Notes under the pieces: model-generated
Database searches by the model: none
Seen by the model: only the letters and a program-made list of their open reading frames with translations
Told to the model about the DNA's origin: nothing
Origin: an uncultured Verrucomicrobiae bacterium
GTDB taxonomy: Bacteria; Verrucomicrobiota; Verrucomicrobiia; Limisphaerales; Palsa-1400
DNA length: 64,000 nucleotides
Assembly (NCBI GenBank): GCA_963707025.1
Contig: CAVPOM010000016.1
Span: 1-64,000 of the forward strand
Reading direction: 5' to 3'
Part shown: in pieces, positions 1-64,000 of the stretch
Layout: each line of letters opens with the position of its first letter
How positions within the stretch are numbered: position 1 is the stretch's first letter
Translations under genes and position numbers: made by a program

Positions 1-374
1 GGGGTAACCGTTTGGCTGAACGGCGAGAAGCTGAAGCTGGGAAAATAGGTGGAGTCGCCCTCATAAAGTGCCGTAATCGAATACGTGCCCACCGGCAGGA
101 TGCTAATGGACAGATCGGCCGCGCCATTGGTTATGAAACTGGCCGAAACCGGAACGCCATTCGTGTAGAAGACAACCGACTCGCCATCGGGCGGCGCCGG
201 GTTCACGGTGGCCGAGAAGTTCAACGGCTGGCCATAGATCATGGGACTGCTGCCTGTCACCATCGTCGTGGTGGGGACAGTCTGCCGGGCCTGGAGGGAA
301 AAAGCCGCCGATAAAAAGCAGGCCAACGCCGTCAGGGCGGCGAATATTTGAGTGGTGCGAATGGAATTCTTCAT
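1..374 (-). CDS. Secreted protein with bacterial Ig-like (Big_3-type) domain; 5' part only, runs off window, apparent frameshift after signal peptide
   Basis: ATG at 374 gives MKNSIRTTQIFAALTALACF (signal-like); a shifted frame reads TVPTTTMVTGSSPMIYGQPLNFSATVNPAPPDGESVVFYTNG...LPVGTYSITALYEGDSTYFPS, a typical Ig-like group 3 pattern. Not in the ORF track. Confidence 0.7.
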   Translation of the reverse strand, partial: MKNSIRTTQIFAALTALACFLSAAFSLQARQTVPTTTMVTGSSPMIYGQPLNFSATVNPAPPDGESVVFYTNGVPVSASFITNGAADLSISILPVGTYSITALYEGDSTYFPSFSFSPFSQTVT

Positions 375-1132
375 GGTTTTCTGAGGTTGCTTTGGTGATT
401 AGGAAGGACGGCGGTTTTCAAAGGATCAATTGAGCGTTATTTATCAATACAATATTACCTATATCGGTCGGTTCGTGCGTGAACTTGAGTAAAATGTTGC
501 CGGATTGCGCAAACCGTTCGTTTCTAATCGGGATTTCCCAGTTGATTTTTCACCCACGACCCGCGCAAACCTTTCTTGTGATTTTCCTCCCGCTCCACAT
601 ATATGCGACTCTTATTTGCAACCGTTTTTTGCCAGTCCATCCTTCGTATCTTCTCTGGCAGAGGGGTGCTTCGCCGCGATTTGTGCCTTTCCGCACGCTT
701 TCCCACCCCATGCAAAGACACCTCCTGTGGTTTGTGGTGTTTTGACCTGTTTGCCTTCATCCTGACGTCGCGGTTGCCAATCTCAGCCGCCCAATCCCTT
801 CCAGAATGGCCCGGAACAACTAGGGTATGAGCGCGAACCAGGATTGTCACCTTTCTCTCCTTTGCGGGCATCTATGCGGTGAAGACGTAGGCAAGGGTAT
901 GAGCACGAATCATGCCGGAGAGGCCCGCAACTTTTTCGGGGCGGCGGGTGTTATAGTCCTTGTTGTTCCCGGAACATTTTACAATTCCATGACAATTGCG
1001 CCGGAAAGCCGCTCCATGCTGCGACATGACCCGGCCTGGCCCGCGAACCGGCCGCGCCGCTCCAACCGGGCGGCGGCGGGCCAGAGGTTCCAGGTTCGGG
1101 CCTGGCGCCGGCGGGCGTGGTTTTGAATTCGA

Positions 1133-1160
1133 TTGACAATGTGTGGATGATCGCTATAAT
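1133..1160 (+). promoter_or_regulatory. Consensus sigma70-type promoter upstream of T2SS operon
   Basis: TTGACA (1133-1138) - 16 nt - TATAAT (1155-1160). Confidence 0.75.
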
Positions 1161-1390
1161 GCTTTTTCCATGAGGTCTTTCCCATCAGTCCAAGCTGTGG
1201 CCGCCTGTTTTACGGGGGCGATTTGCGCGGATTTATCGCCGTTGTTTGAACCTTTTGCCTTGCAATTTGTCAAGCAACAAGGAACAAACCCGGTTGCAGT
1301 TATGCCAGTCATTATGCCAAACCGCCCCGCCGCCATTCGGCGCACAAAGTTCACAAAGGATTTCTCATCCCGCGTGTCTAACAGGTTAAC

Positions 1391-2958
1391 ATGAACAACT
1401 CCGCGGAAGAATCGCAAGAAAGCCCCGCCCCTGCCCCCGTCGGACGCGCCGGCAACGGGGGGAAGCTGAAAGTTTCCCCGGAGGCGCTGCACACCCTGCC
1501 GGCTGATTTTGTCAAACGCCATCGCGTGCTGCCACTGCGGGTTGACAACGGCGCGATCCATGTGGCCACGGCCGAGCCGGGCAACCAAACGGTCATTGAT
1601 GACATTCGCCTGCTCAGCGGCCTGGAAGTGCAGGAGCATGACACCCCTTCGGCGGAGTTGTTGGAAAAGATTGCCGAGTGCTACCAGATCACGGTCGAGA
1701 AGATGATCGAGAACCTCAATCCCGGACCGGACCGCCGCGGCGGAGGGCAAAAACCTGCACGACATCGAGGTCATGGCCAATGAGCCGACGGTCATCAACC
1801 TGGTTAACCTCATCATTTCCACAGCCTTGCGCGAGCGGGCCAGCGACATCCACATGCGTGCCCTTTGAGGAAACGCTGCAATTGCGCTATCGCATTGACG
1901 GACTGTTGCAGGAGAAGCCGCCGCCGCCCAAGCAATCTTCATGCCGCCCTGGTCTCGCGCATCAAAATCATGGCCGACATGAACATCGCCGAGCGCTTCA
2001 TGCCGCAGGACGGCCATATCCAGATCAATCACCGCGGCGCGCGGGTGGACATCCGGGTCGGCACCATGCCCACCATTTATGGCGAAGGCCTGGTGCATGC
2101 GCCTGCTGGAAAAGAACTCCAAGCTGCTGACCCCGATGGAACTGGGGCTGGATCCGGGAGCGCGCGGATTTGATGTCGCGGCTGGTGGAAAAGCCGCACG
2201 GGCTTTTTCTGGCGACCGGCCCGACCGGCAGCGGCAAGACCACCACGCTTTATTCCATTCTGCAAGGCATCTACACGCCGGAAAAGAAAATCGTCACCAT
2301 CGAGGACCCGGTGGAATATGAACTGGCCGGCGTGGCGCAAATCCCCGTGCGGCCCAGCGCGCAATTTCACCTTTGCCAACGGCCTGCGCTCCATTCTGCG
2401 CCAGGACCCGGACGTGATCATGGTGGGGGAAATCCGCGATTCGGAAACGGCGGAAATCGCCATCCGCGCCGCGCTGACCGGCCACCAGGTGTTCAGCACG
2501 CTGCACACCAACGATTCCACCGGCGCGGTCACGCGGCTGCTGGACATGGGCGTGGAGGCGTTTCTGATTTCGTCATCGCTGGAAGGCGTTCTGGCGCAAC
2601 GGCTGGTGCGCAGGATTTGCCCCATGTGCCAGAGCGCAGGCGCCGGTGACCAGCGCCGTGCAGCGACAAGCTCGCATGCCATGGGCGCCCGGCGGGTCGA
2701 GGGCCTTTTTTATCGCGGCGCGGATGCGAGGAATGCCGCGGCACCGGCTACAGGGGCCGCATCGGCATTTTTGAACTGCTGGCCATCGGGCCGGAATTGC
2801 GGGAATTGATTTTGCAAAAACGGTCCAATGCGGAACTCAAAGCGGTGGCGCACAAGACCATGATGACGATGCACCAGGACGCCATGCTCAAGGCCTCCCA
2901 GGGCGTGACCACCCTGGAGGAAATCCTCCGCGTATCTTCGGGAGATCTTCTGGAATGA
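1391..2958 (+). CDS. gspE: Type II secretion ATPase GspE/PulE (split over several frames)
   Basis: Fragments give [21 protein letters not shown], Walker [46 protein letters not shown] and C-terminal [11 protein letters not shown]; stop overlaps gspF ATG. Confidence 0.93.
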
Positions 2959-4203
2959 AGGCCTTCCGCTACCAGGCCATGGAAGCAAACGGCGCTCCGG
3001 TCAAGGGCGAGATCGAGGCGGAGGACCGCAAAGTCCGCGCTCCAATTGCTGGGCGCGCGGGGGCTTTTTCCGTCCATCCTCGAAAGCTGCGCCCAGACCG
3101 GAGAGGCCGCGGCTCTGCCGGCCTTGACCCCGCAGCCGCACGCCGGCAAAGCCCGCGCGGGCGGCCGGGTCTCGGGCAAGGACATCACGGCATTCACCCG
3201 CGAGATGGGCGCGCTGCTGGGGGCGGCCATTCCCATTCCCCAGGCCCTGGACGGCTTGGGCGAGGAGGAGGAGAATCTGGCGCTGCGGGCCATCGTCCTG
3301 AAGATCGCCGATTCGGTGCGAAAAGGCGCGGCGCTTTCCGCCGCCTTGGAAGAGCATCCCAAATTGTTCAGCAAACTCTACGTCAGCATGGTGCGGGTGG
3401 GGGAGGAGGCGGGCGTCCTGCCCAAGGTGATGGCCGATCTGGCCGAGCTGCTGGAGCATGAGGATGAAGTGCGCGGCGAAGTCATGGCCGCCGTGGCCTA
3501 CCCGGTCTTCGTCCTCTGCTTTGGCTGTGTCACGGTGACGATCCTGCTGACGGTGGTCATGCCCAAGCTGTTCAGCATGTTGACGGAAATGGCCACCACC
3601 CTGCCTTTGCCCACGATCATTTTGCTGCGGGTCAGCGGATTCGTCCATGCCTACTGGTTCTGCTCCTGGTGGGATTGATCGGGGCGGCGGCCGGCCTGCG
3701 CTGGTTTTTGCGTTCCCGCCGGGGTGCCGAAAGGTGGGACGGCTTCAAGCTGCGGCTTCCGGTGTTGGGCGGAGTTTTTCGGGCGGCGGCCTTGAGCCGG
3801 TTTGCGCGGACGCTCGGCACGCTGGCCAAGAGCGGGGTCTCGCTTCTGCCGGCGCTTGAAAATTGTGGAGCACACCATCGGCAACCTGGTGTTGGGAAAG
3901 TTGATCGCCCAGGTCGCCGAGGAGACGCGCGGGGGCGATTCGCTGGCCACGCCCTTGCGCAAGCTGGGCATTTTTCCCAAGACGGTCGTGCAAATGATCA
4001 GTGTGGGCGAGGAAACGGGCATGCTGCCGGAGATGCTGCTGAAAGTGGCCGACATCGAGGAGCGCCACATGCGGGCGCGCACCAAGACGCTGATTTCCCT
4101 GCTCGCGCCGGCCTTGATTCTGGTGGTGGGCGCTTTGGTCGGCTTCATGGTCATCGCGCTGTTGCTGCCCATCTTCAACATGAGCCAGGCCCTGGAAAGA
4201 TAA
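2955..4203 (+). CDS. gspF: Type II secretion inner-membrane platform protein GspF (frameshifted)
   Basis: [14 protein letters not shown]-terminus, FSKLYVSMVRVGEEAG, AVAYP, MISVGEETGML, IALLLPIF motifs across ORFs 2955, 3046, 3669, 3802. Confidence 0.92.
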
Positions 4204-4207
4204 CACT

Positions 4208-4645
4208 ATGAAAAACCGAACGTTCACAAACAGAATCGGATACAGAAATGGTGGATTCACCCTGATTGAGATCATGGTGGTGGTGATCGTCATCGGCATT
4301 CTGGCCGCGACGATCATCCCCAAGTTCATGGGCACCACCCACGATGCCAAGGTCGCCACCGCCAAAGCCAACATCGCCGAGCTGGACTCCGCCTTGGAAA
4401 GATACAATGTCCAGATGGACTCCTATCCGTCCACCGAGGAAGGCTTGAAGGTGCTGGTGGAGAAGCCGGCCAATGACGATGGGAAATGGCGCGGCCCCTA
4501 CATCAAAATGCTGCGCCCCGACCCGTGGGGGCAGCCTTTCCAATACAAATATCCCGGCACCCATCACAGCACCGGCCCTGACTTGTGGGCCATGGACCCG
4601 GACAAGGCCAACGGGGCCGAAGGCGCCGAGATTGGAAACTGGTAG
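4208..4645 (+). CDS. gspG: Major pseudopilin GspG
   Basis: G|FTLIEIMVVVIVIGILA methylation motif; YPSTEEGL, WRGPY, DPWGQPFQY, EIGNW. Confidence 0.95.
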   Translation: MKNRTFTNRIGYRNGGFTLIEIMVVVIVIGILAATIIPKFMGTTHDAKVATAKANIAELDSALERYNVQMDSYPSTEEGLKVLVEKPANDDGKWRGPYIKMLRPDPWGQPFQYKYPGTHHSTGPDLWAMDPDKANGAEGAEIGNW

Positions 4646-4654
4646 GAAGGCAAA

Positions 4655-4755
4655 GAATTGTGAATTGAGAATTGTGAATTGTGAAAGACAGACATCCCGC
4701 ATTCCCAATTCAGCATTCCATGAAATCCGCAATCCGCAATCCGCAATCCGCAATT
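4655..4755. repeat. Heptamer tandem repeats (GAATTGT)n and (AATCCGC)n overlapping the gspH start
   Basis: gaattgtgaattgagaattgtgaattgtgaa and aaatccgcaatccgcaatccgcaatccgcaat. Confidence 0.9.
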
Positions 4756-5304
4756 GCACCGCGCGCCTTCACCCTGGTTGAAATGTTGGTGGTGGTCGTC
4801 ATCGTCAGCATCATGAGCGTGGCCATCGTGGCCGAAATGCACGGCACCTATCAGGACGCCCTCCTGCGCGCCACCAGCCGGGAATTGGCCGCCGCCTGCA
4901 ACGCCGCCAGCAGCCGCGCCATCTCCGTCAACCGTCCGCATCGTATTCGCCTGGACCCGTTGGCCCACCGCTATTTCCTGGAGCGCGGCACGCGCGGCGG
5001 GTCGGATTTCTTTCCCGTCAAGGATGTTCCGGGCGGCTCGGGAACGCTCGACGCCCGCATCACCATCAACCTCCTGGAGCCGGGGGTGAATTCACCGGAC
5101 GACGCCGGGGAACAACCCCCCGCCGGTTCCGGCCAGACCGGCCCAGCTCCATCCAGCCGGCTGGAAGATGCCATCACCTTCTATGCCGATGGCACGGCCG
5201 ACGCCCGCCAGATTGAGCTGGCCGACCGCGATGGATACCGCCTGGCCTTGCGCATCAACCCCATCACCTCGCGCGTGCAGATCACGGCGATGGAACACCC
5301 ATGA
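4720..5304 (+). CDS. gspH: Minor pseudopilin GspH/FimT-like
   Basis: A|FTLVEMLVVVVIVSIM prepilin motif, ITFYADGTA, position after gspG; start at ATG 4720 inferred. Confidence 0.85.
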   Translation: MKSAIRNPQSAIAPRAFTLVEMLVVVVIVSIMSVAIVAEMHGTYQDALLRATSRELAAACNAASSRAISVNRPHRIRLDPLAHRYFLERGTRGGSDFFPVKDVPGGSGTLDARITINLLEPGVNSPDDAGEQPPAGSGQTGPAPSSRLEDAITFYADGTADARQIELADRDGYRLALRINPITSRVQITAMEHP

Positions 5305-5753
5305 GCGCCAGGCGTCACAACGGCGGTTTCTCCTTGATTGAGGTCATGTGCGCCATCCTCATCATGGGCGTGGCGCTGGTCGCCCTGACGCATGGCCTGA
5401 CCACAGCCCTGGGTTCGACCAAGGATTCCGAGGTCCAAACCACCGTCGTTTCACTGGCGGCCGGCCAGATCGAGACCTTGCGGGCCAGCGCGGTTTTAAC
5501 CGACGAAACGACCGAGGGCGATTTCGGCGACAGCTTTCCCAAGTATAAGTGGGAGCAAACCGTCGCCCCCAGCGATGTGGACGGCCTCCACCAGGTGGAC
5601 GTGCTGGTGCAGGATGCCAGGTCGGGCGCCACTCTCTACAAACTCACCACCTTGCTGTTTGATGCGGACTATCCCAGCACCAGCGCCGCCGATGCCAAGC
5701 AGAAGGCGCGCGATCTGGAGAAGGCCAAAAAGAGAAACAGGAGGGGGACATGA
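5301..5753 (+). CDS. gspI: Minor pseudopilin GspI
   Basis: G|FSLIEVMCAILIMGV motif, EGDF...YKW, operon order. Confidence 0.85.
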   Translation: MSARRHNGGFSLIEVMCAILIMGVALVALTHGLTTALGSTKDSEVQTTVVSLAAGQIETLRASAVLTDETTEGDFGDSFPKYKWEQTVAPSDVDGLHQVDVLVQDARSGATLYKLTTLLFDADYPSTSAADAKQKARDLEKAKKRNRRGT

Positions 5754-6601
5754 AAATGAAACGCGAGGATGGAGGGAAGGGGAGGAGATTAGGATTAAGA
5801 TTAGGATTAAGATTGGGAGGAAGACAGGGAGGGTTCACCCTCATTGAACTTACCATCAGCGCGGCGGTGGCCTCCGTCATTTTGGTGGCTTCCTATCTTT
5901 GCCTCAACGCGGGGGTGGCCACGCAAAAGCTCATTGAGCCGCGCACCGAGGTTCTGCAAAGCGCGCGGGTCGCCCTGGCCATGATGAGCGCGGACCTGCG
6001 CTCGGCTTGTTCGCTCTCCCCGGATTTCGACTTCGTGGGCGAGCCGCGCGCCCTGGGCGAGATGGAGGCGGACAACCTGGATTTCGCCACCCACTTCTAC
6101 ACCCCGGCCCGGACCGGCGAAGGGGATTATTGCCAGGTCAGTTATTTCGTGGACAAAAGCCGCGGCGCCCAACCCGGCGACACCGGACTCTTCAGCCTGT
6201 GGCGCCGGCGCAATCCCCACCTGGCCCCCGATCCGCTGGCCGGGGGGAGCCGGGAGGAGCTGGTGCGCGGCTTGCGCGGCCTGACCCTGGAATACTACGA
6301 CGGGCTGGATTGGTACGACACCTGGGGCGACGCCAGCGTCAAGAAAAAGGTCAAATATACCACCCTGCCCGCCCCCAATCTTTCCGGATTTCCCGAAGCG
6401 GTGCGCATCACCCTGGAGCTGGATCCCAATCCGGAAAAAAGCGCGGAGAAAAGGGAGCCGCCCCTCGTCTTCCAGACCGTGGTCCGGCTGGAGCTGGCCG
6501 ACGTGCCGGCCCCGGGCGGCGCCTCGGCCGCGCCGGACAATTCCGGCGGCGGCAACGATGCCGGCCAACCCGGCCAGAACCCCGGCGGAGGGATGAACTG
6601 A
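5750..6601 (+). CDS. gspJ: Minor pseudopilin GspJ
   Basis: G|FTLIELTIS motif, MSADLRSA, LEYYDGLDWYDTW, PEAVRITL. Confidence 0.85.
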   Translation: MKMKREDGGKGRRLGLRLGLRLGGRQGGFTLIELTISAAVASVILVASYLCLNAGVATQKLIEPRTEVLQSARVALAMMSADLRSACSLSPDFDFVGEPRALGEMEADNLDFATHFYTPARTGEGDYCQVSYFVDKSRGAQPGDTGLFSLWRRRNPHLAPDPLAGGSREELVRGLRGLTLEYYDGLDWYDTWGDASVKKKVKYTTLPAPNLSGFPEAVRITLELDPNPEKSAEKREPPLVFQTVVRLELADVPAPGGASAAPDNSGGGNDAGQPGQNPGGGMN

Positions 6602-7987
6602 ATGAGACGGACAGGTTCCATTCTCGTCGGCGTGCTCTGGTGCATGGTGCTCTTGTCCGTGCTGGTCATCGGGGTTTTGCATACCTCCCGCATGGACCTT
6701 TTGGTGGTCAAGAATTATGGCGACCGGGTGCAGGCCCATTATCTGGCCCTGGCCGGCGTCGAGCGGGCCAAGGCCCTGCTCTACCAGGACGTCGTGCTCC
6801 GCCAGCAAACGGCCAAAAACCATACCGGCTCGCTCTACAACGACGCCAAGGACTTCCGGAATGTGCCCTTGGGCCGGGGCCAATTCCAGGTCTTCCGCCG
6901 CGCGCCGCCCGAGGAAGGCGGGAGCATCATTTATGGGATCAGCGATGAAGAAAGCCGGCTGAATTTGAACACCGCCTCGGCCAGCCAACTGACCAATCTC
7001 ACCGGCATGACCCCCGACATGGTCACCGCCATTATCTCCTGGCGCACCGCCGCCAATACCAACGCCCCGGCTCCGGGCGGAGCCGACTCCGATTATTACC
7101 TGTCCCTGCAGCCGCCTTACCTGGCGCGCAACGCCCCTTTCCAAACCGTGCGGGAACTGCTCATGGTGCGCGACATCACTCCCGAACTGCTCCTGGGCAA
7201 CGACCATAATCAAAACGGCTTCCTCGACAGCGACGACGATCCGGCCGACCAAGGCCCGCCCGGCTCCAAGCCCCCGCCCGCTCCCAGCCCGGGCTGGGCC
7301 GCCCTGCTCACCGTCGCGGACACCGACAAGGATGTCAACGCCTCCGGCAAGGACCGCGTCAACCCGCAGACGGCCGACGAAGCCGCCCTCACCGCCGTGG
7401 CCGGCATCACCCAGCCGATTGCCCGGGCCATCGTCTCCTACCGGCGCCAGAACCAGTTGCAAACCCTGGACGATCTGCTTTCCGTCACGGCGCAAAATCC
7501 CAACCAGGACGGCGCCAATGGCAACGGCGCAGGCGGGCGCAATGCCGGAGCGGGCGCAAACCAGGCTGGCGGCCAGGGTGGTTCCGGCAATTCCGGCGCG
7601 GCCGTCATCAGCCAGGAGTTGCTGGAGCAAATCGCCGATGACCTGACGCTGGCCGGCGGCGACCAATCCGGCCTGATCAATATCAACACCGCCGGCCTGG
7701 ATGTTCTGATTTGCCTGCCGGGCGTGGAACAGCCCCTGGCCCAGGCCATCATCAACTATCGCACCTCCACCGGCTATTTTGACAACGTGGCCGGACTGCT
7801 CAAGGTGGACGGGATGACGCGCGCTATTTTCAAACAGGTGGTTCCGCTGGTCACGGCCCGCTCCGAAACTTATCGCATCGTCGGCGAGGGCAAAATTAAT
7901 TCCTCGGGCGCGCGCCAGCGCATTGAGGCCATCGTCCACATCGGCCGCAGCGACATCGAAACCCTGGCCTACCGGGAGGATTTGTGA
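6602..7987 (+). CDS. gspK: Minor pseudopilin GspK with helix-hairpin-helix repeats
   Basis: G|SILVGVLW, DEESRLNLNTA, PFQTVRELLMV, ININTA motifs. Confidence 0.9.
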   Translation: MRRTGSILVGVLWCMVLLSVLVIGVLHTSRMDLLVVKNYGDRVQAHYLALAGVERAKALLYQDVVLRQQTAKNHTGSLYNDAKDFRNVPLGRGQFQVFRRAPPEEGGSIIYGISDEESRLNLNTASASQLTNLTGMTPDMVTAIISWRTAANTNAPAPGGADSDYYLSLQPPYLARNAPFQTVRELLMVRDITPELLLGNDHNQNGFLDSDDDPADQGPPGSKPPPAPSPGWAALLTVADTDKDVNASGKDRVNPQTADEAALTAVAGITQPIARAIVSYRRQNQLQTLDDLLSVTAQNPNQDGANGNGAGGRNAGAGANQAGGQGGSGNSGAAVISQELLEQIADDLTLAGGDQSGLININTAGLDVLICLPGVEQPLAQAIINYRTSTGYFDNVAGLLKVDGMTRAIFKQVVPLVTARSETYRIVGEGKINSSGARQRIEAIVHIGRSDIETLAYREDL

Positions 7988-9702
7988 TGAGCCTGGAATC
8001 CATCAATGCCACGGGCCTTTTTATTGACTTCGGCCAAAGCTGGCTCCACGCCCTCAACGGCGGCGACGCCTTTTCCTTCCCCCTCCAGCGCGGCGAAAAC
8101 GGGCGCTTGACCGATCTTTGCCGCGAACGGCTCACCGCGGACCTGCGCGGATTCTTGGGCAGGAAGGGCCGGGCCGCGGGCCGGAGCGCCTTCTGCGCCA
8201 TCGGCGCGCGCGGCGTTTCCATGCGCCGCCTCAGTCTGCCCGCCTCCTCCAAGGAGGAACAGCATCGGGTGCTGCGGCTGCAAATCGAGAGCCAGTTTCC
8301 TCTCTCGCCCGACGAACTGGCCTGGGGCTGCCGGCCGGTCGGCCCGCCCAAACCTTCCGCCAACGGCGGCCCGGCGCGGCAGGAATGGCTGGTCATCGCC
8401 GTGAAAAAGGAAGTCCTGGAGGATTACGCCGCCATTCTGCGCGCCTGCGGCCTGGCCCCGCTCTTCACCCTCGCCGCCCTGGCCCGGGCCGAACTCCATC
8501 CGCCCCCGCCCGCCTCCGGCGCGGTCCTGGCCATCGGCCGCACCCATTCGGAGCTGATGTCTTTTGACAACGGGGCGCCCGCCTCCATCCGCCTGCTGGC
8601 CTGGGGCGGCGAAACCATCACCCGCGCCATCCAGGAAAAACTGGCCCTCAGCCACGACGAGGCCGAGAAACTCAAGCTGACCCTGGACCAGCCGGCCGCG
8701 GCCTTTGGCCCGCAGGGGCCGCTGCTGCAAAGCGCCACCCAATCGGCCCTGGCGGCGCTGGCGCAAGGGCTCAGCCCCGGCTCGCTCGGCGACAAGTTGT
8801 ACTTGACTGGAAAAAGCGCCCGCGATCCGCGCCTGGCGCCGCTCCTGGCCGGTGTGCTGGGAGGCGCGGTCGCCTGCCAAAGCCTGGAACAGGCCTCCGC
8901 GGCGGGGCCTTCCGCCGCCGTCGCCGGCCTGATCAAATCCGCCGCGGGCAACGGGGCCGGCTCTCCCTTGATTCTCCAACTCAACGGCGGCCGGGGAGAG
9001 GCCGGGCCGGCCCGGCCGGTCTTCCGGCAATGGGCCGCCGCCGCCGTCCTGCTGGCCCTGGCCACGCTCCTTTTCCCTTATGCCCGGGCCTTCGTGCTCA
9101 AGCCGATCCTGGAAAAAAAACTCGCCGCGCTCCAGGCCGACCGCGGCCGGCTCGCCACCATTGATCAGGAACTGGAATTTCTCAAATATCTCAGGCAGAC
9201 CCAGCCTCCTTACCTGGACACGATTTACCTGCTGGCCAAGTCGGCGCCGCAGGGCACGCATCTGGATGGCCTCTCCATGGGCCTCCACCAGCAAATCTCC
9301 ATCCGCTTGAAAATGGCCAACGCCCAGCAGGTCAGCGATTTCCGCTCCAAACTCATTGATTCGGGCTGGTTCACCAATGTCATGGTGGAGGAGCAGACCC
9401 CGCAGCCCGACCGCCGGGTCGTCGTGCGGATGACGGCGGATTTAAAGCCGGTGGAATTGCGCAAACCGCTCGCCCCGGAACCGGCGGGCAAGAAGGCCGA
9501 TAAACCGCGCCCCGGCGGCGACGAGCCGGACATGGGCATGCCGCCGCCGGAGCCTATGATGATGCCTCCCTCCCAACCCATGGAAATGCCCCTCCAGGTG
9601 GCACCCCCCGGCCCGCCGGACGGCCAGGGCGCGCCGCCGCCGCGCCGCGGCCGTGGACGCAGAGGCAGCGCGGCCCCTGACGCCACGCCCCCTGAATTAT
9701 GA
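7984..9702 (+). CDS. gspL: GspL/PilM-PilN-like assembly platform protein
   Basis: Actin-like cytoplasmic domain (IDFG, WGGETIT...EAEKLK), single TM, PilN-like periplasmic part, Pro-rich tail; operon position. Confidence 0.72.
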   Translation: MMSLESINATGLFIDFGQSWLHALNGGDAFSFPLQRGENGRLTDLCRERLTADLRGFLGRKGRAAGRSAFCAIGARGVSMRRLSLPASSKEEQHRVLRLQIESQFPLSPDELAWGCRPVGPPKPSANGGPARQEWLVIAVKKEVLEDYAAILRACGLAPLFTLAALARAELHPPPPASGAVLAIGRTHSELMSFDNGAPASIRLLAWGGETITRAIQEKLALSHDEAEKLKLTLDQPAAAFGPQGPLLQSATQSALAALAQGLSPGSLGDKLYLTGKSARDPRLAPLLAGVLGGAVACQSLEQASAAGPSAAVAGLIKSAAGNGAGSPLILQLNGGRGEAGPARPVFRQWAAAAVLLALATLLFPYARAFVLKPILEKKLAALQADRGRLATIDQELEFLKYLRQTQPPYLDTIYLLAKSAPQGTHLDGLSMGLHQQISIRLKMANAQQVSDFRSKLIDSGWFTNVMVEEQTPQPDRRVVVRMTADLKPVELRKPLAPEPAGKKADKPRPGGDEPDMGMPPPEPMMMPPSQPMEMPLQVAPPGPPDGQGAPPPRRGRGRRGSAAPDATPPEL

Positions 9703-10265
9703 ACCGCCCACTGACCCCCAAGGAAAAGCGCACCATCCGCATCGCGGCGGTTTGCGTGGGCATTTATCTGGCGCTGTTCTACGGCCCGGGCCTGCGGAAC
9801 TATTTGACGGCGCGGCGCCAGGCCTGCGACAAGCTGGCGCAACAGGCCAGGGACCTGCGCGACCTGATCAAGCCCTACCAGGAAAAGATCGCCACGGCCA
9901 CCAACCTGATGGACCGCTTCCGCATGGACCCGGTCAAGCTCAAGCGTACCTCGGTGGTGGCGGAGGCCAGCGCCGCCATACAGCAGGCGGCGGCGGCGGA
10001 GAAAGTGGTGGTGGGGCCGATCCGGGAAACGCCGGGCCGCCCTTCCGCCAAGGAGGCCGGCTCCATCCAATTTGAAGGCAGCGGCCCCATTGCCGCGGTG
10101 CTCGACCTGCTGCACAACCTGGACCACATCGGCTTTCCCATTATTATTGACACCGTTCAATTCAGCGCCGACCCGCGCATGCCCAACGCCCTCAAGGTCA
10201 GCCTGACCATCCAGGTTCTGGATTTTGACGCCTGGAAACCCAAGGAGGCGATGCCCCATGTTTGA
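9699..10265 (+). CDS. gspM: GspM/PilO-like protein
   Basis: LTPKEKR + TM + coiled coil + ferredoxin-like C-terminus; follows gspL. Confidence 0.7.
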   Translation: MNRPLTPKEKRTIRIAAVCVGIYLALFYGPGLRNYLTARRQACDKLAQQARDLRDLIKPYQEKIATATNLMDRFRMDPVKLKRTSVVAEASAAIQQAAAAEKVVVGPIRETPGRPSAKEAGSIQFEGSGPIAAVLDLLHNLDHIGFPIIIDTVQFSADPRMPNALKVSLTIQVLDFDAWKPKEAMPHV

Positions 10266-11446
10266 CCGCTTCGAACGCCCTCTCAAAATCATCTGCCTGG
10301 CCTTGGCCGCCGTGCTGGTCTGGCAACTGGGCAGCCTCATCCTGCGCGGCGACCCCCTGGCGAATCTGAAAATTCCCGCCCTGCCCACCTTGCCGGGCGC
10401 CACCAACGGGACCAATACGGCCACCGGCACCAACGCGGCCACCGGCACCAACGCGGCCTCTGGCACCAATGCGGCCTCTGGCACCAATGCGATCACTGGC
10501 ACCAACACGGTCAAAGGCACTAACACCCCCACCGGCACGAATGCCGTCAAAGGCACCAACGCGGCCCAAGCCACCAACACCGCCCCCGGCACGAATGCCG
10601 TCAAAGGCACCAACGCGGCCCAAGCCACCAACACCGCCCCCGGCACCAATGCCGTCAAGGGCACCAATGCGGCCGCTAACACCAACGCAGCCGCGGGCAC
10701 CAATGCCATCACTGGCACCAACGCGGCCACCGCCACCAACGCGGCCGGCAGCACGAATGGCATGGCCCAATCAACCAACGCCACCGCGGCCGGCGGGACC
10801 GGCCAGACCAACGCCGCTCGGCCCGAGGCGCGGCGGTTCGCCCAATTCCGGCCCGCCCGGGCAAACGGCCGGTCTGCCGCCCGGCATGACGCCCGAAATG
10901 ATGGCCGGCATGCCCCCCGAAATGATGGCCCGGATGATGGGCGGCGGCATGCCGGGTGGACGCAGGGGCGGCGGCCCGAAAAAAATCGAGCTTCCGCCCG
11001 AAGTCCAGGCCCGCGTGGATAAAATCATCAACAGCGAAATCTTCGGCCCCATCATCCGGCCGATGCCCATGGCCCTGATCGGCATCGCCGACCAGGAGGC
11101 CTTCATCCGCGCCACCAACGGCCAGACCGGCCCGGTCAAAGTCGGCGGCGAGATCGGCGGAATCAAACTGCTGCGCATCGGCGTCAACCGCGTGCTGGTC
11201 GAGCAGGATGGGGATAAAAAGGAGCTGACCCAATTTGACGGCGTCGGCGGAGAGAGTCTTATGCCCAAACCGACCAACGCGCCTTCCACCAACCTGCCTT
11301 CCACCAACGCCCTTTCCACAAACACGCCTTCCACCAACGCGCCCTCCACCAATTCGCCGACCAGAAGGGGGTCGCGCCGGAATGCCGCAGCCACCAACGC
11401 CTCAACCAACCAGACTCTTTCGTCCAAACAAAAGGAAACCCCATAA
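10258..11446 (+). CDS. gspC: GspC-like protein with long xTNxxx repeat linker (one frameshift near 10810)
   Basis: N-terminal TM anchor (ORF 10225) joins a C-terminal HR-like domain ALIGIADQEAFI...VKVGGEIGGIKLLRIGVNRVLVEQDG (ORF 10469); directly before the secretin. Confidence 0.65.
10408..10749 (+). repeat. Coding 18-bp tandem repeat, 19 hexapeptide units [G/A]TN[A/T]xx
   Basis: ggcaccaacgcggcc-type units; higher-order 54-bp unit GTNAVK-GTNAAQ-ATNTAP duplicated. Confidence 0.95.
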
Positions 11447-14355
11447 TGCAACCATCCACACGCCGGCAGCTAAAATTCAATCTCACCGCGGTGATGCTCT
11501 CGCTCTGTCTCGCGGCAGCCGTCCTCTGGTGTTCCTTGCCCCTCCTCCGCGCCCAGAGCGCGGAGAAAGACCCCGCGGCCAATCCCGCCCCCGCTGCGCC
11601 CGGCGCCGACCCGGCCCCGGCTGCCCCCGCCGCGACCAACAGCGCTGCGCGCGCCGCGACGGACACCAACTCCCCCGCCAGCGCCGCCGCTTCCACCAAT
11701 GCGCCCGGCACGGCGGCGGCTTCCACCAATGCGCCCGACGGCTCGACCAATGCGCCGGCCGAGGAGCCGAAAAAATTGCCCACCGACTTGATCTCGCTCA
11801 GCTTTCAGAACATGCAAATTGACCAGGTCCTCCAGTGGTTGTCCGAGAACACCGGCAAGAGCGTGGTCAAACATCCCTCGGCCCATTGTCAGGTCACCAT
11901 TGTCGGCACGAAAAAGATCACCCGCCAGGAAGCGGTCACCATGGTTTATCGCGCCCTGGGCATGGAAGGCTTCGCCGCCATTGAAACCCCCACCTCCATC
12001 CTCATCGTCCCGTCGGACCAGGAGCTGAAAATGAATCTGAGTCCGGAATTGATGGGGGCCGCCGCCACGGCCGTTCCCGGAGGCCGCCAGCGCCTGGTCA
12101 AAGTTTTTCCCCTCCTCCACCTCCCCGCCGCCGATCTGACCGAGAAAGTCAAAAGCGTCCTTTCCAAAGAGGCCGTCGTCGTCACCGATGACCGCGCCAA
12201 TCTCATGATTGTGACCGATTACAACGACAACCTGGCCGCCGCCGCCGCCCTCATCGCCGCCCTGGACGTGGAAAAGAACGACAACGTCATCGTGCGGGCC
12301 ATCGCCTTGAAAAATGTCAACGCCCTGGAACTGTCCAAGCAGATCCAGCCCCTCTACCAGAAGCTCACCGGCAAGACCTCCAAGGAACTGATCGAAGTCT
12401 CCGCCAGCGACAGGGCCAACTCGCTCATGGTTCTTTCCAGCGCCGCCAATTTCAAGGAAATCGAGAAATTCGCCGCCTCGCTCGACACGGCGGACGCGCA
12501 GGAGAAGGTCATGCAAACTTTCTTGTTGACAAATGCCGACGCCCAGGACGTGGCCAAACAATTGCAGGACCTGGGCAAGGAGCCGGACAGCGACTCCCCC
12601 TATCGCATCTTCTTCTTCGGCGGCAACCCCAACGAAAACAGCTCCAAGAAGGTCAGCATCGTGGCCGACCGCCGCCGCAATGCCATCCTCGTCCAGGCCC
12701 CGCCCAACGCCATGGAGGCCATCGCCAAAACCATCGCCGCCCTGGATGAACCGATCCAGGACAACAACCTGGCCCCAAGAATTGTCGCCCTGGAAAACGT
12801 CAACGCCGGCGACATCGAGGACGTTCTCAACGAGCTCTTTCTCAAGAAGGTAACCCAGCGCTCCTATTACGATGATTATTTTAATCCGCAGCCGGCGCAG
12901 GCCGACCGCGACGTCGGCCGCTTGTACGGCAAGGTCCGCATCACCAGCGAGGCGGCCTCCAACTCGCTCATCATCACCGCCAACTCCCAGGAAAACCTCA
13001 ACGCCGTCATCGCGGTGATCAAGGAATTGGACAAGCCCTCGGCGGCGGGCGACACCACCTTCCATGTCAGGCTCAGTTTTGGCAACGCCCTGAAAATCGC
13101 CAACCGCATCAACATCCTCTTTGCCAAAAACGGCTCCCAGGCCCTGCGCCCGGTCAACCAGCAAAATCCCAATAACCCCAATCCCCAGCCGCAGCAACAG
13201 CAGAACCAGCAGAGCACCCCGCCGGCGGACGACTTCTCGCTCGAACAGGTGGTCAAGGAAGACCCCTATTATTCCTGGCTCGGCGGACCGCCCGACAACA
13301 CCGGCCGCAACGGCAGTTCCGACAGAACCACCGAGCGGCCGGTCAGCGATCTGGTGGGCCGGGTGCGGGTTGTGCCCGACGAAGCCAGCAGTTCGGTCCT
13401 GGTCACCGCCAACGTCCACCTTTTTGCCCAAGTCGGCAAGATGATTGAGGAGATGGACGTTCCCCCGCCGCGGGTCATGATCGAAGCCAGGCTGGTGCAG
13501 ATTTCCGCCGATTATCTGGACCAAATCGGCGTCCGCTTCTCCCCCGACGGCAGCCAGGTTTTCTCCGGGGCTGACTTCCAGAATTCCCTGATGCCCCATG
13601 CGGGCGGCACTTACCTCAAGGGTATTGGCAACAACACTTCGGTCAACAACCCCGTCAATGCCGGCACCGCCGGCTCCGTCGCCCAGGCCATCAGCAGTTT
13701 GCGCTCCGGCGTGCTGGACAACACCGTGAGCATGGATTTCCTCATCCAGTTCCTCCACCAGAAAGCCGACGCCACCGTCATTTCCGAGCCGCAAATCACC
13801 ATTGATGACAATGACATGGGCAAGCTCTTTGTCGGCCAGGCCGTCCCGATTGAGACCGGCACCCTCAGCCAGGCCCTGGGCGGCAGCCAGCAAAGCTTCA
13901 ATTACAGGAATGTCGGCGTCATCGTCGAAGTCGAACCTCACATCAACGTCTCCGGCGACGTCGCCCTCAGAATCCGCACCGAATCCTCCACCATTGACCC
14001 CCAGCAAATCAATTCCCAGGTGGTCATTGACTCCGCCCAATTCCGCACCGAACTCACCGCCAAAACCGGCGAGACGCTCGTCCTGGGCGGCATCATCCAG
14101 CGCCAGCTCATCGACACCAGCTACAAAACCCCCATTCTGGGCAGCATCCCCATCTTGAAATACGTCTTCAGCAAACGCGACAAATCCGGCAAACGCACCG
14201 AACTCCTTGTCTTCCTTCGTCCCACCGTCGTCCGCACCCCGGAACAGGCCCGCGCCCTGCTCGAGGAAGTCAAAGGGAAAATGCCCCTCATCCAAAAATG
14301 GGAGCAGACCGACCCCGAAACCAAGCAGCAAAACAAGGATGACCGAAAAGAATAA
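11446..14355 (+). CDS. gspD: Type II secretion secretin GspD
   Basis: Signal peptide, N0 ISLSFQNMQIDQVL, repeated secretin_N domains (DDRANLMIV, DRRRNAILV), RVMIEARLV, GETLVLGGII, TPILGSIP, RTELLVFLRPTVV. Confidence 0.95.
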   Translation: MQPSTRRQLKFNLTAVMLSLCLAAAVLWCSLPLLRAQSAEKDPAANPAPAAPGADPAPAAPAATNSAARAATDTNSPASAAASTNAPGTAAASTNAPDGSTNAPAEEPKKLPTDLISLSFQNMQIDQVLQWLSENTGKSVVKHPSAHCQVTIVGTKKITRQEAVTMVYRALGMEGFAAIETPTSILIVPSDQELKMNLSPELMGAAATAVPGGRQRLVKVFPLLHLPAADLTEKVKSVLSKEAVVVTDDRANLMIVTDYNDNLAAAAALIAALDVEKNDNVIVRAIALKNVNALELSKQIQPLYQKLTGKTSKELIEVSASDRANSLMVLSSAANFKEIEKFAASLDTADAQEKVMQTFLLTNADAQDVAKQLQDLGKEPDSDSPYRIFFFGGNPNENSSKKVSIVADRRRNAILVQAPPNAMEAIAKTIAALDEPIQDNNLAPRIVALENVNAGDIEDVLNELFLKKVTQRSYYDDYFNPQPAQADRDVGRLYGKVRITSEAASNSLIITANSQENLNAVIAVIKELDKPSAAGDTTFHVRLSFGNALKIANRINILFAKNGSQALRPVNQQNPNNPNPQPQQQQNQQSTPPADDFSLEQVVKEDPYYSWLGGPPDNTGRNGSSDRTTERPVSDLVGRVRVVPDEASSSVLVTANVHLFAQVGKMIEEMDVPPPRVMIEARLVQISADYLDQIGVRFSPDGSQVFSGADFQNSLMPHAGGTYLKGIGNNTSVNNPVNAGTAGSVAQAISSLRSGVLDNTVSMDFLIQFLHQKADATVISEPQITIDDNDMGKLFVGQAVPIETGTLSQALGGSQQSFNYRNVGVIVEVEPHINVSGDVALRIRTESSTIDPQQINSQVVIDSAQFRTELTAKTGETLVLGGIIQRQLIDTSYKTPILGSIPILKYVFSKRDKSGKRTELLVFLRPTVVRTPEQARALLEEVKGKMPLIQKWEQTDPETKQQNKDDRKE

Positions 14356-14363
14356 GGGCTCTT

Positions 14364-15048
14364 GTAGCGGCGGTCTATGACCGTCGCAAACCAAAAACCG
14401 CGACAGATCGGCGGCCAGGGCCCGCCGCTCCTTTCACTATTCACCATTCTCAATTCACCATTCTCCACTCCAGGGCTTGACAAAAATTAGAACCTATGGT
14501 TGAATCGTCTGCGTGAGACACGTAGGCACAGTCCAAGCCCGCCTTCGGGAGGAGGCGGCCAGCGCAGCCGCGGAGGGCGGGGATGTGAAAATGCAGAATG
14601 CAGAATGCAAAATGCAGAATTCCCAATCCGTGAAATCCGTGAAATCTGAGGCTCAATTCCTTTCGTCAGGGCTGGCCGCCCTGATCGGTTGCCCTGGAAT
14701 TCCCCAACCCCCGCTTGGCTTTATGGTTCGATGCCGCCCAACGCCAAAGAGGCCGGTGCCGGCAAAATCTGCCGAACCAACCCATCCGGTCAGACCGGTC
14801 AAGCCCGGTCAAACCATATTCTAAACCTTGACCGTGACCTTGAATGCCACTCCATCACTCCATCACTCCCTTGTCCGCCATCTCGTCCGCCAAAGTTTTA
14901 ACGACGGCGGAAGCTCGGCCAAGCCGAGCGACGGCGGAACCGCCACTTCAAATTCAAATGCCTTTCCATCAACAATTTACAAATTATCATCGAGCGTTGC
15001 CAAGCAGGGTCCCACAAGCCAAATCAAGCCAAATCAAGGCACTTTTTA
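14364..15048. repeat. Intergenic mosaic: GTAG-type REP hairpin, 7-mer, 8-mer and 10-mer tandem repeats
   Basis: gtagcggcggtctatgaccgtcgc (14364-14387); (ttcaccat)n; (aatgcag)n; atccgtgaaatccgtgaaatc; (cactccat)n; (caagccaaat)n. Confidence 0.85.
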
Positions 15049-15098
15049 TTTTCCCCGCACTGCCTTCGGCGATGCAGACCAGTTGAGAATCCTCCATC

Positions 15099-16145
15099 AT
15101 GACTCCCCCTGAAAGTTTCCAGGCCCTGCTCCGCGGCCCCGACCCGCTCCTGGCCCTGGCCCCGATGCAGGACGTGACCGACCTGGCCTTCTGGCGCGTC
15201 ATGGCCCGCCACGGCGGCGCCGATCTCTATTGGACCGAATACTTCCGCGTCCACAGCGATTCCAAGCCGGAGCAATACATCTTGGATTCGATCACCCAAA
15301 ACCCCACCGGCCGGCCCGTCATCGCCCAGATGATCGGCAACGACATCCCCGCCCTGGTGCGCAACGCCCGCGCCTTGCAGCAATTCCCCGTCGCCGCCAT
15401 TGATCTGAACCTGGGCTGCCCCGCCCCGGTCGTTTATCGCAAATGCGCCGGCGGCGGCCTGCTGCGCGATCCCGGCAAAATAGACGCCATCCTCGGCGCC
15501 CTGCGCCAGGCTGTCGCCATTCCCTTCACCGTGAAAACCAGGATCGGTTTCGATTCGGCGGATGGTTTTGACCAATTGCTGGCCCTCTTTGCCAGGCATG
15601 CGGTGGACCTCCTGACCGTGCATGGCCGCACTGTCAAGCAGATGTACCGCCCCGGCGTGCGTTACGATCTCATCGCCCGGGCCGCCGGCCGGCTCGCCTG
15701 CCCGGTGCTGGCCAACGGCAATATCCACAGCCCGGAGCAGGCCCTGGCTGTCCTGGCCCAAACCGGGGCGCGCGGCCTGATGATCGGTCGCGGCGCCATT
15801 CGCAACCCCTGGCTTTGCCGCCAGATACGGCAGCGGCAGCGCGGCCAAACCCCGACCCTGCCCACCGGCCGGGAGGTGCTGGCCTACGTCGTCGAACTTT
15901 GGGAGGCCCAGACCTCGCCGGAGGCGCGGGAATCGGCCCGCGTGCAGCGCCTGAAAAAATTCATGAACTTCATCGGCGAAGGAATGGAGCCGCCGCAACC
16001 CTTTTTGCATGACATCCGGCGGGTCGAAACCCAGGCCGATTTCTTCCGGGTCTGCGCCGCCTTTCTCGACCATGATCGCCCCATGCGTCTGGAACCGGCG
16101 GAGGAGCAGGTGGTGGCGACGGCCTGCGCTCAGTCGCCTTCGTAG
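15099..16145 (+). CDS. tRNA-dihydrouridine synthase family protein
   Basis: [53 protein letters not shown]. Confidence 0.93.
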
Positions 16146-16792
16146 GAAATCCCCGTGCTGTTGGCCGAGAAGGTCATCGTGCCGGGGTCGAATTTCTTGC
16201 CGTTTTGGACATGCTGGTCGGCGAAAAGTATGTTGACGCGGTTGTTGTGGACGGGCGACGGGGCATAGCGCGGATCAAAAAGGGTGTCCACGTCGTTATT
16301 GTTCAGGTCGGCGTTGACCGGATCGGCCGGATAATTGCAGTCGCCGCTTAAAATGTAACTGGAGGGCGTGTTGATGCTGTGCAAAATGACGCCTGCCGGC
16401 GCCTCGGCCAGCAAAGTAAAGCCGTGCGAACCCATGAAGTAATTGAAGCCGGACTGCCGGTATTTGGAGCTGAACGCCGGGCAGCGCAGGATATTGGTGT
16501 TCTGGTACTCGCTCTGCAACGTCACCATCCACGGGGTTGGGGGGCCGCTGAACCACCCGCCCCGGCCCGGCGTGAGGATTGGCGTCTCGGAAACAGGCAG
16601 GCGGTCGTTGTAATCGTCCCCGTACATCATCATGGCCATGCCAATATTATGAAGATTATTGGCGCAATATATCGTGATGGCTTTTTCCTTCGCCTTGCCA
16701 AGGGCGGGCAGCAACATGCTCGCCAAAATCGAGATGATGGTGATCACCACCAACAACTCAATCAGGGTGAAGCCCCGGCGTTCTATTTTCAC
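16130..16792 (-). CDS. Prepilin-type N-terminal cleavage/methylation, H-X9-DG-like (DUF1559-type) protein
   Basis: [38 protein letters not shown]-terminal [14 protein letters not shown]. Confidence 0.9.
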
Positions 16793-16880
16793 GATGCTTA
16801 TGGATTCTCCTTTATGTCAATATAGCAGACGCCGCGCCCTCCCGCCAATGAAAACAAAATCCCTTTGGCGCAACCGGCCT

Positions 16881-17168
16881 TCATTTGGCTTTGGCCTTCA
16901 CTTTCCTGATCGCGTCATTCAGAAGGACCCGCTGCTCCTCGCTCATTTTCGCGGCGTAAGCAAAACGCTGCAAGGCGGGCAGGGCCTCGGCAAACTTGCC
17001 CGCCTGGATCGCGGCGATGCCTTGATCCAGAAAGGGCCGCGCTTCCGGCGCGGCCGATTGAAAAGCGCTTTGCAGTTTGGCCGTGTCAATCTCCTGGTTC
17101 GAGCAACCCGTTGCGCCCCACGCCATCAACCCGGCCAGGAGCAGGAGTGGCAGCAGCATTTTTTTCAT
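16881..17168 (-). CDS. Small lipoprotein
   Basis: MKK + hydrophobic stretch + lipobox ATGC; helical mature part. Confidence 0.75.
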   Translation of the reverse strand: MKKMLLPLLLLAGLMAWGATGCSNQEIDTAKLQSAFQSAAPEARPFLDQGIAAIQAGKFAEALPALQRFAYAAKMSEEQRVLLNDAIRKVKAKAK

Positions 17169-17339
17169 GGACGGCCTTTCTTATCAATATGGCGCACGCT
17201 ATGACTCAAGTTACCCCAGGGGCCGCGCGGAGTCGAGATATAACCGCGCTCCACTGCGCGTTGAAGTGCCGCTTGACACTGCTGCCGGCGTCAGGGGCAA
17301 GAAGGCCACAGGAGTGCGCCCGTCCCCGGGGAATGGCGC

Positions 17340-18827
17340 TTAAATAAGGGAAGCCTTTCTTTTGGCCCGGGCCAGACGGCGGCGTTTATTGCGGCTCCAG
17401 GGCTGGCGGTATTGATGCCGCGATTTGTTCAAATGGGGGTATTTGGATCGTTTCTTGACAGCGCGCGGCTCCGCTCTTCCCGGACGCCTGGGCACCAGAT
17501 CGGTCGCCAGCCTTCGGAGCAGCCGCTGCCATAATTGGCGGCGCCGTCCCCCTTTGTTCCGGGCGTGTCCGAGTTGTGCCAGTGCCTGCGTCCATTGCCG
17601 GAAGGCGTCCAGGCTGCCTTTGAAACTGATCCGATCCAAGTCCACGTTCTGGCTTTGCGCGGCTTCGGCCATGATCCAGCGCAGGAAATTATGGGCGGTG
17701 AGGAAGAGCAGGAGTTCTTTCTCCACCATGCGGGGACAGAGGCAATGCAGGCTCTGCATGCCCAGGGTGGTTTTGAGATCGTCCAGGCACAGTTCCATGC
17801 GCCAGCGCCGGGCATAAGCGGCCGCCAGTTCCTCCGCTGGAAAAAGCGCCGCATCCAACAGGGTCGTGACCAGGGTCAGGTGGCGGGTGCGGAAGCCGGC
17901 CCGGCTCAGGCGCGCGCGCAGCACCCGCACCGTGATCTGCGGCGGCAGTCCGAGCCATTCCAGGAACGAAAGCAGGGGCGAAGGCCGGCCGGGTTTGGAC
18001 CAGGTAAAGAGCGCGTCCCAGTGACCCAGGCGTTGGCGGGCCTGGCGGAAATCCACCTTGCGGTTGCGCACGGAGACCCGCGCGAGCAAATCCACGCCCA
18101 GGAGTTGGAGGACGGCGGCGATAATATAAACCCCATAGGCGCGGTCGCCCAAGAGGATGTCGCCGGGGTGCAAAGCCGAGCGCAAGCCGTGGAGAAACAG
18201 AGCCAGTTCGGAGGAGCGCAGGCTGCCGGTGGCTTTGGCCAAAAGGGCGCCGCTGGCGGCGGAGAACAGAGCCACCACGCGCAGGTGGGGAAAGCCGCCG
18301 CCGGGCTGCAGGCTTTGGCTGGGGGGAAAGGCCGCCCGATTGGCCGGGGTGTCGGGCAGGTGGGTGCCGCTGCCATCGACCGCTTTCAACGGGCGGCCCT
18401 GTAGCAGCGTACTGGCCGGGGCGCGCTTTTCGGCGCTGTCGGCGCTGGCCGCGAAGGCTTGCTCCAGCAAGGCCAGGGGGAGTTTGGCGCGGGCCTGGCA
18501 ATAGGCGCTGCTGTCCGGCTCCGGTTCCGGGCCTTGGACCAAGGCCAGCAGGGCCTGCACCTGAAGGACGACGTGGCGGCAGGAAGTGTTGGCTTGGAAG
18601 ACTGGCCAGACCCAGCACCACCAGGTGCGAACCAGAGTGTAAACCTGCTCGCGGGAGTAGTCGCCGGCGGCCGGTTTTCGCAGGAGGTCGGTGGGCAAGG
18701 CGGGAGCCAGGCGGTCCTCGATCTGACTCAAGGTGGCGTGACGGAGGCGCGCCAGGCTGTGGGCACAGCGGCGGCCCGCCGCCGCCAGACGGGGCCGCCA
18801 GGCCGGGAAGAAGGGGGTGTCGGGCAT
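17340..18827 (-). CDS. IS4-family DDE transposase
   Basis: SAYCQARAKLP, AVDGS, LGDRAY and YREK motif YARRWRMELCLDDLK; C-terminal RRPGRAEPRAVK; start at ATG 18827 (MPDTPFFP) inferred. Confidence 0.95.
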   Translation of the reverse strand: MPDTPFFPAWRPRLAAAGRRCAHSLARLRHATLSQIEDRLAPALPTDLLRKPAAGDYSREQVYTLVRTWWCWVWPVFQANTSCRHVVLQVQALLALVQGPEPEPDSSAYCQARAKLPLALLEQAFAASADSAEKRAPASTLLQGRPLKAVDGSGTHLPDTPANRAAFPPSQSLQPGGGFPHLRVVALFSAASGALLAKATGSLRSSELALFLHGLRSALHPGDILLGDRAYGVYIIAAVLQLLGVDLLARVSVRNRKVDFRQARQRLGHWDALFTWSKPGRPSPLLSFLEWLGLPPQITVRVLRARLSRAGFRTRHLTLVTTLLDAALFPAEELAAAYARRWRMELCLDDLKTTLGMQSLHCLCPRMVEKELLLFLTAHNFLRWIMAEAAQSQNVDLDRISFKGSLDAFRQWTQALAQLGHARNKGGRRRQLWQRLLRRLATDLVPRRPGRAEPRAVKKRSKYPHLNKSRHQYRQPWSRNKRRRLARAKRKASLI

Positions 18828-18851
18828 AAGGCGGTATATATACCGCCTTAT
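18826..18851. promoter_or_regulatory. Perfect 26-bp palindrome between the divergent IS genes (putative operator)
   Basis: ATAAGGCGGTATATATACCGCCTTAT equals its own reverse complement. Confidence 0.75.
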
Positions 18852-18876
18852 TGACACGTCTGCTACTCTTTTCTTT

Positions 18877-19224
18877 ATGCCGACTCACAAAACAACCCGG
18901 CCAGCCCAATGGCAGGCCCAATACGCCCAATTACGCGACCGGCTGGCCAGAACCGGCTGGATCAGCGAGGGCTACGTGCAAGACCGCGGCCCCGGAGCAG
19001 GCGGCCTTTGTTATCAGTGGACCCGCAAGGTCAAAGGCAAAACGGTCAGTGTCGCTCTCTCCAAAGAACAATATGAGTGGCTCCATGACGCCATTGCCGA
19101 GTGGCGGGAGGTGCAAGCCACCATCAAAGCCATGCAACGCTTGAGCCGTCAGGTCTTGTTTGAAACCATCCCGCATCCCCCGCGTCGTAAGAGGCTGGGT
19201 AAGAAAGTTTTAGGTCTTATTTAA
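18877..19224 (+). CDS. IS-borne small basic accessory protein, DUF6788-like
   Basis: 115 aa from ATG 18877; CYQWTRKVKGKTVSVALS motif followed by amphipathic helix; stop codon inside right TIR. Confidence 0.75.
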   Translation: MPTHKTTRPAQWQAQYAQLRDRLARTGWISEGYVQDRGPGAGGLCYQWTRKVKGKTVSVALSKEQYEWLHDAIAEWREVQATIKAMQRLSRQVLFETIPHPPRRKRLGKKVLGLI

Positions 19225-19233
19225 GCGCCATTC

Positions 19234-19335
19234 CCCGAGGACGGGCGCAGCAGCCTTGGAAACACGGCGCGGCGGTGATTTTCCTGAGCACCCAAACAAT
19301 CCCTGGCTTGCTGCGGCCGGGGACGGCCGCACTCC
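19234..19335. repeat. Right part of an inverted REP doublet disrupted by the IS (left half-REP at 17311-17330)
   Basis: ggagtgcgcccgtccccggg | IS | cccgaggacgggcgcagcag ... ttgctgcggccggggacggccgcactcc (19308-19335). Confidence 0.75.
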
Positions 19336-19414
19336 GCCGCAGTAGTCTCAAGATGCTCCACTCCGCGTTGGACAAACCGGCGCGTGCCGTGGCAACTTCC
19401 CGCGCCGGTTTCCC

Positions 19415-21298
19415 ATGAAGCTGAACCATCAAAAACTCATCGCCGCCGCGGCCGCCGGTCTGGCCTTTCCAGGCGAATTGATGGCTGGCAAAAGGCTGCT
19501 GCCGCAGTTTGGCGGGGCCGCCTCGGTTTGGTGCTGCACGGTTCTTTTCTTTCAATTGGCCGTCCTGGCCGCTTACTTTGGATGCTGGCGGCTGGGCCAG
19601 ATGAAGGCGGGAACCAGAAATCTAATCCTGGCGGCCCTGGGTTTGAGCGGGTTTCTCACCTTGGCCTTTCCGCTGCCAGTGTTGGAATGGCTCCCGCTGG
19701 AATTGCAACCGCTGGCCGCGCTGCTGCCCTTCGCCGGATTGGCCATCGGCCTTTTTTGTGCCACCCCTTTGTTGCACCAACAACAGGCCGATCGCCTCGA
19801 TTTCACCATTTACGCCTGGTCCAACGCGGGCGCCTTGGCCGGACTGCTGGCCTATCCGTTCCTGGTGGAACCGTTCACCGATCTGAGGATGCAAAACTGG
19901 GTCTGGGCCGCGGGCGGTTCGCTCCTCTGCCTCCTGGCCCTGCGCGCCCGCGCGGCCGCTCCCGCCCTTTCCCCGCCGGGCCGCGCCGGCCTGGGCCGCA
20001 CCCGCTGGCAATGGTGGGTTCTTCCCGGCCTGAGCAGCGCGACCCTCCTGGCCACCGCCAATCTGCTCAGCTTCGAAGCCAGCGCCGGCCCGCTGACCTG
20101 GGCCTTGCCCCTGGCCTTGTTCCTGGCCACTTACGTTTGGGCCTTCTCGGGCGACCGGCGGGCTTCCTGCGGCCTCATCGCCACGCTCGGACTGCTGGCC
20201 TTGATCGTGTCACATTTCATCGTCGAAAAGCGCAGCGCCTCGCTGCTGGCTTTGGTCTTGATCGCCGGGGGCGCGACCATGCTGGCCTGCCATGTCTGGC
20301 TGGCCGCGGCGCGCGACGAAAACACCCACGGCTTTTACACGGCGGCGGCGGCGGGCGGCGCCATCGGCAGCGCCCTCATGGTGCTGGTCATTCCGCATGT
20401 CACCGACGGGCCGGTGGAATTTCCCATTCTGACCCTGGGGACCTTGTCCATCGCCGGGTTCCGTTGGAGCGGGCGGATCCTCCGGCCCATCCTGAGCACG
20501 GCGGCGGTCGTGGCCATTGGCTCCACCGTGGCGGCCGAATCCTCCGGGCGCGCCACGGAAGTCGCCCGCGCCCGCACCCTCTACGGTTGCTGGCGCGTCA
20601 CCCGCGAACCGCACAGCCAGCGTTACCAACTCATCAACAATGCCACCCTGCACGCCGAACAAGACCGCGCCAATCCCCAGGCGGCCACCACCTACTACGG
20701 GCCGGAAACCGGCTTCGGCCAATGGCTGCGGGAAATGCAACGGACCCATGCCGCGCTGGACGTTGCGGTGGTGGGGCTGGGCGCCGGCACCATCAACCGC
20801 TTTCTCCGGCCGCAGGATGCCATCACCTATTACGAGATAGATGCCAAGGCGGAAGAACTGGCCCTGGCCTGGTTCACTTATCTGCCGCGGGAGCGGTGCC
20901 GGGTCATCCTGGGGGACGGCCGCCAATCGCTGCAAAAGGAGGCGGGGGGGCGGTTTGACATTATTGTACTTGACGCATTCACCGGCGACGCCATTCCCTC
21001 CCACTTGTTGACACGCGAGGCCGGCGCCATTTACCTCCGCCGCCTTAAGGCGGGCGGCCTCCTGGCCATCCATATCACCAACGGGCATGTGGAACTTTGG
21101 CCGGTGGCCGAAGGATTGGCCCGCAGCCTGGGCCTGGGTTGCGAGTATGACAAAAATGGCATCATCGAATGGGCCATCCTGCGGGCCGGCCTTCCCCCGC
21201 CGGCGGGCCGCGTCCTGCAATGGACCGATGAACGCAACAGCATCGTCTCCGTGCTCCGGCGCGGGCCGCGCGAGAAAACCAGTCTCCCGCAGAATTGA
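19415..21298 (+). CDS. Membrane protein fused to spermidine-synthase-like SAM-dependent domain
   Basis: LLPQFGGAASVW, YAWSNAGALAGLLAYP multi-TM N-terminus; TTYYG, VVGLGAGT, YEID, GDGR, LDAFTGDAIPSHLLTRE. Confidence 0.85.
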   Translation: MKLNHQKLIAAAAAGLAFPGELMAGKRLLPQFGGAASVWCCTVLFFQLAVLAAYFGCWRLGQMKAGTRNLILAALGLSGFLTLAFPLPVLEWLPLELQPLAALLPFAGLAIGLFCATPLLHQQQADRLDFTIYAWSNAGALAGLLAYPFLVEPFTDLRMQNWVWAAGGSLLCLLALRARAAAPALSPPGRAGLGRTRWQWWVLPGLSSATLLATANLLSFEASAGPLTWALPLALFLATYVWAFSGDRRASCGLIATLGLLALIVSHFIVEKRSASLLALVLIAGGATMLACHVWLAAARDENTHGFYTAAAAGGAIGSALMVLVIPHVTDGPVEFPILTLGTLSIAGFRWSGRILRPILSTAAVVAIGSTVAAESSGRATEVARARTLYGCWRVTREPHSQRYQLINNATLHAEQDRANPQAATTYYGPETGFGQWLREMQRTHAALDVAVVGLGAGTINRFLRPQDAITYYEIDAKAEELALAWFTYLPRERCRVILGDGRQSLQKEAGGRFDIIVLDAFTGDAIPSHLLTREAGAIYLRRLKAGGLLAIHITNGHVELWPVAEGLARSLGLGCEYDKNGIIEWAILRAGLPPPAGRVLQWTDERNSIVSVLRRGPREKTSLPQN

Positions 21299-21339
21299 TG
21301 AGCCAGCATGAGGATTGGGGTTGGGCACCGGCGCCCAGG

Positions 21340-22893
21340 TCAGCGGGCCTCCGGACTGAAGAGGGCGGGCGGGCTGAGCTTGCCGGCACGGGTGACGGCG
21401 GTGACCGCGACGGTCTGGGGCGAAGCCCGGAGGCCGCCCGTGGGGAACAACCGGTTGGTTTGCCCGGCGGGAAAAATCTCGGTTTTCCAATGATCGCCAA
21501 ATTTTTCCTGCACCAGCCACTGCCAGACCGGCTCCCCTCCGGCGGGTTTCCACGTCAGGGAGAAGTCGCGGCCTGATTGGCGGGGGACCAGCAGCGGTTG
21601 CCGGGCCGCCACATCGCCCAACCAGGGCGAAGCCGGAACCAGGGCGGGCGCGGGATAACTCCGGCCCAGGGCGGCGGCCAGGCCGTTGGTGTTGCGCATG
21701 ACGTCGCCGGCCCGCCACAGCACATCGCCGGTCGCGCCCGGCTGGCGGCGTGTCAATTCGATTTCTTTGGCGGTTTCCGCCGCCCGGTCTCCCGTGAAGC
21801 CGGGCCATTCATCCGTGCGCATGCCGGGCCACAAATGGCGGTGCCGCGGGTTTTGCCCGCTCCACCATTGCAAGAGCGCCGAAAAACTGTGCTCTTTTTG
21901 ATCGCTCGGCCAGTAAAGTTGCGGCGACAGGTAATCCACCCATCCATTGGCCAGCCAGGCCCGGGAATCGGCGAAGAGCGCGTCGTACGAATCCAGCGCC
22001 GCCGTGACTTCGGCGGGATGGCCGGGCCGCCAGATGCCAAAGGGGCTGATGCCAAATTTGACCCAGGGCTTTTCCTTTTTGATGGACGTATAAACCAGTT
22101 GGACAAAGGTGTTGATGTTGTCGCGCCGCCAATCGCCCCGCGCGAGTTTTCCGCCCGCCTGCTGGTAGCGCGCCCACGGCCCCTCGTCCGGAAAATCCGC
22201 CGCCTTGTAGTCCTTGGCCGGGTAGGGGTAGAAATAATCGTCCAGGTGAACCCCATCAACGTCATAACGGCGCACCACATCCATCATCACTTCCAGAGAA
22301 TAGCCCCGCGCGCGCGCGTCCGCCGGGTCCAGCCACAGCACATTGCCGGCGGTGCGCACCAGTTCCGGATGGGTGCGGGTGACGTAATTCCTGGCGGAGG
22401 GCGTTTTGTCGTCGCGCGCGCGGACGCGGAAAGGATTGAACCAGGCGTGGAGTTCCAGGCCGCGCTCATGGCATTCGGCGACGGCAAAAGCCAGGGGATC
22501 ATAATAGGGCTTGGGCGCCAGACCCATTTTCCCGGTGAGAAAGGCCGACCACGGCTCGATTTTGGAATCGTAGAGCGCGTCGCAGCAGGGGCGGACCTGC
22601 AGGAGGATGGCGTTCAAATGCAGCTTGACGGCCTGGTCCAGGATGGCGATCAGCTCGTTTTTTTGCTGGCGGGCGTCCAGGCCGGGGCGGGAGGGCCAAT
22701 CGAGATTTTGCAGGGTCGCCACCCAGAGGCCGCGAAATTCCCGTTCGGCCGCAGGGGGCCTGTCGGCCGGGGCTAGGCGCGGCGGTGGCGCGGCCGATTC
22801 CGGCAGAGGGGTGGGGGCGCGGGCAGACGTGTTGGCGCAACCCGCGCAGAGCAGGAGGGTCAACCGCAGGACCTGGCGCATCCTTGTCGTCAT
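21340..22893 (-). CDS. Family-10-like glycosyl hydrolase lipoprotein (YddW/DigH-like)
   Basis: Lipobox CAGC; REFRGLWVAT..NLDWP, QVRP..DALY, ELHAWFNPFR, DGVHLDDYFYPYP, DYLSPQLYW; start approximate. Confidence 0.9.
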   Translation of the reverse strand: MTTRMRQVLRLTLLLCAGCANTSARAPTPLPESAAPPPRLAPADRPPAAEREFRGLWVATLQNLDWPSRPGLDARQQKNELIAILDQAVKLHLNAILLQVRPCCDALYDSKIEPWSAFLTGKMGLAPKPYYDPLAFAVAECHERGLELHAWFNPFRVRARDDKTPSARNYVTRTHPELVRTAGNVLWLDPADARARGYSLEVMMDVVRRYDVDGVHLDDYFYPYPAKDYKAADFPDEGPWARYQQAGGKLARGDWRRDNINTFVQLVYTSIKKEKPWVKFGISPFGIWRPGHPAEVTAALDSYDALFADSRAWLANGWVDYLSPQLYWPSDQKEHSFSALLQWWSGQNPRHRHLWPGMRTDEWPGFTGDRAAETAKEIELTRRQPGATGDVLWRAGDVMRNTNGLAAALGRSYPAPALVPASPWLGDVAARQPLLVPRQSGRDFSLTWKPAGGEPVWQWLVQEKFGDHWKTEIFPAGQTNRLFPTGGLRASPQTVAVTAVTRAGKLSPPALFSPEAR

Positions 22894-23022
22894 CAATGGC
22901 TGTAAACCAACCAATACCGGGGAGGGCGCCGTTTGCAAAGGAAAAGTTGGCCGGGCACGCAAATTTGGACTTTGAAACGGCCCGGGCGGCGCTATACTGC
23001 GGCACAAAACTGGAGCCGAGCC

Positions 23023-24330
23023 ATGACGCAAAAAACACGCATGTCCGTCAATACGAGCAATATCCTCTCAGTCATCCTGGGGGGCGGGCACGGCAGGCGG
23101 CTCTTTCCCCTGACGCGGGACCGGAGCAAACCAGCCGTGCCCCTGGCCGGCAAATACCGCCTGGTGGACATTCCCATTTCCAACTGCATCAATTCGCGCC
23201 TGCAACGGATTTATTTGTTGACCCAGTTTAATTCCGCCTCCCTCCACCGCCATATTTCCCAGTCCTACAAATTCGACCATTTTTCGGGTGGATTTGTGGA
23301 AATCCTGGCGGCCGAACAAACCCTGACCGACACCTCCTGGTACCAGGGCACGGCCGACGCCGTGCGGAAGAACCTGCTCCATTTTCTCACCCACGACTTC
23401 GAGCACATGCTCATTCTGTGCGGCGACCAGCTTTACCGCATGGATTTTCGCGAGTTGATCGCCGAACACCTCCTGCACGGGGCGGACCTGACCATTGCCA
23501 CCATCACGGTGGGGCGCGGCCAGGCGCAGTCTCTGGGCATCATGGAACTGGGACCGGAACAGCGCATCACCCGTTTCGTGGAGAAGCCCCAGGAGCAGGC
23601 CCTCCTGGATTCCCTGCGGGTTGACCCGGCCCGCTATGCCAGCCTTGGGATTGAAGGCGACCAGGAGTTTTTCCTGGCCTCCATGGGCATTTATCTGTTC
23701 AAGCGCGAGGTCATCCTCAAGCTGCTGGACAGCGCGCTGACCGATTTCGGCAAGCACGTCATCCCGGAGGCCATCAAAGTGCAGCAGGTGTATGGCCATG
23801 TCTTTCAGGGTTACTGGGAGGACATCGGCACCATCCGCTCCTTCTTCGAGGCCAACCTCGATTTGACAGCCGACCTGCCGCGCTTCAACTTCTTTGACAT
23901 GAGCGCGCCCATCTTCACCCGCCCGCGTTTTCTGCCCGCCTCCAAGATCAACGGCGCGGAGATCAGCCACGCCAGCGTCTCGGACGGCTGCATCATCAAC
24001 CGCTGCCAGGTCAACCATAGCATCGTCGGCATCCGCAGCCGCATCGAGGAGGGCTGCAACATCAACCGCACCATCCTGCTGGGCTGCGATTTTTACGAAT
24101 CAGACAGCTCCATCAAGCAGCATGAGGCGCGCGGACTGCCGCGCATCGGCGTGGGGAGAAACACCCAAATCGAGAATGCCATCGTGGACAAAAACGCGCG
24201 CATCGGCGAAAACTGCCGCATTTCCCCGGCGGGCAAGCCGGAAAGCGTGGACCATCCGTTCTACTACGTGCGCGACGGCATCGTCATCATCCCCAAGGGC
24301 GGCCTCATCCCTCACGGCACGGTGATTTGA
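23023..24330 (+). CDS. glgC: Glucose-1-phosphate adenylyltransferase
   Basis: ILGGGHGRRLFPLT..RSKPAVP, WYQGTADAV, DFGKHVIP, GYWEDIGT. Confidence 0.96.
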   Translation: MTQKTRMSVNTSNILSVILGGGHGRRLFPLTRDRSKPAVPLAGKYRLVDIPISNCINSRLQRIYLLTQFNSASLHRHISQSYKFDHFSGGFVEILAAEQTLTDTSWYQGTADAVRKNLLHFLTHDFEHMLILCGDQLYRMDFRELIAEHLLHGADLTIATITVGRGQAQSLGIMELGPEQRITRFVEKPQEQALLDSLRVDPARYASLGIEGDQEFFLASMGIYLFKREVILKLLDSALTDFGKHVIPEAIKVQQVYGHVFQGYWEDIGTIRSFFEANLDLTADLPRFNFFDMSAPIFTRPRFLPASKINGAEISHASVSDGCIINRCQVNHSIVGIRSRIEEGCNINRTILLGCDFYESDSSIKQHEARGLPRIGVGRNTQIENAIVDKNARIGENCRISPAGKPESVDHPFYYVRDGIVIIPKGGLIPHGTVI

Positions 24331-24341
24331 CCCGGCTCCCA

Positions 24342-24408
24342 TTTCTTAATCTTAATCTTAATCCTAATCCGAGGGAGATTAGGATTACGATTAAGATTAA
24401 GATCAAGA
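24342..24408. repeat. Inverted pair of hexamer arrays (TAATCT/TAATCC)n ... (GATTAA/GATTAG)n
   Basis: cttaatcttaatcttaatcctaatcc ... gattaggattacgattaagattaagatcaag; can fold back on itself. Confidence 0.85.
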
Positions 24409-24505
24409 AGCGGCAGCGCCGCCAAAAAATTGAATTGCCCGCCCCGCTTTGTTTGGCCCCCGCTCCCGCATTTGCTTTCCGCCCGCCCGCTGCTACCATG
24501 GGCCG

Positions 24506-25321
24506 GTGCTGAACGATGCCCTCATTTGGAAATCCTTGCAACGGGCCGGGCCGCTCATTTTGATCGCCGGGCCGTGCGTCATCGAAAACGAACGGCTCTG
24601 CTGGCAAGTGGCTTCGTCCCTGCGCGCCACCTGCCGCAAACTCCACATCAATTTTGTTTTCAAGGCCAGCTACGACAAGGCCAACCGTTCCTCCGCCGCC
24701 ACCTTCCGCGGTCCGGGGCTGGAGGCCGGCTTGCAAGTCCTGGCCAAAATCCGCCGCGAACTGGCCGTCCCCGTCCTGACCGATGTACATACTGTCGAGC
24801 AGGCCCGGGCCGCCGCCGGCGTGGTGGACATCCTGCAAATCCCCGCCTTCCTCTGCCGCCAGACCGATCTCCTCACTGCCGCCGTCGCCACCGGCAAGAT
24901 TGTCAATGTGAAAAAGGGCCAGTTCCTCTCCCCGGCGGAAATGGGCCAGGTGGCGCGCAAAGCGGCCGCGGCCGGCGGAAAAAAACTGCTCCTGACCGAG
25001 CGCGGCACCACCTTCGGCTACAACAACCTGGTGGTGGACATGCGCTCCATCCCCATCCTGCGCGCCTTTGGTTTTCCCGTCATCTTCGACGCCACCCACT
25101 CCGTGCAACTGCCCGGCGCGGGCGGGGACCGCTCGGGCGGCCAGCGCCAATTCGCCCCGGTGCTGGCGCGCTGCGCCGTGGCCGCCGGGGCGGACGGCGT
25201 GTTTATTGAAACCCATCCCGACCCGGACCGCGCCTTGAGCGACGGCCCCAACATGATCCCGCTGGCGCAGATGTCCAAACTTTTGGCCGGCTTGCTCAAA
25301 ATCCGCGCCGCCATCTCATGA
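24506..25321 (+). CDS. kdsA: 3-deoxy-8-phosphooctulonate (KDO8P) synthase
   Basis: IAGPCVIE, KASYDKANRSS, QIPAFLCRQTD, FDATHSVQ, SDGP; GTG start at 24506. Confidence 0.96.
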   Translation: MLNDALIWKSLQRAGPLILIAGPCVIENERLCWQVASSLRATCRKLHINFVFKASYDKANRSSAATFRGPGLEAGLQVLAKIRRELAVPVLTDVHTVEQARAAAGVVDILQIPAFLCRQTDLLTAAVATGKIVNVKKGQFLSPAEMGQVARKAAAAGGKKLLLTERGTTFGYNNLVVDMRSIPILRAFGFPVIFDATHSVQLPGAGGDRSGGQRQFAPVLARCAVAAGADGVFIETHPDPDRALSDGPNMIPLAQMSKLLAGLLKIRAAIS

Positions 25322-27283
25322 CCACTGGCACCCTGTTGACGACCCGGAAATTCTGGATGGCGCTGGCCGTCTGTTTCACGCCGTGCCTGGCGCGGATTTG
25401 GGCGCAGACGCCCGCGCCCCAAGCCGCCCAACCCGGCGGCAACGTCGAGTTCCCCCATTACAAGGACACTCCCAACGGCAGAGTGCTCGACGCCCTCTTT
25501 ACCGGACAGGATGCGGTCAACCTCCCCGGCGGCGGGGTGCAGGTCAAGGACTTTAAGATGCTCGGCCTGCGGGACGGCCAGGTCAGCAACGTCACAGTCA
25601 CCGCCCTGGCGCCGGAATGCCGAATGGATTACAACCGCAAAATTGCCTGGGATCCGGGTCCGGTCCAGATTTTCACGCCCAATACAAATTTGTTTGTGCA
25701 AGGCCTGGGTTTCTTTTGCGCGGAATCCAACCAGTTGCTCACCATCTCCAATCAAGTCGAGACCCGCGTGCTCAAGTCCATGCTCCGGTCCTCGCCCCTC
25801 TTCGCCGCCCAGTCCAATGCCGCCGCCGGCCAGAGCCAGATTATAAAAATCCTGGCCGAGCGCGGCCAGTTCGATTTCCTCTCCAACCGGGTGGATTACT
25901 CCGGCCGCGTCCGGCTGATTGACCCGCAGTACGAAATGGATTCGCCGCTCCTTTCCATCCAATTCACCAGCAACCGGACCGTGGAAACGATGTTCGCCCG
26001 GCCGGACGTCGCCCTCACTCTGGCCGGCCGGGGCGTGGCCACCGGCGCCACCGCGCATTACTTTGCCACCAATGAAAACGCGCTCCTGGAACTGGCCGGC
26101 GATGACGCCGCCCAGGCCCAGTGGCACAATGGCCAACAGGAGGCCAGCGCCGCAAAATTCACCTACGACCCGAACCGGCATTTGTTGACCGGCGACGATC
26201 AGGTGCGCGTTCGCTGGCCCAACCCGCCCCCCGGCCCATCGGCCACCAACACCTTCCGCCAACTCCTGGCCGATCATGCCGCCCTGCAACTGACCACCAA
26301 CGGCGGGGACGTGGAGGGCATGACCGCCGCGGGAAATGTCCTCATCACCAATCAGGCCGATCAAAGTTCCGCCGCGGCCGGCCAAGCCGCCTATGACCGG
26401 CCCGGTGATTTGTTCACCTTGACAGAAAATCCGGTCTGGCGGAACGACCGCATGGAAGTCCGGGGCGACACCCTTTCCATGCAGTCCAGCAACAAAGTTT
26501 ATCACGCCCAGGGCCATGCGCGCTTGCAACTCCGCGTCTCCGGCGCCGCCGGCGGTCCGGCCGGCTCGACCAATCAATGGCTGCATGTTTCCGCCGCCGA
26601 CATTGTTTCCCAGCCCGTCAATCCCCAAACCAATCTCGTCACCTTTCGCGGGGATGTCCAGGCCCGGCTGCTGGATGGCGCAACGCTCCAGGACACCTTG
26701 ACCGCCCAAGTTTTGCTCGTTTACCAATCCTCCGGCAGCCAGGCCCTGAGCAATCAGGTCGTCCTGGTGGTGGCGCGCCAGGAACGTCCGCGCGGCCACC
26801 GCCCCGGACGCCGCCGGCGTCACCAAAACCATTTCCTGCGGCCTGCTCACCGCGCACCGCTCCCCGGCGACCGGCCTGTGGCAGAGCATCGTCGCGGAGG
26901 AGGATGCCGTGCTGGAGTCCTTCGGCTCCGGCAGCGCGGCGGTTTCCAACAAATTGACCGCCGCCACCGTCACCGCCCATTTTTCCTCCGTCACCAATCA
27001 GCTCGAAAATGCCGTGGCGGAGGGCGCGGTGGATTTCACCCAGGCCGCCCCTGGCAGCCACATCCATGCCACCGGCGAGCGGGCCGTCTATGTCGTGGCG
27101 CCGGTCGAACAAGTCGAACTGACGGGCCATCCCTGGGCGCAAACAGACCAGGGCGCCTGCAGCGGAGCCGACCGCCTGAGGTATGAGGTGAAGAGCGGCG
27201 TGGTGGAAGCGTTCGGCCTGTATCATATTGTTCCCAAACGCCGCGCCAGCAACGGCGCGCCCCCGGTCCAGCCATCCCCCTGA
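25318..27283 (+). CDS. Large LptC/LptA (OstA-like) multi-jellyroll LPS transport protein (frameshifts near 26785 and 27150)
   Basis: Lies between kdsA and lptB; signal peptide; repeated VDYSGRV / AGNVLI / AAYD...TLTENP / AEGAVDF...GERAVY...ELTGHP OstA-like motifs. Confidence 0.75.
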
Positions 27284-27285
27284 GC

Positions 27286-28086
27286 ATGAGCCCGCCTGAT
27301 CCACAGCCCCAGCCGGTCCTGCGGCAAGACCCGCCCCAACCCGAAGTGGCGGCCGGCCTGGCGGCGGGTTTGCTCGCCACCGACCAACTGGTCAAAGCAT
27401 ACAACCAGCGCAAAGTCGTAAACGGCATTTCCATTTTTGTCAATCCCGGCGAGGTGGTGGGCCTGCTCGGCCCCAACGGCGCGGGCAAAACCACCACCTT
27501 CAATATCATCGTGGGCGTCGTCAGGCCGGATGCGGGCCGGGTCTGCTTCCAGGGCCGGGACATCACCCGGCTGCCCATGCACCGCCGGGCGCGGCGCGGC
27601 ATTGGTTACTTGACACAGGAGCCGTCGGTTTTCCGCAAACTGACCGTGGCGCAGAACATCCTGGCCATCTTGGAAACGTGCGTCCTGGATCGCCAGGAGC
27701 GCGCCCTGCGCCTGAAATATCTTCTGGACGAACTGGATCTCAGCCGCCTGGCCTCCAGCCGGGCCTACACCCTGAGCGGCGGCGAAAAGCGCCGCCTGGA
27801 AATCACCCGCGCCCTGGTCACCAGCCCCAGGCTCCTTCTTTTGGACGAGCCGTTCAGCGGCATTGATCCCATCGCCGTCTATGAAGTGCAAAAAATCATC
27901 CGCCGCCTCCGCCAGCGCGGCCTGGGCATTTTGATCACCGACCACAACGTGCGGGAAACATTGAAACTGGTGGACCGCGCCTATTTGGTCCATCATGGCC
28001 AGGTCGTTTATTCCGGCATCGGCGCGGAAATGCCCAACGATCCCAAGGCCCGCGAGATTTATCTCGGCCCGGAATTTAACCTCTAG
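27286..28086 (+). CDS. lptB: LPS export ABC transporter ATP-binding protein
   Basis: GPNGAGKTT, LPMHRRARRGIGYL, LSGGEKRR, DEPFSGIDP, ITDHNVRETL, YLG. Confidence 0.95.
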   Translation: MSPPDPQPQPVLRQDPPQPEVAAGLAAGLLATDQLVKAYNQRKVVNGISIFVNPGEVVGLLGPNGAGKTTTFNIIVGVVRPDAGRVCFQGRDITRLPMHRRARRGIGYLTQEPSVFRKLTVAQNILAILETCVLDRQERALRLKYLLDELDLSRLASSRAYTLSGGEKRRLEITRALVTSPRLLLLDEPFSGIDPIAVYEVQKIIRRLRQRGLGILITDHNVRETLKLVDRAYLVHHGQVVYSGIGAEMPNDPKAREIYLGPEFNL

Positions 28087-28092
28087 CTTGTC

Positions 28093-29035
28093 ATGCAACG
28101 CGAAATCATCACAGTGGAGAAGTTTTACCACGAACAAACCCGCGCTCTGGAATTGCGGCTCCTGGCCGGCGCCAGCGGCCTCAAGCGCATCATCCGCGAG
28201 CCGACCGTCAACCGGCCCGGCCTGGCCCTGGCCGGCTTCACCCGTTACTTCGCCAGCAAACGCTTGCAGGTCATCGGCAAGGCCGAGTCCTCTTTCCTCC
28301 GCGCCCTCAAACCCGGGGAGCGCGAACCCCATTACGCCGATTTGTTCTCCTACAAAATCCCCGGCGTCGTCTTTTCCCGCAATCTCAAGCCCGACAAACT
28401 TTTCCTCCGCGCCGCCGAAAAGGCCCAGGTCCCCATCCTGGTCACCCCTTTGATCACCATGAAATTCATCAACATGGCCACCCTCGCCCTGGAAATGCTC
28501 TTCGCCCCGCGCGGCTCCGAAATCGGCAGCATGGTGGACATCCTCGGTGTCGGCGCCATCATCCGCGGCGAAAGCGGCATTGGCAAAAGCGAGAGCGTCC
28601 TGGCCCTCATCGAGCGCGGCTACAGCCTGGTTTCCGACAACGTCACCCGCGTCACCTTGATTGACGGCCGCGAACGTCATGGGCACCAGCGCCGAGTTGA
28701 CCCGCGCCCACATGGAAGTCCGCGGCATCGGCATCATCAACGTCGCCTCCATGTTTGGCGTCCGCAGCATTCGCGCCGAGAAACGGGTGGACCTGGTCAT
28801 CACCTTGAAAGCCTGGGAGGACGTGCGCGACATTGACCGGCTGGGCCTGGAGCAGGAATACGTGAAAATTCTCGGCGTGGAAATCCCCCACATCGTCATC
28901 CCCGTGCGGCCCGGACGCGACCTGGCCCGCCTCATCGAAGTCGCCGCCTTTCAGATCAAGCTCAAGTCCTCCGGCTACAACGCCCCCAAGGAATTCAACG
29001 ACCGTCTCATCGCCCAAATGGGCGGCAAGGTTTAG
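28093..29035 (+). CDS. hprK: HPr kinase/phosphorylase (one frameshift near 28675)
   Basis: NRPGLALAGF, GESGIGKSE, HMEVRGIGIINV, IPVRPGRDLA. Confidence 0.94.
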
Positions 29036-29089
29036 CCGGATCAAAACCGCGGACCCAATCGCTGGCGCAACGGGCCACCCCGGCCCGCT

Positions 29090-29880
29090 AAAAACACCTT
29101 GATTAGGCACGATCAGGCACGATCGGGACGCAGCGGAATGGAGCGACGGAGTGCTGGAGTGCTGGAGTGGTGGAGTGCTGGCGGTGCAAAGTGCAAAATG
29201 GGGGCAATCGGCGAATTTAACCGTTTTGACGATAAATGTTGTTGCAGACATGGGGTCCCCCCTGGGGTCGGGAAGTGAAACCAGGTGAAATTAGGTGAAA
29301 CTAGCTGAAACCAGGTGAAATTAGGTGAAATGAAACTGAAATCAGCCGCCATCCATTTCGAAACCGCGAACCCCGGGTGGAGTGATGGAGTCATGGAGGG
29401 ATGGAGAGATCGCGCCAGCGCGGCCAACGCCGGCAGAAAAATGTGGGGAATCCCGTCTTGGACCCGTCGCCGTCTGATTCCACTGTGCCTTCCCTCTTCT
29501 CACTATGCGAATTTAGCATATAGGGAAGGGAAGTCAACGGAAAAGAGCGGAAAAATGCGGATTGTTGCAAGGTTCTAATCATTAGATACTTACGCAGCCT
29601 GATCGCCCCATAGTGAAGGGCAATACGCGCCGGGCGGCCAGCGGCAAAGCAGGAAATCGCACCACGGATCTCATGGATTCCACGGATGGAGAAGGAGGTA
29701 AAATCATGCGGGGCAAAATGATGGGGACGGGACAGAATCATGGCCGGACAGAATCAGGCAGGGCAAAGTCAGGGGAATGATTGGCGGGGGAATGGGAAAC
29801 TGGAACGAGGATGGAAGGTCTCCTCCACCGACCACTCCATCACTCCATCACTCCATCACTCCACCACTCCACCACTCCAA
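29090..29880. repeat. Intergenic mosaic of 8-mer, 10-mer and ~15-mer tandem repeats
   Basis: (ggagtgct)n, (gtgaaa[c/t][c/t]ag)x5-6 at 29275-29330, (ggagtgat)n, (ggacagaatcat..)n, (cactccat)n. Confidence 0.85.
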
Positions 29881-30031
29881 TCCGCATTTATTCTCCCTCC
29901 ACCCAGCGCCTTCGGCGTTGCAATTCTCCGGCCCGCCCCTATACTCCCGTCATTGACATGAAGGCCAGCCCGTCTGCCATCCCTTTGCCCCGGCCCGCCG
30001 GCGCGGCAAAAGCCCGCCGCCGTCTCCACCC

Positions 30032-31535
30032 ATGAACACCGACGAAAACCGCAAGCTGGCCGTCTTCCCGCGCTCCAATCCCAATCCGGTCCTGGAATTT
30101 TCCGCCGACGGCCAACTGACCTATAGCAACGACGCCGCCCAGCGCATGGCCGCCTCCCTCGGTCAGCCATCCCTGCAGGCCATTTTGCCGCCCGACACCC
30201 GGCTGATCATCCTGCAATGCCTGCTCACCGGCGAAAACAAACTCAACCTCCACACCTCCTGGCAAGACCGCACCATTGCCTGGTCGTTCATCCCCATCGC
30301 CGAAAGCAAAACCGTCCATTGTTACGCCAACGAAATCACCGAACGCCTGGCCCTGGAGGCGCAGTTGCGCCATTCGGTCAAAATGGACGCGGTGGGCCAG
30401 TTGGCCGCCGGCGTGGCCCACGATTTCAACAACATCCTCACCATCATTCAGGGCCACGCCGACCTGCTCTTGCAATCCAAACCCCTGCCGCCGGGCGCGG
30501 ATAAATCTCTGCGCCAAATCTGGTCCGCCGCCGACCGCGCCGGCAAACTCATTCAGCAATTGCTCATGTTCAGCCGCAAACAGGTCATGCAGCCGCGCTA
30601 TGTTGATCTGAACGAAATCATTTCCAGCGTCAGCCCCATGCTCCAGCGCATGATGGGCGAGCACATTGCCTTTGAGTATGCGCCCGCGCCCAGCCTGCCC
30701 GCCATTTACGCCGATGCCGGCATGATCGAACAAGTTCTGGTCAACCTCTCCATGAACGCCCGGGACGCCATGCCCAGCGGCGGACGCCTCACCATCCGCG
30801 CCGCCCCCCGCGTCCTGGAACCGGTGGCCTGCGTGCTCAATCCCGAAGCCCGCCCCGGCCATTTCGTCTGCCTGAGCGTCTGCGACACCGGCGGCGGCAT
30901 GGACAACGCCACCTTGAGCCATCTGTTCGAGCCTTTTTTCACCACCAAGGCAATCGGCAAAGGGGCCGGCCTGGGCCTGGCCACCGTCTATGGCATTGTC
31001 AAGCAACACCAGGGCTGGATCATTGTCGAGAGCAAGCTTGGCGCCGGCTCCACCCTCACCATTTTCCTGCCCTGCGTTTCCAAGCCCGCGGAAAGCCCCG
31101 CGCCCCAAGGCCCGCCCCGGCTCCCGCCCGCCAGCGGCTCGGAAACCCTTCTGGTCGTCGAGGACGAAGCTTCCCTGCGCGAACTGGTCGTGCGCATCCT
31201 CGAACTTTGCGGCTACCGCATTTATCAGGCCAATAATGGCGTCGAAGCCCTGGAGGTTTGGGCCCGGCACAAGGATGAGATTGATCTCCTCTTGACAGAA
31301 CATGGTCATGCCCGAGGGCCTGAGCGGCCGCCAACTGGCCGAACGCCTCCAGACGGAGGACCCCGCCCTCAAGGTCATCTACACGAGCGGCTACAGTCCC
31401 GGCATGGCCGGCAAGGACATCGCCCTGCTCGAAGGCTTCAATTTTCTGGCCAAGCCCTATCCCCCCAGCCGCCTGGCCCAGGTCGTGCGCGAGTGCCTGG
31501 ACGGAAAACTCGAGCGCGGCCGGAAGAAAAAATAG
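30032..31535 (+). CDS. Hybrid sensor histidine kinase (PAS-HisKA-HATPase-REC; frameshift near 31300)
   Basis: [68 protein letters not shown]. Confidence 0.92.
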
Positions 31536-31556
31536 CGTGTCCGGCGGCTGGCCGCT

Positions 31557-32975
31557 TTAAATCGCCTTAATCCGGCCGGCCAATTCCCCCGCCGGATAAG
31601 TCCAGATCTCCGCCAGGGTCGGATGATAATGCGGCATCGCCGCCAATTCCCGCACCGTCATGCGCTGGGACATCGCCGCAATAATCTCGTGAATCAACTC
31701 CCCGCCCAACGGCCCCACACAGGCCCCGCCGAGGATTTCCCCCTGTTTCGGATCCGCCAGCAATTTCACAAAGCCGTCCTTCGCCTCCATGATCAGCGAC
31801 TTGCCGTGGTCGGCGAACGGATAACTCGCCGCCAAAAAGGGCCGGCGCCGCGCCCGCCCCTCCTTCTCCGTCAGACCCACCGCCGCCACCTGCGGATCGG
31901 TAAAAACCACCCTCGTCAACAATCGGTAATCCATCTCCCGCCGCCGCCCCGGATGGGCAATGTTATGCGCCGCCAACTCGCCCTGCTCCACCGCAATATG
32001 CACAATCTGATGCGGCCCGGTGCAATCGCCCGCCGCGTAAATATGCGGCGCGCTGGACTGCATGGCCGCGTTGGTCAGGATCCGCCCCTCCTTCGTCCGG
32101 ACGCCGATTCTTTCCAGCCCCAGCCCCGCCGTGTTCGGACTCCGCCCCGTGGCGGCCAGTATTTCCGCCGCCGCCACGGTGCGCTTGCGGTTGCCGCATG
32201 CAAATTCGACCACCTTGCTCCGTCCCTTGCGGAACACCCGCGCCAGGCGGGTCGGCGCAAAGATCTCCACCCCTTCGCGCCGCAAAACCGTTTCCAGCGC
32301 CGTCACGGCATCCGGGTCGAACTCGCGCAACACCTGTCCGCTCCGCTGGATCAACGTCACCTTCACGTCCATCCGGCAAAAAAATTGCGCCAGTTCCACC
32401 GCCACCGGCCCGCCGCCCAAAACCACCAGCGACCGCGGCGGCGCCGGCAGCGCCAGCGCGGCATCGCTGGTCAAAAACCCCGCCTCCTCCAGGCCCGGAC
32501 ACGGCGGCGGCGCCGGAACCGAACCGGTGCTGATGATAAAATGTCTTGCGGTCAGCCAGCGCGGTTTGCTTCCCGTCTCAATCAACTCCAGCGTGTGTCC
32601 GTCCACAAAACGCGCCCGCGCCCGCAAAAAGTCAAAAAGCCCTTCGTTCAATTGCTGCCGGCGGAATCCGGCGAAATCTTCCACCATCGCCCTTTTCCGC
32701 GCCATCACCTTGGCGAAGTCGAACCCCGCTTTGGGAATCCGCAGGCCCCAAGTTGCGCCCTGTCGCGCCAGGTGCAGCGCCTCCGCCGCGTAGAGCAGCG
32801 CCTTGCTGGGCATGCAACCCCGCAGGATGCAAAGCCCGCCCACCTCCTGCCCCCCTTCCAGCACCACCGCACGCAACCCCGCCGCCGCCGCCGTCCGCGC
32901 CGCCGCGTACCCCGCGCTCCCTCCCCCCAATACGGCCACATCGTAGTGGAAAGATTTGTGTCGTTGCATCATCAT
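31557..32975 (-). CDS. Class I pyridine nucleotide-disulfide oxidoreductase (dihydrolipoamide dehydrogenase-like)
   Basis: GGGSAG, GGLCILRGCMPSK redox disulfide, GGGPVAVE, AAGD, HYHPTLAE. Confidence 0.9.
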   Translation of the reverse strand: MMMQRHKSFHYDVAVLGGGSAGYAAARTAAAAGLRAVVLEGGQEVGGLCILRGCMPSKALLYAAEALHLARQGATWGLRIPKAGFDFAKVMARKRAMVEDFAGFRRQQLNEGLFDFLRARARFVDGHTLELIETGSKPRWLTARHFIISTGSVPAPPPCPGLEEAGFLTSDAALALPAPPRSLVVLGGGPVAVELAQFFCRMDVKVTLIQRSGQVLREFDPDAVTALETVLRREGVEIFAPTRLARVFRKGRSKVVEFACGNRKRTVAAAEILAATGRSPNTAGLGLERIGVRTKEGRILTNAAMQSSAPHIYAAGDCTGPHQIVHIAVEQGELAAHNIAHPGRRREMDYRLLTRVVFTDPQVAAVGLTEKEGRARRRPFLAASYPFADHGKSLIMEAKDGFVKLLADPKQGEILGGACVGPLGGELIHEIIAAMSQRMTVRELAAMPHYHPTLAEIWTYPAGELAGRIKAI

Positions 32976-33235
32976 TGACCTTTCGATTTAAATTTTATGA
33001 ATAAGAAGGAGCCTGCGATACGAATCAATCCTAATCGTAATCCCAATCTTAAACCGGGCGCAGGATAAAATTTTTCGTGGCTCGCCCTCATCCTAACCTT
33101 CTCCCCCGGGAGAAGGAACAGACCTCGCCGCCTCGGGCTGGGCGCAGGCGCGTCCGGTCAATCCCAGCGCCGGCAATTCGCGACGACGGCAATTCCCCCC
33201 GTTGACATCCCGTCTCCCTTGCCTACCATGGCTTG

Positions 33236-33661
33236 ATGGAAAAACGAATTTGTCCCCGCAGCCCGCGCGAAACGATGGACGGTTGGATGTATCTGCCCCG
33301 TTACATTGACAAAATCCGCCTGCACCTCGCCGGCAAGCTGCACTCCGATTACACCGAAAATCTCGGCAAACGCTTCGATGGCCTGTGGCTCAAGACCGCC
33401 GGCCTCACCCACGAAAAAATGCTGGAAGTCGTGAAAAACTCCAGCACCGACGGCGAAGTCTGCGATTGGGTCCGGCAAAACGTGAAAAAAACTCCCGCCG
33501 AAAAAGCCGCCCATCACGACGACATGATGAGCCGTCCCAAAGCCGGTGATGCCGAAGGCCAGGCCCGGTTAAAAATGCGCAAAGAACAAGCCGGCGTGGC
33601 CCAGCGCGACGACATCCGCACCTACGTGGACGTCATTGACGCCGACGAGCACAGACTCTGA
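33236..33661 (+). CDS. DUF5069-like protein
   Basis: PRSPRE..DGWMYLPRYIDKIR...GKL..DY, C-terminal DVIDADE. Confidence 0.75.
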   Translation: MEKRICPRSPRETMDGWMYLPRYIDKIRLHLAGKLHSDYTENLGKRFDGLWLKTAGLTHEKMLEVVKNSSTDGEVCDWVRQNVKKTPAEKAAHHDDMMSRPKAGDAEGQARLKMRKEQAGVAQRDDIRTYVDVIDADEHRL

Positions 33662-33765
33662 CCCGCCTTGAAGGCCCCGGCCTGTGGTCACACCGGAAAA
33701 TGGCGCAGAGGAGTGCCCGCAAACCGCTCCTTGCTCATACGGGTGGCGAATGCTATGGTTAAGGC

Positions 33766-33987
33766 GTGACAACCACAGTCGAGGCCATTTACGAAAATGG
33801 GATGTTGAAACTTTCCGGCCCGTTGCCCTTGCGGGAGAAAGCCCAGGTCGTAGTCACCATCCACTCCAAGCCGCTTTCTGGAGAGGACAAGGAACGCCGG
33901 GCCTGGCTCAAAGCCTCCGAGGAAGCCCTCGCGCGCGCCTGGGACAATTCGGCCGACGATGTTTTCAATGAACTTCTCGATAAGTGA
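33766..33987 (+). CDS. Putative antitoxin (AF2212/DUF104-like)
   Basis: TVEAIYENGMLK...L..V.V.I; C-terminal AWDNSADDVFNEL; overlaps the toxin gene. Confidence 0.8.
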   Translation: MTTTVEAIYENGMLKLSGPLPLREKAQVVVTIHSKPLSGEDKERRAWLKASEEALARAWDNSADDVFNELLDK

Positions 33988-34285
33988 AGTTGTCCTTGTC
34001 CCGATTCCCTTCATAAACCTCGCCAGCCAAAAAGTGCGACCGGCGGTGGTGGTGGGCCTCAGTTCTTATGCCGGTGATCTGTTCGTCGTTCCGATTTCCT
34101 CTCAAATGCAGAAAGTTGAATTGATCTTGCAGGATTGGAAAGCAGCCGGACTCAATGTCCCTTGCGGAATCAAGGCCCAGTTGGCCACGATCGAAAGCAA
34201 ACTCATTGTCAAAACCATTGGCAAACTTTCGGCGCGGGATCAGGCGTCCTGCCAGTCCCGGTTGCGTGCATGGCTGCAATTATAG
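33968..34285 (+). CDS. PemK/MazF-family toxin
   Basis: EVVLVPIPF....KVRPAVVV...VVPISS...WKAAGL...IGKLS. Confidence 0.85.
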   Translation: MNFSISEVVLVPIPFINLASQKVRPAVVVGLSSYAGDLFVVPISSQMQKVELILQDWKAAGLNVPCGIKAQLATIESKLIVKTIGKLSARDQASCQSRLRAWLQL

Positions 34286-34351
34286 GCGCAGAATGAAGCA
34301 GCAGGGGCGAAAACTGGCATTTTGCCACCGGGCAGGCTAAAATCTGGCTTG

Positions 34352-37012
34352 ATGGCAGGCAGCACCAACAGCACAGCAGCGAATTCCGGGACGGCCGCGG
34401 AACCAATCGGCAATGCCAAATCCGCAATCCGCAATCCGCAATCCGCCCTGTCTGCCCTAGCTCCGCCCTGCGGAGCGAAAGCGGAAATCCGCAATTCCCC
34501 CGAGCTGCTCGCCCCCGCCGGCGACTGGGAATGCGTCAAGGCCGCCGTGGAAAATGGGGCCGACGCCATTTACTTCGGCCTGGACCGCTTCAACGCCCGC
34601 ATGCGCGCGCAAAATTTCACGGAGGCCGACCTGCCCCGATTGATGGAGTTCCTCCACCGCCGCGGCGTGAAGGGCTATGTCACCTTCAACACCCTGGTCT
34701 TTGAAAATGAAATGGCGGACGCCGAACAGTTTCTGCGCGCCTTGATCGCGGCGGGCGTGGATGCCGCCATCGTGCAGGACGTGGGAATATGCCGTTTGAT
34801 CAGAATGCTCTCGCCCGATTTTCCCATGCACGCCTCCACGCAAATGACCGTTACCAGCGCGGCGGGCCTGGATTTTGCCCGGCAACTCGGGTGCAGCCTG
34901 GTCGTGCTGGCGCGCGAATGTTCCGTCAAGGAAATCGAAATGATGCAAAGCGCCCAGGCGGCCCCGCTCCCGCTGGAGGTTTTTGTGCATGGCGCCTTGT
35001 GCGTCGCTTATTCCGGCCAATGCTTGACCAGCGAGGCCCTGGGCGGGCGCTCCGCCAATCGGGGCGAATGCGCCCAGGCCTGCCGCATGCCCTACGATTT
35101 GATGTGCGACGGCCAGCCCGTTCCCCTCGGCGACCGCCGCTATTTGTTAAGCCCCCAGGACCTGGCCGGATTGGAAGTGCTGCCGGATTTGATCCGCGCC
35201 GGCGTGGCCTCGCTGAAAATCGAGGGCCGTCTCAAATCCCCCGAATATGTGGCCAACATCACGCGGGTTTACCGGCAGGCCCTGGACAAACTTCGCGCCC
35301 AACCGGCCGACGCCCCGCGTCTCGACGGCCAGTCGCGCTACGAATTGGAAATGGCTTTTTCGCGCGGACTGCACACCGGCTGGTTCGGCGGCGTCAACCA
35401 TCAACGGCTGGTCCACGCCCGTTTTGGCAAAAAACGCGGCGTCTGCCTCGGCATGGTGCGGCGCGTGGAAGGGGAAAAAGTTTTCGCCCGTCTGGAAGCG
35501 CCCCTCCAGGCCGGCGACGGCATTGTCTTTGACGCCGGCCGGCCCGACGAAAAGGAAGAGGGCGGCCGCGTCTATCGCGTGGAGCCGGCGCGGGGTTCGG
35601 ACCGATCCTTGTCCATCCTGGCTTTCGGACGGGACCATCTTGATTTCAACCGGATACATATTGGCGACAGGATTTGGAAAACGAGCGATCCGGAACTGGA
35701 CCGCCGCCTGCGCCGAAGTTTTGCGGGCCAGGCGCCCCATTTCCGCCGTCCCCTCTGGCTGGAAGTTCACGGGCGCGCCGCCGGCCCGATGACTTTGATC
35801 GGCCGCGACGAACTGGGTGATGTGGCCCAGGTGGCATCCCGCCTGCCGCTGGCCGTGGCGGGCAGGCAACCGCTCACCACCGAGAAGCTGCGCCAACAAC
35901 TGGGCCGCCTGGGCGGAACGGTTTTGCAATTGGGCGATCTGCGCAATTTCCTCCAAGGCGAAGTCATCCTGCCCGCCAGCGAGTTGAACCGGATGCGCCG
36001 CGAACTTGTTGGCGCCATCGAGGCAATGCGGGCGCAGCCAAAGCGGTGGCAGATTTCCTCCTTCGCCAAGCCTGCGGAGAACAGGGCGGATTGTTCACCC
36101 TCCGCAGGCTCGGCGAAGGAGGGCGGATTGAAGACCGGCGCCACCAACCTTGGCCCTGACGAGGCGGAGCTAATCGTATTGGTCCGCACCATGGCCCAGT
36201 TGGAAGCCGCGCTCCAGTGCGATTTGCGCACGATCTATTGCGAGTTCGAGGACCCAAAGAAATACCGCGAAGCCGTAAACCTTTTCCGTCAATCCGCAAT
36301 CCGCAATCCGCAATCTGCAATTCTGGTCGCTCCTCCCAGGATTTTCAAACCCGGCGAAGACTGGATTCTCAAACAAGTCCGCTCCTGCGGGGCCGACGGC
36401 TGGTTGATTCGCAATTACGATCATTTGCAATACTTCGCCGAGGGCCGCCGGGTGGGGGATTTCTCCCTGAACGTGGCCAACCGCCTGGCGGCGGACTATT
36501 TCAAAAATCAGTTCGGACTGGAACGCCTCACCGCCTCCTACGATTTGAACATGGTGCAACTGGAGGCGCTCCTGCAATCCGCCCCGCCCGCGTGGTTCGA
36601 GATCACCATTCACCAGCACATGCCCATGTTCCACATGGAGCACTGCCTTTTCTGCGCCTTTCTCACCACCGGCACCGACTACACCAACTGCGGCCGCCCC
36701 TGCGATAAACACGCCGTGCAACTGCGCGACCGGGTGGGCTTGCAACACCCGCTCAAAGCCGACGCCGGCTGCCGCAACACCGTTTTCAACGGCCGGGCGC
36801 AGACGGGGGCGGAATACGCCGCCCGGCTCATGGCCTTGGGGGCGCGCCATTTTCGCATTGAGTTTGTCAACGAGAGCGCGGATGAAGTGAGGCGCATCAT
36901 CGCCAAATATCGCAGCCTGCTGCGGGGGGAGATGAGCGGCGCCCAACTGTGGCGCGAGCTGAAATTGCACCACCAACTCGGCGTCACCCGCGGCCCGATG
37001 GAAAAGAGTTGA
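34352..37012 (+). CDS. U32-family protein (RlhA-like RNA hydroxylase with DUF3656-like domain)
   Basis: PELLAPAG, GADAIYFG, HASTQM, FVHGALCVAYSGQC, NRGECAQACR, KIEGR. Confidence 0.92.
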   Translation: MAGSTNSTAANSGTAAEPIGNAKSAIRNPQSALSALAPPCGAKAEIRNSPELLAPAGDWECVKAAVENGADAIYFGLDRFNARMRAQNFTEADLPRLMEFLHRRGVKGYVTFNTLVFENEMADAEQFLRALIAAGVDAAIVQDVGICRLIRMLSPDFPMHASTQMTVTSAAGLDFARQLGCSLVVLARECSVKEIEMMQSAQAAPLPLEVFVHGALCVAYSGQCLTSEALGGRSANRGECAQACRMPYDLMCDGQPVPLGDRRYLLSPQDLAGLEVLPDLIRAGVASLKIEGRLKSPEYVANITRVYRQALDKLRAQPADAPRLDGQSRYELEMAFSRGLHTGWFGGVNHQRLVHARFGKKRGVCLGMVRRVEGEKVFARLEAPLQAGDGIVFDAGRPDEKEEGGRVYRVEPARGSDRSLSILAFGRDHLDFNRIHIGDRIWKTSDPELDRRLRRSFAGQAPHFRRPLWLEVHGRAAGPMTLIGRDELGDVAQVASRLPLAVAGRQPLTTEKLRQQLGRLGGTVLQLGDLRNFLQGEVILPASELNRMRRELVGAIEAMRAQPKRWQISSFAKPAENRADCSPSAGSAKEGGLKTGATNLGPDEAELIVLVRTMAQLEAALQCDLRTIYCEFEDPKKYREAVNLFRQSAIRNPQSAILVAPPRIFKPGEDWILKQVRSCGADGWLIRNYDHLQYFAEGRRVGDFSLNVANRLAADYFKNQFGLERLTASYDLNMVQLEALLQSAPPAWFEITIHQHMPMFHMEHCLFCAFLTTGTDYTNCGRPCDKHAVQLRDRVGLQHPLKADAGCRNTVFNGRAQTGAEYAARLMALGARHFRIEFVNESADEVRRIIAKYRSLLRGEMSGAQLWRELKLHHQLGVTRGPMEKS

Positions 37013-37013
37013 C

Positions 37014-37205
37014 GACCCGTTTTTCCAATTCGTCAATGGTGATGCACTCGCCGGGGTTTGCGAGGGTGGCGCGCGCGGCTTTCAGGTCGGCCTCTGTTTC
37101 GAGGGCCTCCTATTCAGCCAAATCATCAACCAATGAAACGACCTTATTCGCCCGATCTTGTGACAGGTTTTCTAACTTGGCGACGGCTTCTGTAATAGTG
37201 CTCGT
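37014..37205 (-). pseudogene. Decayed antitoxin-like gene
   Basis: Reads (ACG)STITEAVAKLENLSQDRANKVVSLVDDLAE*EALETEADLKAARATLANPGECITIDELEKR; ACG in place of ATG and in-frame TAG at 37110-37112. Confidence 0.55.
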
Positions 37206-37299
37206 AACTTATGCTGGAAACAATTTGCCAGCAGTGCTGGTTTCTTCAAGAAGAGTTTTCTCGCGCAAACATTCTGGAGCTTGTTAGACTGCGCCACTG

Positions 37300-38598
37300 A
37301 TGTTGCTGCAAAATAATTTGGAATTTGCATTTGTGGCGCGGCCCAAGGAGGTTCCGGGACACGCTCCCGGACTCAAGGCCCCATTCGCCGAACAACTCCT
37401 GGCCTTTGATGAGTTCGGCAAAAAAACCGTTCTGGCCGAAACCACCGCCGCCACCGCCGGCGGCAAACTCTTGTCCGTCCCCACTTATATCAATGAGTTT
37501 TGGACGGCCAAACAGCGGGCCGCCAGCCGGCTGCACGAAATTTCCTATCGCGCCTGCTTCAAGCCGCAACTCCCGCGCTTCTTCATCGAGCGCCTGACCG
37601 GGCCGGGCGACCTGGTCCACGATCCGTTCATGGGGCGCGGCACCACCCTCCTCGAGGCCGCCCTCCTGGGACGCGTGCCCTGCGGCTGCGACGTTAATCC
37701 GCTCAGTCTGGTCCTGGTGCGCCCGCGCCTGCGCCCGCCCACCCTGGAACAAATCCACGCCCGCCTGGCGCAGATTGATTTCAAAGACCACGAGGAGGCC
37801 CCGGAAGATCTCCTGGTTTTTTTCCACCCGGAAACTCTGCGGGAAATCGCCGCTCTGAAAAAATATTTGCTGGGCCGCGGAACACTCGACCCGGTTGATG
37901 AATGGATTGCCCTGGTCGCTCTCAACCGGCTGACGGGCCATTCCAATGGATTTTTTTCCGTCTATACCTTGCCGCCCAACCAGGCGGTTTCGGTCAAGTC
38001 ACAGCGGAAAATCAACGCCGACCGCCGCCAGACACCGCCGCGCCGCCATGTGCCGGATTTGATTCTAAAAAAAAGCCGGAATCTCCTCAAAGACTGCGAC
38101 ACCACCACCCGCGCCCGTCTGCGCGCCGTGGCGGAAAAGTGTATGCTGCTCAACCAACCCGCCCATGCCACCGCCGAAATCCCCGCCGGTTCGGTTTCGC
38201 TGGTGGTGACCTCGCCGCCCTTTTTGGACGTGGTTGATTATGCGGGGGACAATTGGCTGCGTTGCTGGTTTCTCGGCATTGACACCAAAGGAGTCAAACT
38301 GACAGTGCCAAAAAAGTTGGACGAGTGGCAGGCGGAAATGACGGCGGTTTTCCGGGAACTGCGGCGGGTCTTGCGCCCTGGTGGTCACGTCGCTTTTGAA
38401 GTCGGCGAAGTCCGCCGGGGCGAAATCAAATTGGAGCAAACGGTGCTGGGCTGCGGGCTGGCGGCCGGACTGCGCCCGGAGCTGATCTTGATCAACGATC
38501 AAGAATTCACCAAAACCGCCAACTGCTGGGGCGTGGACAACAACGCCAAAGGGACCAACACCAACCGCATCGTCCTCTTCCGCAAAGAACCCCCCTGA
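37300..38598 (+). CDS. Site-specific amino-DNA methyltransferase (probably N4-cytosine)
   Basis: SAM motif DPFMGRGTT precedes catalytic VTSPPF; RVLRPGG. Confidence 0.85.
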   Translation: MLLQNNLEFAFVARPKEVPGHAPGLKAPFAEQLLAFDEFGKKTVLAETTAATAGGKLLSVPTYINEFWTAKQRAASRLHEISYRACFKPQLPRFFIERLTGPGDLVHDPFMGRGTTLLEAALLGRVPCGCDVNPLSLVLVRPRLRPPTLEQIHARLAQIDFKDHEEAPEDLLVFFHPETLREIAALKKYLLGRGTLDPVDEWIALVALNRLTGHSNGFFSVYTLPPNQAVSVKSQRKINADRRQTPPRRHVPDLILKKSRNLLKDCDTTTRARLRAVAEKCMLLNQPAHATAEIPAGSVSLVVTSPPFLDVVDYAGDNWLRCWFLGIDTKGVKLTVPKKLDEWQAEMTAVFRELRRVLRPGGHVAFEVGEVRRGEIKLEQTVLGCGLAAGLRPELILINDQEFTKTANCWGVDNNAKGTNTNRIVLFRKEPP

Positions 38599-38616
38599 GC
38601 GCCGGCCGCGCCCTCT

Positions 38617-38985
38617 CTACCGTTTGAAACTTTTCCAGTCGCGCAACTTTCCGTCCGGCGCGAAGACCAGGCGCAGCCACTTGCCCGCATCGGGCCCCCC
38701 GGGATAAACCGCCACGACTTCCAGCGCCACCCACCCCGGCGTGGCCATGTATTCCCCTTCGCCCTGCCCCACCGTCGCCGGTGAATAGGATCGCACCAGC
38801 CATTCCGCCACCACGGTGCCGTCGCCCTGTTTGGCGCTCTTGTCCGGCGCGCCCAACTCCTGCGCCGCCTGGGCGTAGGTGTAGTTTCCGACGCGGCCAT
38901 TCCAGTCAATTCTCGGCCCCGAGGCGCACCCGGCGAGCAGGCACGCCATCAGCGCCGGCCACAAAGCAAAACGAATCAAGCGCAT
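38617..38985 (-). CDS. Small lipoprotein (BamE/SmpA-like pattern)
   Basis: MRLIRFALWPALMACLLAGC lipobox; ELGAPD...EW...LVFAPDGKL. Confidence 0.75.
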   Translation of the reverse strand: MRLIRFALWPALMACLLAGCASGPRIDWNGRVGNYTYAQAAQELGAPDKSAKQGDGTVVAEWLVRSYSPATVGQGEGEYMATPGWVALEVVAVYPGGPDAGKWLRLVFAPDGKLRDWKSFKR

Positions 38986-39113
38986 AACATTATGCTCCTC
39001 TGCAATCAACATAACCCAAACTTCAGCGCAGGCAAGGGAGGCAGTCAAGACCTCCTTCTCGCGTGGCAGGGCGCGCATTCCTTTGCGCGCCGTGGCGGAC
39101 AGCGCAGTACCCT

Positions 39114-39350
39114 CTACCGTTTGTAGCATTTCCAAGAGCGCAATTCTCCATCCGGCCCGAAGACCAGGCGGACATACCGGCCCGATTCCTGCCCCCCTGG
39201 ATATTCGATGACAATTCCAGGCTCCTCCCGATACGGTGGGAGCGTCTCACCATCCCAATCAAATCGAACTGCCGCCTTTGGAGAGGTGCTCACCAGCCAT
39301 TCCGCCACCAAACTGCCGTCGCCTAGTTTGGCGCTCTTGAAAGGGACACC
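39114..39350 (-). pseudogene. 5'-truncated paralog of the adjacent lipoprotein
   Basis: GVPFKSAKLGDGSLVAEWLV...YPGG...VRLVFGPDGELRSWKCYKR aligns with the C-terminal half of 38617-38985; no signal peptide upstream. Confidence 0.7.
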
Positions 39351-39613
39351 CTAAAGTATTCCGGGCTTTTCCGAGCCTCACCTCGCCTCCAGCCGCACAC
39401 CCCGTCGAGTCTGGATCTTCCCGGCTGCGGTGGGAGGGCGCGCGGCGCTGTTCTGGAGGGCGGTTTCTGTCTCCTCACGATTGAGATTGCGCTGAAAAGC
39501 GGCGGAAATGCACCTGGGGCGCGCCGGGGCGGAACAGGCCAAACCCAGCCGTTGACAAACCCGCCGCTTGCGCTACCGTTGTCGGCTCTTGGGTAGAAAC
39601 CGAGTTAACAAAT

Positions 39614-39883
39614 ATGCCGAATACAAAATCAGCCGGACGCCGCATGCGCAACAGCGCGCGCAAGCAACTGCATAATCGCAGCATCAAAAGCCGCTTGCAC
39701 AATTTGGAGAGGACTTTTGCCGAACTGCTCGGCGCCGGGAAAAAGGACGAAGCCGGCGCCGCCTTGCGCCTGCTCAGTTCCGCCTTTGATAAGGCCGTCA
39801 AGACCGGCGTGGTCAACCGCCCCATGGCCAACCGCAAGAAGTCCCGCCTCAGCCTGCGCCTCAACGCCGCCAAGCCCGCCTGA
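39614..39883 (+). CDS. rpsT: 30S ribosomal protein S20
   Basis: MPNTKSA.RRMR...NRSIKS...DKAVKTGV...ANRKKSRL. Confidence 0.96.
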   Translation: MPNTKSAGRRMRNSARKQLHNRSIKSRLHNLERTFAELLGAGKKDEAGAALRLLSSAFDKAVKTGVVNRPMANRKKSRLSLRLNAAKPA

Positions 39884-39885
39884 GC

Positions 39886-40818
39886 TCACTTGCCATTTCC
39901 CGGCCTGCTGCCGGGAAAGCTCGCGGGCGCGGGCGTCACGGGCGGCTCCGCCTTCTGCGGCGGCGGCAGATCGTTCGCCGAGACAACCCGCGCGCCCCCG
40001 GCCACCCTCACTCCGCCCTCCGCATCCGCGCGCAAGGCCGGCCGCTCGTTGGTGTATTGATAAGTTTGCCGTTCCAGAATCTGGCCCAGCGTGTCAATGA
40101 CGCAGTAGGTAAACGCCTTGGCGTCGGTCTGATGCAGAACATGCAAATTATTAAACCGGTCCAGCTTCACATCCGGCTCGCTGAAGGAGAAATAGGGGCC
40201 GAGGGAAACCAGCCGCAGAGTCCGGCCGCCCGAAACGTCGGTCAAGCGGACATAAAGACTCATGCCGCTCATGGTTTCCTTTTTCTCCAAATAATACCTG
40301 CGCGCCTCCGGCGGCTGGTTGCTCTGGCTTGGCAACAACTGGACGCCCACGGGCACGTCCGTGCCCGGAAGGTTCATCAGCCGGACGCCGCTAATGACCG
40401 TGAAAGTGGCCGGCTGCGCCGCAATCTCCTGCCCCCATTGCGCAATCTTGATCGCCGCTTTGACAGTATAGTGACCCGGCTGGCGGAAATCGAAATAAGG
40501 GGTTAAATTGAATTCCCGCGAGGCGGACAGCCCGGCCGGGACGTTGGTTTCGCCCTCAATATAGACGTGGTTGGTGCCGATGGGCGGCACCAGCGAGTTC
40601 TTCTCCCCCAGCACGGTAAAGGTGAGCCAATCGCTCCCCGTCCCCAGCTTGAGATCCTGCCCGGAACGATTTTGGATGGTCATTTTCACGAGCATCTTCT
40701 CGTCCGCCAGCACTTGATTGTCCGGGACGCTCAATTCCGCCGACACCGCAATAACCTGGGACCGGGCCAGCGGAAGAAAGCCAAGGAGAAGCGCCCACAA
40801 AAAAACGATCCTTTTCAT
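39886..40818 (-). CDS. Conserved exported protein
   Basis: Signal peptide MKRIVFLWALLLGFLPLARS; beta-rich mature region; promoter-like TTGCCG-17-TAAGGT just upstream. Confidence 0.75.
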   Translation of the reverse strand: MKRIVFLWALLLGFLPLARSQVIAVSAELSVPDNQVLADEKMLVKMTIQNRSGQDLKLGTGSDWLTFTVLGEKNSLVPPIGTNHVYIEGETNVPAGLSASREFNLTPYFDFRQPGHYTVKAAIKIAQWGQEIAAQPATFTVISGVRLMNLPGTDVPVGVQLLPSQSNQPPEARRYYLEKKETMSGMSLYVRLTDVSGGRTLRLVSLGPYFSFSEPDVKLDRFNNLHVLHQTDAKAFTYCVIDTLGQILERQTYQYTNERPALRADAEGGVRVAGGARVVSANDLPPPQKAEPPVTPAPASFPGSRPGNGK

Positions 40819-40928
40819 AAAATCCACCTTAACCCGCCGCGCCTTGGCCGGCAAGCTCCAAAAACCGCCCGCCCACTTGCCTTTTTTGGGCATCCCTCCT
40901 CCTGCAAAGCTCAATCCCATCCCGCCTT

Positions 40929-41918
40929 CTACGTTGTAAAATCAGCCAGGGGAATTCCCGCGATCCCTTCCAGCACCCGGATGGGCGCCCGCTCCGGGCG
41001 GATGACCACCCGCAGAGGAATGGTGAAGCCCTGCTCCAGCGTGCCTGCGGCGGACAACTCGGCGTGCGGCACCGCATCGGTCAGACAGATCCAGCTCGAG
41101 CCAGGCGGGAATTCCAGCCGGATTTTCTTGCTCTTCTCCTGCCAGTCCTTTTTCTCCTTCAAATGCTGCTCAAACCCAAGCATAAACCGGTCGTAGGCGG
41201 TCCATTCCGCGGCCTTCATCCCCAGCATCAACTTTAATTCGCGCACCAGCGGATGACTGCGCTGGCTGCCGCGCGCCGCGATCCGCCCCAGTCCCGCTTC
41301 CTGCGCGTACCGCTGTGCCAGCGCCTCAAAGCTCTCCGCGACCGCCCAAACCACCGGTTCCACCGGGTGAATGTTGGTAAAACATCGCAGGAGGCGCCGT
41401 CCCCGCGTCGGGCGGGTGGAAAAAGCGTCCAGATGGAGCAGGTCGTTGCGCCCCCGTTGCGGCTGGGCGCTTGTTCTCCCGTTCCACCGCAGGCTGGCAT
41501 GATCCAGCGTCCAATCCATCGCATACGGCGCTAGAATCCAGCCGAGCAACCTCGTCACTTCCGACGAGTAACGCCGCAGGATGCCATGCACGCGCCGGCC
41601 GGCGCTCTTGGACCCCATCGTCCCCTTCAGGGGGCCTTCCAGCGGATGATACGAAACCGCGCTCTCCTGTCGCAAGCCGGCCTTTCCCCATGTCAACAAA
41701 ATTTCCTGGTCCGCTTTGGCGAAATCAAAGGGGCTGCGCTCGAAGAACAGAATGCGCCCCTCCTCCAACTGTTCGCAGCATTGGCGGGCGCGCGGCAACG
41801 CCTCTGCCGGCGCCGCCCAGCCTTCCGGGTGCTGGTAATCGTCCACCCGTATCAGCACATCCTCTGCGGGCGGGCTGGGTTGGGCGCAGGCAGGTGGACC
41901 TTCGTGCATCGTGCTCAT
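40929..41918 (-). CDS. Kdo hydroxylase family protein (KdoO-like Fe/2OG dioxygenase)
   Basis: LEEGRILFF, LLHLDAFSTRPTRG.RLLRCFTNI, YDRFML, FPPGSSWI..TD.VPHA. Confidence 0.85.
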   Translation of the reverse strand: MSTMHEGPPACAQPSPPAEDVLIRVDDYQHPEGWAAPAEALPRARQCCEQLEEGRILFFERSPFDFAKADQEILLTWGKAGLRQESAVSYHPLEGPLKGTMGSKSAGRRVHGILRRYSSEVTRLLGWILAPYAMDWTLDHASLRWNGRTSAQPQRGRNDLLHLDAFSTRPTRGRRLLRCFTNIHPVEPVVWAVAESFEALAQRYAQEAGLGRIAARGSQRSHPLVRELKLMLGMKAAEWTAYDRFMLGFEQHLKEKKDWQEKSKKIRLEFPPGSSWICLTDAVPHAELSAAGTLEQGFTIPLRVVIRPERAPIRVLEGIAGIPLADFTT

Positions 41919-42660
41919 AAATGCCGGCTGGCGGTCAGCGATGGCGGCTCAGCCTGCCGCTTCCCCGGCCCCAAGTCAAGCCCTCCCCATTGCCGGTGGC
42001 AGCACCCTGATTTGTTGCTGAGCCAGGTCTGTGGCCCCAAATCGGCGCGCCGCGCCGGCGCTGCCGCCATCAATTTAATCTGTCCGGGGGACAGGCAGAC
42101 TTGAAAGGGGCTTCGTATCGCCGGAGAATTCCGGCGCGGAATTGCGCCGAATCGTCCGGGTTGGCCGGTGGGTCGGAATGGGCTGCCCCGGCGGCCTCAG
42201 AGGCAGCCTCCGGGATGGCCGGCGCAAGCCGGTTGCTTGACTGGGCGGCGGCAGAGTCAAGCTTGCCGCCCGCTTCGCGAGGAGAAGATGATTTGATCAA
42301 ATGTGCCATAGTCGCTCCTTCCACGTTCAGAACTTAGCCTCATTATTACCGTTGCTTCCAATGCGCCCGACAGGTTGTGCCAGGGGCGGAGCCGGTTCAT
42401 CACCCGATGCGGCTCCCGTGCGCCCGGCTTGGACGCGATGAGTCATTGATTTCCTGGGAAATCGGGTCTTGCAGCGACCATAAACAATGTCATTGGCAAG
42501 TCAAGCCTCAATTGCGGGCTGGTCGAACGAAAAGCCCTCCATCAGCAATCCTGGGACGGAAAACTCGCAGGGTTCGGGCCTGCCCGGGGCGCCCTTTTTC
42601 CCAAGGAAAGCGCGGCCCGCCAGAGGCCACGCGCCTCGGGCCGGGGGCGGACGGGGTGGT

Positions 42661-43404
42661 TTATGGTGGCGCGACGGCCTGGCCGGAGGTGAGGCTGAGG
42701 AAGACTTGTTCGAGGGTGCCATTGGCGCCGGCGCTGGCCTGGCGGCGCAGTTCGCCGGCCGTGCCCACCGCCACCAGACGGCCCTGATGCATGATGCCCA
42801 CCAGGTCGGCCATTTCCTCGGCGACGCTGAGTTGGTGGGTGGAAAGGAAAACCGTGCAACCCCGCCGGGTGCGCTCTTTGAGAACGTCCTTGACGACGCG
42901 GGCGTGCTGGGGGTCGAGGCCGATCATCGGTTCGTCAATAATAAAAACTTCCGGGTCGTGCAGGAGGGAGGCGACGATGGCCACCCGCTGGCGCGTGCCG
43001 TGGGACAGCCCGTCAATGGGTTTGCCGGCGTATTCGTCCAGATGGAAGCGCGGGATCAATTCCCGGGCCGCCTCCTCCAGGAGCGCCCCGCTCATTTGAA
43101 AAATCTGGCCGGTGAACCGGAAGAATTCCCACGGTGTCAGTTTCTCGTAGAGAAAGGGGAAGTCCGGCACGTAGGCCATGCGGCGGCGCGCTTCCAGCGG
43201 GTCGGTCTGGATGTCAAAGCCGGCCACGCGCGCGCTGCCGGAAGTCGGCTTGAGCAGCCCGGCCAGGACCCGGAGCAGGGTGGTCTTGCCGGCGGCGTTG
43301 GGGCCCAGGACGGCGAAGAACTGGCCACGGCCGACTTGGAGAGTCAGATCGGAGACGGCCACCAGGTCGCCAAATTTTTTGGTGAGATGGCGCAGTTCGA
43401 TCAT
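42661..43404 (-). CDS. ABC-2 type transporter ATP-binding protein
   Basis: MIELRHLTKKFG, GPNAAGKTT, LSHGTRQR, IDEPMIGLDP, STH. Confidence 0.92.
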   Translation of the reverse strand: MIELRHLTKKFGDLVAVSDLTLQVGRGQFFAVLGPNAAGKTTLLRVLAGLLKPTSGSARVAGFDIQTDPLEARRRMAYVPDFPFLYEKLTPWEFFRFTGQIFQMSGALLEEAARELIPRFHLDEYAGKPIDGLSHGTRQRVAIVASLLHDPEVFIIDEPMIGLDPQHARVVKDVLKERTRRGCTVFLSTHQLSVAEEMADLVGIMHQGRLVAVGTAGELRRQASAGANGTLEQVFLSLTSGQAVAPP

Positions 43405-44210
43405 CCGTTGCTGGCGGGACTGAGGGCCTGATTGCGCAGGGAAATTTTGCGGGGCAGGTCCACCCGCAGAATTTCGCCGACGGGGCTGACAAAAATTTCC
43501 ACCCGCTGCCCCAAAACGAAGGCGTCCAGCCGGTAAGCGCGCACGGTGGTGTCCCCGTACTTCATGTGGTCTTCGTGGGCCTCCCACTCAATGGTGCGAA
43601 CGGTCACGCCGGGCAGGCTTTGGTTCATGCCCAGGACGCCCAGGGCGAAGGTGCCGCCCACTTCTCCGAAGAGCGACTGGGGGTCGCGCAGTTCGGCGAA
43701 GGTCCAGGTCTTGTCCCAGGCGGTGTCGCCTTCGTTGACTTTGAGCATGATTTTTTCCTCCTTGGCCAGGGCGTGGACGTCCCAGGACTTGGGCGGCATG
43801 GAGGCGTGAAAGCGGAAATCCTGCCAGACCTTGTTGGTGTCCAGGGCGAAAGCAATTTGGAATTTGACGTGGTTGCTGTTTTTGTAGAGGAGGCGGCCCG
43901 CGAAACTCAAGGTGTAGCCGGTGAGCTTTTGCCCCAGCCCGTCCGGCCGGAATTCGGCCGCAAGGATTTTGCTGCTGATCAGGGGCGAATCGGCCAGGCC
44001 CGCCGTCCAACTGCCCGAACCGGTCTTGACTTCGTGATCGTAGATGTCCAGGCGGGAATTGTCCGGGGCGGTCAGGATCTTATCCCAGACGGCTTCGGCC
44101 GGCAGGGCGCTGCCAAAGGCGCTGTGCCCGCCGAACTGGGACTGCCAGAGCAAATAGTTCATGGACAGCCAGAAGACGGTCACTCCCAAAAAGAAGAGGC
44201 GCGGGCGCAT
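43401..44210 (-). CDS. Hypothetical membrane-anchored exported protein
   Basis: N-terminal TM; start/stop overlaps with both neighbours. Confidence 0.75.
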   Translation of the reverse strand: MRPRLFFLGVTVFWLSMNYLLWQSQFGGHSAFGSALPAEAVWDKILTAPDNSRLDIYDHEVKTGSGSWTAGLADSPLISSKILAAEFRPDGLGQKLTGYTLSFAGRLLYKNSNHVKFQIAFALDTNKVWQDFRFHASMPPKSWDVHALAKEEKIMLKVNEGDTAWDKTWTFAELRDPQSLFGEVGGTFALGVLGMNQSLPGVTVRTIEWEAHEDHMKYGDTTVRAYRLDAFVLGQRVEIFVSPVGEILRVDLPRKISLRNQALSPASNG

Positions 44211-44998
44211 CAGGGCAAATTCAAATTCTGGCCGATGCGCAGATGGGTGGGGCTGATATTGGGATTGGCGGCCAGGACGGCGCTGGGTTTGAGCCCGTAA
44301 CGGGCCGCCACCGAGTAAATGCTGTCTTTGGGCTGGATGACGTAGGTGCGGGGATGGGCGGCCTCCGTGGCCGGCGGATTGGTGAAGGCGGATTGCGGAT
44401 TGGCCGACGCGGCCTGATTTGGATTAGGATTAAGACCAGGATTCGGAACGGGATTGCCGGCTAAAGGGCGGATGGGCTGGGCGGGCGCGGTCCCGGGAGC
44501 GGGGAGCGGGGCAACGCCGGCGCCGGGGTGATTTCTGGCTTCATCCAATTGCCGTTTGAGGAGGCGGTTTTCTTCGGTCAGGGCATAGACTTCGCGCTGC
44601 AGATTCTGGCTGTTGGGCAGGGGGAACTCCGTGCCGGCCAGCTCCAGTTTGCAGCCGCGGATGCGTTCGCGCACCAGCGGCGCGCGCGCGGAATCGGGGA
44701 CCAGGAGGAGGAGCCGTTCGTAGTGGTAGATGGCGGCGGCGTAGTTGTTGAGGTTGTTGTCGTAAAGGCAGCCCAATTCAAAATGGGCCGCCGCCGAACG
44801 CGGGTTGGTTTCCAGCGCCTTTTCAAACTCGTCCGCGGCCGCTTTGAACTCGTGGCTGTTGACCAGGTCCCGCCCGCGTTGGAAGTGCGGGTCCCGTTCC
44901 TCGTCCTGATGATTGTCGTTCCCCGGGAAACAACCGCACACTCCCGCCGCCACCAACATGAAAACGGCGCAGAAAAAAATAGGCCGCAAACATTTCAT
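44210..44998 (-). CDS. TPR + LysM domain lipoprotein
   Basis: Lipobox VCGC, TPR AADEFEKALETNPRSAAAHFELG, LysM YVIQPKDSIYSVAARYG...LRIGQNLNLP. Confidence 0.88.
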   Translation of the reverse strand: MKCLRPIFFCAVFMLVAAGVCGCFPGNDNHQDEERDPHFQRGRDLVNSHEFKAAADEFEKALETNPRSAAAHFELGCLYDNNLNNYAAAIYHYERLLLLVPDSARAPLVRERIRGCKLELAGTEFPLPNSQNLQREVYALTEENRLLKRQLDEARNHPGAGVAPLPAPGTAPAQPIRPLAGNPVPNPGLNPNPNQAASANPQSAFTNPPATEAAHPRTYVIQPKDSIYSVAARYGLKPSAVLAANPNISPTHLRIGQNLNLP

Positions 44999-45128
44999 GG
45001 GCCGCATCATAAACGATCCGGGGCCAAAGGTCAAAGCTTCCTTGACATCCCCAATCTCCGCCCAACGCGGGCGCTTGAACTCCCCGGCGATGCGACGGTT
45101 TCAGGCCGGGCGCGCATCTCACTTTTTA

Positions 45129-45220
45129 TACCATTTCCAGTTTGCTGTGGCACTGTAGCGGCGGTCTGCGACCGCCGCCAATCGCTTTGCCAACAGTGCA
45201 GTTACGAACTGGAAGACGTA
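45129..45220. mobile_element. 92-bp MITE carrying a REP hairpin (copy 1)
   Basis: Ends taccatttccagtt / aactggaagacgta, flanked by TTA..TTA; second copy at 60275-60366. Confidence 0.75.
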
Positions 45221-45340
45221 TTAGACAGTTCCCAGGCAGGGACGCCGCACGGCGGCCCTGCCCAAAAAACAGCCCAAAAAAGCTCTTGCGCGGCAAGCGG
45301 CCGCAGCCTATATTTTCCGTTCTTTTGAAAAAACTGATTT

Positions 45341-45550
45341 ATGCGACGACCCAGAGGCATTAAAACGAAAAAGTCGGTGGCCAAGCGATTCAAAATCACC
45401 GGCACCGGCAAGGTCATGCGCATGCGCGCCGGCAAACGGCACTTGCTCCAAACCAAAAACCCCAAGCGCCGGCGCAATCTGGGCACGTCCAAACAGGTGG
45501 ACCCGACGGATGCTTACCGGGTTTTGCAGAATCTGCCTTTCAGTCATTGA
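45341..45550 (+). CDS. rpmI: 50S ribosomal protein L35
   Basis: KTKKSVAKRFKITGTGKV..MRAGKRHLL. Confidence 0.96.
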   Translation: MRRPRGIKTKKSVAKRFKITGTGKVMRMRAGKRHLLQTKNPKRRRNLGTSKQVDPTDAYRVLQNLPFSH

Positions 45551-45583
45551 CCGGGCCGCTCCACCCTTTTCCCCCGACTTAAC

Positions 45584-45970
45584 ATGCGTGTCACCAATTC
45601 TCCCGCCTCCCGCAAGCGCCGCATGCGGACCATCAAAGCCGCCAAGGGCTTTCGTCTCAAGCGCTCCAAACTTTACCGCTACGCCTCCGATGCGCTCGAC
45701 CACGGCCTGCAATACGCCTACCGCGACCGCAAAACCAAGAAGCGCAATTACCGGGCTTTGTGGCAGGTGCGCATCAACGCCGCGGCCCGCGCCGCGGGCA
45801 CCACTTACAGCCGTTTCATGGAGGGGCTCAAGGCGGCCCAGTGCGCCCTGGATCGCAAGGTGCTGGCGGATCTGGCCGCCACGGACAGCGCCGCCTTCGG
45901 CGAATTGGTGCAACTGTCGCAAAAGTCCCTGGCGGCCAAGGCGGCGGCGCGCCTGCCGGCCAAAACTTGA
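45584..45970 (+). CDS. rplT: 50S ribosomal protein L20
   Basis: AKGF, YAYRDRK.KKR.YR.LW..RINAA, YSRFM, LDRKVLADLA. Confidence 0.96.
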   Translation: MRVTNSPASRKRRMRTIKAAKGFRLKRSKLYRYASDALDHGLQYAYRDRKTKKRNYRALWQVRINAAARAAGTTYSRFMEGLKAAQCALDRKVLADLAATDSAAFGELVQLSQKSLAAKAAARLPAKT

Positions 45971-46019
45971 ATTGTGAAAAGTGGCCGCACAGCTCCGCCC
46001 GGTCCGATGGGTTTGCCTT

Positions 46020-47024
46020 ATGCCTCTGCTCGATGACATCGCACCCCTGAAGGAGGCGGCCCTGGCCGAGTTGACGGCCGCGACCGACCTGGCCGGCCTG
46101 GAGCAGGCCAAGGGGACCTGGCTGGGACCGCATGGGAAATTTACCGCGCTGATGAAGCAATTGGCCGCCCTGCCCAGGGAGGAACGTCCCGCCGCGGGCA
46201 AGTCGTTCAACCAAACCAAGGCGGCCTTGGAAGCGGTTGTAACCCAGCGCCGCGGCGACCTGGAACTCCAGGCCGCCCTGCCCAGGGAACAAACCGATTT
46301 TACCCTGCCGGGACGCCGCCGCCCGCTGGGCAAGCTTCATCCCCTGACCCAGGTTACCGAAGAGATCGTGCGCAGTTTTCGCAAGCTCGGTTTTGCCGTG
46401 GCCGACGGGCCGGAGGTGGAGACCGACTATTATTGCTTCGACGCGCTGAACACGCCGGAGGATCATCCGGCGCGCGCGGAGCAGGACACCTTTTATTTGC
46501 ACGGCACCGACGGCCAACTGCTGCGCACCCACACCTCCTCGGTGCAAATCCGCGCCATGAAAAAGCAGGCCCCGCCGGTGCGCATCATTGCGCCGGGCCG
46601 GGTCTATCGCCGCGACACCCCCGACGCCACCCACAATCCGACCTTCCACCAGATCGAGGGATTGTACGTGGACCGCGGGGTGACGGCAGGGGATTTGAAA
46701 GGAACGGTGGAGTTTGTTTTCCGGCAATTGCTGGGGGCGGAGACGAATATCCGTTTTCGTCCGCACTATTTTTCCTACACCGAGCCGAGCTTTGAAATTG
46801 ATTTTTCCAACACGCTGACCAAAAAGATGGGCCGGGAATGGCTGGAAATCGCCGGCTGCGGCATGGTCCATCCCCAGGTTTTTGAGAACGTGGGCTACGA
46901 TCCGGAGATTTGGACCGGATGGGCCTTCGGCTTTGGCATCGAGCGGGTGGCCATGATTCGTTACGGCATCCCCGACATCCGCCTGTTTTACGAAAACGAT
47001 GTCCGATTCCTGCGCCAATTTTAA
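46020..47024 (+). CDS. pheS: Phenylalanine-tRNA ligase alpha subunit
   Basis: HPARAEQDTFY, LLRTHTS, FHQIEG, FRPHYFSYTEPS, GCGMVHP, AFGFGIER. Confidence 0.97.
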   Translation: MPLLDDIAPLKEAALAELTAATDLAGLEQAKGTWLGPHGKFTALMKQLAALPREERPAAGKSFNQTKAALEAVVTQRRGDLELQAALPREQTDFTLPGRRRPLGKLHPLTQVTEEIVRSFRKLGFAVADGPEVETDYYCFDALNTPEDHPARAEQDTFYLHGTDGQLLRTHTSSVQIRAMKKQAPPVRIIAPGRVYRRDTPDATHNPTFHQIEGLYVDRGVTAGDLKGTVEFVFRQLLGAETNIRFRPHYFSYTEPSFEIDFSNTLTKKMGREWLEIAGCGMVHPQVFENVGYDPEIWTGWAFGFGIERVAMIRYGIPDIRLFYENDVRFLRQF

Positions 47025-47094
47025 AACGGGCCCGCCCCGTTTTGTCTTGCCACCGGCAGGCAAAAAGGCGAAAAAATATACCGATCAATTTCAC

Positions 47095-47475
47095 ATGGCC
47101 GAAAAAGCAAAAATTCTCGTGGTCGAAGACGAACCCAGCCTGCGCCTGCTGGTGCGCAAAGTGCTGGAACGAAGCGGCTTCGAGGTGCTGGAGGCCGCCT
47201 CCGGCATGTCCGCCATGCAATTATGGGACAAGGACAAGCCCCATATTGATCTGCTCCTGACCGACATGGTGATGCCCGACGGGATGAGCGGACGCCAATT
47301 GGCCGATCGCCTCAAGGCCGACAACCCGGGCTTGAAAGTCCTTTACACTTCGGGCTACAGCACCGAGTTGCTGGGCAAGGACCTGGCCTTGCAGGAGGGG
47401 ACCAATTTCCTGCAAAAACCTTATCCGCCATCCAAGCTGGTCCAAACCGTCCGCACCGCCCTGGGCTTGGATTGA
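47095..47475 (+). CDS. Single-domain response regulator
   Basis: ILVVEDE, LLLTDMVMP, YTSGYS, FLQKPY; very similar to the REC domain of the kinase at 30032. Confidence 0.9.
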   Translation: MAEKAKILVVEDEPSLRLLVRKVLERSGFEVLEAASGMSAMQLWDKDKPHIDLLLTDMVMPDGMSGRQLADRLKADNPGLKVLYTSGYSTELLGKDLALQEGTNFLQKPYPPSKLVQTVRTALGLD

Positions 47476-47508
47476 CCCGGCGCCGCCCGCGTGGGCATAA
47501 ATCCCGGG

Positions 47509-48153
47509 TCAAGGCGACAAACGTTCAATTCTCCACCCGCCCGCCGCCTGGCGGGTGTAACAGAAGCGGTCGTGCAGGCGGTCGGGGCGGCCCTGCCAGA
47601 ATTCGATGGTGGCGGGGGTGATGACGTAGCCGCCCCAGCAGGGCGGGCAGGGAACCGGGCCGCCGGAAAATTTCTTCTTTACTTGGGCCAGTTCCTTTTC
47701 CAAGTCGGCCCTCCGGGCCACCGCCTCGCTTTGCGGCGAGGCCCAGGCCGTCCACTGGCTGCCCTCGTGACGCTTCTGAAAATAGGCTTCCGATTCTTCC
47801 CGCGGCACTTTGGCGGCGGCCCCGCAGATGCTGACCTGCCGTTCCAGTTCGCGCCAATAAACCAGCAGGGCGACGCGCGGGTTGGCCTCCAATTCGCGCC
47901 CCTTGCGGCTCTGGCAATTGGTGAAGAACAGGAAGCCGCGCGCATCCACGCCCTTGAGCAGGACAATGCGGGCCGAGGGCTGGCCTTCTGGGCCGACGGT
48001 GGCCAGGGACATGGCGCTGGGTTCCAGCACCTGCGCGCGAATGGCTTCGTCGAACCACAATTCAAACTGTTGGATGGGGTCCGGCGCCAAATCGGTGCGG
48101 CGCAAGCCCGCCAGCGCGTATTCGCGTCTAAGATCGTCAAGTGAGGCTCTCAT
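47509..48153 (-). CDS. pdxH: Pyridoxamine 5'-phosphate oxidase
   Basis: LRREY, PSARIVLLK, SRKG, EFWQGRPDRLHDR, ERLSP. Confidence 0.95.
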   Translation of the reverse strand: MRASLDDLRREYALAGLRRTDLAPDPIQQFELWFDEAIRAQVLEPSAMSLATVGPEGQPSARIVLLKGVDARGFLFFTNCQSRKGRELEANPRVALLVYWRELERQVSICGAAAKVPREESEAYFQKRHEGSQWTAWASPQSEAVARRADLEKELAQVKKKFSGGPVPCPPCWGGYVITPATIEFWQGRPDRLHDRFCYTRQAAGGWRIERLSP

Positions 48154-48449
48154 TTGGTTTTAACCATTCTTATCAACAAATCTGCCCATAAATTACCCTA
48201 ATAATCGTCCGCCGTCAAGGCCGGCGGTGCTCTTATCCGTTGGCGGCGCCCCAAAAAAGGCTGCCGCGCCGCCGCCGCGGGCGCATCCCGGGTTTTGGCA
48301 GGGTCGCGGCGCTGCGCCGGCCTTGATCCCGATTCCGAATCGGGACGGCGTTCCTGCCTGAGAATTGTCCAAAAAGTGAGATGCGCGCCGCCGCCGCCTC
48401 TGCCGCAAAATAGGGTTGCCAGCGCGCCGGTTTTGCCCATCCTTGCGGC

Positions 48450-49298
48450 GTGCGCTTTGTTTGCAAAGTCAACGCCATGCAGCGGCTGGGGCGGCAGTGG
48501 CAACAGGCCGGAAAAACGGTGGTCCTGGTGCCGACCATGGGGTCTTTGCATCGCGGCCATGTCCGCTTGATCGAGCGGGCGCGGCAATGGGCGGGACGCA
48601 AGGGCCGCGTGGTGGTCAGTCTTTATGTCAATCCGGCGCAATTCGGGCCCCAGGAGGATTTTGCCGCCTATCCCCGCGATCTGCAAGGCGATCAGCGTCT
48701 CTGCCGCGCGGCCGGGGTGGATGTCCTTTTTGCGCCGGAGAACGCGGAGATGTACCCGCCCGGTTTCAGCACGGCCGTGCAGGAGGAGAAGCTGGCGGGC
48801 GGAATGGAGGGGGCGGCGCGACCGGGACATTTCCGCGGGGTGACGACGATCGTGGCCAAGCTGTTCAACGTCGTGTTGCCGGCGGCGGCGGTCTTCGGCG
48901 CGAAGGACTTTCAGCAGGCGGCGGTGATCCGGCGCATGACGCGGGACTTGAGTTTTCCGGTGAAGATTGTGGTCGCGCCGACGGTGCGCGAGGCGGACGG
49001 GCTGGCGCTGAGTTCGCGCAACCAATATCTTTCGCCCGCGCAACGGGAGCAGGCCTCGGTGCTGTGGCGGGCCATCCAGCGCGCGCAAGAGACGGTGGCC
49101 CGGCGGCCGGTGGCGGCGGCGCGGTTGAAACGGGAAACGGCCCGCCTGGTCGCGGTGCAGGCCGGGGCGCGCCTGGATTATGTCGAGTTCTTCGACCCGG
49201 AAACCCTGCAGCCCGTCAAGAAAGCCAGGCCCGGCACGCACATGGCCCTGGCCGTTTTTGTGGGCCGGACCCGTTTAATTGACAACGGGCGGCTCTAA
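48450..49298 (+). CDS. panC: Pantoate-beta-alanine ligase
   Basis: VPTMGSLHRGH, VNPAQF, RPGHFRGV, GAKDFQQ, GLALSSRN, RLIDN. Confidence 0.96.
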   Translation: MRFVCKVNAMQRLGRQWQQAGKTVVLVPTMGSLHRGHVRLIERARQWAGRKGRVVVSLYVNPAQFGPQEDFAAYPRDLQGDQRLCRAAGVDVLFAPENAEMYPPGFSTAVQEEKLAGGMEGAARPGHFRGVTTIVAKLFNVVLPAAAVFGAKDFQQAAVIRRMTRDLSFPVKIVVAPTVREADGLALSSRNQYLSPAQREQASVLWRAIQRAQETVARRPVAAARLKRETARLVAVQAGARLDYVEFFDPETLQPVKKARPGTHMALAVFVGRTRLIDNGRL

Positions 49299-49699
49299 TC
49301 CGCCGCGCCCGCAGCTCAGTCGGCTTGCTAAAGCAGGAAGGCCGGGCTGGCTTGTTGCCCCGCGTTGTCCCGCTGCAAGCCCTGCGAGTGTGGAAGGCGG
49401 AGCTTCCGCCGTCACAATGACCATGGCGGACAAGACGGGGGGCAGGCTGTCCCCAACCTTTGCCGCGCGCGTTTCAGGGAAAATCCTTTAATGAACTGGA
49501 GGATAGAGACCAAACGCTGCTTCAACTTCGCGGATGCGCTGACGGCGCGGGTGATTCAGGTTAAGTGCTTCTACAGTGGCGCGGCCCTCAGCAGTCAATC
49601 CTTTGATTTGATAGCCGCAAAACCGGAAGTGTTCTGACCAGAGTTGCAGCACGGGATGAAATAACCGAACATGCCCGCCAGTCACCGGATCTGGCGCCC

Positions 49700-50707
49700 T
49701 AGAGCATTTCCATAAATCATGTAGCGTAGCGGGCGTTTAAAAAGAAGCCCCGGCAATCGGCGGTGGAGATGGCTTCAAAGGCAATCTTCGCCGCTTGGAG
49801 CAGTTCCTTGGCGGTTCGCGGCGCGAGACCTCGCATAATTTGTTTGACCTTGCTCCACATATTTTCGATGGGATTAAAGTCTGGCGAATAGGGCGGCAGA
49901 TACAGCAGCGTTGCCCCGGCCTCTTCGATGGCTTGGCGGACTCCGGTCACCTTATGCGTGGCCAAGTTGTCCATGATGACCAAGTCACCCTTGCGCAACT
50001 CCACCACCAGCCCCTGCTGGATCCAGGCCAAAAACATTTCCCCGTCCATGGCCCCCTCAAAGAGGCAGGGGGCCGCAGGCCCGGCCAGACGAATGGCGCA
50101 GACCAGGGTGGTGGTCTGATAATGTCCCTGCGGGACGTGGGCCGCCAGTCTTCGGCCCACGGGTGACCGCCCGCAAAAACGGGTCATCTTGGTGTTGGCC
50201 CCGCTTTCATCCACGAAGACCAGTCGGGCAGGTGGGTCACTTGCCAGACGCTCATGCCAATGGGCCCGCTTTTCGGCCACGTCCGGACGGTTCTGCTCGG
50301 CGGCGCAGAGCGTTTTTTTTATAGCTCAACCCCAGTTTGCGCAGCCACAAATCCACAGTGGAGGTCCCGAAAGGGCGGTCCAGACGCGCCCCCAACTCGG
50401 CCAACGTCGCGTCGGGCTGGGCCGCCACCAGCTTTTGCAGGCGAGCCTGGCGTCCGGCGTTCAGCAGCGTTTTGCGCCCGCACAAATGGGTTTGCGGCTG
50501 GAGCGTGCCGCGCTCTTGGAACTGCTGCCGGACCCGGCGCACCGCCGCCACGCAAAAGCCGAAAAAGTCCGCGATCTCGCGGGTGCTTTTGCCTTGTTCA
50601 TAGAGTTGCAGGATGCGCTCGCGCGCAGACACGGGTATCGCTCGCATGGCTCAAGCCTGCCAGCCCTCTCGCCCCAGTCAAGCTATATCATTTATGGAAA
50701 CGCTCTA
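49700..50707. mobile_element. IS630-family element (coordinates include duplicated TA)
   Basis: TAGAGCATTTCCATAAAT / ATTTATGGAAACGCTCTA ends (1 mismatch), TA target. Confidence 0.93.
49717..50647 (-). CDS. IS630 transposase, orfA (HTH) + orfB (DDE) joined by a frameshift at an A8 tract
   Basis: orfA 50647-50252 (PDATLAEL...LGLSYKK); orfB VFVDESG, IMDNLATHK, LPPYSPDFNPIE; A8 at 50313-50320. Confidence 0.92.
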
Positions 50708-50906
50708 ATGCCGCTGGCTTTATGCAGATTGCATCCAGGGCACGCCAGCGCGAGATTCTCTAAATCAGAGCGCCCACCCATGCACTGTGGGATGATGTGT
50801 TCGATGTGGAAAGTGGCTCCCTGGATGCTCTCGTGCATCAGGCAATATTGGCAACGTCCGCCAGCACGCGCCCGAACTGTGCGCGACAGTTCTTCCGGGA
50901 CGCTCA

Positions 50907-51128
50907 TTACGGCTGCCTGCCTAAAATCTGCAATGCTTCGCCGCGGACGAGCGACAGTTTCTCGCTCAATTCAACCAATGCCTCCAGTTCCTCTGTTTCA
51001 GATGCCTGTAGCAGCCCCTCGTTGTTTCGGTCCATTAGGTCCTGAAGACGATGATCCGCCTTCGTTGGAAAATGCAAATTCCCAACAGCCTCTATCCACT
51101 CAATCGGCGCGGCAATGGTTGAATTCAC
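50907..51128 (-). CDS. Small helical partner protein upstream of HNH (antitoxin-like)
   Basis: RLQDLMDRNNEGLL...E.EELEAL; stop overlaps HNH start. Confidence 0.7.
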   Translation of the reverse strand: MNSTIAAPIEWIEAVGNLHFPTKADHRLQDLMDRNNEGLLQASETEELEALVELSEKLSLVRGEALQILGRQP

Positions 51129-51134
51129 GGCACT

Positions 51135-51163
51135 ATCTTAAGACAGCAAAGCGTTGCTGTCAA
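51135..51163 (-). promoter_or_regulatory. Promoter with operator-like inverted repeat
   Basis: TTGACA-17-TAAGAT, 6 nt before GTG; GACAGCAA-agcg-TTGCTGTC at 51142-51161. Confidence 0.7.
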
Positions 51164-51298
51164 CGGCGTTGCCGGGAAACAATCACAGCAGACATCACCG
51201 AATTCTGCTCCGCGCTTCGGTTTGAAAAACTCCCGGCCTCGTTTGAGGCGGGAGACTGCAGGGTTCTCGCAGCACAAAATCCGCAATCCGCAATCCCC

Positions 51299-52069
51299 CT
51301 ACATTCCCATGATCTGGTAGCCGCAGTCCGCGTAGAGGACCTGGCCGGTGATGGCGGCGGCGCCGTCGCTGGCCAGGAAAAGGCCGGTGGCGCCCAGCTC
51401 CTCGGGGAGAACATTGCGCTGCAAAGGCGCGTGGGCTTCGTAGTGTTTGAGCATGTCGGAAAAGCCCGCGATGCCGCGGGCGGCCAAAGTATTGACAGGA
51501 CCGGCGCTGATGCAGTTGACTCTGATTTTTTTCGGGCCGAGATCGTAGGCCAGGTAGCGCGCGCTCGATTCCAGGGCGGCCTTGGCCACGCCCATGACGT
51601 TGTAGTGCGGCACCACTTTTTCGGAACCGTAATAGCTCATGGCGAGCAGGCTCCCGCCCTCGGTCATGAGCGGGGCGGCGCCCCGGGCCAGCGCGACCAG
51701 CGAATAGGCGCTGACATCCAGGGCGGTGCGGAAGGCCTCGCGGGTGGTGTTGAGGAATTCGCCTTCCAGCGCCTCGCGGGGGGCGAAGGCGACGGAGTGC
51801 AGGAGCAGGTGAAGTTTGCCGAATTTTTGGGCGGCCTGGGAAAAAACGGCGGCGATTTCATCGTCCTTGGTGACATCGCAGGGCAGAATCAAAGCGTCGG
51901 GGCCGAAGGCGCCGGCCAGCTCCTCGACGTTGGCTTTGAGACGTTCGCCCTGGTAGGTGAAGGCCAGGGTGGCGCCCGCCTCGTGCCAGGCCTGGGCGAT
52001 GGCCCAGGCGATGGATCGTTTGTTGGCCACCCCGAACACCAACCCGATTTTTCCTGCCAGTAATAACAT
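51299..52069 (-). CDS. fabI: Enoyl-ACP reductase (NADH)
   Basis: GVANKRSIAW, HSVAFA, YNVMGVAKAALE, ISAGPVNTLAA. Confidence 0.96.
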   Translation of the reverse strand: MLLLAGKIGLVFGVANKRSIAWAIAQAWHEAGATLAFTYQGERLKANVEELAGAFGPDALILPCDVTKDDEIAAVFSQAAQKFGKLHLLLHSVAFAPREALEGEFLNTTREAFRTALDVSAYSLVALARGAAPLMTEGGSLLAMSYYGSEKVVPHYNVMGVAKAALESSARYLAYDLGPKKIRVNCISAGPVNTLAARGIAGFSDMLKHYEAHAPLQRNVLPEELGATGLFLASDGAAAITGQVLYADCGYQIMGM

Positions 52070-52104
52070 ACGTCGTGAAATTGAGTCGCCCCTGCGCCGA
52101 CTTG

Positions 52105-53334
52105 TCAAGCTTCCCTCCTTCGGTAGCGCAGCCAGAACAGCCCGCCCAAGCCGCCGATCAACAGCAGACACACCGCAAGCGTGCCGCTGGAGGGATGGGC
52201 GGGAAAGAGCAGCAAAGCCGCGGCGGCAATGGCCGGACCGGCGCAGTTGCCGGCGCCGATGGCCGATTCATGGATGCCGCCATGCTCGCCTTTGGTTTCC
52301 CCCACGTCCATGGAATAAAAGAGGGAGGAATAATATATCAATCCCAAGGCCAATCCCAAAACCGCCTGGGAAACCACCAGCACCCAGAGGCCCGTCGCCA
52401 GCAACATGGCGCCGAAACAAAGGATCATCACGGCGTAAGCGGCCGCGAGAAAGCGGAACCGGTAGTGCCAATCCGGCCACAGCCAGAGCAGGGCAAACGC
52501 ACCCGCGCGGGAAAAAAGCCAGATGGAGCAAACCACCCCGGCCAGCGTCTCACTCAGATCGAGCTGGCGGGCCAGGGTGGGAATGGTGGCAATAATAGTA
52601 TTGATGGCCAGGTAAGCGCACGGATTGGCCAGCCACGCCATTTTTAGAAAGGTGCGGGCCGGGACGGGCGAGCGGCGCGCTTCGGCCGGGGGCGCGGCCA
52701 GGGGGCCGGGGTCCTCCCCCGCCGCGGCCGGCTGCCGGTTGACCAAGTGCTCCAGCCAAAATGAAAAAATCATCTCCAGGCAAAGCAAGCCGGCCGGGAC
52801 GAAAAACATGCTCCGGCGGCCCCAGGCCTTTTGCATCGCTCCGCCGGTAAAATAAGCAAACGCGCTCGTCACCGCCCAGGTGAAATTGTAAATGCCGACC
52901 AGGCTGCGCAAACGGGCGCGCGTTTCTCCCTCGCTCATCAGCCCTTGCAGCGGCGGCCAGGTAAAGCACATGCCGATGGTGGCCACGACAATCAAGGCCA
53001 GGGCCGGCCCCGCCGCCGTCATCCGGCTGCCGGCGAGAAAGGCGGCGCACATGATGCCCAGGCCCAGCCGAAAAGAGGCGAAGTAGCCGGCCCTCTGGGC
53101 AAAGCGCCCCGCGTAAAAGGCAAAAATGGCATAGACCAATCCGAGCAACGCCGCCAGTTCGAAATTCTGCAATTGCCCGAACCCGAATTGATCCTGCGTG
53201 TAAAAATAAATGTAATAAAAAAAATAAGTCGTGCCCAGCGAGTTGCAACCGGCCAGTATGAAAACGCCGGTCTTCAAGCGGGGCGAGGCGACGCCGCGAT
53301 GGGCCGGGCGCGGGGCATGGGCGGCCGCGCTCAT
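52105..53334 (-). CDS. MFS transporter
   Basis: About 12 hydrophobic segments, 409 aa, GRFAQRAG loop. Confidence 0.85.
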   Translation of the reverse strand: MSAAAHAPRPAHRGVASPRLKTGVFILAGCNSLGTTYFFYYIYFYTQDQFGFGQLQNFELAALLGLVYAIFAFYAGRFAQRAGYFASFRLGLGIMCAAFLAGSRMTAAGPALALIVVATIGMCFTWPPLQGLMSEGETRARLRSLVGIYNFTWAVTSAFAYFTGGAMQKAWGRRSMFFVPAGLLCLEMIFSFWLEHLVNRQPAAAGEDPGPLAAPPAEARRSPVPARTFLKMAWLANPCAYLAINTIIATIPTLARQLDLSETLAGVVCSIWLFSRAGAFALLWLWPDWHYRFRFLAAAYAVMILCFGAMLLATGLWVLVVSQAVLGLALGLIYYSSLFYSMDVGETKGEHGGIHESAIGAGNCAGPAIAAAALLLFPAHPSSGTLAVCLLLIGGLGGLFWLRYRRREA

Positions 53335-53527
53335 CCGTGCGACGGAAGGGCCGCGGCGGAAGTTTCCGCGATGGCCTGGCGGCCATCCCAGGGCACCGCG
53401 CCGGACAGGGGCGGCTGCAGCTTTTCCGTCGCGTTCATTATTCCCCGCAGTTTAGCCGTTTTCGGCCGGCCTTGGCAATAGCGGGGAAACAAGACCATTT
53501 CATTTCGGCGGCGCTCACAGAGCGCCG

Positions 53528-54038
53528 CTACATGTCGTAGAGGCCCGCGTCGTGCGAGTAGCCGCCGCCGGCTCCGCCGGCGCTGTCTTCTTCGCCGCCC
53601 ATCAAACCGCCCAGCACGTCGCCCATGTCCTCCTCGATTTTTTCCGGGTCTTCGCCCGCTTCCAGGCGCTTGATGGCGACATCAAATTCCTTGGGCACGC
53701 TGCCGGCGGGCATGAGGTCCTTCATTTTCTTCATCATCCGCGCCATGTGGCGCGGATTGTTTTCGTCCAGATGTTCCATGTCCCGTTCCATTTCGGCCAT
53801 GGCCCTCATCATGCGCGGATCATCCGTGTCGGGCATGGGCGGGCCGGCGGGGCCGGCGTCGCTGTCGGCGGCGGCCGGCTCCTTCAGGCCGCGCGTGAGG
53901 GCGAAGCCGCTGATCTGCCGGGTCAATTTGCGATGGCCGCACTTGGGGCAGGCCAGGCACGCGGCGGGGCGCGACCTTCTTGGAAAGAAAGTTGAAAATC
54001 TTCCGGCACCTGGGACAGGCAAATTCGTAAATGGGCAT
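53528..54038 (-). CDS. FmdB-family zinc-ribbon protein (frameshift near 53975)
   Basis: MPIYEFACPRC...(shift)...ACPKCG..KLTRQISGF; C-terminal RLEAGEDPEKIEE. Confidence 0.8.
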
Positions 54039-54047
54039 AAGATGATT

Positions 54048-54263
54048 TTATGTGGCGTGGCGCAGTTTCTCCAATTCGGCGCCCAACGGCAACCAGTAAC
54101 GCCGGTCCCGTTGCCGTGCGGCGGATTTTTGGATGGCCAGGTCCGTCTCGCGGCTAAACTCGGCCGCGCCGCACAACACGCAGGCCTGTCCGCCCATGAG
54201 CTGGGCGCGGACGCGGCGCGGGCGCATAGAAGAAAGGACTTTGCGTATCGGGTTCGGGATCAA
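54048..54263 (-). pseudogene. Internally deleted nucleotidyltransferase-like gene remnant
   Basis: LMGGQACVLCGAAEFSRETDLAI resembles an NTase GG.A....G....DxD start and joins abruptly to a C-terminal DRRYWLPL..ELE.LR. Confidence 0.5.
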
Positions 54264-54384
54264 GTGAGCCTCCCAGCGCGAGATGGGTTTGCCAGAGTTT
54301 GTCGCTTGCCAGCCAGCGTTGCACCGCGGTGAGCCGATACCAGTCGGCCCGCTCGCCTCCCACTAATTTTTCCGGCTGAATCAT
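54154..54384 (-). CDS. Small hypothetical partner protein
   Basis: DWYRLT..QRW..S.KLW..HLALGGSLDPEPD; overlaps the NTase-like remnant. Confidence 0.5.
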   Translation of the reverse strand: MIQPEKLVGGERADWYRLTAVQRWLASDKLWQTHLALGGSLDPEPDTQSPFFYAPAPRPRPAHGRTGLRVVRRGRV

Positions 54385-54402
54385 GCCAAATGGATAACAG
54401 GT

Positions 54403-54597
54403 TTAAGCCTTGCGGCGCTTGGGTGGCGGATTGACGAGCGGATGGCCGGAGAGTTTCTCGCGCTTGCGCGTCTCGGCAAAAAGGCGATGCACATCGTGGC
54501 CGTAGGAGGCCGAGAGGGTGTCCTTGATGCGCCAGATTTCCTGCAACACCAAATCGGTGCTCTGGTTGGGCTTCAGTTCTTTGGTCGCGTTACTCAT
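54403..54597 (-). CDS. Small putative antitoxin downstream of PIN gene
   Basis: D.VLQEIWRIKD.LSA.YGHD pattern; overlaps PIN stop. Confidence 0.65.
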   Translation of the reverse strand: MSNATKELKPNQSTDLVLQEIWRIKDTLSASYGHDVHRLFAETRKREKLSGHPLVNPPPKRRKA

Positions 54598-55081
54598 ACA
54601 GTTCTCCAGTCAGTTCATCCAACGTGCAAAGCACGGGAAGCGTGAAACTCGATTTCTCCGCCAAGGCCCGCATGCGCGCTTGAATGGCCGCGTTGGCAAT
54701 GTGACGGCAATTCCAACTCAAAAGTATATCCATCTGGTGAACCGTGGCGAGCGCGATGTGCGCCGCATCGCGGTCGGCGTCCGGCGGCAGCAGGCCCGAA
54801 TCGAGGATGTGCTGGGTCAGCGTCTCCACTTCGTCAGTCGAGCGCAGCAGCGCGATGCCGGCCATCAGCGCAAGGCGTTGCCGCGCCATCGCCGCCTCGC
54901 CGCTGGCAATCTCATCGAGAACCACCTGCGACGTGAACAACTCATGCTTTGCACGCTTCAAATCCCACCAATCTTTGGTGACTTGCTGGCGGGCAGCTTG
55001 CAGCAGGTCACGGGCCGGACGCGCCACCACGTAGCTCGGTATCGTGCTCTCGATGTAGATGCGCATGTTGCTCAGTTCCAT
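54590..55081 (-). CDS. PIN-domain (VapC-like) protein
   Basis: IYIESTIPSY, S.VVLDEI, DAAHIALA, ILLSWNCRHIAN. Confidence 0.85.
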   Translation of the reverse strand: MELSNMRIYIESTIPSYVVARPARDLLQAARQQVTKDWWDLKRAKHELFTSQVVLDEIASGEAAMARQRLALMAGIALLRSTDEVETLTQHILDSGLLPPDADRDAAHIALATVHQMDILLSWNCRHIANAAIQARMRALAEKSSFTLPVLCTLDELTGELYE

Positions 55082-55141
55082 TTGTTCGTTTGCGCTCCCG
55101 GCGGGCGGCCGAACACGGCAGGCGAGCCGCCCGCGCTGCCT

Positions 55142-57084
<1,943 letters not shown>

Positions 57085-57124
57085 TGGGCCACAATACCCG
57101 CCCCCGGCCCGGGCGTCAACCCCA

Positions 57125-57649
57125 TCAGTTCTTCTGCCCGATCTCCAGGCGCTTGAGGTCCTCGGCCAGAAATTGCGCGACGTCCTTGAACTTTTGCGCG
57201 TTGGCCGGATTCACCTCCATCAACGTCTGGTGCGCTTTCAAACAAGTCCGGGCCAGTTCCACCGCGCTGGCCGGGTCCCCTTTGGAGAGCGGCTCAAATT
57301 TGTCCGACAAGGGGCCGGCGGAGCCGCCGATTTTGAAGAGATGGGCCACGCCCAGATTCTCCAGCGTTTCGCAAATGCGCGGGTTGGCGTTGATCAACTC
57401 CAGCGGCTGCGCTTCGCCCGCGGCGTTGGTTAATTGCAGGCTGATGCCGGCCAAAACGCCCAAAAACGTGCTGTCCATCATCCGGCACCCGCACAGATCA
57501 ATCAGGAAATGCGAGTAGCCGCGCTCCCACAATTCCGCGATCAGTCTTTTCAGATCCACCGTGCAGGTGAAATCGGCCCGCCCGCTGACCTGGAGGCACA
57601 CCGTCCGGTCAAAGACCGCCACCATCAGTTTTGCCGGCGTATTTTCCAT
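57125..57649 (-). CDS. STAS-domain anti-sigma factor antagonist
   Basis: V.GRA.F, IDL..C..MDSTFLGVL, LENLGV. Confidence 0.88.
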   Translation of the reverse strand: MENTPAKLMVAVFDRTVCLQVSGRADFTCTVDLKRLIAELWERGYSHFLIDLCGCRMMDSTFLGVLAGISLQLTNAAGEAQPLELINANPRICETLENLGVAHLFKIGGSAGPLSDKFEPLSKGDPASAVELARTCLKAHQTLMEVNPANAQKFKDVAQFLAEDLKRLEIGQKN

Positions 57650-57689
57650 GAGAACGACACTTTAAAAATCGGGCGCGCGGCCCGGGCTG

Positions 57690-58850
57690 TCAAGCCGCCG
57701 CCCGGACGGGGGCGGCCCGGCTGGCGGCGGGACGGCTGACAATTTGGATGAGGGTTTGCTGCAAGAGCAGGGACGCATCCAGATTGCGCGAGATGAATTT
57801 CTGGTTGCATTCCAGCAGCAGGTCCATGGCCTGGATCAATTCGGCCTGGGTGTAGTGGCGCGCCTGCCCCAGCGCGCGGAACAAGACATACGGGTTGATC
57901 GCCAACGGGTTGAATTTCCGGTCCTCCGGCAGGGCGTCCGCCGGCACGCGGGCCAACTGGCCTTTGAACCGGTTGAATTCCTTTTCCGGCTTCAACCACC
58001 CTTGCGCCATCATCTCCCTGACCAGCAGGAGCGCGCGCACCTTGCTGATCAATCCATAAAGCAGGCCGATTTCGTTGCGCTTGGGGTCCCGCTGGATTTC
58101 CCATAATTCCTCGTCCAGACAGTGCAGGACGGCGGCCAGATTGCGTTCGCCCAGGGCGTCGCCCAAGGCAAAGGCGCGCGCCTGTTTGTTGCGGGTCACG
58201 ACGGCGGCGACGTCCCCGGCCTCGATCCGGGTCCGCGCGCCGGCATATAAAACCAGCTTCTCCACCTCGCTGGCCAGCAGGCGGGCCTGCGGGCCGGTGA
58301 ACGCCACCAGTTGCTCCAGCGCTTCCTCGGAGATGTCTTGTTGGGCCTCGCCCAAGGCCCGCCGGACCAGGGCGGCGGCTTCCTCGTGCCATTCGCTTTC
58401 CTTTTCCGACCAGCCGGCAAAAGCTTCCACCGCGCCGATTTTCTCCAGGGCTTTGTAAAAGGATTTTCGTTTGTCCACCTTGCCGGCGCTGACCAGCAGG
58501 CGCACATTGTCCCAGCGGAACGATTTCAGTTCCTGGGCCAGTTCCCCCAGGGCCTCCGTCACGGCGGCGGCCAGGGCCGTCCGTTCCTCGCCCAGAAAAT
58601 TGCAGTTTTGCAGCCAGACCACTTTGGCGCTGCCGAAAAAAGGCAGCGTTTGCAGTGCCTCGCGCAAACGGGCCAGGGCCTGGAGGGCCTCGCCGCTATT
58701 GTTGACCGACGCGTCAATCATCTCGTGATCCTGCCCGCCCAGCTCCCGGCTCCACTTCTGGAACACCTGGCGGGCGCGCTGCTTGACTCCAAATTCATCC
58801 TCGCCGCAGACCAGGAGGACGGAGGATTCAGCCATGACGGAAGGGGGCAT
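57690..58850 (-). CDS. holA: DNA polymerase III delta subunit
   Basis: LLVCGEDEF, TLPFFG, VDKRKSFYK, ASEVEKLVLY, AFALGDAL. Confidence 0.88.
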   Translation of the reverse strand: MPPSVMAESSVLLVCGEDEFGVKQRARQVFQKWSRELGGQDHEMIDASVNNSGEALQALARLREALQTLPFFGSAKVVWLQNCNFLGEERTALAAAVTEALGELAQELKSFRWDNVRLLVSAGKVDKRKSFYKALEKIGAVEAFAGWSEKESEWHEEAAALVRRALGEAQQDISEEALEQLVAFTGPQARLLASEVEKLVLYAGARTRIEAGDVAAVVTRNKQARAFALGDALGERNLAAVLHCLDEELWEIQRDPKRNEIGLLYGLISKVRALLLVREMMAQGWLKPEKEFNRFKGQLARVPADALPEDRKFNPLAINPYVLFRALGQARHYTQAELIQAMDLLLECNQKFISRNLDASLLLQQTLIQIVSRPAASRAAPVRAAA

Positions 58851-58864
58851 GAAAGTGGCCGGGT

Positions 58865-59326
58865 TTACTCCGGTTCCCCGGATTCGCCCCGGCTTTCGTT
58901 GATCTGGTCCAGATACACCGTCATGTCTTCGACCTGCTCAAACAGGGAGGCCGCCACGTAGATCTTGCTCTTCTGCGAGGTGGCCAGCGCCAGGCAATCG
59001 CTGGGCCGCGCGTCAATCTCCACGATTTTGCGGCCCAGCTCGTTTTCCTGGTGGAGGATAAGCCGGGCGTAATAGGTCGAGTTTCTCAGTTCGGTGATGA
59101 CCACCCGCTCGATGGTGACGCTGAACCCCTTGAAAATATGGTTGATCAGATCGTGGGTCAGGGGGCGTTCATTGGGGATGTCGCGCAAGAACATGCTGAT
59201 GGCGTTGCCGATGTTGCGCTCGACCTGGATGACAAAAACCTTCTGCTGATTGCCGACGAAAATGGCCCACCCGCTGTTGGCCGGCACCATCCCGCGGATT
59301 TCCACGGGCAATACTTCACTCTTCAT
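58865..59326 (-). CDS. Bifunctional nuclease family (DUF151) protein
   Basis: RPLTHDL, YYARL, IDARPSDCLALA. Confidence 0.9.
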   Translation of the reverse strand: MKSEVLPVEIRGMVPANSGWAIFVGNQQKVFVIQVERNIGNAISMFLRDIPNERPLTHDLINHIFKGFSVTIERVVITELRNSTYYARLILHQENELGRKIVEIDARPSDCLALATSQKSKIYVAASLFEQVEDMTVYLDQINESRGESGEPE

Positions 59327-59921
59327 GCTCCAAGATTAAGCCGCGCCGGGAAAAAAAACAAGTCAGCGATGCACAAATTGCGGCTTGGGGCAAGGCTGCC
59401 TCATCAAGGGAAATCTCCCCCCTCTTCTCCCTCTCCTTGGAGGCGATGGCCGGGGTGAGGACGAGCTTTATCATCTCCGCGCAGCGCTAATTCCTCCAAC
59501 TTCCCCCTCTCCCCTGTCCTCCGTCCTGTCCTCCGTAAGCCCTGTGGAGGAGGAAAGCCCTATGAAGGAGGAAGGCCAGGCGAAGGCGGATGGAGGAGAC
59601 GGCCAATGCGTCGCCGGAAGCCGTTTCCACTCCTCCCACCCGGGAGGGCGCTCAGTCCCCTGAGCGCCGCGCCCACCTTCGCCAGTCCAACCCGCTCCCA
59701 TTCCCCTGCGGCAGGGCGAGACTCCGTCGAGCCGTGACCTTCCCGGCCCGTGCTTCCATTCCGCCCCGCTCAACCCTCTCAAATCGTCGAAGACCGGCTG
59801 CCCCGCGCCCCGATCATGGCCAGCAGCAAGGAATTTGAACCATCCCGATGGAATCGGGAGATGGCACGGATAAGAAAATGCAGAATGCAAAATGCAAAAT
59901 GCAGAATTCCGAACCCGTATA

Positions 59922-60005
59922 ATCCGTGAAATCCGTGGTAAAACCTCCAAAAAAATGAGCGGCTCCGACGGATTCCAGTTAAAAGCCCCATCAGCCGGCA
60001 CACCG
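59922..60005 (+). repeat. 84-bp direct repeat, copy 1
   Basis: Ungapped 74/84 identity with 62742-62825. Confidence 0.9.
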
Positions 60006-60274
60006 CGCCTCATGGCCTTAGAAAAAGCTTCCGCCATCGCGACGCCCCCAATATCAGTCCGGCCTTTGCCGCTCCGGGCAAGCCGCTGGCCTTAAGCCTG
60101 CTCGCTCAGTTTTCTGTTGGCTGCCCCGGCCACAGGCTGGGTCTGTGCAGGGTACACGGTACAGGTTCTGAACCTTAAGCCAGGTTAGGAATCCTGCGCT
60201 ACGAAAGGCCAATTCCACCGAAAACAGCGAAGAACCGGAATTCGGCTTTTAACGTGTTTATTTGCAACACCTTA

Positions 60275-60366
60275 TAGCATTTCCAGTTCGTAACTGCACT
60301 TTGGCCAAGGCGATTGGCGGCGGTCGCAGACCGACGCCACAGTGCAAAAGCAAACCGGAAAGGGTA
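60275..60366. mobile_element. 92-bp MITE carrying a REP hairpin (copy 2, opposite orientation)
   Basis: tagcatttccagtt ... aaccggaaagggta, flanked by TTA/TCA; colinear with the reverse complement of 45129-45220. Confidence 0.75.
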
Positions 60367-60382
60367 TCAGCCCCAATGCCCT

Positions 60383-62371
60383 TCACTCGAAGCGCAGCAC
60401 GGTGAAGGAATGGGGCGGAAACAGGCGCGTGGTCTGGCCGAGCTTGATGCCGTGCCGCCACTGGCTTTGCTTGGGCGCGATTTGATCGGAATTGGCCGCC
60501 GTGTTCACCGCGTCAACTGTGCCGGATAATTCCATTGCCTGGGCGACGGATTTGTCCGGAACAAATCCCGCCAGATGAATCTGGGCCATGACCTCCTGGT
60601 TCAGCACGTTGACGACCTGCAGCACCAGCGTCTTGCCGTCGGCACTGCGGGTGGCGACCGCATCAAGCCCGCCTGCCGCGCCAGCCACGTCGCACTTGAC
60701 CAATTGGGGCAGGTAATTATGCGAAAGCATTTGGGTGACGTAACCGGGCGGCTGGAGCCAGACCTGGGACGGGTTGAGGAAGAGCAGCCCCTGGTTCCAA
60801 CCGTTGTCGTTCTGGCCGTCGGGCTGGAGACCGTTGGCGGAGGTGGCGATGGGAATGCGTCCGTCGCGCTCGAGGGCGAGGATGGCCTGGGCGTTGGCCA
60901 GCGCGCGTTTCTGGGCGTGGTTGCCGGCGTTGAACTCGAAGACCACGACCTTGTGCCTGGCGCCATCGGCAATCCTGGCCAGCGCATCGGCAAAGGAGAA
61001 CATGCCCGCCAGCGAGGTATTGGTGGCTGCGGGCTGTTCGGTGTTCACATGGACATCGAACCAAACCTCGCCGTTGCTGGCCTTGGCAAGCTGAAGAATC
61101 CGCTGATGGGCGGCCAGGGTGGCAATCCTGGAAGCCGCGCCAGAAAAATGGAACGGATCTTCAATGGGTTTGTCATAAGCAAAATCCCCAACCACCGGTA
61201 TGATGTCCTTGTCCTTCGCCCAAATAGCCTTGGCCAGCGGCTCAAACTTGTCGGCATATTTTTCGTCCACGCGTTCCTCATTGCCCAATTCGATGTAGCG
61301 GAGGCGATAGGGCTGCGGATGTCCGTCCGCCACCCGGCGGCGGCCCCAGGGGGAATCGGCCGGGCCTTTGGCGTATTCGATGAAGTCGGCCATGTCCTGG
61401 GGCGTCTCACCCATGTTGAAGGCGGGAATATATTCAAAGCCGGCCGCCTCGCAAAAATCCATGAAGTCCGGGATGCCCCATCCATCGGTGGAGTAGCGAT
61501 ACCAAGTGCCTGAGTAGGGAGGACGGCGGTCGCGCGGGCCGATCATGTTCTTCCACTTGTAACCGGTTTTGTTGACCATGGATCCCCCGTAGCGCAGGAC
61601 CGTGATGCCTTGTCCGATCAACCCTTCGGCGACATCCCGGCGCACGGGCAGGCCCTGAAAGCGGCCCCACTGGCCCGGCTGGAGGAAGGCGTGACCGAGC
61701 GTGACCGAGCCGGGCTGCTCCAGCGACAGGGTGAAGCGGCCGGCGGGGGTGGAAGCGTCCGGCGCCAGGGTGAAATCAACGCGCTGCCACTCGTTGCTCG
61801 CCACGACAAGCTGTGTCCGCGCATAGACCTGCGAACCATCCCGGCTTTCCAGGGCCGCCGCCAACTCTGTCCTTTTTTCGGCGCGCGCCCACACATAGCC
61901 TTCGTAGGGCTGGCCGGCGACAAAATTCATGCCCCAGTGATTAAGCCCCTGGTTCTCGACGCCCCATTGCCCAATGCCGGAATCGAAATGCACCTGCTGC
62001 GATTGCCGGCCTGCAAAAGGCCGCTCGGAAACCAAGGCAAAACGGCCCGCCGCCGTGCCGCGCTGCGCCGCCCGCCACATGCCGCTGAGCTGGGCTTCCG
62101 GGGCGGAGGCCGGCGGGGCCGGCTCCTGGAAGCTCTCCCCAAAGATCATCTGGCTGTAAAGCCCGCCATAGATCTCGTGATTCACATCCTCTATGCACGC
62201 GCCGGTCAGGAGACGCGACACAGGTCCGAGGGCGTCATCGGCCTTTACGTAGATGGCGCCATCCCCGGCGAAAGCCGAAAGGGCCGTTCCCATCCACATC
62301 GGAGCCAGACGCAGGAAAAAACAAACACCTTCCCTGCTGCGTTTGGAGAATGAGACTTTGTCAGGCTTCAT
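60383..62371 (-). CDS. Secreted GH51-like alpha-L-arabinofuranosidase
   Basis: EDVNHEIYGGLYSQMI..ESF, LRYGG, WG.RR..DGHP.PY.L.YIELGNE, VFEFN, C-terminal FPPHSFTVLRF; start approximate. Confidence 0.85.
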   Translation of the reverse strand: MKPDKVSFSKRSREGVCFFLRLAPMWMGTALSAFAGDGAIYVKADDALGPVSRLLTGACIEDVNHEIYGGLYSQMIFGESFQEPAPPASAPEAQLSGMWRAAQRGTAAGRFALVSERPFAGRQSQQVHFDSGIGQWGVENQGLNHWGMNFVAGQPYEGYVWARAEKRTELAAALESRDGSQVYARTQLVVASNEWQRVDFTLAPDASTPAGRFTLSLEQPGSVTLGHAFLQPGQWGRFQGLPVRRDVAEGLIGQGITVLRYGGSMVNKTGYKWKNMIGPRDRRPPYSGTWYRYSTDGWGIPDFMDFCEAAGFEYIPAFNMGETPQDMADFIEYAKGPADSPWGRRRVADGHPQPYRLRYIELGNEERVDEKYADKFEPLAKAIWAKDKDIIPVVGDFAYDKPIEDPFHFSGAASRIATLAAHQRILQLAKASNGEVWFDVHVNTEQPAATNTSLAGMFSFADALARIADGARHKVVVFEFNAGNHAQKRALANAQAILALERDGRIPIATSANGLQPDGQNDNGWNQGLLFLNPSQVWLQPPGYVTQMLSHNYLPQLVKCDVAGAAGGLDAVATRSADGKTLVLQVVNVLNQEVMAQIHLAGFVPDKSVAQAMELSGTVDAVNTAANSDQIAPKQSQWRHGIKLGQTTRLFPPHSFTVLRFE

Positions 62372-62741
62372 GGATGTACTTAACGGGCTGAGGGTAAGGC
62401 CTGCCACCGCCAATTGGCAATCACTCTTGCGGAAGCGTGCAAGTGCGCGGGTGTCATCAAAGGGGTTACCCATAGCTTTGTCCAATAAAATGCGTAATGA
62501 CATGTAAATCATTGGGTTATGGATGGGTCTATACAGGGCCACTATACCCTCTCACCATGACGCCCGTGCGATGCCAGCGCCCTGAGAAACCACGCCCCAA
62601 CGACCTTCCGCCGCACTTCCTGCCATGCAGCCTTTAGCCTTTAGCCTTTAGCCTTTAGCCTTTCCTCCGCCGCCCCTCCCCTCCGTGTCCTTCGTTTCCT
62701 ACTGTTCAAAACCCTTGGTTCCTCCTGTGCTTATCCGCGCC

Positions 62742-62825
62742 ATCCGCGAAATCCGCGGTAAAACCTTTGCAAAAATGAGCGGCTCTGACGGATTCCAGTT
62801 GAAAGACCCATCAGCCGGCACGCCG
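62742..62825 (+). repeat. 84-bp direct repeat, copy 2
   Basis: Matches 59922-60005; preceded by (ctttagc)n. Confidence 0.9.
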
Positions 62826-62875
62826 TGTTAGCGCCGGTTTGAAAATGAGGCGAAAATGCCGGTTTGAAAATGCGG
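62826..62875. mobile_element. IS21-like transposon end
   Basis: Starts TGTTAGC, followed by two copies of GCCGGTTTGAAAATG (62833-62847, 62858-62872). Confidence 0.65.
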
Positions 62876-63064
62876 ATGGGTGATCGGTCTTAGGAGCGCT
62901 GCTGGGTGTCCCGGCCGAAATGCCGGATCAGTGGATCAGTTCCGTTTTCCCGAGGCGTCCCCGCCTGTAAATCGGCGCCAGCAATCCTCGTTCCCACTGC
63001 CAGGCATCTTGCTGGAGACCAAGTTGGGGTCATGTACTAATAAATTGTTGCTCAGAGGTGAAAA

Positions 63065-63307
63065 GTGAAAAATAAATCCAAAGGCGGCACGAGTCCTGAA
63101 TCCAAGCCAGAAAACGAACATTCCATCCAGAACCTGCGCCGACGTTACAGAGCGATGGTCATTCGCAGTCTGATTCTGCGAGGTCCAAAACTCTCTTTAT
63201 CCGGTCCGTTATTGCCCTCCGCTCGCCCTCGGAAAACAGATGTTCAAACGGCGCAAGCGGAAATAAATACACTCCGTCCCCTCTCCCGACGAGAGTTGAA
63301 AATTTAC
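63065..63307 (+). pseudogene. Possible LuxR-type HTH gene truncated by IS insertion
   Basis: ORF reaches TLRPLSRRELKIY (LuxR-like first helix) exactly where the putative IS end begins. Confidence 0.4.
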
Positions 63308-64000
63308 CACAGCCATCCCACAGGAAATTGGAAAAAAGTGTTGGCTTGACCATTTGAACCTGCCACAAGGCAGGCATGAAAAACAAAAAAATCAAACCAA
63401 CACGGTCCCGGTTTAACGTTTTGCGCCAGATTTGCAATCTCATTCCTGCGCATGAAGTCTCCAAAATAGCGCGGGAGACCGGGGCTCTGGATAAGTCGCG
63501 CACCTTCAGTCCGTGGAGTCACACGGTCAGTTTGCTGGACGCGCAACTCACCCATTGCATCGGACTCAACGATCTGTGCGACTCGCTGCAATTGCATTCC
63601 GGGCCGCTGTCCACTTTGCGCGGCGCCAGCGCCCCCAGCCGCAACGGCCTCTCCCACGCCAACCGGGAGCGTCCGGCCCAGATGGCCGAACAACTCTTCT
63701 GGCGGGTCCTGGAGCATTTGAAAGCACAGACGCCCGGCTTTGCCGCGGGCCAGCGCCGTGGCCCCGCCTTCCGTTTCAAGATGCCCATCCATGTGATTGA
63801 TAGCACGACCATGGAACTGGTGGCCAACTGCCTGGACTGGGCCAAGCACCGCCGGCGCAAGGCCGCCGCCAAAACCCATATGCGGTTGAATCTGCAGAAT
63901 CTTTTGCCCGGTTTTGTCATTGTGGACACTGCCGCCGAGCACGACAACCGACGGGCGCGGGAACTGTGCGCCGACTTGAAGAGCGGCGAAATCGCCTTGT
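63308..64000 (+). mobile_element. Second IS4-family element (left part)
   Basis: Putative end CACAGCCATCCC about 68 bp before the transposase ATG; right end outside window. Confidence 0.7.
63376..64000 (+). CDS. IS4-family transposase with DUF4372-like N-terminus, partial
   Basis: Open frame MKNKKIKP...RTFSPWSH..SLL.AQL...SRNGLSHANRER...VIDSTT...WAKHRRRKAAAKTH...AAEHD running off the window. Confidence 0.9.
   Translation, partial: MKNKKIKPTRSRFNVLRQICNLIPAHEVSKIARETGALDKSRTFSPWSHTVSLLDAQLTHCIGLNDLCDSLQLHSGPLSTLRGASAPSRNGLSHANRERPAQMAEQLFWRVLEHLKAQTPGFAAGQRRGPAFRFKMPIHVIDSTTMELVANCLDWAKHRRRKAAAKTHMRLNLQNLLPGFVIVDTAAEHDNRRARELCADLKSGEIAL

Follow-up and report, generated by a model that had tools for sequence, protein, structure and literature searches.

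We have identified an IS4-family insertion sequence that carries, next to its transposase gene, a small divergent gene of the DUF6788 family and a palindrome shared between the two starts. The element occupies positions 17331-19233 (1903 bp, bounded by perfect 18-bp terminal inverted repeats, TIRs) of a 64,000-nucleotide stretch of DNA from an uncultured Verrucomicrobiae bacterium (contig CAVPOM010000016.1), which we call the window. Judging from sequence conservation and structure models, we think it likely that a dimer of the small protein binds the palindrome and represses both genes, acting in trans on all copies of the element, and that the transposase picks the target.

The layout of the element is given in Table 1. 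An initial annotation of this DNA had described a DDE transposase on the minus strand and a basic 115-aa ORF on the plus strand inside the TIRs. These genes were said to lie back to back, to be separated by about 50 bp and to end on TAA codons within their own TIRs. All of these coordinates and stops were confirmed, with 49 nt between the two ATGs, and so were the TACTCT placed 7 nt before the small gene and the perfect 26-bp palindrome in the gap. The claim that the palindrome spans the small gene's -35 zone also holds. Its TATATA, however, is not supported as a promoter element: the four central bases vary among relatives, and a search of 17200-19450 for canonical sigma-70 promoters came back empty, for the transposase too. 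An Rfam scan of 17000-19600 gave no score near the gathering level.

Table 1. Features of the two-gene element and its target in the window.
Feature	Positions	Strand	Remarks
Left part of target REP	17311..17330	+	GGAG foot, stem arm, first 12-bp core copy at 17319-17330
18-bp TIR at transposase 3' end (IRR by convention)	17331..17348	+	contains transposase stop codon
IS4-family DDE transposase, 495 aa	17340..18827	-	NF033592, PF01609, motifs
Perfect 26-bp palindrome, putative operator	18826..18851	.	core GGCGGTA-N4-TACCGCC; overlaps transposase start codon and -35 zone of small gene
Near-invariant TTGAC(A)	18851..18856	+	7 nt before -10-like hexamer
Extended -10-like element TG-n-TAnnnT	18861..18869	+	7 nt before ATG of small gene
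DUF6788 gene, basic 115-aa protein	18877..19224	+	PF20586
18-bp TIR upstream of transposase (IRL by convention)	19216..19233	-	contains stop codon of small gene
Right part of target REP	19234..19252	+	second 12-bp core copy (loop inverted in window copy), then remaining REP
Partner REP of inverted doublet	19309..19335	-	G-variant; element never inserted in G-variant in this genome

The transposase scores 159 bits against the NCBIfam IS4 model NF033592 (cut-off 115) and also matches PF01609. Its sequence motifs place the DDE triad at D151, D228 and E345, which fits the spacing D(60-110)D(100-150)E, and the Y(2)R(3)E(6)K motif is found at Y338, R341, E345 and K352. TIR positions 2-5 (AATG) and 14-16 (ATA) match the ends of subgroup IS4, -AATR--------WTW----. 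The transposase is a single 495-aa ORF in 15 of 17 genomic copies, the other two having a 1-bp insertion. As is characteristic of the family, the target duplication measures about one helical turn (12 bp, exact in 13/17 copies), and exact duplications of 10-12 bp flank 22 of the 37 relatives for which both ends are present. In a plasmid collection the nearest named match of the transposase belongs to the ISAcma16 family (33.5%). Subgroup IS4 is described as single-ORF elements of 1400-1650 bp in the part of De Palmenaer et al. (2008, PMC2266710) drawn on here; at 1903 bp and with an extra gene, the window element falls outside that range. Its single-gene sisters measure 1540-1590 bp, so the cassette accounts for the extra length. 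The element belongs to the IS4 family, has the ends of subgroup IS4 and, through a conserved regulatory cassette, exceeds the sizes described for single-gene members.

The small gene is widespread, and at least 4978 of the 4987 candidates that we scored are relatives of its product. Among genome contigs, 134 stretches encode a relative, from which the best 80, mostly in Verrucomicrobiota assemblies, were kept. A divergent transposase homologue, full or partial and mostly about 40-58% identical, is present at 68 of these 80 loci. The remaining 12 include 5 that are cut by contig ends, 4 (in 2 genomes) that adjoin an unrelated IS701-like/IS4_4 transposase and 3 that have lost the transposase and still keep the palindrome. 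At 74/79 loci the stop of the small gene is separated from the element end by 12 nt, and at 38/52 the same is true of the transposase stop. A pattern search recovered the palindrome in 73 of the 77 loci with enough upstream sequence, the window copy among them. The conservation of small ORF, palindrome and TIR stops that the initial annotation proposed to check is therefore borne out, with the qualification that the small protein served as query for most of the two-gene loci, which biases these counts.

Searching from the transposase side gives a smaller sample. Of 401 genomes that sample the phylum, 37 contain a match, and 29 loci were returned outside the window genome. Among full-length matches of at least 40% identity with room upstream, the palindrome is present in 4/4 and the small gene in 3/4, the fourth match ending at a contig edge. 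A fifth match shows half a palindrome, also at a contig edge. Nine matches at 31-39% identity have the same type of TIR shortly before the start codon and neither the small gene nor the palindrome, and a metagenome scan with the transposase returned only two distant single-ORF elements. A FastTree tree of 63 transposases groups the two-gene elements in a single clade (support 0.98), and the single-gene elements fall outside it. The view of the element as an integrated two-component IS is thus supported, by both genes in 17/17 genomic copies, by a layout that is kept across the divergent homologues and by this single clade.

The cassette is also found away from this transposase. At the 4 loci beside IS701-like/IS4_4 transposases, which carry the same small-gene subfamily, TTGAC and the -10 are kept, the half-site is AGGTA and the sheet of the protein has changes such as Q47 to P or A; such operator-protein co-changes are confounded by shared descent. 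More distant relatives of the small protein have other palindrome arms around the same GTA-N4-TAC core. PF20586 as a whole occurs in 63 of the 401 sampled genomes. Among its best 30 loci, 2 of which are mis-framed, the 120 nt upstream contain a strong palindrome in 18 cases where shuffles give an expectation of 2.6, and some of the 18 look like terminators. These palindrome-bearing loci include cases where the downstream gene lies in tandem. Of 20 ORFs neighbouring PF20586 genes, 9 match transposase models (IS4, IS701, ISKra4, IS1634 and IS1380-like), 4 of them over the cut-off, in divergent or tandem arrangement. The palindrome goes with the small gene, not with the transposase.

The palindrome itself is rare and sharply defined. 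With the element masked, the remaining 6.9 Mb of the genome contain just 4 perfect palindromes of at least 26 bp. The 16-bp operator core has no occurrence outside the element, which makes a host regulator unlikely, and we rejected the idea of a host-regulator site for this reason. The 4 loci missed by our pattern comprise 2 with one mismatch, 1 displaced by another insertion and 1 masked by N. The six inner pairs hardly change across 47 distinct palindromes (44-47/47 per position), outer pairs tolerate compensatory changes and mismatches, and the 4-nt centre takes 20 different forms. Fixed inner pairs around a free centre form a pattern as for a dimer-binding site. The distance from the full-length palindrome to the ATG of the small gene is almost constant (24-28 nt), and in one lineage the transposase start is shifted about 55 nt from the palindrome.

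Abutting the palindrome, and overlooked in the initial annotation, is TTGAC, present in 76/77 assessable loci; our search pattern demanded it, and 3 of the 4 pattern misses show it too. A -10-like TAnnnT is found at the corresponding place in 45/47 distinct intergenic regions, only 7 nt from TTGAC, whereas host promoters genome-wide peak at 16-17 nt. We rejected TTGAC as an ordinary -35, because there is no conserved TAnnnT 16-18 nt downstream, and its role is not explained by simple repression. No Shine-Dalgarno sequence is visible for the small gene, and the position of the extended -10, just 7 nt before the ATG, suggests that its transcript is leaderless.

The small protein has 21 K+R against 9 D+E residues. 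It scores 32.3 bits against Pfam DUF6788 (PF20586; cut-off 27.2), over profile positions 49-100 of 103 only, and in the nearest Atlas cluster DUF6788 is found on 19% of the members. Many PF20586 proteins carry a CGxxxCxC...HGP motif; the window subfamily is without it, and differs from the family at large in ending with a basic tail and a stop inside the TIR. We rejected 'cyclopropane fatty-acyl-phospholipid synthase-like methyltransferase', a name that JGI gives to some homologues (CMAS 17 bits, cut-off 27). The protein had no match in the plasmid collection. The gene is under purifying selection, with a median pN of 0.21, a median pS of 0.72 and pN below pS in 41/41 comparisons. It is also better conserved than the transposase (median identity 71% versus 48%).

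An AlphaFold2 model built from a 79-sequence alignment (pLDDT 88), which supersedes a single-sequence fold (pLDDT 64), predicts a helix at 7-24, strands at 33-36, 46-52 and 55-61, a helix at 63-97 and the basic tail. The protein is predicted to be a symmetric homodimer through its long helix: the homodimer scores 0.80 against 0.01 for the best control, with at least 98% contact agreement between runs and pLDDT of at least 85. In the calibration of the tool, which is only roughly valid for a custom alignment, the dimer mark was reached by 20/30 solved homodimers and 1/23 monomers. In this model the long helices pair antiparallel, leaving a three-stranded sheet at each end. The conserved residues R37, W48, R50, K55 and T56 are absent from the named interface residues, and are therefore candidates for DNA contact. 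Foldseek searches of the PDB and BFVD gave no solved fold at E<=0.001, a wide VIA-align search reached at best Z 5.8 to generic helical hairpins, and the profile of the small protein reached at best E 1.1 against PDB sequences. Comparison with dsRNA-binding or AP2/integrase arm-binding domains yielded non-significant matches only. These searches thus gave no structural homologue that would back the proposed DNA-binding function.

The genome (6.96 Mb) holds 17 complete copies of the element. These differ at only 6 alignment columns, which points to a recent expansion, and both the L44 and the P44 form of the small protein occur among them. In an independent assembly of public reads, from a run that may be the source sample, the element has a depth of about 20-25 against 2-3.5 for its flanks, again indicating multiple copies. 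All 17 copies are inserted at the same position of one REP variant and have duplicated its 12-bp core. The initial annotation had placed the element simply at the centre of one hairpin of an inverted REP doublet; the doublet stands, and the simple central position gives way to this duplication. The repeat is direct with one mismatch in 2 of the 4 inexact copies, and has its loop inverted on one side in the other 2. The window copy belongs to the latter: its flanks read as a 34-bp inverted repeat because the 4-nt loop of the right-hand duplicate is inverted. Contigs from two runs, both belonging to a single study and one of them perhaps the source sample, make a polishing artefact a less likely source of this flank.

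The repeats have the hallmarks of REPs, namely a GGAG/GTAG foot, a short hairpin, many copies and inverted doublets (25, with a spacing of about 60 bp). One of 10 matches to the Y1 transposase (PF01797) in the genome (G000:C10:162608-162844) has REP doublets on both sides, which confirms them as RAYT-type REPs. Allowing up to 3 mismatches, 82 REPs are free of the element, with 36 CCC..GGG cores, 29 GCC..GGC cores and 17 others. All insertions are in the CCC..GGG class (P = 2e-4 if there were no preference between the two main classes). The two classes fold equally well as single-stranded DNA (-11.5 to -11.8 kcal/mol), and none of about 2300 generic CCC-N6-GGG sites in the genome is used. Recognition hence needs both the sequence and the REP context. 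Insertions are in either orientation relative to the REP (9 versus 8), and the partner REP is 78-80 bp away in 15/17 copies.

We propose the following mechanism, in which the palindrome, the extended -10 promoter and the DUF6788 gene act as one cassette. A dimer of the small protein would bind the two GGCGGTA half-sites, and so cover the -35 zone of its own promoter together with the transposase start. The small protein would in this way limit both its own synthesis and the expression of the transposase. As a diffusible repressor it would hold down all copies in trans, giving feedback on copy number. The transposase, for its part, would cut the stem of the REP hairpin at CCC-N6-GGG with a 12-bp stagger, and would do so in both orientations. 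An autorepressor binding the palindrome was one of two functions suggested in the initial annotation, and it is the best-supported model here; DNA binding and repression by the small protein are what we infer from conservation and the dimer model.

The other suggested function was a factor that steers the transpososome to REP hairpins. This fits the fact that every copy is in a REP and has the small gene, and that the protein is basic and under purifying selection; mutations in orf121 of IS91 are also reported to alter target choice in the part of the preprint (bioRxiv 10.1101/2025.01.24.634351) we draw on. We nevertheless regard steering as very unlikely. The single-ORF sisters already insert at palindromic targets, several at GGGTCAG-type sites and with 11-bp duplications in 4/7 fetched copies, and many two-gene members share this target class with them. 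The CCC-N4-6-GGG class arises within the two-gene clade, apparently twice. The core of the small protein stays the same in elements with different targets. None of its columns tells the two classes apart (13 CCC-target versus 18 GTCAG-target elements), as against 6 columns of the transposase (13 versus 22 elements), one of which is residue 349 in the YREK helix; shared descent weakens these counts. Moreover, DUF6788 genes adjoin unrelated transposases of the IS701, ISKra4, IS1634 and other IS4 groups. The choice of target thus appears to be made by the transposase and not by the small protein.

Repression at the DNA level has further competitors. In IS10 and IS50 an RNA hairpin hides the transposase start in read-through transcripts. 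The palindrome could act in the same way, as in most members it overlaps the transposase start codon, and the small protein would then bind or stabilize the RNA. The 4-nt centre, the compensatory A-T/G-C switches at outer positions (8 and 4 of 47) and the helix-three strands-helix order, which resembles the dsRNA-binding domains among the weak Foldseek matches, all agree with such a hairpin. However, the inner six pairs are invariant and do not covary, mismatches have no clear G-U bias for either strand (24 versus 15), and in several relatives the palindrome either precedes a tandem DUF6788 gene or is tens of bases away from where the transposase starts. The transcript of the small gene also probably begins downstream of the palindrome, and we consider this explanation unlikely. 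The bound dimer may instead be an activator or switch that repositions sigma region 4 onto TTGAC, for which lambda Q and the DNA distortion of MerR-type regulators offer analogies. On that reading TTGAC sits one helical turn (10 bp) too near the -10. The constancy of TTGAC beside the palindrome, its 7-nt spacer and a predicted dimer held by a long antiparallel helix pair are what one would expect of a switch. Yet other DUF6788 promoters have a TTGAC-like hexamer at about canonical spacing and a palindrome that overlaps the -10 or the start site, which is the geometry of a repressor, and a switch seems rather improbable to us. Least of all do we believe in a mere passenger gene that plays no part in transposition. 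Sister elements do transpose without it, and IS231-subgroup elements have passenger genes at the same position, as described in the sections of PMC2266710 that we cite. Against this, the gene is more conserved than the transposase, its stop is built into the TIR and its family repeatedly adjoins transposases.

If the repressor model is true, then a trans-acting repressor was gained once in a clade of IS4-family elements, which are described as single-gene with known controls in cis or through RNA, and it is shared with unrelated IS families. Transposons of Verrucomicrobiota and neighbouring lineages would then have one more level of self-control, and a protein family that is present in 63/401 sampled genomes of the phylum would acquire a function. 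More tentatively, and with slightly less than even confidence, we suggest that DUF6788 is an undescribed class of dimeric DNA-binding regulators with GTA-N4-TAC-type operators, a plug-in cassette that gives IS4, IS701, ISKra4 and IS1634 elements feedback on copy number. Within it, the window subfamily may switch its promoter by moving sigma onto a -35 hexamer that is one helical turn too near the -10. The 115-aa protein and its perfect 26-bp site, absent elsewhere in the genome, make a clean test pair with natural variants of both. The two target classes in the clade likewise offer a way, through swaps, to learn how IS4 transposases recognize REPs.

Literature searches for 'DUF6788' and 'PF20586' found no papers, and a search for divergent small ORFs in IS4 elements found nothing relevant; their scope stopped short of ISfinder, subscription journals and the supplements of PMC2266710 and PMC3942029, and these supplements might list such elements. 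Four ISKra4 elements bear extra genes, of function unknown according to the part of PMC3942029 cited here. The targeting of REPs by an IS4-family element is already known from ISRm22 of Sinorhizobium meliloti (Tobes and Pareja 2006, PMC1525189). What this work adds is a gain that can be dated to one IS4 clade, a putative operator that is sharply defined and has natural variants, and evidence that separates regulation from targeting.

The element resembles several known systems in part. It has the -AATR--------WTW ends, 10-13-bp duplications, DDE spacing and YREK motif of subgroup IS4, some members of which also show strong specificity for a target arm, and it departs from the single-ORF plan set out in the cited part of PMC2266710 by adding a divergent second gene and a palindrome. 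With ISRm22 it shares the location of all copies in REPs, a fixed point in the palindrome and direct repeats that do not always match; ISRm22 belongs to subgroup IS4Sa and has 6-bp repeats, and the passages of PMC1525189 used here mention no accessory gene, whereas the window element has one. Orf121 of IS91 is likewise an IS-encoded protein of about 120 aa, and it lowers transposition, as the portion of bioRxiv 10.1101/2025.01.24.634351 that we cite reports; for the window protein such lowering is our reading of the evidence above. However, IS91 has an HUH transposase and a tandem, co-transcribed gene, and the small gene of the window is divergent.

Two further systems, InsA of IS1 and TnpR of the Tn3 family, are element-encoded DNA-binding repressors of transposase expression, TnpR being encoded divergently in Tn3. 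InsA comes from the transposase gene by way of a frameshift and binds the element ends, whereas the small protein has its own divergent gene; TnpR is a serine recombinase, whereas the small protein, searched against Pfam and NCBIfam, has no match to TnpR or to InsA.

The element and its REP doublet lie between two divergent host genes, which encode a putative lipoprotein and a membrane protein without a match in a Pfam search, and both genes are intact despite the insertion. Elsewhere in the genome, doublets of the REP family that the element targets flank a gene for a Y1 (RAYT-like) transposase, and this gene is the likely source of these REPs. The coordinates of these features are collected in the table.

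Features of the window and of other contigs (C) of the source genome (G000)
Feature	Location	Description
Host gene	window 16881-17168	95-aa putative lipoprotein
Host gene	window 19415-21298	627-aa membrane protein
Y1 (RAYT-like) transposase gene	G000:C10:162398-163350 (locus L008)	flanked by REP doublets
Non-coding element, 455 bp	G000:C14:77240-77694	TIRs differ by one base from those of the IS4-family element
Second, distant DUF6788-like ORF	G000:C18:411045-411300	scores under the Pfam cut-off

The flanking target duplication is inverted rather than direct in 2 of the 17 genomic copies, the window copy (right-hand duplicate at 19234-19245) and G000:C15:138214-140114, as well as in two relatives (L012 and L086) among the 37 that have both ends. 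This arrangement would be explained by gene conversion, with a copy in the opposite orientation as donor, or by template switching during gap repair. Two further copies, G000:C6:45231-47132 and C6:343449-345350, have in common one extra base pair that puts the transposase gene out of frame; this may be a sequencing error.

The 455-bp element has about 15 partial relatives within the genome, all located outside REPs; the group is MITE-like and represents what is left of a related IS4 element. The second DUF6788-like ORF has an imperfect palindrome directly upstream, and no transposase was seen beside it.

Codon 44 of the small gene (window 19007) encodes Leu in five of the 17 copies, including the window copy, and Pro in the other 12 and in most of the family. 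Residue 44 is among those named in the modelled dimer interface, and this difference may alter regulation. In four related loci (L067, L074, L081 and L063) the transposase is mostly or wholly gone, while the palindrome and small gene are kept. If the small protein acts as a repressor in trans, it may be kept by the hosts. Finally, the distance from TTGAC to the -10-like hexamer (window 18851-18869) is exactly one helical turn shorter than in host promoters, and TTGAC is almost invariant despite this short distance.
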